Translations under genes and position numbers: made by a program
Shown here: in pieces, positions 1 to 64,000 of the stretch
Numbering within the stretch: the first letter of the stretch is position 1
Layout of the letters: each line of letters opens with the position of its first letter
Source: Obrimoposthia wandeli
Lineage: Eukaryota
Assembly: GCA_977020255.1 (NCBI GenBank)
Contig: CDROCS010000933.1
Location: 1 to 64,000 of the forward strand
Direction of reading: 5' to 3'
Length of the DNA stretch: 64,000 nt
Notes under the pieces: model-generated
Told to the model about the DNA's origin: nothing
Databases searched by the model: none
What the model saw: the letters and a program-made list of their open reading frames with translations, nothing else

Positions 1-2
1 TT

Positions 3-476
3 CATAGCGCGCCAGCGTATGCCGAATATGAACATATGGTTGAGTTATATCATATGGACGTTACACCGCGTATTAATACCAAAATGTATTCAAGTTCGTG
101 TTATTTACCTATTCCACAGCGCAGCAAAGCCATTTCGCACAGTATTGCTAAATGCTTGTGTGATGTGGTGGATTTCCCGCGTTTGGTTAATACCTTACAC
201 GACAAAGGTGCGCGGGTATTTATTGAGATGGGCCCCGGCCGTTCTTTATGCAGCTGGGTAGATAAGATCTTGTTGAATGAAAAGAATAAAAATAATGGCG
301 AGCAGGACAGTCGCCATGTTGCCGTCCCTGTGAATGCCAAAGGCACCAGTGATGAACTTACTTATATTCGCGCGATTGCTAAGTTAATTAGCCATGGCGT
401 GAATTTGAATTTAGATAGCTTGTTTAACGGGTCAATCCTGGTTAAAGCCGGTTATTTTGACAATGCTCACGAATAA
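3..476 (+). CDS. pfaB: PUFA synthase subunit B (acyltransferase), 3' part; gene starts upstream of the window
   Basis: Frame is open from position 3 (HSAPAYAEYEHMVELYH...). Contains the AT-domain C-terminal FIEMGPG motif and lies directly upstream of pfaC. Confidence 0.88.
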   Translation, partial: HSAPAYAEYEHMVELYHMDVTPRINTKMYSSSCYLPIPQRSKAISHSIAKCLCDVVDFPRLVNTLHDKGARVFIEMGPGRSLCSWVDKILLNEKNKNNGEQDSRHVAVPVNAKGTSDELTYIRAIAKLISHGVNLNLDSLFNGSILVKAGYFDNAHE

Positions 477-545
477 CAGATACAGATAAATAGTTCAGGT
501 GGGGGTTTCCTCATCCGTTCAAATATGGATTTAAAGAGAGTAATT

Positions 546-3500
546 ATGGAAAATATTGCAGTAGTAGGTATTGCTAACTTGTTCCCTGGCTCAAAAGCAC
601 CGGATCAATTTTGGCAGCAATTGCTTGAACAACAAGATTGCCGTAGTAAGGCGACCGAAGTTCAAATGGGCGTTGATCCTGCTAAATATACCGCGAACAA
701 AGGCGACACAGATAAATTTTATTGTGTGCATGGCGGTTATATCAGTGATTTCAATTTTGATGCGTCGGGTTATCAAGTCGACAGTAATTATTTAACGGGT
801 TTGGATGACCTAAATCAGTGGGGGCTTTATGTAACGAAACAAGCGCTTACTGATGCAGGTTACTGGGGCAGCGATGCTCTGGCCAACTGTGGTGTGATTT
901 TAGGTAATCTGTCATTCCCAACCAAGTCATCAAATCAGCTGTTTATGCCTTTGTATCATCAGGTTGTTGATAATGCCTTAAAGGCGGTATTACATCCCGA
1001 TTTTCAATTAGCGCATTACACGGCACCGAAAAAAACACATGCTGACAATGCCCTAGTGGCAGGCTATCCAGCCGCATTGATCGCACAAGCGGCGGGTTTA
1101 GGTGGTTCACACTTCGCACTAGATGCTGCGTGTGCTTCATCTTGCTATAGCGTTAAATTAGCCTGTGATTACCTGCATACGGGTAAAGCCGACATGATGC
1201 TTGCGGGTGCAGTATCAGCATCTGATCCTATGTTCGTTAATATGGGTTTCTCCATTTTCCAAGCTTATCCTGAGAATAATGTTCACGCTCCGTTTGATAA
1301 AAATTCACAAGGCTTATTTGCCGGTGAAGGCGCGGGTATGATGGTATTAAAACGCCACAGTGATGCAGTACGCGATGGTGATAATATTTACGCCATTATT
1401 AAAGGCGGCGCATTATCAAATGACGGTAAAGGCGAGTTTGTATTAAGTCCCAATACCAAGGGGCAAGTATTAGTATACGAACGTGCTTATGCCGATGCGG
1501 ATGTTGATCCAAGCACAGTTGATTATATCGAGTGTCATGCAACGGGAACGCCTAAGGGTGATAATGTTGAATTACGTTCGATGGAAACATTCTTCAGTCG
1601 CGTAAATAACAAACCCTTGTTAGGTTCAGTTAAATCCAACTTGGGCCATTTGTTAACTGCGGCAGGTATGCCGGGTATGACGAAAGCCATGCTAGCGTTA
1701 GGTAAAGGTCTTATTCCTGCAACGATTAATTTAAAGCAACCGCTGCAATCTAAAAACGGTTACTTTACTGGCGAGCAAATGCCGACGACGACAGTGCCTT
1801 GGCCGACGACTCCGGGTGCAAAGACAGATAAACCGCGCACTGCAGGTGTGAGCGTATTTGGTTTTGGCGGCAGTAATGCGCATTTGGTATTGCAACAGCC
1901 AACACAAGTACTCGAATCTCACGTAAGTGTAGCTAAACCGCGTGAGCCATTGGCTATTATTGGTATGGACAGTCATTTTGGTAGTGCGAGTAATTTAGCG
2001 CAGTTTAAAACCTTATTAAATAATAATCAAAACACCTTCCGTGAATTACCAGTACAACGCTGGAAGGGCATGGAAAGTAACGCTAACGTAATGCAGTCGC
2101 TACAATTACGCAAAGCGCCTAAAGGCAGTTATGTTGAACAGCTTGATATTGATTTCTTACGTTTCAAAGTGCCGCCTAATGAAAAAGATTGCTTGATCCC
2201 ACAACAGTTAATGATGATGCAAGTGGCAGACAACGCCGCTAAAGATGCTGGATTGGTGGAAGGTCGTAATGTTGCGGTGTTAGTCGCGATGGGCATGGAA
2301 TTAGAATTACACCAGTATCGTGGCCGTGTTAATTTGACAACACAGATCGAAGACAGTTTAGTACAACAAGGTATTAACCTGACCGCTGAGCAACGTGAAG
2401 AACTGACCAATATTGCTAAAGACGGTGTTGCCTCGGCTGCACAGCTAAATCAGTATACTAGCTTCATTGGTAATATTATGGCGTCGCGTATTTCGGCGCT
2501 ATGGGATTTCTCTGGTCCGGCTATTACGGTATCAGCTGAAGAAAATTCCGTTTATCGTTGTGTAGAATTAGCTGAAAATCTATTTCAAACCAGTGATGTT
2601 GAAGCAGTGATTATTGCTGCGGTTGATTTGTCTGGTTCAATTGAAAACATTACCTTACGTCAACACTTTGGCCCTGTGAATGAGAGTGGCTCTGTAAGTG
2701 ATAATGCTTCGGTAAATAATAACGTACTTGATCAGCAACAATGGCTGGTGGGTGAAGGCGCAGCGGCGATTGTCGTTAAACCATTATCACAAGTAACACC
2801 TCAGCAAATTTATGCCCGTATTGATGCAGTTTCTTTTGCACCGGGTAGCGATGCTAAAGCCATTGCAATTGCTGCGGACAAAGCCTTAACGTTAGCAGGT
2901 ATCAGCGCGACAGATGTCGTGAGTGTCGAAGCGCATGCCAGTGGTTTTAGTGCTGAAAACAATGCTGAGAAAGCTGCTTTACCGCAATTGTATCCAAGTG
3001 CCAATATTAGTTCGGTAAAAGTCAATATTGGTCATACGTTCAATGCATCAGGTATGGCGAGTATTATCAAAACGGCGTTGCTTTTAGATCAACAGACGAG
3101 TCAAGATCAAAAAACTCGCCAACATATTGCAATCAACGGTCTTGGTCGTGATAACAGTTGTGCACACCTTATCTTGTCAACCAGTGAGCAAGAACATCAA
3201 CCTGCACCTGCGCCAGTGGGTAAAGTGCGTCCACAACTGATTAAAACCATCAAGCTTGGTGGCCAGTTAATCAGTGACGCGATTGTTAATAGTGCCAGTG
3301 CTTCATTGGATGTTATCAAGCAGCAGTTTGCTGGTAAAACCTTAGCTAAAGTGAAACAGCCAGTGGTGATGGATAATGTGATACCACAAGGTATTCGTGT
3401 TCATTCAATCAGTGAACCTGAGAGCGCTGTTATACCAGTAACCAGTCCACTCGTTAATCCAGCGTCAGTAACGTCAACCATTTCTCAACATCAACATACA

Positions 3501-6500
3501 GCGCAGCCCGTAGCGGCCCCGAGCGTTGTTGGAGTGACAGTGAAAAGTAAAGCCAGTAACCAAATTCATCAGCAAGCGTCTACCCATAAAGCATTCTTAG
3601 AAAGCCGCTTAGCTGCACAGAAAAACTTATCACAACTTGTTGAGCTGCAAGCCAAGTTATCGGCGAAAACGCTTGGTGGCATAACATCTGACATAACACC
3701 TAACTCAGCACCTACAATAGCAGCCCCTAAAAACCCAGCACCAGTGTCGCCATTAACACTGGTATCAACGGTTGCTTCAAACAAACCAGTAGTAGCGACA
3801 AGTCTCACCAGTACTGAAGCTAAGGCACAAGTTGCTGCAACACAAGCAGGTTTCCAAATTAAAGGACCTGTTGGTTACAACTATCCTCCACTGCAATTAA
3901 TTGAACGTTATAACAAACCTGAAAACGTGATTTACGATCAAGCTGATTTGGTTGAATTCGCTGAAGGTGATATTGGTAAGGTATTCGGTGCTGAATACAA
4001 TATTATTGATGGTTATTCACGTCGTGTACGTCTACCAACCTCAGATTATTTATTAGTAACGCGTGTTACTGAACTTGATGCCAAGGTGCATGAATACAAG
4101 AAATCATACATGTGTACTGAATATGATGTACCGGTTGATGCACCGTTCTTAATCGATGGTCAGATCCCTTGGTCTGTTGCTGTAGAGTCAGGCCAGTGTG
4201 ATTTAATGTTGATTTCATATATCGGTATTGATTTCCAAGCTAAAGGCGAACGTGTTTACCGTTTACTTGATTGTGAATTAACCTTCCTTGAAGAGATGGC
4301 TTTCGGTGGCGATACTTTACGTTACGAGATCCACATTGATTCATATGCACGTAACGGCGAGCAATTATTATTCTTCTTCCATTACGATTGTTACGTAGGG
4401 GATAAGAAGGTACTTATCATGCGTAATGGTTGTGCTGGTTTCTTTACTGACGAAGAACTTTCTGATGGTAAAGGCGTTATTCATAACGATAAAGACAAAG
4501 CTGAATTTAGCAATGCTGTTAAATCATCATTCACGCCGTTATTACAACATAACCGTGGTCAATACGATTATAACGACATGATGAAGCTGGTTAATGGCGA
4601 CGTAGCGAGTTGTTTTGGTCCGCAATATGATCAAGGTGGCCGTAATCCATCGTTGAAATTCTCATCTGAGAAATTCTTGATGATTGAGCGTATTACCAAG
4701 ATAGATCCAACCGGTGGTCATTGGGGACTAGGCCTGTTAGAAGGCCAGAAAGATTTAGACCCTGAGCATTGGTATTTCCCTTGTCACTTTAAAGGTGATC
4801 AAGTGATGGCTGGTTCGTTGATGTCGGAAGGTTGTGGCCAAATGGCGATGTTCTTCATGCTGTCTCTAGGTATGCATACTAATGTTAACAACGCGCGTTT
4901 CCAACCGCTACCAGGTGAGTCACAAACGGTACGTTGTCGTGGGCAAGTACTACCGCAGCGCAATACCTTAACTTACCGTATGGAAGTTACAGCGATGGGT
5001 ATGCATCCACAGCCATTCATGAAAGCCAATATTGATATTTTGCTTGATGGTAAAGTGGTTGTTGATTTCAAAAACTTGAGTGTGATGATCAGCGAACAAG
5101 ATGAGCATTCAGATTACCCTGTAACATTGCCGAGTAATGTGCAGCTTAAAGCAATTACTGCACCTGTTGCGTCAGTAGCACCTGCATCTTCACCCGCTAA
5201 CAGCGCGGATCTAGATGAACGTGGTGTTGAACCGTTTAAGTATCCTGAACGTCCGTTAATGCGCGTAGAATCAGACCTGTCGGCACCGAAAAGCAAAGGT
5301 GTGACACCGATTAAGCATTTTGAAGCGCCTGCTGTTGCTGGTCACCATAGAGTGCCAAATAAAGCGCCGTTTACACCTTGGCATATGTTTGAGTTTGCGA
5401 CGGGTAATATTTCTAACTGTTTCGGTTCTGACTTTGATGTTTATGAAGGTCGTATTCCACCTCGTACACCTTGTGGTGATTTACAAGTTGTTACTCAGGT
5501 TGTGGAAGTGCAAGGCGAACGTCTTGATCTTAAAAATCCATCAAGCTGTGTAGCTGAATACTATGTACCGGAAGATGCTTGGTACTTTACTAAAAACAGC
5601 CATGAAAACTGGATGCCATATTCGTTGATCATGGAAATTGCACTGCAACCAAATGGCTTTATTTCAGGTTACATGGGCACGACGCTTAAATACCCTGAAA
5701 AAGATCTGTTCTTCCGTAACCTTGATGGTAGCGGCACGTTATTAAAGCAGATTGATTTACGCGGCAAAACAATTGTGAACAAATCAGTCTTAGTTAGTAC
5801 GGCTATTGCTGGTGGCGCGATTATTCAAAGTTTCACGTTTGATATGTCAGTAGATGGCGAATTATTTTATACTGGTAAAGCGGTATTTGGTTACTTTAGT
5901 GGTGAATCGCTGACTAACCAACTGGGCATTGATAACGGTAAAACGACTAATGCTTGGTTTGTTGATAACAATACGCCTGCCGCCAATATTGATGTGTTCG
6001 ATTTAACGGATCAGTCTTTAGCGTTATACAAAGCGCCTGCAGGTAAGCCGCATTATAAATTAGCGGGCGGCCAGATGAACTTCATCGATACAGTGTCTGT
6101 TGTTGAAGGCGGTGGTAAAGCCGATGTGGCTTATGTTTATGGCGAACGCACGATTGATGCGGATGATTGGTTCTTCCGTTATCACTTCCACCAAGATCCG
6201 GTTATGCCTGGTTCGTTAGGTGTTGAAGCTATTATTGAGTTGATGCAAACCTATGCACTGAAAAATGACTTAGGCGCGCAGTTTACTAGTCCTCGTTTTG
6301 TTGCGCCGATGACGAAAGTTGATTGGAAATATCGTGGTCAAATTACGCCGTTGAATAAACAGATGTCACTGGACGTGCATATCACCGAGATCATTACTGA
6401 ATCAGGTGAAGTAAGACTTGTTGGTGATGCGAATCTGTCTAAAGATGGTCTGCGTATTTATGAAGTTAAAAACATCGTACTGAGTATTGTTGAAGCGTAA
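546..6500 (+). CDS. pfaC: PUFA synthase subunit C (KS-CLF-DH-DH)
   Basis: KS motifs DAACASS, HATGT and GHLLTAAG; second KS-like (CLF) domain lacking the Cys; two FabA-like DH motifs FPCHFKGDQVMAG and FRYHFHQDPVMPG. ATG at 546 (MENIAVVGIA) is preferred over 525. Confidence 0.96.
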   Translation: MENIAVVGIANLFPGSKAPDQFWQQLLEQQDCRSKATEVQMGVDPAKYTANKGDTDKFYCVHGGYISDFNFDASGYQVDSNYLTGLDDLNQWGLYVTKQALTDAGYWGSDALANCGVILGNLSFPTKSSNQLFMPLYHQVVDNALKAVLHPDFQLAHYTAPKKTHADNALVAGYPAALIAQAAGLGGSHFALDAACASSCYSVKLACDYLHTGKADMMLAGAVSASDPMFVNMGFSIFQAYPENNVHAPFDKNSQGLFAGEGAGMMVLKRHSDAVRDGDNIYAIIKGGALSNDGKGEFVLSPNTKGQVLVYERAYADADVDPSTVDYIECHATGTPKGDNVELRSMETFFSRVNNKPLLGSVKSNLGHLLTAAGMPGMTKAMLALGKGLIPATINLKQPLQSKNGYFTGEQMPTTTVPWPTTPGAKTDKPRTAGVSVFGFGGSNAHLVLQQPTQVLESHVSVAKPREPLAIIGMDSHFGSASNLAQFKTLLNNNQNTFRELPVQRWKGMESNANVMQSLQLRKAPKGSYVEQLDIDFLRFKVPPNEKDCLIPQQLMMMQVADNAAKDAGLVEGRNVAVLVAMGMELELHQYRGRVNLTTQIEDSLVQQGINLTAEQREELTNIAKDGVASAAQLNQYTSFIGNIMASRISALWDFSGPAITVSAEENSVYRCVELAENLFQTSDVEAVIIAAVDLSGSIENITLRQHFGPVNESGSVSDNASVNNNVLDQQQWLVGEGAAAIVVKPLSQVTPQQIYARIDAVSFAPGSDAKAIAIAADKALTLAGISATDVVSVEAHASGFSAENNAEKAALPQLYPSANISSVKVNIGHTFNASGMASIIKTALLLDQQTSQDQKTRQHIAINGLGRDNSCAHLILSTSEQEHQPAPAPVGKVRPQLIKTIKLGGQLISDAIVNSASASLDVIKQQFAGKTLAKVKQPVVMDNVIPQGIRVHSISEPESAVIPVTSPLVNPASVTSTISQHQHTAQPVAAPSVVGVTVKSKASNQIHQQASTHKAFLESRLAAQKNLSQLVELQAKLSAKTLGGITSDITPNSAPTIAAPKNPAPVSPLTLVSTVASNKPVVATSLTSTEAKAQVAATQAGFQIKGPVGYNYPPLQLIERYNKPENVIYDQADLVEFAEGDIGKVFGAEYNIIDGYSRRVRLPTSDYLLVTRVTELDAKVHEYKKSYMCTEYDVPVDAPFLIDGQIPWSVAVESGQCDLMLISYIGIDFQAKGERVYRLLDCELTFLEEMAFGGDTLRYEIHIDSYARNGEQLLFFFHYDCYVGDKKVLIMRNGCAGFFTDEELSDGKGVIHNDKDKAEFSNAVKSSFTPLLQHNRGQYDYNDMMKLVNGDVASCFGPQYDQGGRNPSLKFSSEKFLMIERITKIDPTGGHWGLGLLEGQKDLDPEHWYFPCHFKGDQVMAGSLMSEGCGQMAMFFMLSLGMHTNVNNARFQPLPGESQTVRCRGQVLPQRNTLTYRMEVTAMGMHPQPFMKANIDILLDGKVVVDFKNLSVMISEQDEHSDYPVTLPSNVQLKAITAPVASVAPASSPANSADLDERGVEPFKYPERPLMRVESDLSAPKSKGVTPIKHFEAPAVAGHHRVPNKAPFTPWHMFEFATGNISNCFGSDFDVYEGRIPPRTPCGDLQVVTQVVEVQGERLDLKNPSSCVAEYYVPEDAWYFTKNSHENWMPYSLIMEIALQPNGFISGYMGTTLKYPEKDLFFRNLDGSGTLLKQIDLRGKTIVNKSVLVSTAIAGGAIIQSFTFDMSVDGELFYTGKAVFGYFSGESLTNQLGIDNGKTTNAWFVDNNTPAANIDVFDLTDQSLALYKAPAGKPHYKLAGGQMNFIDTVSVVEGGGKADVAYVYGERTIDADDWFFRYHFHQDPVMPGSLGVEAIIELMQTYALKNDLGAQFTSPRFVAPMTKVDWKYRGQITPLNKQMSLDVHITEIITESGEVRLVGDANLSKDGLRIYEVKNIVLSIVEA

Positions 6501-6541
6501 AGGGTCAAGTGTCACGGGGCTTTAGTTTAACGTGCTTAAGC

Positions 6542-6654
6542 GCCGTATTGGTTAAAGACGCTCTGCTCGCCGTGAATCCGTCTTAGGTTAAGTGAAGGCT
6601 TCAGGTTTTTATTATCCATGCCAACAAGAGCAAGCTTACTTTAATCAATACGGC
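6542..6654. repeat. Long imperfect palindrome (REP/MITE-like hairpin) in the pfaC-pfaD intergenic region
   Basis: GCCGTATTGGTTAAAG (6542-6557) and CTTTAATCAATACGGC (6639-6654) are reverse complements at 15/16, with additional inner pairing (TGCTC/GAGCA). Confidence 0.7.
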
Positions 6655-6763
6655 TAGGTGTCCATTTAGACGTTTTGAACTTAGTAATTAATAAACAAAA
6701 TAATTGAGCTGTGGAATGAATATATTAAGTATTCGTTCGGCAGCTACAAAATAGGAAATAAGA

Positions 6764-8392
6764 ATGTCGAGTTTAGGTTTTAACAATAGCAATGCCATCA
6801 ATTGGGCTTGGAAAGTTGATCCAGCGTCAGTTCATACACAAGATGCAGAAATTAAAGCAGCTTTAATGGATCTGTCTAAGCCGCTTTACGTGGCGAATCG
6901 AGTTGCAAACAATGCTGCTGTAATGGGGATCGCTAACCATACGTCACTCGCAGGTACTATCAGCAATAATATCGATGTTGATGTATTAGCGTTTGCACAG
7001 AAGCTAACACCTGAGGATCTGGGTGATAATGCGTATAAAAAACAACATGGGGTTAAATATGCTTACCATGGCGGTGCAATGGCGAACGGTATTGCCTCGG
7101 TTGAGCTTGTTGTCGCATTAGGCAAAGCTGGGCTGTTATGTTCGTTCGGCGCGGCAGGTTTAGTCCCTGACGCGGTTGAAGATGCAATTCGTCGTATTCA
7201 AGCTGAATTACCAAATGGCCCTTATGCGGTTAACTTGATCCATGCGCCAGCAGAAGAAGCATTAGAGCGTGGCGCGGTTGAACGTTTTCTTAAACTGGGT
7301 GTTAAGACTGTAGAGGCTTCAGCTTACTTAGGTTTAACTGAGCACATTGTTTGGTATCGTGTAGCTGGTTTATCTAAAAACAGTGATGGCTCGGTTAATA
7401 TTGGTAACAAGGTTATCGCTAAAGTATCGCGTACTGAAGTTGGTCGCCGCTTTATGGAGCCTGCACCGCAAAAGTTACTGGATAAGTTATTAGCACAAAA
7501 CAAGATCACCCCTGAACAAGCTGCATTAGCGCTTCTTGTACCTATGGCTGATGACATTACTGCTGAAGCTGATTCTGGTGGTCATACTGACAACAGACCA
7601 TTTTTAACCTTGCTACCGACTATCATCGGACTGCGTGATGAAGTGCAAGCGAAGTATAACTTCTCGCCTGCATTACGTGTTGGTGCTGGTGGTGGTATTG
7701 GAACGCCTGAAGCAGCGCTCGCTGCATTTAACATGGGCGCGGCTTATATCGTTCTGGGTTCTGTGAATCAGGCGTGTGTTGAAGCGGGTGCATCTGAATA
7801 TACTCGTAAGCTATTATCAACAGTTGAAATGGCCGATGTGACTATGGCACCAGCTGCTGATATGTTTGAAATGGGCGTAAAGCTACAAGTATTAAAACGT
7901 GGTTCTATGTTCGCTATGCGTGCGAAGAAACTGTATGACTTGTATGTGACTTATGACTCGATTGAAGATATCCCGGCTGCAGAACGTGAGAAGATTGAAA
8001 AACAAATCTTCCGTTCGAACCTTGACGAGATCTGGGATGGCACTATCGCTTTCTTTACTGAGCGCGATCCTGAAATGCTAGCGCGTGCAATGAGCAGCCC
8101 TAAACGTAAAATGGCGCTCATCTTCCGTTGGTATCTTGGTTTGTCTTCACGCTGGTCAAACACAGGCGAGAAGGGACGTGAAATGGATTATCAGATTTGG
8201 GCAGGCCCAAGTTTAGGCGCATTTAACAGCTGGGTGAAAGGTTCTTACCTTGAGGATTACACTCGCCGCGGCGCTGTTGATGTTGCCTTGCATATGCTTA
8301 AAGGTGCTGCGTACTTACAACGTGTAAACCAGTTGAAACTGCAAGGCGTTAGCTTAAGTACTGAATTGGCAAGTTATCGTACGAGTGATTAA
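6764..8392 (+). CDS. pfaD: PUFA synthase enoyl reductase
   Basis: FabK/NPD-like flavoprotein motifs GAMANGI, EADSGGHTD and GAGGGIGTP; position directly after pfaC. Confidence 0.96.
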   Translation: MSSLGFNNSNAINWAWKVDPASVHTQDAEIKAALMDLSKPLYVANRVANNAAVMGIANHTSLAGTISNNIDVDVLAFAQKLTPEDLGDNAYKKQHGVKYAYHGGAMANGIASVELVVALGKAGLLCSFGAAGLVPDAVEDAIRRIQAELPNGPYAVNLIHAPAEEALERGAVERFLKLGVKTVEASAYLGLTEHIVWYRVAGLSKNSDGSVNIGNKVIAKVSRTEVGRRFMEPAPQKLLDKLLAQNKITPEQAALALLVPMADDITAEADSGGHTDNRPFLTLLPTIIGLRDEVQAKYNFSPALRVGAGGGIGTPEAALAAFNMGAAYIVLGSVNQACVEAGASEYTRKLLSTVEMADVTMAPAADMFEMGVKLQVLKRGSMFAMRAKKLYDLYVTYDSIEDIPAAEREKIEKQIFRSNLDEIWDGTIAFFTERDPEMLARAMSSPKRKMALIFRWYLGLSSRWSNTGEKGREMDYQIWAGPSLGAFNSWVKGSYLEDYTRRGAVDVALHMLKGAAYLQRVNQLKLQGVSLSTELASYRTSD

Positions 8393-8419
8393 TCTTGCTT
8401 GATGATATATGAATTAATC

Positions 8420-8442
8420 AAAGCGCCTGAGGGCGCTTTTTT
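8420..8442 (+). terminator. Intrinsic terminator of the pfa operon
   Basis: AAAGCGCC-TGAG-GGCGCTTT followed by a T run, ~28 nt after the pfaD stop. Confidence 0.8.
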
Positions 8443-8577
8443 GGTTTTTGAATTCCAGTGTGTCTAACTCGAAATTGCCCCGAAATGGCTTAGAGTAGTT
8501 ACTCACTCACACTATGCTCATATCGGTCTTCCATATCTGAGGTATGGTTCCTATATTGAGCTAATCCTGCTCGCCCC

Positions 8578-9224
8578 CACGGCAAGATCATTATAAATTG
8601 AACTTTTATAAGAAGCGGTGATCAGGCCTGTACACAATACTTTTTTGGTGATTTTTGATGACTCCGACTTTCCTGAAACACTTTGACCTGATAACAGATC
8701 CTCGCATTGAGCGTTGCAAAAAACATGATTTACTCGACATCCTTTTACTTGCTATCTGTGCAGTGATATCTGGTGCAGAGGGCTGGGAGGATATTGAAGA
8801 TTTTGGGCACTTATAACTGGATTGGTTAAGACGATACCGCCCATTTAAAGCAGTGGTCAGGACTAAAAAGTATCATTAAGATTAACGCTCAAGTTCATGA
8901 CAAATCAACAGGAAGGATACAGAGGAAACCCGTTGGTATATGAGTTCTTTAGATTTAAATGCAGAGCAAGCATTAAATGCGGTGCGTAGTCACTGGCAAG
9001 TTGAAAGTATGCACTGGATGCTTGATATGACCTTTAGAGAAGATGAATCAAGAATAAGAAAGAAATAGGGACCATTAGTTTTTAATATCATGAGTAAAAT
9101 AGCGTTGGCACTGTTTAAGAAAGATGAAACAAAATCGGCCAGTATAGCGAGAAAAAAGAAAATGGCGGGACTGGACGATGAGTATTGCTCAACCCTGTTA
9201 GAGTCTGGGATTAAAATGCGCTAG
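8578..9224 (+). mobile_element. ISAs1-family transposase relic (premature stops and a large internal deletion)
   Basis: From ATG 8658: [59 protein letters not shown], then almost immediately the C-terminus ...WYMSSL...VRSHWQVESMHWMLDMTFREDESRIRKK*...LLESGIKMR*. An IR-like CACGGCAAGATCAT lies at 8578. Confidence 0.88.
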
Positions 9225-9424
9225 CCACCCCGTTGTGGTTAATTACGATGGCAAAATAACTTTTGTTTTCAATGTCATTTCAACCATAACTTGTTGATTC
9301 AGATCATTCTTACATAAGTAAATGGAGACGGTTAATCATAATGCGTGTTTAATCACTGTTATTTCACTGTGTAAATTTACAATGTGAATTAACTAACGCA
9401 TTTACTTCAACATAGGTTACCTTA

Positions 9425-10519
9425 ATGAAAAAAAATATGATTGCTATCGCTCTTGGTGGGCTTCTTGTTTTATCCGCCTCCCCTGCATCTTTTGCAGCTA
9501 ATGAGCCGACTGTACAAACTAAGGTTGAATTGTCTCAGTTCGTCACCAAACGGCAAGTAGTTGATCAGCTCCTTGGAGATGCCCTAAAAGCCTTTAAATC
9601 TCCTTCTCGTATTTCTCATGCAGGCTTTACCGCCAAGATGCCAAGTAACATGGAGATCGTAACTAACCGCCTACTGGAAGCTTATGAGCTGGAACCTTAC
9701 CGCACTGATCTGTTAATTTCTGCGGCAAATGCGCAAATCTATAACAAAAATGTTGATCGCGCGATTGAGTTTTTTGAACAAGGGCTTACAGTTGCACCAG
9801 ATCATATTGACTTGCATACTTATCTTGCTGTATGGCAAAAATTTAAAGGTAATGAAACAGCATCGAATGAGCACATGGCCAAAATTGCCAAACTCAGCCC
9901 AGGCAGACAAGCTGACATAAAACGTATTTTTAATACCGTTGAACGTGTTATTAATACACCATTGAAAGATCAGCCTGAAAAGAACTACAAAGGTAATATA
10001 GCAATAGTTACATTGGGATATGCACTGAATCCAGATGGTTCAATGCACGATGTTCTGCTTGAACGCCTTGAGACTACTTATTCAATGGCAAAAAACAACC
10101 CAGACTCTTTGATTATACTGACTGGTGGCGTACCTAAAAATCACAAAACAGAAGGCCGACTTATGGCTGACTGGTTGATCAAAAAAGGGATCAGCGAAGA
10201 CAGAATTATTGAAGATAATTATGCCACTAGCACGGTAGATAATGCATTGTTTAGCAGTTATGCTTTGGCACGCCACAACATCGATCATGCAACGATTATT
10301 AGCTCTGCCAGTCATGTACGCAGAGGACAAACTTTATTTGAAATCGCTAGCTGGAAGACAGGTCCAAAAAATATTACCTTTGATACAGTAGCCTACCCAG
10401 ACAAGCCACTTGCGAAATTAAAAAAAGCGAGCGATAAAGAGCTTCTTGGTATTTATAGGGATGCGCTACGTACCTATGGTATGTGGAGTTACCGATCTAA
10501 ACCACTGTTAGCACGTTAA
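9425..10519 (+). CDS. Exported TPR + DUF218 (ElyC/SanA/YdcF-like) protein
   Basis: Sec signal peptide (MKKNMIAIALGGLLVLSASPASFA), helical TPR-like segment, then IVTLGYAL..., IILTGG, EDNYATSTVDNA and SSASHVRR, typical of DUF218. Confidence 0.8.
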   Translation: MKKNMIAIALGGLLVLSASPASFAANEPTVQTKVELSQFVTKRQVVDQLLGDALKAFKSPSRISHAGFTAKMPSNMEIVTNRLLEAYELEPYRTDLLISAANAQIYNKNVDRAIEFFEQGLTVAPDHIDLHTYLAVWQKFKGNETASNEHMAKIAKLSPGRQADIKRIFNTVERVINTPLKDQPEKNYKGNIAIVTLGYALNPDGSMHDVLLERLETTYSMAKNNPDSLIILTGGVPKNHKTEGRLMADWLIKKGISEDRIIEDNYATSTVDNALFSSYALARHNIDHATIISSASHVRRGQTLFEIASWKTGPKNITFDTVAYPDKPLAKLKKASDKELLGIYRDALRTYGMWSYRSKPLLAR

Positions 10520-10557
10520 TCCTACTTATTACAGTAGAACCAGTAAGCTGTATCAGA

Positions 10558-10584
10558 ATAAAGGCCAAACTATGTGGCCTTTAT
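10558..10584 (+). terminator. Probable terminator hairpin
   Basis: ATAAAGGCCA-AACTATG-TGGCCTTTAT downstream of the DUF218 gene. Confidence 0.55.
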
Positions 10585-11042
10585 CATAAGTAAATTATAG
10601 CAATAACATATTAAGGACAACACGTACTTCATCATGGATCGCAAATGGATGCAGAAGCAGGGCTGCGGTGAATACTTATCGGTGGAGATACTTGCTTTTA
10701 TGGTAAAGGATGTCATTAACTATAACTCACTTATGTCCAACTATGGCTTAGTGTAATAATGCTAAGCCTGTAATCACAGTAATCACAGTAATCACTGTGA
10801 CCACCAGGCGTTAAATCGAACTTTCCGTGAGACACTCGTTTCATATCTAGTAATTCAATGCCGCGATCATGACGAAAATCTATTTTTAAAATGTCTCTAC
10901 AAAATACAAATAAGACCCTCATCTCAGCCACACTTAATACCTACTTTTTTGTAAAATAACCTAAACGAACGCTTTGTTGAATGGGTGTTTATATTGAATA
11001 AGCAGTGGCGGTTATACTTTAATATGGAAGTTAGGTGAAACA

Positions 11043-11435
11043 ATGAGTTTTTGGACAAAAGCATTTGGTGGCGCGGCTGCAGAGCCAATTGATGCACTGG
11101 GTTCTGCAGTGGATAAAATATTCACTAATGATGAAGAACGGATGCAGGCACAAGCGGTGCTCGATAAAATTTCGCAACAACCGGCTATTCTACAGACCGA
11201 GATTAATAAGATTGAAGCTCAGCATCGCTCACTCTTTATCGCGGGTTGGCGGCCTGCTATTGGTTGGGTATGCGCTATCGGTCTTGCCTTTCCTTTTATC
11301 CTGAATCCGTTAATAGAGTGGAGTGGTGGCACAGGGCCTAAAATACCAATGGATCAACTCATGGAGTTAGTCGTGGCACTACTTGGGCTTGGCACATTGC
11401 GAACATTTGAAAAGCTGGCGGGTAGGGCAAAATAA
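11043..11435 (+). CDS. 3TM holin family protein (GTA_holin_3TM-like), copy 1, intact
   Basis: Amphipathic N-terminus, then EAQHRSLFIAGWRPAIGWVC and C-terminal LLGLGTLRTFEK, characteristic of this holin family; SD AGGTGA. Confidence 0.8.
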   Translation: MSFWTKAFGGAAAEPIDALGSAVDKIFTNDEERMQAQAVLDKISQQPAILQTEINKIEAQHRSLFIAGWRPAIGWVCAIGLAFPFILNPLIEWSGGTGPKIPMDQLMELVVALLGLGTLRTFEKLAGRAK

Positions 11436-11661
11436 CAGGTATTATCCACGGCAAGCGATGTGGCAGGCAAAGACAATGGTGTTTTATGTTTAGTCTTAAC
11501 GAAATACCACAGTAAGCAACTGTTATAAGTCACATTATCCATATTAACGTTTAATTAATGAGTGTTGCTTGATTTAACTCAGAGTCAAGCATGTACCTCT
11601 TTGGTATTATCGTTGATAAATAACAGGCCTAATTGTATAGGCTTGATATACATAGGGATTT

Positions 11662-12774
11662 ATGATGGCTAGTGTTAATGAACAACGTTTGGTTGAGCAT
11701 TTTTGTGACTTGGTTAAGATTGATAGTGAATCGAGAAATGAAAAACAAATTTCCGAAACATTAGCGAATCAACTCGCTGAATTAGGATTTGAAGTACATC
11801 GATTAGCGGTGCCAACTGCAGTCTCCAATGGCTTTAATATCTATGCCAAACTGCCAGGCACGCTTGATGGAAGCACTGTATTTAGCTGTCATATGGACAC
11901 TGTAACACCAGGTGTTGGTATCGAACCCGTTATAGTTGATGGAATCATTCGCTCAAAAGGTAACACTATTCTTGGCGGAGATGATAAATCGGGTATCGCG
12001 GCAATTATGGAAGCCATCCGCTGCGTTAAAGCTGAAAAACTGGCGCACAAAACGATTGAAATTGCTTTTACAGTTTATGAGGAAGGTGGCTTATTTGGTT
12101 CATTGAACTTTGATATGTCATACATTGAATCTAAAAACGCGATTGTTTTAGATACTGGCGGACCAATTGGAACAATTGTTAATGCTGCACCAGGACAGCA
12201 AAAGATTGTAGCTACCATTACCGGGCGTCCTGCCCATGCGGGTTTAGCACCTGAAGACGGAATTAGTGCTATTCAAGTTGCAGCAGATGCAATCACCAAA
12301 ATGAACTTACTTCGTATCGATCACGAAACAACTGCAAATATTGGTGTTGTAGAAGGTGGTCAAGCCACCAATATAGTGATGCCTGAATTAAAAGTTGTCG
12401 CCGAGGCTCGCTCTCTGAATAATGAAAAATTGGTAGCACAAGTCCAGCATATGATTTCAGTTTTCAAAGAAAGTGCAGATAAGTTTGGCGCTAGTGTTGA
12501 AATAGAATCAACGCGTGCTTACGATGCTTTTGTGATAGAGGATGAACACCCACACATTCATTCAATCAAAGCTGCTTTTGAACGTCTTGGCATTGCCCCT
12601 AATACAAAAGGTAGCGGTGGCGGTAGTGATGCAAACAACTTTAATGCTAAGGGGTTAACTACCGTTAACTTATCTACTGGTATGGCAAAAGTTCACACGA
12701 CAGAAGAGCATATTGCAGTGAAAGACATGGTTTCTATTACCGAGTTTGTTGTTGAGTATATAACCTTCAGTTAA
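11662..12774 (+). CDS. M20/M25/M40 family metallopeptidase (peptidase T-like)
   Basis: Metal-ligand motifs SCHMDTV, LGGDDKSG, EEGGL and VHTTEE; dimerisation-domain motif GRPAHAG. Confidence 0.88.
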   Translation: MMASVNEQRLVEHFCDLVKIDSESRNEKQISETLANQLAELGFEVHRLAVPTAVSNGFNIYAKLPGTLDGSTVFSCHMDTVTPGVGIEPVIVDGIIRSKGNTILGGDDKSGIAAIMEAIRCVKAEKLAHKTIEIAFTVYEEGGLFGSLNFDMSYIESKNAIVLDTGGPIGTIVNAAPGQQKIVATITGRPAHAGLAPEDGISAIQVAADAITKMNLLRIDHETTANIGVVEGGQATNIVMPELKVVAEARSLNNEKLVAQVQHMISVFKESADKFGASVEIESTRAYDAFVIEDEHPHIHSIKAAFERLGIAPNTKGSGGGSDANNFNAKGLTTVNLSTGMAKVHTTEEHIAVKDMVSITEFVVEYITFS

Positions 12775-12943
12775 CCCTGCTCAACTAGGGTCTTTGCATA
12801 GCTGTGTTTAGAGTTAATAAATGAAGATAGTAATTTGAGTTATTTACTTGAAAAGTTAGCAGACGCAGAAGTAAATGAACTAATGTCTGAAATCATTCTT
12901 GAAGAGAAAGATCATCACTGGGTTAAAGCTGTATAAGTAAAAC

Positions 12944-12968
12944 AAAACCCTCTTAACGAGGGTTTTTT
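12944..12968 (+). terminator. Intrinsic terminator
   Basis: AAAACCCTC-TTAAC-GAGGGTTTTTT. Confidence 0.75.
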
Positions 12969-13154
12969 ATCATCCATATATCCATAAAACACAACACCCA
13001 CTTCAATTTCAGCCATAACTAGTACCTACTTTTTTGTAAAATAATATTAAATAAAACGCTTAGATACATGAATATCTACGGTTAGGTTCTACTTATACGG
13101 AATACATGTTAGAGCACTGGCGGTTATAAGTTAATTTAGGAATTAGGTGAGACG

Positions 13155-14773
<1,619 letters not shown>

Positions 14774-14880
14774 CAGGCATGCGTTTACCTTGTAGCCTTT
14801 AATCGCGAGATCAAAAACGGTATCGACAATAGGTAAAGATCTACTCTCTGGCGGTGAATATTTATTAATATTAGAAACAA

Positions 14881-14906
14881 AAAACGCCAGCAAATGCTGG
14901 CGTTTT
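14881..14906. terminator. Bidirectional intrinsic terminator
   Basis: AAAACGCCAGC-AAAT-GCTGGCGTTTT between convergent genes. Confidence 0.75.
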
Positions 14907-14924
14907 AAAGATTAATGTCAATTA

Positions 14925-15116
14925 TTACATCATACCGATATCACGTAGTAGATGCGGCGATAAGCCTTTTAATTGAATATCTAATGATGTTTCTTTTTTA
15001 TTACTAAATAAAATGTCTTTAGTGTGTTTAATCAGTCCTTTGATAGAAACAGCATAAGCTTTTTTATCTAAAGCCAAATCTTGTGGGATCATATTGATGT
15101 GCGCTGCGTGTGCCAT
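14925..15116 (-). CDS. Small DUF1127 (YjiS-like) protein
   Basis: 63 aa ending LKGLSPHLLRDIGMM, which matches the L-S-x-x-L-L-x-D-I-G DUF1127 signature; SD AGAGG upstream. Confidence 0.65.
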   Translation of the reverse strand: MAHAAHINMIPQDLALDKKAYAVSIKGLIKHTKDILFSNKKETSLDIQLKGLSPHLLRDIGMM

Positions 15117-16119
15117 ATTAGCCTCTACCTGAATTTAATAATTTATGTTTTAACTGGGTGATGTATTTGCTCATCTGGTGAACATAGTAGCGCATTAAAT
15201 AACCATGCAATAATGATAAAAATTATTACTAAGCATTAGTTTTACTTATGTATTTGACGCCGCCAGTCGCTTAATAAATAATCATTCACTTTAATTGCAT
15301 ATAAATTGGGTTATTTACTCCAAAGGTAGTTAAATTAAGCATTTGTCACATTGGCGTAACAATTTTACGTTATTAAAATAGCCATAATATAGCAATAAAA
15401 AATAATTCTGAGTCTTTAATATTCAACATAGATGAATTTAATTCATTAGATATACTATTGCTTTGAATTGCGTTTTACATACGTATTTCGTGTATTTTTT
15501 AGTGAATTGAAATTATTTGGTCGATTTTATTAACATATAAAAGAAATAAGTGACTTGCACTTATGTAAACGTTAATTTAGTGACATAAAATTCAGCGGAA
15601 TATTTATTATGTTTTATCCGCCCAATCTAGTCAGATAAAAATGTGCGGTTCAGTAATTTTAGAAACTAACTATTCAGCCATACCTAAATAAGCCAACACA
15701 AAAACCAATGTCGGTTCTAAATAAGTTCATAAACCAAACAGGCTAAGTGCAGCATTTGCGAGGCGTATAAAAACAATAGCATGGGTAGTGTGCCATTTCT
15801 GTCCATGTATGGCTTAGGCATCTATTCATCAATTATATACTTCGGTTCGCCATACCACTACTGCTCACGTGAAGACGATTTATAGTCTGATATGAAATCA
15901 TCTGTTAATGGGGTCGGTAATCATAAGATAATTAATTATCGTGATAGCTTACTGTTAAACCAAGTTCAGCATCAAAGGTAGCGATGAGATAACTATAGAT
16001 ATGTTATAAGTTTTAGCGCACAAAACAGAACTATTTAAAGCTCTCAAGAAGGCGATAATTTGATAATGAATTATCGCCTTGTTACTATTAAGAGACTTTA
16101 AATGACTGAGATATAAGAT

Positions 16120-16869
16120 ATGACACGGAAGAACATATTGATCACAGGCGCAAGTTCAGGGCTGGGCCGAGGTATGGCCATCGAATTTGCAAAATCAGGT
16201 CATAACTTAGCACTTTGTGCACGTAGGCTTGATAATTTAGTTGTACTGAAAGCAGAACTCTTAGCCCTCAATCCCCACATCAAAATCAAAATTAAACCTC
16301 TTGATGTCAACGAACATGAACAAGTATTCACTGTTTTCCATGAATTCAAAGCTGAATTTGGTACGCTTGATCGTATTATCGTTAATGCTGGATTAGGCAA
16401 GGGCGGATCCCTGGGTACAGGTTTTTTCAAAGCTAATCTGCAAACAGCACAAACCAATTTTATTGCGGCGCTCGCACAGTGTGAAGCGGCGCTCGAAATC
16501 TTTAGGGCGCAAAATGCTGGGCACTTAGTGACTATTTCTTCTATCAGTGCAGTACGAGGATTCCGCCGTGCGTTAACTGTGTATGCAGCCACTAAAGCAG
16601 CACTAACATCATTAACTGAAGGCATCAGGATTGACGTGATGGATACGCCAATAAAAGTGAGTTGTGTCCATCCTGGATTTATTCGCACTGAGATGAATGA
16701 AAAAGTAAAAACAGCCCCCTTCATGATAGATGCTGAAGCGGGTTGCAAAGCGATAGTGAAAGCCATTAATAAAGAAAAAGCGAATAGCTATGTACCAAGT
16801 TACCCTTGGGCTATTATGCATTTACTGCTACGTGTGGCACCTACGAGTTTGATCCGAAAAATGAGTTAA
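16120..16869 (+). CDS. Short-chain dehydrogenase/reductase (SDR)
   Basis: TGASSGLG, VNAG, catalytic S and YAATK. Confidence 0.92.
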   Translation: MTRKNILITGASSGLGRGMAIEFAKSGHNLALCARRLDNLVVLKAELLALNPHIKIKIKPLDVNEHEQVFTVFHEFKAEFGTLDRIIVNAGLGKGGSLGTGFFKANLQTAQTNFIAALAQCEAALEIFRAQNAGHLVTISSISAVRGFRRALTVYAATKAALTSLTEGIRIDVMDTPIKVSCVHPGFIRTEMNEKVKTAPFMIDAEAGCKAIVKAINKEKANSYVPSYPWAIMHLLLRVAPTSLIRKMS

Positions 16870-16974
16870 CACGCTATCGTTACTGCTTCAATAGTTAATC
16901 TGGCTTCAACTCCCAGCAACACATAACAGAACTAATACGAAGATGCGTAGGGTACTGCGCTTACCTTATCCCAA

Positions 16975-17194
16975 TACTGAGTTGGGTGTTAGTCCACAAA
17001 CTGTCGGTCGTCAAGTTGCTAATTTAGAGCTTGAGATCGGCACCACACTTCTTATCAAGCACCCTACAGGTTACCAACCAACTACAGATGGTTTATTATT
17101 TTACCGAGAAGCCGAAAATGTCGAAAAAGCGTTAGCGTCTCTAAACTCAAATTTTTACTACCATTTATTATGCCCTCAACAATTAGAAGTTTGA
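16975..17194 (+). pseudogene. LysR-type regulator, HTH fragment only
   Basis: ELGVSPQTVGRQVANLELEIGTTLLIKHPTGYQPTTDG matches the LysR wHTH; the start and the whole effector domain are missing. Confidence 0.7.
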
Positions 17195-17572
17195 ATTGAT
17201 AATAGAATTTTTGTTCCTATTATCATTTAATCCCGTAGTATATGAAATCATTAGCAAGTATCTAATAGTTAAAGAAAATGTTTATGTTAAGTAATAAAGA
17301 CATAAAGTTGATTACCAAAGAAATTCTGGAAGAGAGTTTTTAATTATTTTAGCAAAGTAAAAAAGAAACTAAGCATATTATTTTGGATCGATTGTTTCCA
17401 GTAACGCGTAGAACGACCTCTGTTACATCTGGCTTGCAGACAAGCTTAAGAATTTATTGGGACTTAGCATAAAGCTTGCTCCAAGACGTGGTTTTACAAT
17501 ACTGGATAACCAAAGCCTGATGAAGCCTAGACCTCACACATTTTAACTTTCTGCCCACTAATATTTATAGGA

Positions 17573-18337
17573 ATGAATTACATGCCCTTCGAATTATTTG
17601 ATTTTGAAAATAAACCGATAAGTTTTAAAAATTTAGAGAATAAAGCTTTTTGGTGTGATCATGGTGAAGCTCAAGAGATTGCATTTGTTTCGACTTTCGC
17701 TAAATTACAGAAAAATGGTTTAATAAATAGCCCTGAAATAATCCGGATTCATCCAGAAAAAGAAACCAACCCTTATCATCCCGACCTGCAATTGAATGGC
17801 AATATTATAGGGGAAGTAAAAACTAAAAATTCGCCTTTATTTATGGCTAATACTTATGGAGTCAACCCTCAATATGCACTTACAATGGATTTAAAGGATT
17901 CATTTAACTACAACAGACTCTTGCGGTTAGGAGTTGATGTGGTGATATATATTTGGGTCAAGTGGGAAGCGAAATCTATGGTTACGGAGCATCAAAAATA
18001 CCAGGTGGGTCAATTAGCTGGTATTTGGAGGGTTAATTTTTCAGCTCTTAGAGAATTTGAAATTAGTAACCCTCCTCCTATTCATTGGTATCGTGAAAGT
18101 TTTAGGACTCCGCCTACATACCATCTTAACGCCTCAAAAGAGCAAAGTTGGATTCAAGAGTTATTAAGTTTTGAACCAAGATTACTAGATGGAAAAACTA
18201 ACCGAGTTAAAAACATTACCTCAGATGGCTACTTGGAAAGAGATAAGTTATACACATCAGGGCACTCATCATGCAGTTATGTTTTTGATTTAAGTAATGA
18301 GAGTTTATTTACTAAATTGTATTCAAACGAGCTTTAA
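17573..18337 (+). CDS. Hypothetical protein, probable PD-(D/E)XK nuclease
   Basis: Intact 254-aa AT-rich ORF with an N-terminal helix E (HGEAQE) and HPDL...GEVKTK, fitting the PD-x(n)-E-x-K pattern. Confidence 0.6.
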   Translation: MNYMPFELFDFENKPISFKNLENKAFWCDHGEAQEIAFVSTFAKLQKNGLINSPEIIRIHPEKETNPYHPDLQLNGNIIGEVKTKNSPLFMANTYGVNPQYALTMDLKDSFNYNRLLRLGVDVVIYIWVKWEAKSMVTEHQKYQVGQLAGIWRVNFSALREFEISNPPPIHWYRESFRTPPTYHLNASKEQSWIQELLSFEPRLLDGKTNRVKNITSDGYLERDKLYTSGHSSCSYVFDLSNESLFTKLYSNEL

Positions 18338-18479
18338 TATTAAAAGTGCTTTAAAAAGTAGTGAAGAAGAGGCTGTTTATTGGTTATCCTTATTTTATCC
18401 AATATCACACCTGAACTTCACTTTCTACCCAAATCATTGATTTACCTCTTTCACTTCAGCTTTAAAACCCGTGGGCAAT

Positions 18480-18780
18480 CGTTAAATGCCCTGACAAGTA
18501 ATTCTGCTGATTTTATTGGATTAGCGCGTGCACTGGTATTGGATCCTGAACTTCCAAATGACTGGTTAAACAGCGTTGATAGTGAGGTTGAATTTCCTCG
18601 ATTTGAGACCCCTCCTCAAGGTGGTATTACGGCTTGGTATACTATGTATTTAACCGCAATAGGGAATGATAATGAAAAAAAGTAACGCTTGATCTGTCAT
18701 TAGCTATTCGCCAATACGAGCAGCGTGATGCGAACCGTGTGTCAGCTGGCAACGAAAATTTACATGTTATTCATTATTAT
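18480..18780 (+). pseudogene. NADH:flavin oxidoreductase (OYE-like) C-terminal fragment
   Basis: ADFIGLARALVLDPELPNDW...PRFETPPQGGITAWYTMYLTAIG, continuing after a frameshift as ...TLDLSLAIRQYEQRDA; the N-terminal TIM barrel is absent. Confidence 0.65.
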
Positions 18781-18799
18781 AGGTTAGTCGTAGCGTCTC

Positions 18800-19309
18800 T
18801 TACTGTTCATCTTTATCGAAAGAAAATTCAAGCTTTGCTAATGAGTGGGATACTGCAGCAAGACGCATTACTGCATCAATATTCTCATCCGTTGCACCAG
18901 AATTTAACAACGACATCGCATGTGAACGTAGGCACATATGCCCGCCATTAATCACCGATACCGCAATGCAGGCGAAGTGATAAGCGGCTTCATTAGCGAC
19001 TTTAATGTCATCAAAAGAACGAAAGTTTAATGCCTCTAATGTGCCTCCCGCATTCAGATCCAAATATTGGCGAGAAACAAAATAAGGATTGGTCACACCC
19101 ATTCTTGCCACGGAGAATAAAATAGCTCGCTTTTGTTCTTGAGTGGGTTTTCCTATCCAGCTTTCAACCAAATTTTCTACGTGGGTGCTTTGTACTGTGT
19201 ATACTGCGGCCCATGCCGAAAATATGATGCTTTCTTTATCTAAACCAGGGGTGTTTTGTAAAATGCTTTTTAACAGGTTTTCTTGGTCAATACGGGCGTC
19301 TAACATCAT
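18800..19309 (-). CDS. AhpD/carboxymuconolactone decarboxylase-like protein
   Basis: AVSVINGGHMCLRSH...GAT.ENI.AVMRLAAV aligns with AhpD AVSAINGCSHCLVAH. Confidence 0.7.
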   Translation of the reverse strand: MMLDARIDQENLLKSILQNTPGLDKESIIFSAWAAVYTVQSTHVENLVESWIGKPTQEQKRAILFSVARMGVTNPYFVSRQYLDLNAGGTLEALNFRSFDDIKVANEAAYHFACIAVSVINGGHMCLRSHAMSLLNSGATDENIDAVMRLAAVSHSLAKLEFSFDKDEQ

Positions 19310-19488
19310 TTATTCTTACTCTTTATAATTGCATTAAGAATGATTATATACTTTATCACTTTAATTTCAGGCTAACGATATTTTAATCATTTAGATCAGA
19401 CCATCATAACTCTTATCTAGAACAATCTTAAAAAGGTAAATACTGTAGAATGCTTGCACAACGTTTCAAGTTTTAAAGGTTCGAAAAA

Positions 19489-20235
19489 GTGATGAAGTCT
19501 AATATTTGGATCAAGGCAGGTATAGTCATCATATATGGTTCATCTATAGATGCCTCTCCTCATCGTCATCATGCAATTCAGTTGGCTTGGCCCCGAGATG
19601 GTTATTTTTGCAAACTCGATAATAAAGCGGTATCGACGCCTTTAATCATTGGTTCTAACGTGGAGCATCAATTACAAATTGATGCGGGTTGGATATTGCT
19701 GGTGGAACCCACTAGCGAGCTAGGACAGGCTCTCTCTGTTAAATTGTTAGATCAGCCATCAAAAACATTCAAGATTGCCTCAGCTACTTTTAATCATGCA
19801 GAGCCAACCGATGACTTAACAGTATTGCTTTCGCCTTTATTCGAAGGGTTAGGGCTCTCAAATCAATTCCCGCTGATAAATGAAAGCAAAGTTGTGGATC
19901 ATCGAATCAAAGCGTTATTGCGTGAACTTGATCAATGTCTAGAGGGTGAGTGCATCAAGCCGAGTAATTGGCGTGCTTCTGAAGTTGCTGAAAACCTCGC
20001 TTTATCGGAAAGTCGTTTTCTGCACTTATTTAGTCAAGAACTGGGTGTTCCTTGGCGACCATATCTGTTGTGGTGTCGCATGACATGCGCCGTTAGGGCT
20101 ATATTAAATGGTCATTCAGCAACAGACGCTGCGCATTTAGCTGGGTTCTCCGATAGCGCACATTTAAGCCGGACGTTTCGCCAGACGTTTGGCATGACAA
20201 TTAGTCAAGCCAAGGCTATTTTTCGTCAACGTTAG
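19489..20235 (+). CDS. AraC-family transcriptional regulator
   Basis: C-terminal double HTH: LALSESRFLHLFSQELG...AAHLAGFSDSAHLSRTFRQTFG; N-terminal PHRHHAIQ. Confidence 0.9.
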   Translation: MMKSNIWIKAGIVIIYGSSIDASPHRHHAIQLAWPRDGYFCKLDNKAVSTPLIIGSNVEHQLQIDAGWILLVEPTSELGQALSVKLLDQPSKTFKIASATFNHAEPTDDLTVLLSPLFEGLGLSNQFPLINESKVVDHRIKALLRELDQCLEGECIKPSNWRASEVAENLALSESRFLHLFSQELGVPWRPYLLWCRMTCAVRAILNGHSATDAAHLAGFSDSAHLSRTFRQTFGMTISQAKAIFRQR

Positions 20236-20304
20236 CCAGTTTATTCAATTTTTTCATTAACGCTTTGGTTATGCTCCTTACATATTCAATAACAGGAGTT
20301 AGTC

Positions 20305-21036
20305 ATGAGCGAATTATCAAAAGAATACCGACAAGAAACGTCAATGCTGGATTTTAACCATCCACATATACAAAGCCTGATCGAGCAAAGAAAATGGCAA
20401 AGTCTGTCTCAATATGATGCCATTGGCGCGATCTATCATTTTGTTCGAGATGAGACTCGTTTTGGCTATAACAAGGATGATCGTTTGACGGCAAGTCAAG
20501 TATTAAAAGATGGTTACGGACAGTGCAATACCAAAGGCACATTATTAATGGCATTGCTTCGTGCTGTAGGTATTGCTACCCGCTTTCACGGTTTTACTAT
20601 TTATAATGATCTACAGCGAGGAGCTATCCCAAACTATCTTTTCAGGGTTGCACCGCCTCGTATTATCCATAGCTGGGTGGAAGTTTATCAAGCTGGACGT
20701 TGGATTAACTTAGAAGGTTATATTTTAGATAAGGATTATTTAAAGCAAATTCAAAGCCATTTTTCTAATCAAAGTAAATCATTCTCAGGTTACGGTATTG
20801 CGACGAAATGTTTATCTAATCCAGACATCGATTGGAAAGGCGAAGATACCTATATTCAGAGTGAAGGTATTGCCGATGATTTTGGTATATACACCCAACC
20901 CGATGATTTTTATTCAAGCTATGGCAGTAATCTCTCTGGTATTAAAAAAGTGATGTTTCGTTATGTGCTTCGCCACTTAATGAATTTTAATGTAAATAAA
21001 ATCCGTACCAAGGGCATCAGCAATAAAAGCAAATGA
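20305..21036 (+). CDS. Transglutaminase-like superfamily protein
   Basis: [30 protein letters not shown] and LEG give a Cys-His-acid triad. Confidence 0.88.
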
Positions 21037-21344
21037 TGGCCTTACCGTATTTACTGGTTGTGCTCATAGCGGGGTGCTCAATATGATTGAAACCGCAATT
21101 GAATTGTTCCCGAACACCAGAATTAAGGCTGTTGTCGGTGGATTTCATTTGGTCGGATTACCTTTATTTAATAGTATTGGTGGGACCAAGGAAGACATTG
21201 AGGCTATCGGTGAAACCATGCTCACTTATCAATAGATAAGCTCTATACTGGCCATTGTACGGGCATGAAAGCCTATGACATATTAAAAGGCGTACTTGGT
21301 GATCCCCTTGATACTTCCCGACAGGGCGCCGCGTAACCATCTGA
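21032..21344 (+). pseudogene. MBL-fold metallohydrolase C-terminal fragment
   Basis: [19 protein letters not shown]...VVGGFHL...(frameshift)LYTGHCTG; begins inside the last codons of the transglutaminase gene, with no 5' half. Confidence 0.75.
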
Positions 21345-21659
21345 TTGTCAAAGATTGGAACGCTCTATTCGATCGGGTAGCAAGACGGCAACGATCCGCG
21401 ATAAGTCCGACTGCAGATGATTTATTTTTTATAAGTTTCAGCGTTTTAAGTATCGATTGAATCTTCATGTTTATTGCGCAGCCGATCTAAACTTTGTGAA
21501 TTCCAAAGTGTATATGGTGTTGTAACGAGAAAAATCATCTAACAAGGTTTTGCCATCAAAGCTTAGCCTGACCGTTCAAGATAAGCTTTTATATATGTAG
21601 GCAGTAAAATTAACACTGGTGTGGATACTTTTGATTCTGTAAAGTCAAGAGTATCAGCC

Positions 21660-21756
21660 TCTTAACAAGTGGTTCAAATGGGACAGAAAACAGTTGGATT
21701 TTGCTCCTTCGTCGCTAATTTTAGCCAACAAATTTTGCCTCTTAACGAGCTTTGGT
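21660..21756 (+). other. Degenerate integron attC-like site
   Basis: R'' TCTTAAC, 5-nt spacer, L'' GTTCAA (extra C), inner GTTGG...CCAAC stem, L' TTAAC, decayed R' (GAGCTTTGG instead of GCGTT). A preceding reading frame stops at the TAA inside R''. Confidence 0.55.
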
Positions 21757-21766
21757 ATAAACAAAT

Positions 21767-23584
21767 ATGACAAATCGACTGCCTAAGAAGACCCCTTCGA
21801 CTATATCGACGCTCAACGAACTTGCGACGTTGGCAAACTATTCCCTCATGGACACACTCAACTGTGATCCTGATGCGACAGAAAATGGTGCTGATCACGC
21901 CCCGAGACAAGTATTCTCGGGCCATTATGTCCCCGTCAATCCTACTCCAATCAAAGATCCTGAGTATGTAGCGCACAGCAAAAGCTTTTTTTCTGAGCTT
22001 GGATTCGCTGACAATATGGCTGAGTCCGCTGATTTCGTCCGCATGTTCTCTGGTGATCTTTCTCAAATTCCAGAACCGATGCGCCAGGTCGGTTGGGCGA
22101 GCGGGTACGCACTTTCTATCTACGGTACTGAATACATCCAGCAGTGCCCGTTCCGAACGGGTAACGGATATGGAGACGGTCGTGCAGTTTCTGTGCTTGA
22201 GGCTGTTATCAAAGATCAACGCTGGGAAATGCAGCTGAAAGGTGGCGGCCGCACGCCATATTGCCGCGGCGCAGATGGTCGCGCTGTCTTGCGGTCTAGT
22301 ATCCGCGAGTTCTTGGCTCAGGAGCACATGCACGCACTGGGCGTTCCCACATCACGATCTTTAAGTTTGTACGTTTCAAAAACGGAGACGGTGAAGCGAC
22401 CATGGTATTCTGAGGGCTCGCGCTCGGAAAATCCCGACATGCTTATATCTGAAGCCGTCGCCATTTCGACACGTGTTGCACCGTCGTTCATCCGCGTTGG
22501 CCAACTCGAACTTTTCGCTCGCCGTGCCCGTACCAGTGAACACCCGAAAGCGCTAGAAGAACTCGAGAAAATTGTACTGCACTTGATTGACCGTGAGTAC
22601 GCCGACGTTGTCGATATGCAACTCTCCACCCCAGAAAAAGTGGTGTTGCTGGCGCGTGAGTTTCGTAGCCGTCTTACGTCATTGGTAGCAAACTGGATCC
22701 GCGTCGGCTTTTGCCAGGGTAACTTCAACAGCGACAACTGTGCAGCTGGTGGCTTTACACTTGATTATGGTCCCTTCGGTTTTAGTGATGTGTTTAACCC
22801 GCATTATCAGCCTTGGACGGGTGGTGGTCATCACTTCTCGTTCATGAACCAAGCAAACGCTGCGGAGCGAAATTTCGGCATGTTTTGTTCGACGTTACGA
22901 CAGTTACTGGTATCACATCAGGACTGTTTGCTCGCACTCGACGAGATCCAAAGTGGGTTTTCGCAAGTTATGAACACGCAAATGAACAAGATGTGGGCTG
23001 CGAAACTGGGGCTGGATCTAGATCTGGATACAGAGTCTTACCAGACACGTTGTAGCGAACTGATCAGCGAGCTACAAACACTGATGATGCAAGCGCCTGT
23101 CGATTACACAATTTTATTCCGTGAGCTGTCGTCGATACCCGATGACATTGGCCCGCTCAAAAAAAGCTTTTACAATAGCTTATACGATAACTTAGACAAT
23201 GGCTTAGACGAAAACTTATACAATGAGAAAGCGCATGATACAGCTAGCCAAGAGTTGGACAAGTACTGGGCTGAGTGGCTCAAAAAATGGAAAATGCTCC
23301 TCAACAACGCCAATGACGCGAATGCTACGTCGCCCCGAACCAGCGATGAAATCTCAAGGCAGATGAAGCTCGTTAACCCAAAATACATTTTGCGAGAGTG
23401 GTTTGTTATGCCGGCTTATCAGCAGGCAACTGCGGGTGATTATTCTCTCATTCGAGAGTTACAGGACGTGATGACACAGCCATATGCAGAACAATCGAAG
23501 GAGGTGGAGGATAAATACTATCGATTGAAACCGCTTGAGTTTTTTGAGGTGGGTGGATTGTCCCATCTTAGTTGCTCGTCGTGA
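21767..23584 (+). CDS. selO: SelO/YdiU family protein adenylyltransferase
   Basis: [56 protein letters not shown] and C-terminal CSS. Confidence 0.9.
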
Positions 23585-23688
23585 TGCTTGGGGCTAAAAG
23601 TAGTAACTGATCTAGCTTAGGTAGTTATCTCACTCAATTTATAATTCAATGCTACCTTTATGGTAAACAAACACAAAAGGATATTGCA

Positions 23689-24309
23689 ATGGATTTTGAT
23701 TGGGTAGAGTGGTTTGGATATCTCGCATCGTTAGTTGTTCTTGTTTCTCTGACCATGACGTCAATCATAAAACTGCGGGTGATTAACTTTATTGGTTGCC
23801 TTTTGTTTGCTATATTTGCCTATTTTATTGACTCTTTACCTACGATGTTAATGAATCTGGGTATAGCTGGCATCAATGTTTATTTTTTATGGCGAATTAA
23901 TTCGACTGAGGAGCAGTTTAAGCTGATTGTTGCAGCGGTTCATTCTGAATATTTTGAGCATTTCATTTCAACAAATCAGCGTGACATTGAACGGCAAACT
24001 ACGGTAGATGAACTTAGACAAGCCAATACGGTGTTTTATATGCTCAGGAATAACAGCATAGCGGGTGTATTAGCGGGGAATAATAATGACCAAGGCGTGT
24101 TGTCAGTGCTATTGGACTTTGTTACACCGGAATATCGTGATTTTAAGTTGGCGGATTATTACTATAAGTCGCACCCTGATGTACTCAAACACAGAGGGGT
24201 TAATACACTGATGGCGAAACCAACCACGCAGGAACAAAAAGATTACTTACTCAAAGTGGGGTTTCAGGTCGTTGATGGCACAGAGGGGGTTTATCAGAAA
24301 AAACTATAA
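23689..24309 (+). CDS. YgjV-family inner membrane protein with soluble C-terminal domain
   Basis: EWFGYLASLVVLVSLTMTSIIKLRVINFIGC..F..FAYFI, then DFVTPEYRDFK. Confidence 0.65.
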   Translation: MDFDWVEWFGYLASLVVLVSLTMTSIIKLRVINFIGCLLFAIFAYFIDSLPTMLMNLGIAGINVYFLWRINSTEEQFKLIVAAVHSEYFEHFISTNQRDIERQTTVDELRQANTVFYMLRNNSIAGVLAGNNNDQGVLSVLLDFVTPEYRDFKLADYYYKSHPDVLKHRGVNTLMAKPTTQEQKDYLLKVGFQVVDGTEGVYQKKL

Positions 24310-24496
24310 GGGAGAAATTGTTAGAAAAGAGCAGCAGACATATCGCTAACCATTCAGATCTTAATAAAGCATCAAATCCACTCACAATTCAGGCATCACT
24401 CGTCAAAAAAAACGCTGTAAATGACTTTTCTCAATTTCATTGGCCAATATCAGTAGTAAGATAATAACCCTCATTAAAAAAATTAAAGTAGTTACC

Positions 24497-25075
24497 ATGA
24501 CAATCGATCTAAATAGCCGTTACGGCTTAAATCCTGCACATAGTGAAGTAGTAGAAGCGTGTAACGTTATTGAGCCGTGCGATACATTAGATATGGGCTG
24601 TTCGAATGGGCGTAATGCGTTGTATCTCGGCCAACTCGGATTTAACGTCAATGCCATCGATATAAATGCCGGTGCCATTGATACGCTACAAAGCATTATT
24701 GATCAAGAGAAGATCACTAACATTAAGACTCAGGTGCTCGACATTAACAGTGCCAACCTTTGTACAGGCGATGTTAAGCACTATGGTTTTATATCATGTA
24801 CCGTAACCCTTATGTTTATCAACCCTGTCAATGTTGACGCTATCATTGCTGATATGCATAAGCGTACTTTGCCTGGCGGTTATAACCTGATTGTTTGCGC
24901 CATGAGCACTGAAGAACACCCATGCCCAATTCGCTTCCCATTTACCCTAAAAGCGGGGCAGTTGCGTGAGGCTTATGAGGGGTGGGAGCTGATTAAGTAC
25001 AATGAAGATGTAGGTACTATGCACAATGGCGCGAAATTGCAGTTTGCGACCATGTTGGCACGTAAGCCGGCCTAA
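24497..25075 (+). CDS. tehB: Tellurite resistance SAM-dependent methyltransferase
   Basis: HSEVVEA, LDMGCSNGRNALYL, PGGYNLIV, GELR-like AGQLREAYEGWELIKYNE, FATMLARK. ATG 24497 is preferred. Confidence 0.85.
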   Translation: MTIDLNSRYGLNPAHSEVVEACNVIEPCDTLDMGCSNGRNALYLGQLGFNVNAIDINAGAIDTLQSIIDQEKITNIKTQVLDINSANLCTGDVKHYGFISCTVTLMFINPVNVDAIIADMHKRTLPGGYNLIVCAMSTEEHPCPIRFPFTLKAGQLREAYEGWELIKYNEDVGTMHNGAKLQFATMLARKPA

Positions 25076-25334
25076 AAAATAAAACATAGCCTTCGTATTC
25101 TTTGCAATAAGGGTCGATACACTCATGGCCAAACCTACGACGCAGGAGCGTCGGTTTTAAACCTTACAAATTAGACCATCATGCACTAGCTTGAAATAAC
25201 TCGTGTACATCTTTTAGTCTTGTGCTTGTATAGTTTTAGCATGATTTTCTAGGAAGAAAGAGTGAATATTGAATTGAGAGTGTTACTATCTTCCACGATA
25301 TATGAATCATTAATTTAGCCCCTAAGGATGTTTA

Positions 25335-26219
25335 ATGTCTGAAGTTTTAACTCATCAAGTACTTCCTACCAAAGTACTTTTTACCCAAGAAATCACTCAA
25401 TCTTTAACTCAAGTTCAATGGGTTGAGCAAACAGACACAAGCATTTATGTCGTTACTGAAAACACACCGTTCCATCCCGTCAGTCATATTTGGCCAGATC
25501 ATCCTGCAGACAAAGGTTTTCTCGTATTTGCAGGTACTAAATATACTGTGATTGATTGTCTTACTGGTGCTTTTGATATTGAAAATAACAAATTGCACGT
25601 AGGTAAAGATATTCCAGTTAAGCGCGGTGAGGAAGGGTGGCATTTCGTTGTGGTGCATGAATTAGCGGTTGATGCAGCGTTAAACATTCATGATGATGTT
25701 GAATTGATTGTTGATGCAAACTATCAAATCGCATTAAGTCGCGGACACAGTGCTGGTCACTTAGCTTCTTTTGCATTAAACAAAGTGCTTGAGCAAGCTT
25801 ACTGGCGCAAAGATGCATCGCGTAAAGATGCGTTAAACAGCCGTGATTTTCATTCTTATGCACAGGAATTAAGTCTGGTTTCTGAAAACCAATCAACTGA
25901 TAGTTACCGTTTAGGTAAAACGCTGAAAAAACGCGGACTTAATGTCGCTGAGATGCTGGCAGATATTGCGCTTATCGAAGCGAAGGTCAATGACGTGTTG
26001 GCAGCCTGGCTTGCGACGAAAGCGCCAGTAGTCATGAAATGTGAAGGAGAGCAGCTTACAGACTCTCGCTTTTGGTGTTGCGATTTAGGTAAAGGTGAGA
26101 GTATTACCATGCCTTGTGGTGGTTCACACGTCCAAAGTTTGGCGGAATATAACGCGGTTAAGATTATACTTACATTAAAGTCTGAACAAGACTTAGAGAT
26201 GATCACAACGGCAAGTTAG
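25335..26219 (+). CDS. Alanyl-tRNA editing protein (AlaX-like)
   Basis: Zn-binding HSAGH (HxxxH) and CGGSH (CxxxH); N-terminal TPFHP. Confidence 0.85.
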   Translation: MSEVLTHQVLPTKVLFTQEITQSLTQVQWVEQTDTSIYVVTENTPFHPVSHIWPDHPADKGFLVFAGTKYTVIDCLTGAFDIENNKLHVGKDIPVKRGEEGWHFVVVHELAVDAALNIHDDVELIVDANYQIALSRGHSAGHLASFALNKVLEQAYWRKDASRKDALNSRDFHSYAQELSLVSENQSTDSYRLGKTLKKRGLNVAEMLADIALIEAKVNDVLAAWLATKAPVVMKCEGEQLTDSRFWCCDLGKGESITMPCGGSHVQSLAEYNAVKIILTLKSEQDLEMITTAS

Positions 26220-26257
26220 TCGGTTGTGTGGAATAGTACTATTTATAGAAGAAAAGC

Positions 26258-26286
26258 AATAAAGGCGCAGATAATGCGCCTTTATT
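26258..26286. terminator. Bidirectional terminator
   Basis: AATAAAGGCGCA-GATAA-TGCGCCTTTATT between convergent genes. Confidence 0.75.
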
Positions 26287-26309
26287 GCTGAAGCTATCGG
26301 TAGAGCTTA

Positions 26310-26765
26310 TTAAGCACTAATACCGGCATTGTAACCGGGTACGCGAAATAGCTTACGACATAAATCAAGAAACTGACCGTAGAACACACCAACAAAACAA
26401 GACACAACCGCGTTGCTTGATACTGCTGTTACTATTTGAGCTAAGTCTGCACCGACAGATAATAAAATTAAGGCATAAACCGGCGATTGGAAAGAGACAT
26501 ACGCAAACGTATCACCAAACTGTTTGGTTAATTTATGCTTAACTAACCTACCACCGGTTTTAATAATATAATCACGATACAAACCATAAGGGTATGCAAT
26601 CGCGATGTTCACCGGAATTGACACTACACGAGAAGCTAAAGATCGTTCAAACGACATCCCAGAGACAAAAATCTCAATCAACATTCCCACAACAAAACTA
26701 AAAACGACCATTGCGAATGTATCAGCTGCGGCATTACGTACGCAGAAAGGGGTTTTAACTTGCAC
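26310..26765 (-). CDS. alaE: L-alanine exporter
   Basis: ADTFAMVVFSFVVGMLIEIFVSGMSFERSLASR...PYGLYRD...AYVSFQSPVYA. Confidence 0.88.
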   Translation of the reverse strand: MQVKTPFCVRNAAADTFAMVVFSFVVGMLIEIFVSGMSFERSLASRVVSIPVNIAIAYPYGLYRDYIIKTGGRLVKHKLTKQFGDTFAYVSFQSPVYALILLSVGADLAQIVTAVSSNAVVSCFVGVFYGQFLDLCRKLFRVPGYNAGISA

Positions 26766-27072
26766 TTGCTTATCTCCAGGTAGATTAATATGTCACATAA
26801 TTATGAGTATCCACTATCTATAAACTGGATGTTTAACGATAGGCGGGATATGTGGGTATTAAATCACGTATTAAGCAGTTTTAATCACTGTTGTTCTGTC
26901 TGTTTTTTAGTTTTTAATATATTAAATACTGAAAATGTATGAAAAATAGAACATAAATGCTGGTGAATAGAAAATAGGTGTGAATTAGTGTGATGGAGTT
27001 CAAGTTACTGACCGAAGTTTGCGGTCAGTATCGCGTAAGTTGATTTTGCTTGTTGACAGTTGGGTCAAGAAA

Positions 27073-27897
27073 TTAAGTTGTTAAGGTTATTTCATAGCTG
27101 GTGAATTTACGTATGTTGATCACACCCGTATCAAAAAATAGGTATTGGCCTTTAATGCCTTGCAATATACCGGACACAACCGGTTCTTTATCAAAATTGT
27201 GCGAGACAATTTTTGTCGGATGCTGAGTCACAGGGTAGTTAATCGTCACAATCTCTTCTTCAAGTTCTTCAATTGCATCTAAACCAAACATCATTTCGAT
27301 GTTACCTAACTGTTCTTCTATTAAAGGCATTAAACGAATTGCTTCAGCTTTTAAATCAAGATCCGCATTTTCACCTTTGAGCATTGTACGCCAATTAGTC
27401 TTGTCACCAATGAATTCAGCCAGTGCGGTTTCAACTAGTCCAGAAATCTGTCTGGTTTTAACTTTAAAAATGGGCAGACCCTGTGTAGCACCCTGATCAA
27501 TCCAACGCGTTGGTAATTGCGTATGGCGGGTGATACCAACCTTTAATGATGATGTGTTAGACAGGTAGACATAATGGTCAGTCATACAAAAATCATCAGC
27601 CCATTCAGGTTGACGGCAAGTACCGTGCTCATAATGGCATGTTTCTGGTTTCATTATGCACATGTCACAACTGGCTAATTTACGTGTACAAACAAAGCAG
27701 TGGCCTTGTGAATAGCTTTTCTTGGTTTTCTTACCGCAGTTCGAACAATGTATGTTGCCAGTGTGCGTCAGTGTGAGTGATTTACCGATAAATTCGTTTA
27801 ACGGAATAAGGGTATCGTCGAGTGGTAACTGGTAACTCACACTGCTATCTGCATTAAGAGTTGAAACCATTTTACTGATATGGCCGGTGTATGACAT
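27073..27897 (-). CDS. DUF2797 domain protein
   Basis: Cys-rich (CSNC, CFVC, CDMC) N-terminal part; KVGITR...TRWIDQGATQ; GIKGQYL. Confidence 0.8.
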   Translation of the reverse strand: MSYTGHISKMVSTLNADSSVSYQLPLDDTLIPLNEFIGKSLTLTHTGNIHCSNCGKKTKKSYSQGHCFVCTRKLASCDMCIMKPETCHYEHGTCRQPEWADDFCMTDHYVYLSNTSSLKVGITRHTQLPTRWIDQGATQGLPIFKVKTRQISGLVETALAEFIGDKTNWRTMLKGENADLDLKAEAIRLMPLIEEQLGNIEMMFGLDAIEELEEEIVTINYPVTQHPTKIVSHNFDKEPVVSGILQGIKGQYLFFDTGVINIRKFTSYEITLTT

Positions 27898-28167
27898 TTT
27901 AAATATTCCATTGCTGATGAAATTATAGGACTTAGTTGCGTTGTTGATTTACGGATTTATTCTTATATAAGATGGATAAATTCAGGTAACATCAACAAAA
28001 GCCGTGTAATTATAATGTAATTCTATATAATACTTGGTCTGAAATTTCTTTCTAGTTATAGTTTTTACTTTTAGTAATTCAATTACAAAGGGTTCGAACT
28101 CAAATTTCAGTTTTAGCCATACGAGAGGGTCTTTTGTACTCCTCATTTAGCTAAAATTCATTATCGC

Positions 28168-28241
28168 ATGATGTGTTGTTCACATCATTAATTTATGCAA
28201 ACGCTGCATCGTAGGCAGCATCACTGCAAAAAGGATATAAA
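28168..28241 (+). promoter_or_regulatory. thrS translational operator (two tRNA-Thr anticodon-mimic hairpins)
   Basis: ATGATGTG-TTGTT-CACATCAT (UGU loop) and GCTGC-ATCGTAG-GCAGC (CGU loop), followed by CACTGCAAA-AAGGATATAAAATG as in the E. coli thrS leader. Confidence 0.8.
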
Positions 28242-30176
28242 ATGCCTGTTATTACTCTTCCAGATGGCGCTCAGCGTCAATTTGACAATCCAGTATCTAT
28301 TATGGATATTGCCGCAGATATCAGTTCTGGTCTTGCTAAAGCGTGTATCGCTGGCCGTGTTAACGGTGAACGTGTTGACGCATGTGACTTGATCACTGAA
28401 GACGCTGCAATTGAAATCATTACTTCTAAAGATGCCGATGGTTTAGAGATCTTACGTCACTCTTGTGCGCATTTACTTGGTCATGCTATTAAGCAATTAT
28501 GGCCAAACACCAAGATGGCTATTGGTCCTACCATTGATAAAGGCTTCTATTATGACGTCGAAATGGAAGAACCAATTAGTGAAGCTGATTTAGCTAAACT
28601 AGAAAAGCACATGACCAAACTGGTTAAGACCAACTATCAAGTAATTAAGAAAGTTGTATCTTGGCAAGAAGCGCGTGACACGTTTGAAGCACGTGGTGAA
28701 ACTTATAAAGTAGCTATCTTAGACGAGAACATCGGTCGAGATGAAACACCTGCTTTATACCATCACGAAGAATACATCGATATGTGTCGTGGTCCGCACG
28801 TACCAGTAATGAAGCATTGCCAGCATTTCAAATTAATGTCTGTTGCCGGTGCATACTGGCGTGGTAACTCTGACAACAAGATGTTGCAACGTGTTTATGG
28901 TACAGCTTGGACAGATAAGAAAGAGCTTAAAGAATACCTTCAACGTCTTGTTGAAGCAGAAAAACGTGATCACCGTAAAATTGGTAAGCAGCTTGACCTT
29001 TACCATATGCAAGAAGATGCTCCGGGCATGGTGTTCTGGCATAATGATGGTTGGACGATTTTCCGTGAGTTAGAAACGTTCATTCGTGAAAAACTACGTG
29101 ATTTTAATTACCAAGAAGTGAAAGGTCCACAAATCATGGATCGTAGCTTATGGGAAAAATCAGGTCACTGGGACAAATATGCAGACGGTATGTTCTGTAC
29201 GCATTCGGAAAACCGCGAATACGCGATTAAACCAATGAACTGTCCTGGTCACGTACAGATTTATAACCAAGGTTTAAAATCTTATCGTGATTTACCATTA
29301 CGTATGGCTGAGTTTGGCTCATGTCACCGTAATGAACCATCAGGCTCGTTACATGGCTTGATGCGTGTACGTGGTTTCACACAAGATGATGCACATATCT
29401 TCTGTACTGAAGACCAAATACAACAAGAAGTGTCTGATTGTATTAAGATGGTTTTCGAAACGTATGAAACATTTGGTTTCAAAGATATCGAAATTAAACT
29501 GTCAACACGTCCTGATAATCGTGTAGGTAGTGACGAAACTTGGGATAAATCAGAAAAAGCACTTGCTGATGCATTAACGGCAAGTGGCCTAAGCTACGAT
29601 ATACAAGAAGGCGAGGGTGCGTTTTACGGACCTAAAATTGAATTTACCCTACATGACTGTTTAGATCGTGCATGGCAGTGTGGTACAATTCAGCTAGACT
29701 TCTCAATGCCTGAGAAATTAGGCGCGGAATATGTTTGCGAAAACAATGGCCGCGACACGCCTGTTATGATTCACAGAGCGATTTTAGGATCTCTTGAGCG
29801 CTTCATTGGTATTCTAATTGAAGAATATGCTGGTCTTTTCCCTACTTGGATATCACCTGTTCAAGCTGTTGTAATGAATATAACAGACAAACAGGCTGTT
29901 TTTGCTACAGAATTTGTAGAAAAAATGAAGAAAATAGGCATTAGAGCAAAATTAGACTTGAGAAATGAGAAGATAGGCTTTAAAATCCGGGAACATACTT
30001 TGAAACGTGTGCCCTATCTTTTGGTTATCGGCGATAAAGAAGTCGAATCAGGAGAAATTGCAGTTCGTACTCGTAAGGGCGTTGATTTAGGTACTATGAA
30101 GTTAGATGACTTTATTAGTAAATTACAAACCGAAATCAATAGCCGCGGTAAAACAACTTTGGAGGATTCGTTATAA
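28242..30176 (+). CDS. thrS: Threonine--tRNA ligase
   Basis: TGS domain, [35 protein letters not shown]. Confidence 0.98.
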
Positions 30177-30715
30177 AAGGCGGAAAAAAAGGTCAACAAC
30201 AGACGGCCAGACAACATCGTATCAACGAAGAAATTCGTATACCAGAATGTCGCTTAAACGGTGCTGACGGTGAAGTAATCGGAATCGTATCTATAAGAGA
30301 TGCTCTTGCTAAAGCAGAAGAGTTAAGTTTAGATCTTGTAGAAATTAGCCCGAATGCCGAGCCTCCTGTTTGCCGTATAATGGATTACGGTAAATTTATA
30401 TACGAGAAAAGTAAGTCTGTTAAAGAGCAGAAGAAAAAGCAAATTCGTGTTCAGGTTAAGGAAATAAAATTCCGTCCTGGTACCGATACTGGCGATTATC
30501 AGGTAAAACTACGCAACCTGACTCGCTTCCTCGAAGAAGGTAACAAAGCAAAAATTACGCTGCGTTTCCGAGGTCGAGAAATGGCGCACCAGAGCTTAGG
30601 CTTTGATCTTTTAAATCGTATTAAAGAAGATTTAAAAGAAATAGCTGTCGTGGAGGCTTTCCCGAAAATGGAAGGTCGTCAAGCTGTGATGGTGTTAGCC
30701 CCAAAAAAGAAATAG
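30173..30715 (+). CDS. infC: Translation initiation factor IF-3 (non-AUG start, ATA)
   Basis: The frame extends upstream of the called ORF to ATA AAA GGC GGA (IKGGKKGQQ...RINEEIR), 7 nt after SD GGAGG; KEIKFRP and GREM are present. Confidence 0.93.
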
Positions 30716-30799
30716 TAGGTGCTTCCAAGTAGTATAAGTGTTTGAACACTTATGCTCGCCTTATTATTATTCATTAATATTCAACAATGCGGAGTTATA

Positions 30800-30994
30800 A
30801 TGCCTAAGTTGAAATCGAATAAAGGCGCTGCAAAGCGCTTTAAGAAAACCGCTAATGGTTTTAAACGCAAACAGTCTCACCTACGTCATATTTTGACCAA
30901 GAAGAGCACTAAACGTAAACGTCACCTTCGTGGTACGACAATGGTTGCAAAGTGCGATGTTGCATCCGTTAAACGTATGCTTCCATACGCTTAA
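30800..30994 (+). CDS. rpmI: 50S ribosomal protein L35
   Basis: [17 protein letters not shown]...HILTKK; GGAG SD before ATG 30800. Confidence 0.96.
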
Positions 30995-31021
30995 TTTTAG
31001 ATATAAAAGAGGAAAATAGTT

Positions 31022-31378
31022 ATGCCTAGAGTTAAACGCGGTGTTGTTGCACGTGCTCGTCACAAGAAAGTTTTAAAACAAGCTAAAGGTTATTACGGAG
31101 CTCGTTCACGAGTTTACCGTGTTGCCTTCCAAGCAATTACTAAAGCTGGTCAATATGCTTACCGTGATCGTCGTCAACGTAAACGTCAATTCCGTCAATT
31201 ATGGATTACACGTATTAACGCTGCTGCACGTCAAAATGGTATGTCTTACAGCCGTTTCATTAATGGCCTTAAACACGCCTCTATTGAAATCGATCGTAAG
31301 ATCTTAGCAGACATTGCTGTATTCGATAAAGCGGCATTTACTGTACTAGTAAATAAAGCAAAAGAAGCAGTTGCATAA
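31022..31378 (+). CDS. rplT: 50S ribosomal protein L20
   Basis: [16 protein letters not shown]...LWITRINAA. Confidence 0.98.
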
Positions 31379-31412
31379 TTAATAATTAATTATTAGTTAA
31401 GTAACGGTTATT

Positions 31413-31438
31413 AAAGGGAGGCTTGTGCCTCCTTTTTT
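31413..31438 (+). terminator. Intrinsic terminator after rplT
   Basis: GGAGGC-TTGT-GCCTCC-TTTTTT. Confidence 0.85.
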
Positions 31439-31476
31439 AGCATCTGGGATTTGATTTAATACAACGAGCTAGAACT

Positions 31477-31589
31477 AACTAATGCTAATACCTACAACCA
31501 ATCCAACGATTTCTACAGTTAACTAATACTGATATCTACAACTAGCCAATACGACTACCTACAAATAATTAATACGACTGACCTATAAA
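31477..31589. repeat. Degenerate ~22-23 bp direct repeat array (4-5 units)
   Basis: AACTAATGCTAATACCTACAACC / AACTAATACTGATATCTACAACT / AGCCAATACGACTACCTACAAAT / AATTAATACGACTGACCTATAAA. Confidence 0.5.
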
Positions 31590-31695
31590 ATAGGTATAAG
31601 CACCTGTCTACAAAGCCTTCTATATACTTGCATAATGCTTTTCTGTAATATCAATTCATCAATTTAAAATAATTTTGAGATAGATATTCAAATCC

Positions 31696-34584
31696 ATGCA
31701 TTATTTATTATCTTTACTCCTGCTCAGCGTTTTTAGTCTAAATATTACTTTTGCAAAAGCAGAAGGAATCGTCATCGATTCAGATTTTGAAGTTGGCCGT
31801 CTGGGCTTAACATCAAAATATTTTGAGGATAAAACCAATTCGTATACCTTTGATTATTTGTCACAGAGACAGTCTGCTATTCCCTGGGTTAACAGCCATC
31901 AAGCGCATTTTAACTTTGGGTTTTCGGACAGTGCGTTCTGGTTTAAAGGCGAGGTAGTTAATAAAGCGGGCGTTGAAAAATATCTCATTATCGATTTTGG
32001 TGATTCGCTACTCGATAGGATAGACCTGTATTTGATTCATGATGACGGTAGTTCAGTTGCAAAAAAGCTAGGTACTCGTCGTCAATACAACGATAACATG
32101 TCCAACTTAACATTTTCTACCGGATTTAAGATCGCTGCTGGCGAAACCGTGCATTACTTTATACGTGTTAAAACAAGTGCATTTTTACAAACACCATTAA
32201 AAATTTGGAACGCGAAAGATTTTATTGGTGAACAATCACAACATAAATTAATGGTTGGTATGTTTATCGGTCTATTCTTGATGATGATATGTTACTTGAC
32301 GTTTTTGTATATTCATCTTAAAGAAGCGCGACTGATCCAATACATCATCTTTATTATTTGTTATTTATTAGTTATATGGATAATAGAAGGTTTTGGATTT
32401 GTCTATAAAGTCGATTTTATAGCGCAATATTATGATTCGTTAATCGTGATGTTGATGGGGATTATTGGATTAAACCTCTGTTTATTTGCACGGCAACTGC
32501 TTAAATTAAGATACCGTGCTTGGTTTGCACTATCGACCAAAGCGTTAATTATCTGCTCCTTTATTGTCATGTTAAGTCCGTTATTATTCTCATTTAAAAT
32601 CGGTATTATATTAGTCTCTGCTTTAGCGTTGGGCATTACATTATTATCGATCGTATGCGGTTTATTTTTTATACGTGATGAATCTAGAAGTGTCCGCTTT
32701 TATGTACTGTCGTTGGTCTATTTTATACTTGGTATTGATTTACACATATTGACGCGATTCGGGTTGCTTAGCGAGTTTGAATTTGCAGATTATGTTTCAG
32801 CCTTTTCGGCATTAATCATACTGGTTTATTTATGCTGGAACTTCGCCAAACAAATGGCCCATGACAGAGTGGCTAAAAAAGACGTTGAGAAGCAAATAAC
32901 GTCGGTTAATGAGCGTTATTATAGTGTGTTTCAAAACGCGGCAGAAGGCATGTTTACCACATCAATCGACGGTAATATATTAGCCATTAATAAATCGATG
33001 TGTCGGATATTAGGTTTTATTAATCTTGAGGATATGAATAAATCGGGTCATTTCAAAGCCGATGAGTTTTACGCGGACCCAAACCTGCGAGACCAAATAA
33101 TCGAGAAGGTGCGTATTGAAGGCGAGGTTAATAGCATCGAGATGTCCGGACATGATCGCTATGGCGAAGTATTCCATGGTGAGATGAATATGCGCTTAAA
33201 TATTCAACCAGATATAACGGTTATTGATGGTTCATTTGTTAATACGACAAAGCGTAAACAGCATGAAATAAAACTTGAATCTATTGCTAAATATGATCAA
33301 CTAACAGGATTAGTCAATCGCACACACTTTGAGAATCTTGTGGGTGTGTCACTAGAAAGTAATCGTTCGGTACTCGAAGATAATATTTTATTGTATATGG
33401 ATCTCGATCAGTTCAAATTGGTTAACGATATATGTGGTCACGATGTCGGTGATTCATTACTGAAAAAGATTACCGTTGTTGTAAAATCATTTCTTGATGA
33501 TAACGCTATATTGGCGCGCCTTGGTGGTGATGAGTTTGGTATCCTGCTGAATCACACTAACTTTGATGATGCACTCGAAGTCGCAGATACTATCCGTTGT
33601 GGGATCGAAGATTTTAGGTTTACGCACAAGGGACGTCACTTTGTGCTGGGTGTTAGTATTGGTATAGTAACCCTTGATGAGTCAATTGAAAATTTTGCTC
33701 AAGCATTAAGCCTCGCTGATACCGCCTGTTTTACAGCAAAAGAGCAGGGACGTAACCGTGTTCATGTGTATAGTAAATGCAATGATGTCATGTTGGGTCA
33801 TCAACGTGAAATGCGTTGGATTGGTGTATTACGTGAAGCGTTAGACGCAGACCGTTTCGAACTCGCATTTCAAACGATCATGCCATTATCAACGGATATT
33901 AAAGAAGGTTATCGTTACGAAATACTGCTCCGTTTAAGAGATGAAGACGGTAATTTACAATTGCCAAGTGAATTTATTGCTGCCGCTGAAAACTATAATT
34001 TCATGACGCAGATAGACCGTTGGGTTGTTAAAAATTACTGTCAGTGGTTATCGTCTAATCCAACACACCTTGCCAACCTGAGTTCAGCGTCAATCAATTT
34101 ATGTGGTCAATCTTTAGTTGATAGAAGCATGCATACTTATATCGAAAATACGATAATAACGTATGGGATACCACCTGAAAAATTATGTTTTGAAATTACC
34201 GAAAGCCAGGCCATCATGGATTTTGATCAAACGATTTTGTTCATGAATAAATTTAAAGCATTAGGGTGTCGTTTTAGTTTGGATGATTTTGGTAGTGGTT
34301 TTTCTTCGTATAGTTACATTAAGCGATTGCCGATTGATCAACTTAAAATTGATGGCTCATTTGTCGAGAATATCGAAACAGATAACATTGATTATACTAT
34401 GGTTAAGTCATTTAATGACATCGCAAGGGCGGTTAATATCAAAACCGTTGCCGAGTATGTTGAAAATGAAAACATCAAAAATATACTATCAGGAATCGGC
34501 ATTGATTACGTGCAAGGCTATTTAATAGCCAAACCTCGACTTTTAGTCGATTTTGTTGATAATGAACAACTTGATTCAGCTTAA
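31696..34584 (+). CDS. 7TMR-DISM-7TM-PAS-GGDEF-EAL c-di-GMP enzyme
   Basis: Signal peptide, DISMED2-like FNFGFSDSAFWF, 7 hydrophobic helices, PAS, LGGDEF, YEILLR, CFEITES and DDFGSGFSS. Confidence 0.92.
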   Translation: MHYLLSLLLLSVFSLNITFAKAEGIVIDSDFEVGRLGLTSKYFEDKTNSYTFDYLSQRQSAIPWVNSHQAHFNFGFSDSAFWFKGEVVNKAGVEKYLIIDFGDSLLDRIDLYLIHDDGSSVAKKLGTRRQYNDNMSNLTFSTGFKIAAGETVHYFIRVKTSAFLQTPLKIWNAKDFIGEQSQHKLMVGMFIGLFLMMICYLTFLYIHLKEARLIQYIIFIICYLLVIWIIEGFGFVYKVDFIAQYYDSLIVMLMGIIGLNLCLFARQLLKLRYRAWFALSTKALIICSFIVMLSPLLFSFKIGIILVSALALGITLLSIVCGLFFIRDESRSVRFYVLSLVYFILGIDLHILTRFGLLSEFEFADYVSAFSALIILVYLCWNFAKQMAHDRVAKKDVEKQITSVNERYYSVFQNAAEGMFTTSIDGNILAINKSMCRILGFINLEDMNKSGHFKADEFYADPNLRDQIIEKVRIEGEVNSIEMSGHDRYGEVFHGEMNMRLNIQPDITVIDGSFVNTTKRKQHEIKLESIAKYDQLTGLVNRTHFENLVGVSLESNRSVLEDNILLYMDLDQFKLVNDICGHDVGDSLLKKITVVVKSFLDDNAILARLGGDEFGILLNHTNFDDALEVADTIRCGIEDFRFTHKGRHFVLGVSIGIVTLDESIENFAQALSLADTACFTAKEQGRNRVHVYSKCNDVMLGHQREMRWIGVLREALDADRFELAFQTIMPLSTDIKEGYRYEILLRLRDEDGNLQLPSEFIAAAENYNFMTQIDRWVVKNYCQWLSSNPTHLANLSSASINLCGQSLVDRSMHTYIENTIITYGIPPEKLCFEITESQAIMDFDQTILFMNKFKALGCRFSLDDFGSGFSSYSYIKRLPIDQLKIDGSFVENIETDNIDYTMVKSFNDIARAVNIKTVAEYVENENIKNILSGIGIDYVQGYLIAKPRLLVDFVDNEQLDSA

Positions 34585-34614
34585 GGACTAGCACTTCAGC
34601 TTAATTTTGAGTAA

Positions 34615-35658
<1,044 letters not shown>

Positions 35659-35672
35659 GATAGGACACTAAA

Positions 35673-38060
35673 ATGAAATTCAGTAATGAATGGTTACAAA
35701 CTTGGGTTAAACCAGGGCTAACAAATGAAGAGCTAGCGCATCAAATTACGATGGCTGGCCTTGAGGTAGACGGTATTGATGCCGTTGCTGGTGATTTCAC
35801 TGGTATCGTTGTAGGTCATGTTGTTGAATGTGGTCAGCATCCAGATGCAGATAAATTACAAGTAACTAAAATCGATATTGGTGCTGAAGAGTTAATCGAC
35901 ATCGTTTGTGGCGCTGCTAATTGCCGTGCAGGACTAAAAGTTGCTGTTGCAACTGTTGGTGCTGTATTACCAGGCGATTTCAAAATTAAAAAAGCAAAAC
36001 TACGTGGTCAACCATCATTCGGAATGCTTTGTTCTGAATCTGAAATGGGTATGGCTGAATCAGCAGAAGGTATCATTGAATTACCAGCTGATGCAGTACC
36101 GGGTACTTGTATCCGTGAGTTCCTTGGTCTTGACGATGTGACTATCGAAGTTGATTTGACGCCTAACCGCGCAGATTGCTTAAGCATTGCAGGTATTGCT
36201 CGTGAAGTGGGTGTATTAAATAACATCGCTGTAACGGCGCCTGAATGGACTAATGCAACAGAAACAAGTGCTGAAACGGTAAGTGTTACTGTTACTGCTA
36301 CTGAACAATGTCCGCGTTACCTTGGTCGTGTGATCAGTAACCTTGATATGACTGCGAAAACACCGCTATGGATGGTAGAACGTCTACGTCGTTGCGGCAC
36401 ACGCTCAATTGACCCTGTTGTTGACGTAACTAACTATGTATTGTTAGAACTTGGTCAACCAATGCATGCATTTGATCTTGCAACATTGACTGGTGCGATT
36501 AATGTTCGTCTTGCTAATCAAGATGAAAAATTAACGCTGCTTGACGGCAACGAAGTTAAGCTAAACGATAATACGCTTGTCATTGCTGATGACTCTGGCG
36601 CTATCGCAATGGCTGGTATCTTCGGTGGCGAAAAAACAGGTGTAACGGCTGCAACTAACTCTATCTTATTAGAGTCTGCATTCTTTAGCCCGCTCGCTAT
36701 TACTGGTCGCGCTCGTGCGTACGGCTTGCATACAGACTCTTCACATCGTTTCGAACGTGGTGTTGATTCTGAGCTGCAATACCAAGCGATGGAACGTGCA
36801 ACACAGTTGATCGTTGAAATTTGTGGTGGCGATGTAGCACCTGTTGTTGATGTAACAACTGAAGCTACTTTACCGACACACGCACCAATCAACTTACGTC
36901 GTCATCAATTAGATAAAGTAATTGGTTTCCACGTTGAAGATGCGAAAGTAACTGACATTTTAAACACATTAGGTCTAGCACCTACGTTTGAAAATGATAC
37001 TTGGACTGTGACGTCTCCATCATTCCGTTTCGACATCGAAGTTGAAGTTGATCTGATTGAAGAAGTTGCACGTGTATTTGGTTACAACAACATCCCAAAT
37101 GTTGCACCTGTTGCGCCATTGAAGATGACAGACCATAACGAAGCGACATTACCTGTTCGTCGTATTCGTGATTTAATGGTTGACCGTGGATTCCAAGAAG
37201 CAATTACATATAGCTTTGTAGATCCTAAACGTCAATTGTTATTACACCCTGAAGCAGACCACCTAACATTACCGCACCCAATTTCGATTGAGATGTCTGT
37301 AATGCGTGTAAGTATGTTTACAGGCTTGGTTGAAGCTGTTGTGGCTAACCAAAAACGTCAGCAACAACGTATTCGTTTGTTTGAAACGGGTCTTACTTTT
37401 ATCAAAGATGAATCAGTTGAAAACGGTGTACTGCAAGTGCCTATGCTTGGCGCCATTATTGCTGGTACAGCGAATGCTGAATCTTGGGCTCAAGAAAGTA
37501 AAGCTGTAGACTATTTCGACCTTAAAGGTGATTTAGATGCGTTATTAGACCAAACCTGTAATACCGATGAATTTGTGCTTAAACGTGCAAGTCACCCTGG
37601 TTTACACCCTGGTCAAAGCGCTGAAATTTTCAGTGGTGATCGCTCTATTGGTCATATTGGTGCTATCCATCCTTCGTTAGAAAAGAAGTTAGGCCTAAAT
37701 GGTTCAACGATTATTCTAGAGATTGAACTTGGCGCATTAACATCACGCAAGTTACCGCAAGCTGTTGAAGTTTCTAAGTTTCCTGCTAACCGTCGTGACA
37801 TCGCAATGATAGTTAAAGAAGACGTTAATGCTGGTGATGTACTTAACTTTATCAAAAAAGTTGGCGCGAATCAGTTAGTTGGCATAAACTTGTTTGATGT
37901 ATACCAAGGTACAGGTGTTGTAGAGGGTCATAAGAGCCTGGCAATCAGCTTAACCTTACAAGATATCTCACGCACCTTGGAAGAAAAAGAAATATCTGAA
38001 GCAGTAAGTAATATTGTGGAAGCTGTTTCATCTGAATTCAATGCATCCTTGAGGGATTAA
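35673..38060 (+). CDS. pheT: Phenylalanine--tRNA ligase beta subunit
   Basis: [30 protein letters not shown]-terminus. Confidence 0.98.
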
Positions 38061-38063
38061 TTT

Positions 38064-38357
38064 ATGGCACTAACCAAAGCTGATATTGCAGAAACATTAT
38101 TTAACGATGTTGGTCTGAGTAAACGTGAATCGAAAGAAATGGTAGAAGCTTTCTTTGAAGAGATTCGTTTATCTTTAGAAGTTAACGAACAAGTTAAAAT
38201 ATCTGGTTTTGGTAATTTTGACCTACGTGATAAAGGGGAGCGACCTGGTCGTAATCCTAAAACAGGTGAAGATATACCAATTACAGCACGTCGCGTTGTG
38301 ACTTTTAAACCAGGTCAGAAATTGAAAGCGAAAGTAGAAACTATCGTAAAAGATTAA
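38064..38357 (+). CDS. ihfA: Integration host factor alpha
   Basis: [10 protein letters not shown]...[20 protein letters not shown]. Confidence 0.98.
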
Positions 38358-38372
38358 CGTTTCACAGATAAT

Positions 38373-38399
38373 AAAAAACCGGCTAATGCCGGTTTTTTT
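38373..38399. terminator. Bidirectional terminator
   Basis: AAAAAACCGGC-TAAT-GCCGGTTTTTT. Confidence 0.85.
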
Positions 38400-38488
38400 A
38401 TGCCTGCTATAAAATAATCTTTATTGCATTGGCAGATATTTTCTACCCTACAACATAACGCTATGCAGTAGGGCAGGTGTTAGACGAA

Positions 38489-40048
38489 TTAACCGCCTAG
38501 TTTATCTGATGCAATATGATACTCAGGATCTTCAATTAAATTTACTTCAATCATGTCGCCTGCACGTTTCATTAATTGTTTACACTCTAATGAAAGGTGA
38601 CGAAGGTGTAATACTTTACCTGCCGCAACATAACGTTCAGCCAGTGTATCAATCGCTTCAATTGCGGAATGGTCACACACACGTGAGTTAGCAAAATCAA
38701 TGATCACATCTTGTGGATCTGCTGTAATCTCAAATAGGTCTAAGAAGTGACTAACTGAACCAAAGAATAGCGGACCGTTAACTTTATAGACTCTACTACC
38801 AGACTCTTCTATTGTTTTTTCAGCATTGATATGTGATGCATGTTCCCATGCAAAACGTAACGCAGAAACAATAACACCGATGATAACTGCAACCGCTAGA
38901 TCGGTGAACACAGTAACAACCGTCACAAGCACAATAACAAACGTATCTGCTTTCGGGATCTTGCGGATCACGCGGAAGGTTGCCCATTCAAATGTACCAA
39001 TCACAACCATGAACATAACACCTACAAGCGCTGCTAGTGGGATTACTTCAATAAGTGATGAAAGGAAGAGGATGAATAGTAATAATGAAATAGCGGCTGT
39101 AATACCTGACAAACGACCACGGCCACCTGAATTAATGTTGATCATTGATTGACCAATCATCGCACAACCACCCATAGCACCAAAGAAACCGTTTACGATG
39201 TTTGAAGCACCTTGTGCAACACATTCTTGGTTACCTTTACCACGTGTACCAGTCATTTCATCAATAACGGTTAATGTCAGTAGTGATTCAATAAGACCAA
39301 CAGCTGCAAGGATTAATGAATAAGGTAGGATGATATAGAGAGTTTCAAGCGTAAATGGCACACTTGGAATACTGAATGATGGTAGCGAACCTGAGATCGT
39401 TGCGTTGTCATCACCTGTCATCGAGCGCACAAAATCAACAACCGTACGTGTATCTAGCCCCATGTAATAAACAATGAGCGTCACTGCTACGATAGCAACC
39501 AGTGAAGATGGTACGGCTTTTGTTAACTTAGGTAGGAAGTGAATGATAGCCATTGTAAGCGCAACAAGACCTAACATGAGATACAACTGTGAGCCTTGTA
39601 ACCAAGTCAGGTCACCGTTAGCGTCAATGAACTTAAATTGACCTAATTGTGCCAAGAAGATAACAATTGCAAGGCCGTTTACAAAACCCATCATAACTGG
39701 ATGGGGAACGATACGAATGAACTTACCGAGTTTGAATACGCCTGCGAGTACTTGCAGTAAACCGGCAAGTACAACGGCAGCAAATAAGTATTGCACACCA
39801 TTCTCTGCGACGAGTGAGACCATCACAACAGCCATTGCACCTGTTGCACCAGAGATCATACCTGGGCGACCACCAAAGATAGCGGTAATTAAACCAACCA
39901 TAAAGGCAGCATACAAGCCTACTAAAGGCTCTACACCAGCTACAAAAGCAAATGCAACCGCTTCAGGCACGAGTGCCAGTGCAACGGTTAAACCAGATAA
40001 AACATCATTTTTAACTGATGCCATGGAGTATTTTGGAAATTCAAACAT
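38489..40048 (-). CDS. SulP family inorganic anion transporter with STAS domain
   Basis: [39 protein letters not shown]-terminal STAS ([15 protein letters not shown]). Confidence 0.93.
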
Positions 40049-40158
40049 AAATTATAAGTTACCGAGTTGTCATTAATGAATAAAATATAAAAGGATCATG
40101 CAGAGTTGACATGATCCTTTATTAAAAAATAGAAAGTAAAAGTATTTAAACAAGTACT

Positions 40159-40185
40159 AAAAAAGCCGCATAATATGCGGCTTTT
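40159..40185 (-). terminator. Terminator downstream of rne
   Basis: AAAAGCCGCA-TAATA-TGCGGCTTTT with the A run giving a U tract on the minus strand. Confidence 0.75.
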
Positions 40186-40203
40186 AAATTTAGCTAATCG
40201 TTA

Positions 40204-43200
40204 TTATTTAGCTAATGTAGTAGGTGATTTGCTCGCTGACGAAGCAAATTGACTACCACCAGGTCCAGCCGCCACATCAACCGATGGACGTTGAACAACA
40301 CCAACTTTAGCAACAAAGTTACTTGTTGATGGTGCAACCTGTTGAGGTTTTGCCATTGCAACGGTGAAGTTGGTTTTCTTAGACGTTGTACCTTGTGCTT
40401 GTAGTGCAGCAACAGGTGTTACGTCGATAGCTTTATAAGCAACAGGCGCTTCAGTAACTACAGGTGTTTCAGCAACAACCGGTGTTTCAACAACAACTGG
40501 TGTTTCAGCAACAACTGGTGTTTCAGCAACAACTGGCGTTTCAGCAACAACTGGCGTTTCAACAACAACTGGCGTTTCGACAACAACTGGCGTTTCAACA
40601 ACAACTGGCGTTTCGACAACAACTGGCGTTTCAGCAACAACTGGCGTTTCAGCAACAACTGGCGTTTCAGCAACAACTGGCGTTTCAACAACAACTGGCG
40701 TTTCAACAACAACTGGCGTTTCAACAACAACCGGAGTTTCAACAACTGGCGTGTCAGCAACGACTGGTGTTTCAACAACAACAGGCGCAGCACCTGGGCG
40801 TGTTGCCGGTGCCGTATGCATTTGGCGTGTTACAGATTTAGTTTCAATCTTTACACGTTCAGCAGATGCTTTAGCCGTTGGCGCTACTACGACTGTAGTA
40901 TCTTCAACTACCGGTGCTGGTTTGGCAGCAGCAGCTGTATGCATAACAGGTTTAGCTGCTTTAGCCGTAACAGGTTTAGCTCTTTCAGCAGTAACTGGTT
41001 TTGTTACTTCAGTAGTAACAGGCTTAGCTACTTCAGCGGTAACTGGTTTAGTTGCTTCTGCAGTAACAGGTCGCGCTGCTACAGCTGTAACCGGTTTAGC
41101 TCTTTCAGCAGTCACAGGCTTAGTTGCTTCAGCAGTAACAGGCTTAGTTACTTCAGCAGTAACCGGCTTAGTTACTTCAGCAGTAACCGGTTTAGTTACT
41201 TCAGCAGTAACCGGTTTAGTTACTTCAGCAGTAACAGGCTTAGTTACTTCAGCAGTAACAGGCTTAGTTACTTCAGCAGTAACAGGCTTAGTTACTTCAG
41301 CAGTAACAGGCTTAGTTACTTCAGCAGTAACAGGCTTAGCTACTTCAGCAATAACAGGATTAGCTGTTTCTTCTTGAGATTGTTCCGTTTTCTGAACATC
41401 AGTCGGCTTAGCATGTCGAGGGCTACGACGAGTACGCTTAGCAGATTGTGTATTTTCATCATGCTTAGGCTTATCCGAAATTTCAGCTATTACAGGCGTT
41501 TGTTCTAACTCTGTTGTTGCTTGCTCTTCGGTGTTATGCACGCGTACTTTTTTACGCATAGTACGGCGTTGACGACGTTCAGTTAAAACAGCTTGATGTT
41601 GTGGGCTGCTTTCTTCTTTAACTTCCGTATTTATAGCCGGCGCTGTTGGACGCGTTTGACTTGGCTTTACGTCTTTTGCTTCGAACTTAGTATGTTGCTT
41701 AACTTCAACTTCGACTTCGACTTTTTTATTCGTGTCTTGTTGTTTGTTCTCAACATTTTCTGGATTACGAGGCTTACGATTACGACGATTACGTGGTTTA
41801 CGTGGTTCGTCGTTATTACGGTTACTCGGTGTTTTATCTGTTACTGGCTTTTTAGGCACTTCTTTAACAGGTTGTTTTACAGTTTCTTTAACAACAACTT
41901 TTTCTTCGCTAGCAAAGAATCCTGTAATGGCTTTACCAAGACGACTAAATACTGACTCTTTATCTGCAACAGGCTTCGCTGACTTAGCTTGGGCTGGTGC
42001 TTGAGGTTTTGTATTTGGTGTTGTTTTTTGAACAACTGGACTTGGTTTAACCGTTTTTGCTTCAGGCGTATTCATTTGCTGTACAAGCGGCTGAACTGTT
42101 TCGGTATTTACCTTTGGTTCATAACGGATAAATTCGCGAGGTTGTGCTAGGTCTGTACTTGCTAAGTCAGAGTTATCATCATCCGCTTTAACACGAGAAA
42201 CTTCAAAATGAGGTGTCTGTAGATTTTCATTTGGAATGATGAAGCTTTTAACTTTATAACGTTTTTCTAAACGAAGAATTGAATTACGTTTTTCATTTAG
42301 TAAGTAAGCAGCAACAGGTACTGGTACTTGCGCTACAATGTGATTGGTATTTTCTTTAAGCGATTCTTCTTCGATTAAGCGAAGAATAGAAAGTGCTAAA
42401 GACTCATTATCACGGATTGTACCTTGGCCATCACAGCGTGGGCAAACATGCGTGCTTGATTCACCAAGAGAAGGGCGGATACGTTGACGAGACATTTCCA
42501 TTAAACCAAATCGAGAGATACGGCCTAATTGAATACGTGCACGATCTTGACGTACCGCATCGCGTAAGCAGTTTTCTACTTCACGTTGGTTCTTAACTGG
42601 ACCCATATCGATGAAGTCGATAACAACAAGACCACCAAGGTCACGAAGACGTAGTTGGCGAGCAACTTCATCTGCGGCTTCCATGTTAGTCGTCAGTGCT
42701 GTCTCTTCAATATCACCACCACGTGTAGCACGGGCAGAGTTAATATCAATTGACGTTAAGGCTTCTGTTGGATCAATAACGATTGAACCACCTGAAGGTA
42801 AGCGAACTTCGCGTTGGAACGCTGATTCGATTTGAGTTTCAATTTGGTAATGATTGAATAAAGGCACGTCACCTTGATACAATTTAATACGGTCGATAAA
42901 GTCGGGGCGTATTAATTTGATGCGGCTCTTTGCTTCTTCAAATGCTTTTGGATGATCGATCAGTATTTCGCCAATGTCACGACGAAGATAATCACGGATC
43001 GCACGCGCAATCACATTACTTTCTTGATGAATTAAGAAGGTACCTTGACGGTCTTTAGCACTCTCTTGGATTGCTCCCCAATGATTTAAAAGTACTTTAA
43101 GATCCCACTCTAACTCTTCAGCAGATTTACCAACACCAGCAGTACGAACAATCAGTCCCATGCCTTCAGGTAATTCTAAGGTAGAAAGTGCAGATTTTAA

Positions 43201-43653
43201 TTCAGTGCGTTCATCACCTTCAATGCGACGAGAAATACCGCCAGCGCGAGGGTTGTTTGGCATAAGAACAAGATAACTACCCGCTAAACTGACGAATGTA
43301 GTTAATGCTGCACCTTTATTGCCACGTTCTTCTTTTTCAATCTGTACAATAACTTCAGTACCTTCAGCAACAACATCCTTAATACTTGGACGTCCACGTT
43401 GCTTACCAGAACCTGGTTTGAAGTAAGTGCGAGAGATTTCTTTAAGAGGAAGGAAACCGTGACGGTCTGCACCATAATCAACAAAAGCAGCTTCTAAACT
43501 TGGTTCTACACGAGTAATTTTACCTTTGTAGATGTTCGCTTTCTTTTGTTCGTGACCTGGGCTTTCAATATCTAAATCGTAAAGGCGTTGTCCATCTACT
43601 AGCGCAACGCGCAACTCTTCTTTTTGAGTTGCATTAATTAACATTCTTTTCAT
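40204..43653 (-). CDS. rne: Ribonuclease E
   Basis: [25 protein letters not shown]1 domain, DINSAR, DFIDM, CPRCDG; membrane-targeting helix [14 protein letters not shown]; long disordered C-terminal half. Confidence 0.98.
40455..40785 (-). repeat. 18-bp coding tandem repeat (ETPVV[V/A]) x ~17 in rne
   Basis: Unit TTTCA(A/G)CAACAACTGGCG repeated on the plus strand. Confidence 0.95.
40951..41358 (-). repeat. 24-bp coding tandem repeat (PVTAEVTK-like) x 17 in rne
   Basis: Unit CTTAGTTACTTCAGCAGTAACAGG; 8 consecutive units encode exactly PVTAEVTK. Confidence 0.95.
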
Positions 43654-43722
43654 TTTTTTTATTCTTATAAATTAATTTTCATGCTTGGATAAATTAGTTA
43701 GATGTACATCAGGCCTTGTGTC

Positions 43723-43797
43723 TGTAAGATAATCAACCTCTCGGTTGTTTAAATTAAGGCGCTGTCAGATGCTCTAAATGTGATCAAGTGTCTTACG
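43723..43797 (-). promoter_or_regulatory. Possible rne 5' UTR stem-loop (autoregulatory hp2-like)
   Basis: Long-range TGTAAGA/TCTTACG pairing enclosing CAACC-TCTC-GGTTG, 70-145 nt upstream of the rne start; function assumed by analogy with E. coli. Confidence 0.4.
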
Positions 43798-44194
43798 ATT
43801 ATTTCTGCACTTATTAGATTCCATCAATAACTAACGTGTATAATTGCATTCGAAAAGGTGATTTATATAGAAGTTGATATGTGGGAGGCGGTATCCTGCT
43901 GGATAAATGAAACTCCCTATCAACGTTCACCTTATATACAAAATGTATGCTAAAAACCCGCAGCAAGAATAACGACATCCTGGTTATTCTGTAAATATTA
44001 ATATAAATAAATGATTATTTACATCAATAGCAGATATACTAAAGCCATTATCACTCTTGGCTGTATTTTTTTAGCAGTACAGAGGGTATTATCCCACTGC
44101 CTGTATTAATATAGCAAGTTAACTTTCCATTCAATTTAGAAATAAGTTTCAAATTGATACCTAAACGCATTTTGAGTTAGACAATAAAAAAATT

Positions 44195-45148
44195 ATGACC
44201 GATAAAATTTCACCTAAAGTAGAATATGTAACTATTACTGAAGATTATCAAGGCCAACGCATTGATAACTTTTTACGCACCAAATTAAAAGGTGTGCCAA
44301 AAAGTATGATTTACCGCATCATACGTAAAGGTGAGGTGAGAGTTAACAAAGGAAGAATCAAACCTGAGTATAAATTGCAGCCAAATGATATTGTACGTGT
44401 ACCGCCAGTACGTGTTTCTGAAACTGAAGCTATTTCACCATCAGCGAATTTAGATTCTGTGCGTGCGCTCGAAACACAAATTATTTATGAAGATAATTAC
44501 CTCATTGTTATTAACAAGCCATCTGGTATGGCTGTGCACGGCGGCAGTGGATTAAGCTTTGGTCTTATTGAAGGATTACGTGCGATCCGTCCTGATAGTA
44601 AATTCTTAGAACTTGTACACCGTTTAGATCGTGATACGTCAGGTTGTTTACTCGTGGCGAAGAAACGCAGCACGCTGAAAGCGTTACATGAGCAACTGCG
44701 TTTAAAAACAATGCGAAAAGATTATCAAGCACTTGTTGCTGGTGCATGGCCACGCAGTTCTCGAATTGTAAATGCACCACTATTAAAGAATACTGTAAGC
44801 TCAGGTGAACGCCTTGTACGTGTTGACAGCGAAGGTAAGGAATCTCAAACTCGTTTCAGCATCCTACAGCGTTATGAACATGGCACGCTAGTGCAAGCAA
44901 GTCCTATTACAGGTCGTACGCATCAGATCCGTGTTCACGCATTACATGCGGGTCATCCGATTGCCTGTGATGATAAATATGGCGACAAAGGCTTTACGCA
45001 ACACATGAATGGTCTAGGCTTGAAGCGCTTGTTCTTGCATGCGGCACGCTTACAGTTCTTTAACCCTGGTACAGAAGAAACACAAGAAGTTGAAGCGCCG
45101 TTAGATATGGCGCTTGTTAGAGCATTGGAAAAAATGAAGAAATGCTAA
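44195..45148 (+). CDS. rluC: 23S rRNA pseudouridine(955/2504/2580) synthase
   Basis: S4 domain GQRIDNFL, HRLDRDTSG, TGRTHQIRVH; divergent from rne. Confidence 0.95.
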   Translation: MTDKISPKVEYVTITEDYQGQRIDNFLRTKLKGVPKSMIYRIIRKGEVRVNKGRIKPEYKLQPNDIVRVPPVRVSETEAISPSANLDSVRALETQIIYEDNYLIVINKPSGMAVHGGSGLSFGLIEGLRAIRPDSKFLELVHRLDRDTSGCLLVAKKRSTLKALHEQLRLKTMRKDYQALVAGAWPRSSRIVNAPLLKNTVSSGERLVRVDSEGKESQTRFSILQRYEHGTLVQASPITGRTHQIRVHALHAGHPIACDDKYGDKGFTQHMNGLGLKRLFLHAARLQFFNPGTEETQEVEAPLDMALVRALEKMKKC

Positions 45149-45200
45149 AACGATTGACCATTAAGGTTAATCCTATTTTCTAATTGATTTCAATTAGCTT

Positions 45201-45232
45201 AAAAGCCAGCATTCAACATGCTGGCTTTTTTT
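45201..45232. terminator. Bidirectional terminator
   Basis: AAAAGCCAGCAT-TCAAC-ATGCTGGCTTTTTTT. Confidence 0.8.
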
Positions 45233-45251
45233 ATCCAAAAACCGACTTTTT

Positions 45252-45839
45252 CTAAGCACTTAAAACGTCGTATCCTTGTTGCTGCAGAATTTCCACTAAA
45301 CTAATTAACGGTAATCCGATCAAGGTATTTGGATCTTTACCTTCTAATTTAGAAAATAACGCAATACCAAGTCCTTCACACATAAAACTGCCTGCACAGT
45401 TATAAGGCTGCTCAGTTTCAAGATAGTAGCGAATTTGACTGCTCGTTAATGTTCTAAAGTGCACAATAAACTGTTCAACTATCGTATCTGTGCGACCTGT
45501 GCATTGATTTACAACAGAAAGCCCTGTGTAAAAAGTTATATTTTGTGCAGAAACGGCAGATAATTGTGCAAAAGCTGTTTCATAATTACCAGGTTTACCT
45601 ATTATTTTGTTATTTATGACACAAACCTGATCCGATCCGATAGATATTGAGTTACTATACGCACGACTGGCAGATTGAGCTTTTTCTAGTGCTAGGCGTG
45701 ATACAAGCATTTCAGCCGTTTCGTTTGGCTTGACGGTTTCATCAACTTTTGGGTTGAAGGTATCGAAAGGGCAGTTTAGTTTTTCTAAAATCTGTTTACG
45801 AAATGGCGATGTTGAAGCAAGGATTAGTTTAGGTTTCAT
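45252..45839 (-). CDS. yceF: Maf family nucleoside triphosphate pyrophosphatase (YceF)
   Basis: LILASTSPFR, IGSDQV, IIGKPG, CAGSF, GLPL; syntenic position. Confidence 0.9.
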   Translation of the reverse strand: MKPKLILASTSPFRKQILEKLNCPFDTFNPKVDETVKPNETAEMLVSRLALEKAQSASRAYSNSISIGSDQVCVINNKIIGKPGNYETAFAQLSAVSAQNITFYTGLSVVNQCTGRTDTIVEQFIVHFRTLTSSQIRYYLETEQPYNCAGSFMCEGLGIALFSKLEGKDPNTLIGLPLISLVEILQQQGYDVLSA

Positions 45840-45969
45840 GGTTTATCTATCATCAATTATTTAATTATTTGATGATTTTAACGCCAACTGACCTATTTTT
45901 GTAGGGAATTTCGATTTTTTTTCATTTTCCTTTGACTCTAACATGATGAATCTATATTATCCGCAACCT

Positions 45970-46491
45970 ATGAAAAAGGTAAAACTACCAGTAACTGTTG
46001 ATCCTTATCGTACCGCTCAACAAAGATTGGATTTCAGCACTTGTGTTGAAGGCAGTCTGTTGAAACGTATTACGGATGCAACAGCAGGTGAACCAAGTGA
46101 TGCAGATGTATCAATATCGTACAGCAAAGATGAACAAGGTCTTATAGTGATACAGGGTAACGTATCATTAACTGTAAACCTTGAATGTCAGCGCTGTGGT
46201 GAGATATTCACGCAAGCTTGTGACACCGAATTTAGATATAGTCCTGTGAAAAATGATTCCCAGGTCGACGATCTGCCAGATGCTTATGAGCCCATTGAAT
46301 TGGATGCAAATGGCGAAATAAATCAAATATCATTGATTGAAGATGAAGTGATTATCAATTTACCACTTGTTGCTTTGCACGAAGTGGAAGATTGTTCAGT
46401 GAATCCAAATGACATGAGTTTTGGTGAAATCGAGCCTGCTGATGAGCAGCCCAACCCATTTGCCGCTTTATCTGAATTAAAGCGCAAGTAA
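45970..46491 (+). CDS. yceD: 23S rRNA accumulation protein (DUF177)
   Basis: [32 protein letters not shown]. Confidence 0.92.
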
Positions 46492-46507
46492 TCAGGAGTA
46501 TAGGCCA

Positions 46508-46678
46508 ATGGCTGTACAAAAAAGTAAAGTAACTCGCTCTCGCCGCGGTCAACGTCGTTCACATGACGCTCTAACTGCAGCAGCTACAACTGTTGACGTG
46601 ACTTCAGGTGAAACTCACCTACGTCACAACGTAACAGCTGATGGTTACTACAAAGGCGTTAAAGTAATTAACAAATAA
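46508..46678 (+). CDS. rpmF: 50S ribosomal protein L32 (missed by the ORF track, 56 aa)
   Basis: [56 protein letters not shown]. Confidence 0.96.
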
Positions 46679-46688
46679 GTTATTTACT

Positions 46689-47702
46689 TTGCCTAATCTA
46701 GCGATTGCGTTAGATGCCATGGGGGGCGATTTCGGTCCCCATGTCACTATCCCCGCCGCAATAAATATACTGAAAAAGTATAAACATCTCTCCCTTTACC
46801 TTGTCGGTAACGAAGCTGAAATAATCCCATTATTACAGAATGCTTCTGCGTCTATAAAATCTCGTTATACAATAATACCTAGTCTCGATGATATACCCAT
46901 GGATCTTGCTCCCGCTTTAGCGCTACGTAATTTTAAGCAATCCTCTATGCGTATGGCATTGAACCTTGTTCGTGAAGGCAATGCACAAGCATGTGTCAGT
47001 GCGGGTAATACCGGAGCCCTGATGGTGCTTTCTCGCCACTTGCTCAAAGTACTTCCGTTTGTTGATCGACCTGCACTTGTTTCTACTTTACCTTCGATGA
47101 CTAAACAGCCTGTTTATATGCTGGATTTGGGTGTCAATGTGAGTTGTGATGCTGATGCATTACTGCAATTTGCCTTGATGGGGTCTGCACTTGCTGAACA
47201 TGTCGGTAATATTCCGGCACCTCGTATCGCGTTACTTAATGTCGGCCAAGAAGACATTAAAGGTAATGACTTAGTTAAACATGCGGCGCAGTTACTTTCT
47301 AAACATCATAATCTAAACTATATTGGTTTTATTGAAGGGAATGATATTTTCTCAGGTAAAGCGGATGTCATCGTATGTGATGGTTTTACTGGTAATGTCG
47401 CACTTAAGACAAGTGAGGGTGTTGTTGACTTGGTTATTTCTCAATTAACATCTGTATCAAATAACAACATATTTACTAAATTATTATCATTATTGGTCAA
47501 ACCACTGATAATGAACAGTCTAAGACGTTTGAAACCCGACCAGTATAACGGCGCAACTTTGTTAGGATTAGCGGGTATTGTAATTAAGAGTCATGGTAAT
47601 GCTAAACAGCTTGCCTTTGAGTTTGCAATTGAACAGGCTGTAAAAGAAGTTGAAAGTGGATTAGTCAGTAAAATATCCACAAGTCTTGATGTAATTGATT
47701 AA
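46689..47702 (+). CDS. plsX: Phosphate acyltransferase
   Basis: IALDAMGGDFGP, SAGNTGA, DLGVN, VCDGFTGNVALK, KSHG; TTG start. Confidence 0.96.
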   Translation: MPNLAIALDAMGGDFGPHVTIPAAINILKKYKHLSLYLVGNEAEIIPLLQNASASIKSRYTIIPSLDDIPMDLAPALALRNFKQSSMRMALNLVREGNAQACVSAGNTGALMVLSRHLLKVLPFVDRPALVSTLPSMTKQPVYMLDLGVNVSCDADALLQFALMGSALAEHVGNIPAPRIALLNVGQEDIKGNDLVKHAAQLLSKHHNLNYIGFIEGNDIFSGKADVIVCDGFTGNVALKTSEGVVDLVISQLTSVSNNNIFTKLLSLLVKPLIMNSLRRLKPDQYNGATLLGLAGIVIKSHGNAKQLAFEFAIEQAVKEVESGLVSKISTSLDVID

Positions 47703-47834
47703 GATTCAATTTTTGTAATTTAATTTGCCTCTTCTCTTGAAAAATTCGACCAATATCCTCATATTACTTTCTAGTTAGATAAGTTCATTTTCACATTGAT
47801 ACATGAATCTTTATTAATTTTTTATAGGTAATTT

Positions 47835-48758
47835 ATGTCAAAGTACGCAGTAGTATTCCCAGGTCAAGGTTCACAAACAATTGGTATGCTTGCAGACCTA
47901 GCTTCAGATCATCCGGTTGTAGAACAGACGTTTTCACAAGCAAGTGAAATTCTTGGTTATGACCTATGGGATTTAGTGCAAAATGGAACAGTTGAAGAAT
48001 TAAGCCAAACACAAATCACGCAACCTGCATTATTGGCTACCTCTGTTGCATTGTGGCGAATCGCCGCTGCGAAAGAAAGTTTTAAACCAGCACTCGTTGC
48101 TGGTCATAGTTTAGGTGAATATTCAGCATTAGTTTGTGCTGGTGTGATTAAATTTGAAGATGCAATCGCACTTGTTGAATTACGTGGCGAATTAATGCAA
48201 CAAGCGGTACCAAAAGGTATTGGTGCGATGGCAGCTGTTATTGGCTTAGATAACGATGCAATCATTGCGGCTTGTGAAAAAGCGGCAGAAGCTGAAGTTG
48301 TTGCCGCTGTAAACTTTAACTCTCCTGGTCAAGTTGTGATCGCGGGTAATAAAGCGGCCGTTTCTCGTGCATCTGCATTGTGTGTTGAAGCCGGCGCTCG
48401 ACGTGTAATGCCGTTGCCAGTTAGCGTACCGTCTCATTGTGCATTGATGAAACCAGCGGCTGATGAATTAAAAATGGCATTAGAAAAAGTGACTTTTAAT
48501 ACGCCTGTCATCAAATTGATTAACAATGTAGATGTGGCAGCGCCAGTAGACGCCGACAGTATTAAAGACGCCCTTGTTCGTCAACTTTATATGCCAGTAC
48601 GCTGGACTGAAGTGATTGAATTAATGGCACAAGAAGAGATCACCGCATTATATGAATTTGGACCTGGTAAAGTATTAACAGGCCTTGTTAAACGTATTGA
48701 TAAAACTATCACAGGTAGTGCAGTTAATAATCAAGCAACTATTGCTGATTTTGCATAG
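47835..48758 (+). CDS. fabD: Malonyl CoA-ACP transacylase
   Basis: FPGQGSQ, GHSLGEY, VSVPSHC, EFGPG. Confidence 0.97.
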   Translation: MSKYAVVFPGQGSQTIGMLADLASDHPVVEQTFSQASEILGYDLWDLVQNGTVEELSQTQITQPALLATSVALWRIAAAKESFKPALVAGHSLGEYSALVCAGVIKFEDAIALVELRGELMQQAVPKGIGAMAAVIGLDNDAIIAACEKAAEAEVVAAVNFNSPGQVVIAGNKAAVSRASALCVEAGARRVMPLPVSVPSHCALMKPAADELKMALEKVTFNTPVIKLINNVDVAAPVDADSIKDALVRQLYMPVRWTEVIELMAQEEITALYEFGPGKVLTGLVKRIDKTITGSAVNNQATIADFA

Positions 48759-48775
48759 ACAGTAGGAATAAATAA

Positions 48776-49510
48776 ATGAGTTTTTCAAGTAAAACAGTAC
48801 TCGTTACAGGCGCAAGCCGTGGTATTGGTCGCGCAATCGCGGAACATTTTGCAAAGTTAGGTGCCAAAGTTATTGGTACTGCTACTTCTGCACAAGGTGC
48901 TGAGCGTATTGGCGCATATTTAGGCGATGCCGGTTTTGGTTTAGAACTTAACGTGACAAGCCAAGATTCGGTGGATGCATTGTATGCTGAAATCAAAACC
49001 CAAGTAGGGCACATTGATATTCTAGTGAATAACGCTGGTATTACAGCGGATAATCTCTTCTTGCGTATGAAAGAAGATGAATGGTGTAATGTTATTGATA
49101 CTAACTTGACCTCGTTATATCGTCTATGTAAGCCTTGCTTACGTGGCATGATGAAACAACGTTTTGGTCGTATTATTAATATCGGTTCAGTTGTCGGTTC
49201 TACAGGTAACGGTGGCCAAGCAAACTACGCCGCTGCCAAGTCTGGTCTGTTAGGTTTTACTAAGTCACTTGCAAGTGAAGTTGCGTCTCGCGGCATTACT
49301 GTTAATGCAGTTGCACCTGGTTTTATCGAAACGGATATGACTGCTGAGTTAACAGAAGAACAAAAACAAACAATATTAGCTCAAGTACCAACCAGTCGTC
49401 TTGGTAGTACAAATGAGATAGCTGAAACTGTTGGATTTTTAGCATCTGATGGTGCAAGCTATATTACGGGTGAAACCATCCACGTAAACGGCGGCATGTA
49501 CATGGCTTAG
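48776..49510 (+). CDS. fabG: 3-oxoacyl-ACP reductase
   Basis: TGASRGIG, NNAGIT, YAAAK, HVNGGMYM. Confidence 0.97.
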   Translation: MSFSSKTVLVTGASRGIGRAIAEHFAKLGAKVIGTATSAQGAERIGAYLGDAGFGLELNVTSQDSVDALYAEIKTQVGHIDILVNNAGITADNLFLRMKEDEWCNVIDTNLTSLYRLCKPCLRGMMKQRFGRIINIGSVVGSTGNGGQANYAAAKSGLLGFTKSLASEVASRGITVNAVAPGFIETDMTAELTEEQKQTILAQVPTSRLGSTNEIAETVGFLASDGASYITGETIHVNGGMYMA

Positions 49511-49651
49511 CCATTTATATTTGATTTTGTTTGTAAATTTGCGATCTTTTTCACCAATCGTGGTTTGACCACCGAGTTAAGGCTTGCAAGTTTATGAGTA
49601 ATCAATAAACTACTAATCAAAGTATTATATATTTTTCAAAGGAAAGTAAAA

Positions 49652-49888
49652 ATGAGTAACTTCGAAGAACGCGTAAAAAAAATCATTATCGAACAACTTG
49701 GTGTTAAAGAAGAAGAAGTTAAAAACGCAGCTTCTTTTGTTGATGACCTAGGTGCTGATTCTCTAGATACAGTTGAACTTGTTATGGCTCTAGAAGAAGA
49801 ATTCGATACAGATATCCCAGATGATGAAGCAGAGAAAATCACTACTGTTCAAGCTGCAATCGACTACGTTGTTTCTAGCGCTGAATAA
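49652..49888 (+). CDS. acpP: Acyl carrier protein
   Basis: [14 protein letters not shown]. Confidence 0.98.
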
Positions 49889-49956
49889 TTCAGCTGATTA
49901 GTTCTCTCTGAGAAAAAATCAAGTTAAAGTAATTATCATAATTACTTATAAATTTT

Positions 49957-49985
49957 AAAAGCGGTCGCAAGACCGCTTTTTTTTT
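49957..49985 (+). terminator. Intrinsic terminator between acpP and fabF
   Basis: GCGGTC-GCAA-GACCGC-T9. Confidence 0.85.
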
Positions 49986-50004
49986 GCCTATTTGGAGAAC
50001 GAGT

Positions 50005-51252
50005 GTGGCTAATAATAGAAGAGTTGTAATTACAGGATTAGGAATTGTTTCACCGGTTGGCAACACTATTGCCACGTCATGGGAAGCGATTAAATCAGGT
50101 ACCAGCGGCATTGAAAATATTGAGCACTTTGATACCACTAACTTTTCAACAAAATTTGCTGGCTTAGTTAATGATTTTGACGCTGAAGCGGTGGGTATTA
50201 ATCGTAAAGATTGTCGTAAAATGGATTTATTTATCCAGTACGGAATCGTTGCAGCGGAACAAGCACTAAAAGATTCTGGTTTAGTCATTACTGAACAAAA
50301 TGCAACCCGTGTGGGTACTGCTATCGGTTCTGGTATTGGTGGACTGGGTCTGATTGAGCAAAATGTCCATAATTTTGCTAAAGGTGGCGCACGTAAAGTG
50401 AGTCCATTCTTCGTACCATCAACAATTGTTAATATGGTTGCTGGACACGTTTCAATTCGTAATAATCTTAAAGGGCCAAACATTGCGATTGCAACAGCAT
50501 GTACTTCAGGTACGCATTGTATAGGTCAATCGGCACGTATGATTGCATACGGCGATGCTGATGTGATGGTTGCCGGTGGTGCTGAAAAAGGGTCTACCGA
50601 AATGGGTATGGCTGGTTTTGGTGCCGCAAAAGCGCTATCAACTCGAAACGATGAGCCACAAAGAGCAAGTCGACCTTGGGATAAAGACCGTGACGGTTTT
50701 GTACTCGGTGATGGCGCGGGTGTATTAGTGATGGAAGAGTATGAGCACGCCGTTGCTCGTGGTGCGACTATTTATGCCGAGTTAGTTGGCTTTGGCATGA
50801 GTGGCGATGCATTTCACATGACGTCACCACCAGAAGACGGTGCCGGCGCTGCGTTATCAATGAATAATGCGATTGCAGATGCAGGTATTACTGCTGATCA
50901 AGTGGGTTATGTAAATGCCCATGGCACATCAACTCATGCTGGTGATAACGCCGAAACTGCGGCTGTTAAATCAGTGTTTGGCGATCATGCTTATAAACTT
51001 GCTGTTAGTTCAACAAAATCAATGACTGGTCATCTTTTAGGGGCTGCTGGTGCAATTGAAGCGATTTTCACCATCCTAGCATTAAAAGATCAAATATTAC
51101 CGCCAACGATTAACTTGGATAACCCGAGTGAAGGTTGTGATCTTGATTATGTGACTGATGGTGCTCGCCCTGTGAGCATGGAATACGCATTATCTAACTC
51201 ATTTGGTTTTGGCGGCACGAACGGCTCGCTATTATTTAAAAAAGCCGATTAA
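50005..51252 (+). CDS. fabF: Beta-ketoacyl-ACP synthase II
   Basis: [28 protein letters not shown]; GTG 50005 follows GGAG. Confidence 0.95.
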
Positions 51253-51278
51253 TACGTGTTTTTCGTTATTTGATATTC

Positions 51279-51310
51279 ACATGCAAGGTGATTAAAGCCA
51301 CCTTGCATGT
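51279..51310. terminator. Hairpin after fabF (terminator or stabiliser)
   Basis: ACATGCAAGGTG-N8-CACCTTGCATGT, a perfect 12-bp stem. Confidence 0.55.
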
Positions 51311-51368
51311 ATCAAACATTTTTTCATTGGTGTAAAATGTGCGCTGGATTTCATTTACGCATTGAGCT

Positions 51369-52367
51369 ATGAAAAAAATAATTACGGCTATTTCCTTACT
51401 GTTTACCATCCTATTAATTGCATGCGCACTTTTCTATTCTCGCTATCAATCTTTTGTGTCTGTTGAACGCGTTCAAACTGAACATGTTTTGACGGTTGCG
51501 TCGGGTGATACTGCACAATCAATTGCTAATAGCCTGATTGTAGATCAGGATTTTGAATCAAAAGTATTTTTGCGGTTATTCTTCAAACAGCACCCGTCTA
51601 CAACCAATATCAAGCTTGGTTCTTACAAAGTGACTGCTGGTTGGGATTTTAAAACCTTATTTGAACATCTTGTCTCTGGCGATGAATTCCAACACAAAAT
51701 CACCTTTATTGAAGGTTCAACATTCAAAGAATGGCGAAAGCAGTTATCACAGGCTTCAGGCGTTATTGACGATACCGCTGATTTATCTGAACAAGAAATT
51801 GCACAGTTATTAAATATAGATAACCCTAAACTCGAGGGTTTAATGCTGCCTGAGACCTATTTTTATCCTGAAGGCACATTAGTGTCAGCGCTGTATCTTA
51901 AGTCTCATAAAAAATTACAGGCTTATTTAAATGAAGTGTGGGAAACAAGAGATAAGAAATTACCGCTGAAAAGCCCATACGAAGCTTTGATACTTGCTTC
52001 TATTATTGAAAAAGAAACAGGCTTAGAAAGCGAAAGAACAACCGTTGGCTCCGTATTCATCAATCGTTTGAATAAAAGAATGCGTTTGCAAACAGACCCA
52101 ACTGTTATTTATGGTATGGGCGATGACTATAAAGGTAACATCCGTCGTAAGCATTTACGCCAAAGAACAGATTACAATACGTACGTGATCAGAGGTTTAC
52201 CACCAACGCCAATCGCTATGGTGGGTAAAACATCGATCGATGCCGCATTACACCCAGCAACGACAAGTTATTTGTATTTTGTTGCGAGTGGCGATGGCGG
52301 TCACTATTTTTCAAAGAATTTGAAAGAACACAACCGAGCTGTTCGTAAATACATTTTAAAGAAATAA
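51369..52367 (+). CDS. mltG: Endolytic transglycosylase
   Basis: [30 protein letters not shown]. Confidence 0.95.
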
Positions 52368-52383
52368 ATTGAAGAGAGTTATT

Positions 52384-53028
52384 GTGCAAGCAAAATTTTT
52401 AGTAATCGAAGGCCTTGAAGGCGCAGGTAAAAGTACCGCAGTGAACACTGTCATTAATTGGCTGGCAGAGCAGGGCATCACCGATGTGATCACCACACGT
52501 GAACCGGGCGGCACAAAGTTAGCCGAGAAAATGCGTGCTATTGTTAAAGACGTGGATACAGATGAACCATTGACTGAATCAGCAGAGTTAATGTTGATGT
52601 ATGCAGCTCGCGCTCAATTAGTTGAAAATGTCATTAAGCCAGCATTAGCAAAAGGCCAATGGGTTGTTGGCGATCGCCATGACCTTTCCTCTATTGCTTA
52701 TCAAGGTGGTGGTCGCGGTTTTGATATTGGTGTATTGAATACATTACGCCACGTTGCGATTGGTGACTTCAAACCAGATGTGACGTTATTATTAGATATC
52801 GACCCTGCAGTTGGTTTAGAACGTGCAAAAGTACGTGGAGAGTTAGATCGCATTGAGCTAGAGCAATTGTCTTTCTTCCAGCGAATTGGTGCTAAATACC
52901 AAGAACTTGCTGCCGCAGATGACAGTATTTATAGTGTTGATGCAGGTCAGGATATTGATAATGTGCAATTACAAATTCGTGACGTGTTAGCGGCTAATGT
53001 TGATTGTCATCATCACAATGCAGATTAA
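52384..53028 (+). CDS. tmk: dTMP kinase
   Basis: [33 protein letters not shown]; GTG 52384 is preferred. Confidence 0.97.
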
Positions 53029-53031
53029 TTG

Positions 53032-54003
53032 ATGCTATATCCTTGGTTACTACCTCATTGGGAAAAACAGCAAACGCAAATGACTGCCGGTCGTATGCAT
53101 CATGCGTTGTTTATTACCAGTGCTAGCGGCATGGGCAAGTTGTCATTTGCACAGACCCTCGCACAAACCTTGTTATGCAAAGAACCTGTCTGTTGGGAAC
53201 CTTGTCATCAATGCCATCCTTGTCAATTATTTGAAACCAGTGTGCACCCTGATTATTATCTGGTTGCCACCGAACCCGGTAAAATTATTGGTGTTGATCA
53301 AATAAGACAGATCAGTCAGAAATTAAATGAATATTCACAGCTGGCTGGTAATAAAGTGGTGATTATCGAGCATGCTGAAAGCTTTAATTTAGCATCTGCG
53401 AACGCGTTACTTAAAACATTAGAAGAACCGAGTGACGGTAGCTATATTATTTTGCTTGCCGAAAATAAAGCGCAAGTTTTGCCAACTATTTATAGCCGTT
53501 GTCAGAAGCTGCACCTGCCTGCACCTCCAGAACTGGAGACGCTTTCATGGTTACAGCAACAGTTTCCGATAGAAAGTCCAACACTGACGTCTATCCGTAT
53601 TAATCACGGCGCACCTTTACACACATTAAGTTATTTAAATAACGGTGATGATGATTTACGTAAAGAGATATTCGCTAACATTTCGCTGTTAACACAACAG
53701 CCAGCAGCGATCACCCGACTATGTGAAATCATTTCTGACCGTACATTAGAAAAACTGTCTTGGTTACAATTTATCTTAATTGATTTACAAAAAGTAAATC
53801 GAGGGGTAAGCATTGATTACATAGTGAATACCGATCAACTTGAATGGTTAACGCATTTTTCAACGCAATTATCACAAGATAAAATTACTCAACTACAATC
53901 AGAATTAACAGAGCTTCGTGAGTTATTAATGAAAAATAATAATTTAACCGCTGAAACTTTAGTCCTGTCCTTTTTGATTAAACTTAAAAGATTCATAAAT
54001 TAA
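53032..54003 (+). CDS. holB: DNA polymerase III delta' subunit
   Basis: YPWL, Zn ribbon CHQCHPC, HPD, ANALLKTLEEP, SRC-like TIYSRCQ. Confidence 0.95.
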   Translation: MLYPWLLPHWEKQQTQMTAGRMHHALFITSASGMGKLSFAQTLAQTLLCKEPVCWEPCHQCHPCQLFETSVHPDYYLVATEPGKIIGVDQIRQISQKLNEYSQLAGNKVVIIEHAESFNLASANALLKTLEEPSDGSYIILLAENKAQVLPTIYSRCQKLHLPAPPELETLSWLQQQFPIESPTLTSIRINHGAPLHTLSYLNNGDDDLRKEIFANISLLTQQPAAITRLCEIISDRTLEKLSWLQFILIDLQKVNRGVSIDYIVNTDQLEWLTHFSTQLSQDKITQLQSELTELRELLMKNNNLTAETLVLSFLIKLKRFIN

Positions 54004-54004
54004 T

Positions 54005-54778
54005 ATGCTAGTAGATTCTCATTGCCATTTAGATGGTCTAAATTACGATACCATTCACACCGATCTTGCAGACGTTGTTAACAAAGCAACAGAGCGCGGT
54101 GTGTCGCATTTATTAAGTGTGTCAGTGACACTGCCGCGCTTTAAAACCATGATTGAGTTGATTGCTGACTTCGATAATATTCATGCCTCATGTGGTGTGC
54201 ATCCACTAAACCTTGAAGACGAATACGAAAAATCAGAGTTATTGGCGCTAGCTGGTAATGAAAAAGTGGTGGCGATTGGTGAAACCGGTTTAGATTATTT
54301 CTATTCACCTGAAAATAAAGATATCCAGCAAGCGTCATTTCGAAACCATATCCAAGTTGCGATTGAGCTTAAAAAACCACTGATTATTCATACGCGTGGT
54401 GCAGTTGATGATACGATCCGTATCTTGAAAGAAGAAGGCGCAGAAAAAATCGGTGGTGTTATCCATTGTTTTACTGAGTCTGATGCGATGGCTGCTGCAG
54501 TATTGGAAATGGGCTTTTATATCTCTATATCGGGTATTGTGACGTTCAAATCAGCTAAAGACCTGCAAGCCGTGGTTAAAACGATTCCCGCTGACAGGTT
54601 GCTAGTAGAAACGGATTCACCATACTTAGCGCCTGTGCCATATCGCGGTAAAGAAAACCAACCAGCTTATGTGCGTGCTGTCGCCGAGTTTGTTGCCGAG
54701 CTACGCGGTGTAAGCTTTGCTGAACTCGCTGCAACAACAACAGAGAACTACTTCACGCTGTTTAACGCGAAAAAGTAA
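54005..54778 (+). CDS. ycfH: TatD family (YcfH) deoxyribonuclease
   Basis: DSHCH, GETGLD, IHTR, HCF, ETDSPYL. Confidence 0.92.
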   Translation: MLVDSHCHLDGLNYDTIHTDLADVVNKATERGVSHLLSVSVTLPRFKTMIELIADFDNIHASCGVHPLNLEDEYEKSELLALAGNEKVVAIGETGLDYFYSPENKDIQQASFRNHIQVAIELKKPLIIHTRGAVDDTIRILKEEGAEKIGGVIHCFTESDAMAAAVLEMGFYISISGIVTFKSAKDLQAVVKTIPADRLLVETDSPYLAPVPYRGKENQPAYVRAVAEFVAELRGVSFAELAATTTENYFTLFNAKK

Positions 54779-54994
54779 TTTGAGGTAGAGATTGAAATCA
54801 CGCTCTACTTTTGACGAAAGAGTGGAATGTGGTATTATCACCACCAATTATGGCGACATACAATAATTTTCGAGTTTCAGTTCGATAAATTATCAGTACC
54901 ATTATTATAAATAACAGCACTATTTCTATAAATATCAGTACTATCTCGATATTCGTGTGACGACTATCGAATTCAATTATTATTTGGAGGCATT

Positions 54995-55246
54995 TTGGCC
55001 CACCTAGTTACCTATACTTATAAAAAACAAGATAAGAAAATTCCATTTTCATACCGACAGTTTCACCACATCTATGAAGCGGCGGCTGCAGAAGAAGGCA
55101 TCGACTTAACGCAATATATGATGATGGAAAAACAAGTTGAAGATGTCTCGAAAGGGACTAAATCAGTAAGAGAATTTCGTAAAAATCATTTTACTAAATT
55201 AGGTTTCAGTAACGTTTGGTTTATTAAAGACGGTATTGAAGACTAG
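54995..55246 (+). CDS. DUF2960-like small protein
   Basis: TTG start after GGAGG; TYTYK...FSY...IYEAAAAEEGIDLT...FTKLGF resembles Vibrionaceae DUF2960. Confidence 0.65.
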   Translation: MAHLVTYTYKKQDKKIPFSYRQFHHIYEAAAAEEGIDLTQYMMMEKQVEDVSKGTKSVREFRKNHFTKLGFSNVWFIKDGIED

Positions 55247-55260
55247 TTAGCGTGAAATAA

Positions 55261-55298
55261 ATAGGTGGTCAACTATATACGTCTATAGGACCACCTAT
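55261..55298. terminator. Hairpin between convergent genes
   Basis: ATAGGTGGTC...GACCACCTAT. Confidence 0.6.
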
Positions 55299-55311
55299 TA
55301 AACAACACCTA

Positions 55312-58122
55312 TTACGACAGTAAGGTTAAACCCGTCGGTAAGCTGTCACCAAAGATACGCTTCATTACCGTTTCATCAGACGTTTGTACTTCTTGTACTA
55401 ACGCTAACCAAGATTCCGATAATTTATTCTGCGTTAACTTTTCTATCACAGCATCCCTGACTTTATCCTGAACATCCATTTCTCTATCACCGGTCTTTCT
55501 CGCGATCATAACGGCTGCAAAGGCAATGTGCGGTTCTTTCTGCCAATTAGCCTCAAGTAATGTATTCAGCCATGTTTCCACGATATGTCGCGGGATAACA
55601 TTATGTTGGCTGCCATAAAAAGCAACACGTGATGCGATACGACCTAATGCCCACCAATGTAATTGCTGATTTTGTGGTTTGCTTAATTTAGCTAACAAGT
55701 ATTCACCAAATTCAACTTTCAGTGCCACTGGGATATGTTCTAGCGATGCTGCAAGTCGGATAATATCATCATAGCTGCGTAACTTAGCTTGGTTGATCAT
55801 TTTAGCGTGTTTGTTACTGTCTTCTACAAAGTAGATTGAAATTGTTTCGTATATTTCAATCTGTTGTTGCTCATTCAGACCACCAGCGATACGACGCCAT
55901 AAATTCCACCAATCACTCCATGACTGTGTTGATTTATTGTATTGGATCGCTGATTTAAATATCGGCCAAATCTGTTCAATACGCCAATCATCTGCAGGGT
56001 AACCAAAACCAGGGCGAAGCAAGAAACTCGTTAGCTTTAACCAATTACGTTCATGCTGTTCGGTACGGCGGCGGTTTTTAGCAAACTGTAAACAAGGTGC
56101 TACCAGTTCGCGTAATAAATCAGTATCCCAAGTATCACGTTTACCCAGACGTTTATCTAGGTCATTACGTAATGACTTAACTAACTTTGGATCACTTTTT
56201 TTACTACTTGCACCGTATACTGCTTCAATTAACTGAATTGCATCAGGCAAGTTAGGATGATGCTGTTTAATATCATTGATATTTTTGCTGTCATCATTCG
56301 ATTTTTTAGTCGCTAAACTTGGACGTACAGAGAATTCTAGTGCCCAACGTTGTTTGCTGTTGGTTTCACTCACACATTCTAACTGCAAAGTACCAATACT
56401 GCTTAGCTTGCAAGACAGGTAAACAGATTCAAAACGTTTATGGTCTTTGTGCTCAGGAATTGTAACCACGAAAGGTGGTAAAGGTGTTTTGCCTTTCAGT
56501 TGTGTTTCAAACTCTTTTTCAACGATGTCGCCAGGTTTGAAATTACTTTCATGACTGGTGGTCGCAAGATTAAAACGAATTGGCTCACCAATGGTTAACG
56601 AGAACAAACGGCTATCTAAATTGATAACTTGTTCTTCTTCTGTCCCCTTAGGTAATAGACAAATAGATTGCGATTTACCTGAGCGATCGGTTATTTCTAT
56701 GAAGTAGTTACGTGCACTACCGCCGCCAATTTGTTTTTGCTTGCCCATCTTAGCAAAACCAAATTCAACCGCGCCATAAGCAACAGACAGATCTGGATTA
56801 CCATTGTGTAACATCTGCACTTTTTGTTGCTTCCAACCAGATAACACTTTTTCGATTTGCAGTTTCACTTGTTGGCTATTAAAAATACCCCCGTTAACCA
56901 ATATTGCTGCTGGCACGACGGCAGGGTCGTAATGATCTGTCGCATCTACATCGTAATAAGTGTGGATGAATTCAGCAATGTGTTTTGAAATCGCTGGATC
57001 TGACGTATACGGTAAGCCAAATTCAACGACGGCATTTTTTCGGTGTGTTGGTAATTCGTTAAAGCCGCTGTTTGGTAAGAAACCATTAAACACCATGTCG
57101 ATGACTTCATTCTTTGTCAGTTCACATTTCTTCGATTGCGCAATCAGTTTTGAGCCACGACCTAGCAGTGTAATTGATGTTGTGCTGGGTGGTTGTTCAG
57201 ATAAAAACAGTTCTTTGGCTTGGCGTGTTTGTTGTATTAGTTGCCCTAACGCTGCAGTTTTCAAACGTTGATCAGGGGATATTCTTGATTCAACAATATG
57301 CGCTAGTGCTAAATCGATGTTATCACCACCGAGCATCAAGTGATCACCAACCGCAACACGGTTTAAATTTAATTCACCATGTGCTAATGACATTTCGATT
57401 AAACTTAAATCTGTTGTACCGCCACCTATATCACAAACAAGCATGGTTTTGTCTTGTTCGATCAAATCTGTTTTAGCCTGTTTATTACGGTGATACCAAT
57501 CGTAACAAACGGCTTGTGGTTCTTCTAATAACGTCACGTTTGTTAAGCCAACAAGATCTGCTGCAGCGAGTGTTAATGCGCGAGCCGTGTCGTTGAAAGA
57601 GGCTGGGACTGTGATGGTAATATTTTGATCGGCAAGTAGGTGATCAGGATTGTGATAATTCCAAGACGCCTGAAAGTGCGCTAGATAGCTGGCGCTGGCA
57701 ATCACTGGCGATACTTTCTGAATATTATCTTCTACAGCCCAAGGTAGGATCGCCGCTTGTGCGTCGATGCTTGGATGGGATAACCAACTTTTGGCACTGG
57801 ACACTAAGCGACCCTTGGTTTTAGTGCCTAAATCTCTTGCCCATTGGCCAACGATGACATTGGCTATCTCACCGTCAAATCGTGTTGATTGCCAAGGTAA
57901 TACACAATCCGTTGTGGCAATTTCATTGTCGTTAAAGTGATAGCGGAATGAAGGGAGTAGAGGTTTTCTTGAGACTTCGCCAGGACCAATCAATTGGTCA
58001 ACGTGAAATACAGACGCACTAGCTTGATAATCATCGATACTTTTGAAAGAAAGCACACTGTGGGTGGTGCCAAGATCGATGCCAATGACATATTGCGCTG
58101 TTTTGGAAACAGGTGAGGGCAT
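55312..58122 (-). CDS. Divergent Hsp70/DnaK-like protein with C-terminal DUF3731-like domain
   Basis: GIDLGTTHS, TVPASF, LEEPQA, DIGGGTTD, LGGDNID, NGG, PDLSVAYGA; Trp-rich C-terminal domain (FLLRPGFG, WWNLWRRIAGGL). ATG 58122 follows SD GGAG (58134 is the alternative start). Confidence 0.88.
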   Translation of the reverse strand: MPSPVSKTAQYVIGIDLGTTHSVLSFKSIDDYQASASVFHVDQLIGPGEVSRKPLLPSFRYHFNDNEIATTDCVLPWQSTRFDGEIANVIVGQWARDLGTKTKGRLVSSAKSWLSHPSIDAQAAILPWAVEDNIQKVSPVIASASYLAHFQASWNYHNPDHLLADQNITITVPASFNDTARALTLAAADLVGLTNVTLLEEPQAVCYDWYHRNKQAKTDLIEQDKTMLVCDIGGGTTDLSLIEMSLAHGELNLNRVAVGDHLMLGGDNIDLALAHIVESRISPDQRLKTAALGQLIQQTRQAKELFLSEQPPSTTSITLLGRGSKLIAQSKKCELTKNEVIDMVFNGFLPNSGFNELPTHRKNAVVEFGLPYTSDPAISKHIAEFIHTYYDVDATDHYDPAVVPAAILVNGGIFNSQQVKLQIEKVLSGWKQQKVQMLHNGNPDLSVAYGAVEFGFAKMGKQKQIGGGSARNYFIEITDRSGKSQSICLLPKGTEEEQVINLDSRLFSLTIGEPIRFNLATTSHESNFKPGDIVEKEFETQLKGKTPLPPFVVTIPEHKDHKRFESVYLSCKLSSIGTLQLECVSETNSKQRWALEFSVRPSLATKKSNDDSKNINDIKQHHPNLPDAIQLIEAVYGASSKKSDPKLVKSLRNDLDKRLGKRDTWDTDLLRELVAPCLQFAKNRRRTEQHERNWLKLTSFLLRPGFGYPADDWRIEQIWPIFKSAIQYNKSTQSWSDWWNLWRRIAGGLNEQQQIEIYETISIYFVEDSNKHAKMINQAKLRSYDDIIRLAASLEHIPVALKVEFGEYLLAKLSKPQNQQLHWWALGRIASRVAFYGSQHNVIPRHIVETWLNTLLEANWQKEPHIAFAAVMIARKTGDREMDVQDKVRDAVIEKLTQNKLSESWLALVQEVQTSDETVMKRIFGDSLPTGLTLLS

Positions 58123-58141
58123 TAAAAACTCCATATAATAA

Positions 58142-58166
58142 AACTCAGGGCTAAGTGCCCTGAGTT
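58142..58166 (-). terminator. Intra-operon hairpin/weak terminator between the two Hsp70-like genes
   Basis: Perfect 10-bp stem AACTCAGGGC-N5-GCCCTGAGTT, followed on the minus strand by TTATTAT. Confidence 0.55.
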
Positions 58167-58230
58167 AAGTACACGTGGTATAAATATATAGTATCCATAT
58201 AACGTGTGTATTGATTATGCTAAATCCTAT

Positions 58231-60054
58231 TTACTGTCTAACAGTAAGCTCGATTTCCCACGTTTCATCACTGTCGTTGGCGATAGCCTCAACTTTCAGT
58301 GTGCCCACTTCAGTCACAGTGACAGACAATGATACTGGTACGACATCACCACTATTACGGTTAGCAGAGTCAAGCGTTACTTCGATGTCTGGAAGCTGGT
58401 CAAGATCATCTGGTTGCCAGAAATCAAGGTGCGTACCCACAACATCTTCACGGCGCACTGTTGAACCGAAGAATTTAAATTTAACCGGTTGACCAACAAC
58501 GAGACCAAATTGGTAAGTTGATACGTCGTGGTTAGTGCCTTCTTCAAGACCAAATGGGGCAATACAGACTGCTTCCAGCGGTGCTTCAAAGCCAGGAATT
58601 GCTGGCATTGAGCTTTCAACACCCACGTAGTATGCGCTAGCGAGACCGCCTTTAATACGTACGCCTTTACCTTGTTTCGCATAACCGTGGTAACAAGCAC
58701 CATTGGCAACGGCAAGGTCTAGATCAATACCCGTTAATAGTTTTGCTTCTTCTTCAACGTCAGCAGTAATTAACCAGTCGTTAATAATACCGATGAGTTT
58801 AGAACTGATTGCATCAGACTTAAACACACCACCATTAAATAATACTGCGGTCGGTTTAATGAAATCACCGGCATCCGTTGCGATTGCATCGTGCTGTTTA
58901 TTCAAGAAATGCGCGATGTGTTTGGTGATTGCTGCATCTTGTGCATACGGTAAACCAATCTGTGTTAACGCCGTACGGGTACTTTGTTGCGGCATTTCTG
59001 ACACTGCAGTCGCAGGGAAGAAACCATCTAAAATAGTTTGCTTCACTTCATCGCGTGTTAGTTCTGTTTGCATTGTGCCGGCAATCAGTTTCGAACCACG
59101 GCTTGGAATAACAATTGGCATTGTATCGATATCATTATCAGATAACAGTTGCTCTTTGGCATCACGACAGGCATGGGTAATGGCTTGAATTTGCCAAGGT
59201 TGTAATTGCTTACCTTCTTGCATCAATTTCATTTTTAGACGATACGCCAGCGCAAGATCCATATTATCACCGCCAAGTAGGATGTGCTCACCTACTGCAA
59301 CGCGTGATAATGTTAAATTACCGTCTACTTCTTCAACCGAGATTAATGATAAATCGGTTGTACCACCACCTATATCAACCACAAGGATGGTATCACCCAC
59401 ATTAACTTGGTCACGCCATTCATCGCCACAGGCTTGTAACCAGCTATATACAGCGGCTTGTGGTTCTTCAAGTAGGTTTAAATGTTTAAGGTTTAGCGCT
59501 TGTGCGGCTTGCGCTGTTAAGTTACGCGCGGCCGGATCGAACGAGGCCGGAATCGTGATTGTCACATCTTGTTCTGAGATTGGTGCATCTGGGTGTGCAT
59601 AGTTCCAAGCGTCAGCTAAATGGCTTAAGTACTGACTTGTTGCCGTCACTGGTGAGATTTTTTCAACTTCATCAGGGCTTGAGAAAGGTAAGATCGAATC
59701 ATGTGGGCTGACGGTAGCATGGCTTAACCAGCTTTTAGCGCTCGACACCAAACGAATCGGTGTTTTAAGACCAAGGTTACGTGCGACATCACCAACAAGT
59801 GTCGTATTGTCTGCGTTCCAAGGTAATGGTGTTTGATCTTTACTGATCTCATCTTCGTGTGCTTGATAGACAAAAGACGGCAGTTGATATTTTTCTGTGA
59901 CAGAACCCGGTGCAGAGAGTTGCGGGATAGCAAACAGTTGCTTTGCTACTTTATCGCCTTCTTGTTCTAAATCGATATAGGATAATACGCAGTGTGTGGT
60001 ACCTAGATCGATACCAATACTGTACTTTGCCGTTGTTTCAGTTATGTCGCTCAT
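58231..60054 (-). CDS. Divergent Hsp70/DnaK-like protein (NBD + beta domain, no lid)
   Basis: GIDLGTTHC, TIPASF, LEEPQAA, DIGGGTTD, LGGDNMD, FNGG, DLAVANGA. Confidence 0.9.
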   Translation of the reverse strand: MSDITETTAKYSIGIDLGTTHCVLSYIDLEQEGDKVAKQLFAIPQLSAPGSVTEKYQLPSFVYQAHEDEISKDQTPLPWNADNTTLVGDVARNLGLKTPIRLVSSAKSWLSHATVSPHDSILPFSSPDEVEKISPVTATSQYLSHLADAWNYAHPDAPISEQDVTITIPASFDPAARNLTAQAAQALNLKHLNLLEEPQAAVYSWLQACGDEWRDQVNVGDTILVVDIGGGTTDLSLISVEEVDGNLTLSRVAVGEHILLGGDNMDLALAYRLKMKLMQEGKQLQPWQIQAITHACRDAKEQLLSDNDIDTMPIVIPSRGSKLIAGTMQTELTRDEVKQTILDGFFPATAVSEMPQQSTRTALTQIGLPYAQDAAITKHIAHFLNKQHDAIATDAGDFIKPTAVLFNGGVFKSDAISSKLIGIINDWLITADVEEEAKLLTGIDLDLAVANGACYHGYAKQGKGVRIKGGLASAYYVGVESSMPAIPGFEAPLEAVCIAPFGLEEGTNHDVSTYQFGLVVGQPVKFKFFGSTVRREDVVGTHLDFWQPDDLDQLPDIEVTLDSANRNSGDVVPVSLSVTVTEVGTLKVEAIANDSDETWEIELTVRQ

Positions 60055-60714
60055 AGTTCCACCTCTGCTGCTGCAACGATATTGGCGTTGTGGCCTTGTG
60101 CAAGTTTAGGCAAGTTAACCTTGGTTATCTTCCAGCCTGCGTGTACTAAAATACCACGGTAAGGTGCTGAACCGAGTACGTTACCAATTAGCTTAATTTC
60201 AGATGGGTTAAAACCTTCAGCAACGGTTACTTGGCTTTCTTCTTCTTCAGTGCGAATTGGCGTGAAACTAAAGTATTCATTGATTACTTTTTTGCTGCCA
60301 GTATGAATAATACGTGCTGCGGCACCAATTTGTTCGTCAGACGCGCCGGTTAAATCTTCTTGGATAAAGTCGACAAAACGTGCTTCATTTTGGAGTAATG
60401 ATAAAAGCTGACAAGCGGCAGCAGGGCTTGCTTCTTGTAGTGGGGCTTTGATTTCGACAATCTTTTCAACTTCAACGATTTTCTCAACGTCAACGTGTTT
60501 GATCACCTCTACAATTTTTTCTACTTCTACTTCTACTTTACTTCTGCTTTACTTCTAATTTCTTTTCAACAATCTTTTCTATTTCAACTGTTTTTTTACC
60601 GCCTCAACGAGCGTGAGTAGTAATAGCAGATCACGAGGAAAGTGCGAACAAGGCAATATGCGCTGCATCAGGGCCTGTCGGTAGTTCAGAGATATTTGTA
60701 AGGTCGAAGTTCAT
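60051..60714 (-). pseudogene. DUF2760-domain protein; 5' membrane-anchor part frameshifted, C-terminal domain intact (60051-60506)
   Basis: ATG 60714 gives MNFDLTNISELPTGPDAAHIALFALSS*. Hydrophobic and VEKIVE segments continue in shifted frames into LLSLLQNEARFVDFIQEDL...IGAAARIIH...LVHAGWK. ATGA overlap with the downstream Hsp70 gene. Confidence 0.78.
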
Positions 60715-61009
60715 ATATTTTACTCAAGTTTGTATAAATCAATATTACCCACGATTTTACCATAATTATTTATGTTACGGAGCATAATGTGATTTTTTAG
60801 CTTATTTAGCCTGTACTTAGGGACAAAGAATAGCCATTTTAGCGGGAATAATTAGAAACGTATTTTCAAGCTTCGTGGTTTTTTAAAATAAATAAAAAAA
60901 AGCCCAGTACAAATCCATGTAATGAGCTTAGGGAAATTGGTATAGCTGTAATATTAAATATAGTAAATTATTTACGTATATCAAATTACCGTTATATTAA
61001 TGCGTGACG

Positions 61010-62470
61010 CTATTCGGTAAATAGGTTGTTATCACGCACAAGATCACGGGGGTAGTTATTTTTTAAACGTTGATTTACGCGTTTACCTAAACCAAGCACA
61101 CTGCCTTCAAGCAGCACGACTAGCTCACCTTGCAGTGCATCTAGATCGTCGATCTCGATATCAGAGAAGCTAATATCACGACCCATGATGTATTGTTTCG
61201 CTTGTTCAATATTCAGTGACACGGTGTTTTTATCACAGTGATGACCAAAGGTACGCGCCCATTCATGTTGAGCTCGGAAGCCTTTCTTGAATTTTTCAGC
61301 AATTTTGATACCGATACGATCAAATTTGAATTTACCAATGAACGCTGGAAACTCTTTCGGGAATAACCAGATTTCACTATCGCGATGATAGAAAACGCCA
61401 CTCTCAAATTCAAAGCTAAATGCATCACGGAAATAATCACGAATGGCGTCATTTTCGTCACGGCTAACAGGGCTGAATGGGAATATTAAGCGTTTTTTCT
61501 TTTTAATAGGGCGTAAACCCTGTGATTCTTTTTTAGTGAATTTAGCAACAAAGAAACCTTCACTGTTATAAATCTGCGGCCAAACGTGTAAGTAACCTTC
61601 CGCAGTAAGACAGTTATTCGCGGTTGGGAACAAATCGTTAAGCGGAACTACTTCGGCATGGTCTGGATAGAGGTCGAGTAAATGTTGGCAAACCGCTTGG
61701 TTTTCAGTGTTGTTTAGTGTGCAAGTTGAATAGATTAACGTGCCACCGGGTTTTAACGCTTTAAATGCGCTTTCAATTAATTCTTTCTGAATGTCGGCAA
61801 TGTCATTGATACTTTTTAACGACCAATTAAGCATCGCTTTGTCATCTTTGCGGATAGCGCCTTCACCAGAACAAGGCGCGTCCAGTAATACCGCATCAAA
61901 CATTTCAGGTAACCAGGTGCCAAAAACATTCGCGTCATAGTGACTAAGGGCGATGTTTTTAATGCCACAACGTTGAATATTTGCACTGAGTACTTTTAAA
62001 CGGCTTGATGACAACTCGTTCGCAACGATGAAGTTGTTGTTATTACATAATGCTGCAATTTGGCTGGTCTTCGAACCTGGCGATGATGCGCAATCAAGAA
62101 TAGTGGCATATTGCGCGGCTACATCTGTTACTTGTGCTTTGAATAATGCTGTAACAGGCAGCATCGAACTTGCTTCTTGAATATAGAATAAGCCAGCGAT
62201 GTGTTCCCAGCTATTACCTAATTTAGTCTCAGTATTTTCTTGTTCTAACCAAAACCCTTCTAAACACCAAGGGATAGGGGTTAATAACCACTGTTTTGTT
62301 TTCGCTAACTGTTGAAATGCTTCAACAGAGATTTTAAGCGTATTAACACGAACACTGGTTTTCAATGGTGTTTTACAACAAGCAATAAAGTCATCCATAG
62401 AGAGATGTTCGGGAATAATGTTACCCATTAATGTGAGGTAATCTTCAGGCAGTTTTATATTGGAATGCAC
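61010..62470 (-). CDS. rsmF: 16S rRNA m5C1407 methyltransferase
   Basis: FYIQEASSMLP, DCASSPGSKT, LDAPCSGEG, YSTCT. Confidence 0.93.
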   Translation of the reverse strand: MHSNIKLPEDYLTLMGNIIPEHLSMDDFIACCKTPLKTSVRVNTLKISVEAFQQLAKTKQWLLTPIPWCLEGFWLEQENTETKLGNSWEHIAGLFYIQEASSMLPVTALFKAQVTDVAAQYATILDCASSPGSKTSQIAALCNNNNFIVANELSSSRLKVLSANIQRCGIKNIALSHYDANVFGTWLPEMFDAVLLDAPCSGEGAIRKDDKAMLNWSLKSINDIADIQKELIESAFKALKPGGTLIYSTCTLNNTENQAVCQHLLDLYPDHAEVVPLNDLFPTANNCLTAEGYLHVWPQIYNSEGFFVAKFTKKESQGLRPIKKKKRLIFPFSPVSRDENDAIRDYFRDAFSFEFESGVFYHRDSEIWLFPKEFPAFIGKFKFDRIGIKIAEKFKKGFRAQHEWARTFGHHCDKNTVSLNIEQAKQYIMGRDISFSDIEIDDLDALQGELVVLLEGSVLGLGKRVNQRLKNNYPRDLVRDNNLFTE

Positions 62471-62510
62471 TTTATAAGCTCAATTGAAAAATAAGAGGGT
62501 ATTTTATCAC

Positions 62511-62770
62511 ATACCCAAGTTACTTCAAGATGCTATATCAGAGACTAGCTGGGATATCAGGGCAAGGCACAATATGCAGATAATGGTTATTCCCTTGTCA
62601 AATATTGTAACGCTGTGCTGTTATTCCTGCTCGCCTCCCGTAGGGCAAGCCGAAAGAAGGTATCTTCGGCGTTATGAAGTCTTGATTTAGAATAACTAAA
62701 TCCTCGACTTCATGCCTTGAATATCCTCTCCTTTCGGTTTGCTGATTGTGCATCTTGAAGTAGCTGGGAG
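62511..62770. mobile_element. MITE/ERIC-like non-autonomous palindromic element (~260 bp)
   Basis: Terminal IRs CCCAAGTTACTTCAAGATGC(TATATCAG) and (CTGATTGT)GCATCTTGAAGTAGCTGGG; internal hairpin GAAGTC-TT-GATTTAG-AATAA-CTAAATC-CTC-GACTTC; no transposase ORF. Confidence 0.72.
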
Positions 62771-62778
62771 AAGAGGGT

Positions 62779-63999
62779 TTACTTCGCTGGTTTTTCTATT
62801 TTAGGATTCCATTTAAGCCAATCTGGATTCACCTCTTGAGCCAAATTGAATTGGGTAAAAGGTGCTGCTAATTGGCCGCTGCCATTTGAATTATTACCTG
62901 CAGCCGGTGTTGCAAACGCAATACCCCCCGCTAAAATCGTTTTTAATGATTCAGCTTTTAACGTTGCACCGGTTAGACCGATATCGACATTAAACCCAGA
63001 TACAGCCCAGAACCGACTATTATTACGGACTAAGTGTTGGTACTTAGGCTCGATGTTAAGTGTAATCAGTACTTTATCACTTTGTGCTGATAATTCTGAA
63101 TAGGTCACTGAACCGACTTCGACCTGGCGGAAGTAGACAGGGGTTCCGGGTGTTAAGCCCATTAACCGTTGGCTAACGACAGTGACAGACAAACCAACAT
63201 TCTCAGCGGCTATTTCAGGCGCACTATTAAGGACTTTAAAGCGACTGACGTGCTTGCCTTGGCCTTTAGTTACATTGATATAAGCACCTGAAATGAGTGT
63301 ATTGGCGTTTTTAATGCCATCGAGACCCACTTCAACACTTTCTAACCAGTACTGGCTACCTTGCTGCACGAAGTATTTGGCATAATCAGTTTCTAGTTTA
63401 GCCGTTGCTTCGATAAAGCCTTGTTCTACTTTTAACTTGATCGCGCTAATCTCACCAACCTTTATGCCCTTGTGCTTAATTTCGGTGCCGACATTAATGT
63501 CAGCCCCTGACGTAAAGGTTAGTGTAACTGTCGGGCGGTCATCGGTTGCAGCAGCAAAGCTACGGAACAATTTGTAATGCGTGGCTTTGGACTTAGCGAG
63601 GCTGACTTTGTTGTCATTAACAGGTTTGATGTTATCGAAGTTGATACCGCCAGCTGCAATGGTCAGTAACGATTCGGTTTGCACTTTTAAATTACTCAAG
63701 CTACCAGAGATATCAATGCCTGAAACATCCCAAAATACACTGTTACTGTTAATTAAGTGTGCATATTGGCTAAAAATATCCAAGGTGATCACAATATGTT
63801 CGTTGTCGGCAGCCAAACGGAAATCAGCCACTGAACCAACGGCGAGTTTACGGTAATAAACCGGCGCACCATTTGAAATAACGTGACTCGGTTTACTTAA
63901 CAGTGTAATCGTCTTATTCGCTTTAAACGCATTGCTGCCTAATTTTGCCAGCGCAAGAGAAGGGTAGAGTTGGTATTGTTGATGACGACTTTTTGATTT
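62779..63999 (-). CDS. Multi-MCE-domain intermembrane lipid transport protein (LetB/YebT/PqiB family), 3' part
   Basis: Repeated MCE motifs GAPVYYRKLAVGSV, GTEIKHKGIKVGEI, GTPVYFRQVEVGSV and SRFWAVSG; the frame is open to the window edge; upstream of rsmF as in yebT-rsmF synteny. Confidence 0.9.
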   Translation of the reverse strand, partial: KSKSRHQQYQLYPSLALAKLGSNAFKANKTITLLSKPSHVISNGAPVYYRKLAVGSVADFRLAADNEHIVITLDIFSQYAHLINSNSVFWDVSGIDISGSLSNLKVQTESLLTIAAGGINFDNIKPVNDNKVSLAKSKATHYKLFRSFAAATDDRPTVTLTFTSGADINVGTEIKHKGIKVGEISAIKLKVEQGFIEATAKLETDYAKYFVQQGSQYWLESVEVGLDGIKNANTLISGAYINVTKGQGKHVSRFKVLNSAPEIAAENVGLSVTVVSQRLMGLTPGTPVYFRQVEVGSVTYSELSAQSDKVLITLNIEPKYQHLVRNNSRFWAVSGFNVDIGLTGATLKAESLKTILAGGIAFATPAAGNNSNGSGQLAAPFTQFNLAQEVNPDWLKWNPKIEKPAK

Positions 64000-64000
64000 A

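Follow-up and report, generated by a model that had tools for sequence, protein, structure and literature searches.

An operon from Moritella that pairs a DUF2760 gene with two lid-less Hsp70-like ATPase genes, a variant of the Hsp70 system without a published function

The 64-kb stretch of DNA analysed here (the window) contains an operon of Moritella made up of three co-oriented ORFs on the minus strand: a DUF2760 gene, a gene for a 607-aa Hsp70-like protein and a gene for a 936/940-aa Hsp70-like protein with a C-terminal DUF3731 domain (Table 1). Pfam searches returned DUF2760, HSP70 twice and DUF3731, in agreement with the initial annotation of the locus, and the ATGA overlap that it placed between the stop codon of the DUF2760 gene and the start of the 607-aa gene (60051–60054) can be read directly from the sequence. 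The likely start of the third gene is at 58122 (936 aa) rather than 58134 (940 aa), as indicated by a conserved GGAG-N6-ATG. The hairpin between the second and third genes is conserved in Moritella relatives and may be a partial terminator or stability element; sigma-70-like matches such as the candidate promoter upstream of the operon are no more numerous in the region than in shuffled sequences. Searches of the 64-kb window by tblastn detected no DnaJ, GrpE or canonical DnaK, consistent with the earlier statement that the locus lacks a J-domain gene and a canonical grpE. The operon is a variant of the Hsp70 system without a published function; neither DUF2760 nor DUF3731 was found by name in any paper in the literature searched, in keeping with its previous description as functionally uncharacterised.

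Table 1. Features of the operon and its upstream region.
Feature	Coordinates	Strand	Basis
Candidate sigma-70-like promoter upstream of the operon	60957..60984	-	Best match, TTGATA-16-TATATT, 10/12
Disrupted 5' part of the DUF2760 gene	60507..60714	-	Architecture of relatives; indels; repeat
DUF2760 domain ORF, 151 aa, GTG start	60051..60506	-	Pfam PF10816, 1.2e-50
607-aa lid-less Hsp70-like ATPase: NBD, short linker, SBD-beta-like domain	58231..60054	-	PF00012, 9.4e-16
G+C-rich hairpin between second and third genes	58142..58166	-	Ten pairs, then a T-rich run
Long Hsp70-like protein, ORF of 940 aa	55312..58134	-	Pfam HSP70, 1e-16, and DUF3731
SBD-beta-like domain segment of the long protein, residues 476-600	56335..56709	-	Structural alignment
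DUF3731 match in the long protein, residues 692-938	55321..56061	-	PF12531, 2.7e-95
Domains of the long protein: NBD 15-462, linker 463-475, SBD-beta 476-600, disordered 602-624, helical Trp-rich 629-928

By sequence, the two large proteins belong to the Hsp70-type ATPases and retain the catalytic residues. The actin-fold NBD of the Hsp70 superfamily (PF00012), with its phosphate-1, phosphate-2 and adenosine motifs, was matched at 9e-16 and 1e-16, and the equivalents of DnaK D8, K70, P143, R151, E171 and D194-GGG-T199-x-D201 are kept in both paralogues across genera (11 loci), including the allosteric residues P143 and R151. The altered ATPase motifs listed in the initial annotation are all present and are conserved across the family, and the equivalent of DnaK R167, a key J-domain contact, is not. 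Neither protein has the hydrophobic interdomain linker (VLLLD in DnaK), an absence already noticed, and a conserved (L/I/V)-(K/R)-I-(G/K)-G-G stands in its place. The helical SBD-alpha lid is also missing from both. Over its entire length the 607-aa protein can be aligned with residues 13–604 of the long protein (36–38% identity), and it therefore stops after the beta domain, as had been suggested; from this full-length paralogy we infer that it has an SBD-beta of its own. In NCBIfam the best match of both ATPases was HscA (79–83 bits, 1e-22 to 1e-23, against cut-offs of 620–708), followed by DnaK (51–56 bits, 1e-14, against cut-offs of 648–822).

The predicted structure of the long protein is matched best by true Hsp70s. 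Residues 10–603 of the model superpose on residues 24–527 of ATP-state BiP (5e84_A) with Z 32.6 and rmsd 3.9 over 473 residues (VIA-align), a match that covers the NBD, linker and SBD-beta, and in the model the SBD-beta is docked on the NBD as in ATP-state DnaK and BiP. Z scores to Hsp70 and Hsp110 NBDs were 29–33, with Sse1 (3d2e_A) at Z 29.2 over 476 residues, and Foldseek gave TM values of 0.70–0.72 against lid-truncated BiP and DnaK. The position of a lid is taken by a disordered segment (602–624) followed by DUF3731, which was matched at 319.4 bits (cut-off 25). The C-terminal 316 residues include 13 Trp and have an all-helical prediction, with ~17 helices, bearing out the extra Trp-rich helical domain of the initial annotation. 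A DUF3731 HMM run against the PDB gave non-significant matches only, to ARM (E 0.69) and FliG, and the domain may be an ARM/HEAT-like solenoid.

The DUF2760 domain itself was matched at 170.9 bits (gathering cut-off 25) and in the window is 95% identical to that of Moritella DUF2760 proteins of 212–214 aa. In relatives, the protein starts with a short N-terminal tail and a single transmembrane helix, continues with a basic patch and V/E/K/I-rich repeats and ends in a conserved C-terminal domain; the hydrophobic helix followed by the basic patch fits an N-out, C-in membrane anchor, the V/E/K-rich stretch is a flexible spacer and the C-terminal domain is cytoplasmic. The AF2 model of the window's domain (pLDDT 78) has helices at 28–78 and then seven strands, with an invariant L-P-K-(L) motif lying in a low-confidence exposed loop (residues 132–135) in the model and family alignment.

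The initial annotation had the DUF2760 gene open from 60714, which does not hold: the ATG there opens a 27-codon ORF whose first stop is at 60631–60633, and only the stretch from 60506 to 60051 is open. Compared with the closest relative, a Moritella dasanensis MAG (L099) with an intact 214-aa DUF2760 gene, the window has 4 extra nt near 60627–60636, lacks 1 nt after 60605 and has 16 extra nt within the repeat of 60533–60562, in a region containing a tandem 6/11-nt repeat (60519–60561). These changes, all within ~110 nt, distinguish the window from every relative compared, including a second relative (L001) and contigs of two public runs; in contigs from four public runs, relatives lack the three indels. 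The proposed anchoring of the system by DUF2760 is upheld in part: relatives carry the hydrophobic helix and basic patch, whereas in the window the anchor-coding part is out of frame. Should the sequence be right, this strain would make no more than a soluble DUF2760 domain. That the anchor is broken in the window while both ATPase genes are intact is counted against the explanation that we favour below.

The three indels may be real or may be an assembly fault. A module decaying in this strain, with DUF2760 a pseudogene and the operon no longer a working unit, would account for three frame-breaking indels at such close spacing, none of them at a homopolymer, in a region in which all ten neighbouring genes tested are intact. 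Against decay, neither the ORF of the DUF2760 domain nor either ATPase gene is interrupted, and codon differences from L099 are mostly silent in the ATPase genes (30 synonymous and 5 nonsynonymous in the 607-aa gene, which is 98.1% identical in nucleotides; 64 and 6 in the long gene; 94 and 11 together); both are under purifying selection. The DUF2760 domain has 3 synonymous and 4 nonsynonymous differences; decay of the domain was considered and rejected, because at the differing positions most of the window's residues are those of other Moritella proteins, leaving no evidence of domain decay. Moreover, the window's own version of 60380–60800 was found in no public run (the best contained 34% of its words), which leaves room for a local assembly error in the repeat. 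We give decay real weight while judging the odds to lie against it.

Comparison of the DUF2760 model with solved structures suggests that it is, weakly, closer to GrpE, whose fold has paired helices and then a small beta domain, than to any other fold. GrpE chains from several species occupied eight of the top ten Foldseek ranks, at weak scores (E 0.1–0.6, TM ~0.3), and VIA-align gave Z 4.3–4.8 over 95–102 aligned residues, values below the tool's reliable level; near the top of that list, only the GrpE matches spanned the whole domain (residues 26–151). Pfam and NCBIfam searches of DUF2760 returned no GrpE match, and neither did a DUF2760 HMM run against the PDB. Homology at the sequence level was tried with hhalign and rejected: 36 DUF2760 domains aligned to 15 GrpE sequences (E. 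coli, two Enterobacterales database matches and twelve from plasmids and chromids) gave a probability of 0.1%. A word search with E. coli GrpE had yielded only near-identical enterobacterial sequences among the matches listed. The N terminus of DUF2760 in relatives is a transmembrane helix plus repeat spacer, not the long helix through which GrpE dimerises. The weakness of the GrpE resemblance, without profile support, is likewise counted against the favoured explanation.

The module is widespread, occurring in at least 578 species representatives that include Vibrio, Photobacterium and Aliivibrio. Across 81 loci from other species, DUF2760 was directly followed by a 607-type gene in every case (81/81), often with overlapping ends; the third gene follows in 62 and is absent in seven Methylococcales-like loci. 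The gene-neighbourhood survey therefore confirmed that homologues co-occur as a triad, and with it the view of a conserved, self-contained module. Neighbour clustering of the same loci found no fourth gene conserved across lineages, and the module has neither a J-protein gene nor a GrpE gene linked to it. Synteny holds within Moritella and within Vibrio, with the rsmF/pqi and tatD/holB/tmk flanks kept only within Moritella; the surroundings of the module differ from order to order, and its flanking genes are lineage-specific. In the window the flanks are housekeeping genes (Pfam). In 13 Photobacterium loci, and in no others, an HNH endonuclease gene is a neighbour.

What is known of Hsp70s in bacteria comes almost wholly from DnaK, HscA and HscC. 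Other DnaK derivatives were called largely unexplored 'dark matter' in a 2026 review (PMC13580251). The module described here combines intact ATPase sites with its own membrane partner, no J-protein and a distribution over hundreds of species. Its likely V. cholerae orthologue, identified by annotation and a shared GGDEF neighbour rather than by sequence, is VC1375–1373, a transcribed operon under direct activation by HapR (PMC10328515; PMC9201469). The probable orthologue is known to respond to quorum sensing, and V. cholerae offers a host for testing the module directly. A 'DnaK-related protein' peptide from Photobacterium angustum (PMC3706606) was also considered and set aside, being absent from every module protein and locus compared.

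We propose, with a probability of about one half, that the three genes encode a specialised Hsp70 machine working on the cytoplasmic side of the inner membrane. The DUF2760 domain would be a dedicated cofactor of the 607-aa ATPase, tethering it to the membrane and probably acting on its nucleotide cycle as GrpE acts on DnaK. The exposed L-P-K-(L) loop could help by sitting in the SBD, as the LPPVK of IscU does in HscA. The long paralogue, apparently dispensable in some lineages, would contribute a helical domain, probably a solenoid, for binding a client or partner, and likely clients would be membrane or membrane-proximal proteins. A bolder version, which we hold only tentatively and think unlikely in full, makes DUF2760 a membrane-anchored nucleotide-exchange factor of the GrpE type that also tethers two lid-less Hsp70s working independently of J-proteins. 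The system would be a bacterial counterpart of the membrane-tethered motors of organelles, one that pulls on or remodels proteins at the inner membrane, with the DUF3731 solenoid selecting clients. Were the partner to prove both exchange factor and tether, a different set of cofactors could sustain Hsp70 cycles, the module would constitute a new membrane proteostasis or remodelling system, and two Pfam DUFs would gain a function.

Two further accounts of the module seem improbable to us. The ATPases could be nucleotide-dependent switches or scaffolds instead of chaperones, held at the membrane by their single-pass partner and organizing an envelope process, much as PilM, which has the actin/Hsp70 fold, is held there by PilN and FtsA by its own membrane helix. 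The NBD of the long-protein model also matches PilM, FtsA, MreB and ParM (Z 20–26), DUF2760 is a single-pass membrane protein, and the module lacks the lid, which in Hsp70s stabilizes client binding. However, true Hsp70s are the best matches by a clear margin, and these matches include an SBD-beta missing from actin-like proteins (Z 32.6, 473 residues), and the allosteric P143 and R151 are kept. Alternatively, DUF2760 could be a dedicated client or regulated target whose state the machine controls, as IscU is for HscA and sigma-32 for DnaK. The invariant motif in an exposed loop, strict gene linkage and HscA as the best NCBIfam similarity of both ATPases (1e-22 to 1e-23 versus 1e-14 for DnaK) are consistent with such a role, for which we see little chance: the ~80-bit scores are far under the HscA cut-offs, no activity that could be regulated is recognisable in the DUF2760 domain, and the fold it resembles best, albeit weakly, is that of an exchange factor.

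An anti-phage or conflict system using the long protein as a sensor, in the manner of CnuD of Type III CoCoNuT (PMC11090510), is very improbable, since the shared layout (an Hsp70-like NBD/SBD followed by helical HEAT-like repeats, compared by description), the varied context between orders and weak PADLOC matches of both ATPases to PDC-M61B (1e-5) are outweighed by housekeeping flanks, synteny within Moritella and within Vibrio, the lack of any McrB/McrC-type or other effector or defence gene recurring across lineages among the 81 loci, and PDC-M61 scores of only 21–22 bits (1e-5 to 2e-5) over ~90 NBD residues, so the defence role floated in the initial annotation finds no support. DUF2760 had no PADLOC match. 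The module also differs from CnuD in its DUF2760 partner, in its intact ATPase motifs, the Walker-A-like motif of CnuD being described as degenerate, and in its lack of McrB/McrC-like partners, as no McrB-like GTPase or McrC-like (DUF2357) gene was present among the window's neighbours or the ten most recurrent neighbour clusters of the 81 loci (Pfam).

The proposed Hsp70 machine can be set beside several known systems. It shares with DnaK–DnaJ–GrpE an NBD in which every catalytic and allosteric residue examined is present, an SBD-beta docked on the NBD (in the long-protein model) and a small partner gene beside an ATPase gene, the partner model being nearest to GrpE, weakly. It differs in having no SBD-alpha lid, VLLLD linker or conserved R167, no J-protein, two paralogous ATPases, a partner that is membrane-anchored in relatives and without detectable similarity to GrpE in sequence, and NCBIfam scores of ~50–80 bits against cut-offs of 620–1019. 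HscA–HscB–IscU and HscC–DjlB/DjlC are likewise divergent Hsp70s with dedicated partners encoded alongside, DjlC being membrane-anchored, and HscA recognises a single client through an LPPVK loop where DUF2760 has its invariant LPK(L) loop; both systems, however, require J-proteins and have a shortened lid, features that the module lacks. The pairing of a normal-sized with an enlarged paralogue recalls Hsp70/Hsp110 (Sse1, Grp170/Lhs1), and the long protein aligns well with Sse1, but that similarity ends at about residue 608: the extra domain, reached after a disordered linker, is DUF3731 and not the extended SBD-alpha of Hsp110/Grp170, and the long paralogue is absent in some lineages. In having an Hsp70 held at the membrane by its partner, the module can be likened to the organellar Tim44–mtHsp70–Mge1 and Sec63–BiP–Lhs1 motors.

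Three co-oriented reading frames on the minus strand (55312-60714) form a real, conserved and uncharacterised variant of the Hsp70 system, comprising a DUF2760 gene and two Hsp70-type ATPase genes. As the initial annotation had proposed, the DUF2760 stop overlaps the start of the 607-aa gene in an ATGA at 60051-60054. Housekeeping genes identified by Pfam flank the operon: rsmF and pqiB lie to one side, and mltG, tmk, holB, tatD and a gene for a DUF2960 protein to the other. By sequence, the organism carrying the operon is a Moritella, with 99% identity between the 607-aa protein and one encoded in a Moritella dasanensis MAG, and 95% between the DUF2760 domain and proteins of Moritella. The gap separating the second gene from the third holds a hairpin of ten pairs with a T-rich run after it (58142-58166, minus strand), which is kept in Moritella (window, L001 and L005 compared) and precedes GGAG-N6-ATG at 58122; the hairpin may lower third-gene transcript levels. 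The DUF2960 gene (54995-55246) runs convergent to the operon end, a position unchanged in all Moritella loci, and has 100% nucleotide identity to the closest relative (the M. dasanensis locus L099), versus 2-3% difference in neighbouring genes.

Frames of the operon and the DUF3731 domain
Feature	Position	Strand	Length	Pfam match
DUF2760 frame	60506-60051	minus	151 aa	DUF2760, 1.2e-50
Second gene	60054-58231	minus	607 aa	HSP70, 9.4e-16, limited to the nucleotide-binding domain (NBD) part
Third gene	58134-55312	minus	940 aa	HSP70, 9.6e-17
DUF3731	residues 692-938 of third-gene protein			2.7e-95

In both ATPases and their relatives (eleven loci), D8, K70, P143, R151, E171 and the D194-GGG-T-x-D201 loop (E. 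coli DnaK numbering) are kept, and R167, a J-domain contact in DnaK, is variable. The two proteins are paralogues across the whole of the shorter one (36-38% identity). In the AlphaFold2 model built for the long protein (pLDDT 77), residues 15-462 form an NBD and 476-600 a beta domain; 602-624 are disordered, and about 17 helices follow at 629-928. VIA-align matched residues 10-603 of this model to 24-527 of the ATP-state BiP chain (Z 32.6, rmsd 3.9, 473 residues) and gave Z 29.2 for Sse1, and Foldseek gave TM 0.70-0.72 to lid-truncated BiP and DnaK. Because of this paralogy, the model and these structural matches, both ATPases are assigned an NBD, a linker and the beta part of the substrate-binding domain (SBD-beta) without the helical lid, bearing out the lid-less architecture claimed for the 607-aa protein. 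The reported lack of a VLLL linker also stands, as a conserved (L/I/V)-(K/R)-I-(G/K)-G-G replaces VLLLD in both. NCBIfam scores of approximately 50-83 bits fall well under the DnaK and HscA cut-offs. Both genes are under purifying selection; codon differences from L099, summed over the two, comprise 94 synonymous and 11 nonsynonymous changes. The extra helical domain of the long protein is Trp-rich, as described (13 Trp in 316 residues). Two motifs occur in it, resembling W-W-x-x-W-R-R-x-A-G-G-L and W-W-A-L-G-R-I-A-S. Searched as a profile against the PDB, it gave only non-significant matches, to ARM repeats and FliG; a solenoid is plausible.

DUF2760 relatives were found in at least 578 species (scan of one genome per species), and the 80 loci kept, with the Moritella loci, gave 81 distinct loci. 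Gene order is conserved: a 607-type gene directly follows DUF2760 in 81/81 and the long paralogue comes next in 62 (median gap 114 nt). The paralogue is absent from seven, Methylococcales-like and unclassified, although 3.2 kb or more is available downstream; in 12, the sequence is too short to decide. L010, L026, L051, L054, L076, L077 and L082, most of which come from MAGs of Methylococcales or unclassified Gammaproteobacteria, have DUF2760 and one Hsp70-like gene only. A small secreted-protein gene (no Pfam match) is the immediate upstream neighbour, in the same orientation, in 15 loci of this kind, and L077 has an M48 (HtpX-like) peptidase gene around 1 kb upstream of DUF2760. Flanking genes vary by lineage, with RNase T-like, TerB and divergent CHASE-GGDEF genes in Vibrio and ABC ATPase and HNH genes in Photobacterium. 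The divergent GGDEF neighbour in 21 Vibrio loci is consistent with V. cholerae VC1373-1375 being an orthologue of the module; VC1376 is a GGDEF protein. Among the neighbours in the 81 loci, no gene for a J-protein, GrpE or a defence function is shared between lineages, and PADLOC matches to the operon proteins reached 21-22 bits at most, so the suggested link to defence is not supported. J-domain-like matches, non-adjacent and 3.5-10 kb upstream, were confined to three Photobacterium loci (L013 626-763, L074 6409-6540 and L050 17-145), with none seen in other genera.

DUF2760 proteins of relatives (206-216 residues, starting MNFDLTN) have a short acidic N-terminal tail and around 17 hydrophobic residues, then a basic patch and a V/E/K/I-rich repeat spacer that varies in length; their conserved C-terminal domain (approximately 125 residues) ends in an invariant A-E-V-E-L, and the positive-inside rule would place it in the cytoplasm. 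In the window, the equivalent ATG is present at 60714, and its frame closes after 27 codons, contrary to the annotated open gene; only the 151-aa frame is open. Compared with the intact 214-aa gene of L099, the window is four bases longer near 60627-60636, one base shorter after 60605 and 16 bases longer within the repeat 60533-60562, the last of these differences falling in a 6/11-nt tandem repeat. The same indels were found against Moritella genome L001 and contigs from two public runs. The repeat in the spacer-coding part (60519-60561), built of 11-nt units and of 6-nt units that read GTAGAA on the coding strand, varies in length among strains, in the window by a non-multiple of three. All ten neighbouring genes tested were collinear and unbroken. 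A local assembly fault may underlie the indels, as a reads search found the window's own version in no public run; sequencing noise in general is an unlikely cause because none of the three lies at a homopolymer. If the sequence is correct, the strain could make at most an anchor-less 151-aa domain. The proposed membrane anchor fits the hydrophobic N-terminal stretch of relatives but not the window, where the anchor part is out of frame.

The modelled DUF2760 domain (pLDDT 78) has helices at 28-78, then seven strands. With Foldseek against 350,542 chains, GrpE or GrpEL1 of different organisms made up eight of the top ten matches, all weak (E 0.1-0.6, TM approximately 0.3), and near the top of the VIA-align list only GrpE entries covered the domain in full (residues 26-151; Z 4.3-4.8, 95-102 residues). 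The DUF2760 HMM found nothing in the PDB, and hhalign against 15 GrpE sequences gave 0.1% probability. The architectural likeness is read as real but weak, does not amount to evidence of homology, and is made more interesting by the gene's place beside an Hsp70 gene. That the invariant L-P-K-(L) motif, in a low-confidence loop of the model, is an SBD ligand is an idea only. The most likely reading of the module, with a probability of about one half, is a chaperone machine tethered to the membrane, in which DUF2760 would be the dedicated cofactor.

A literature search found no paper naming DUF2760 or DUF3731, in agreement with the initial annotation's view that the function is undescribed, and a 2026 review calls bacterial DnaK derivatives largely unexplored (PMC13580251). 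VC1373 and VC1374 of V. cholerae carry DnaK-related annotations; their operon, VC1373-1375, came from a screen for genes repressed in biofilms (PMC9201469). HapR binds the promoter of VC1375, a gene divergent from VC1376, and activates it both in vivo and in vitro (PMC10328515). CnuD of CoCoNuT systems resembles the long protein in joining an Hsp70-like NBD/SBD to helical repeats, HEAT-like in CnuD, but differs from the module in its McrBC-like gene partners and degenerate ATPase motifs (PMC11090510).
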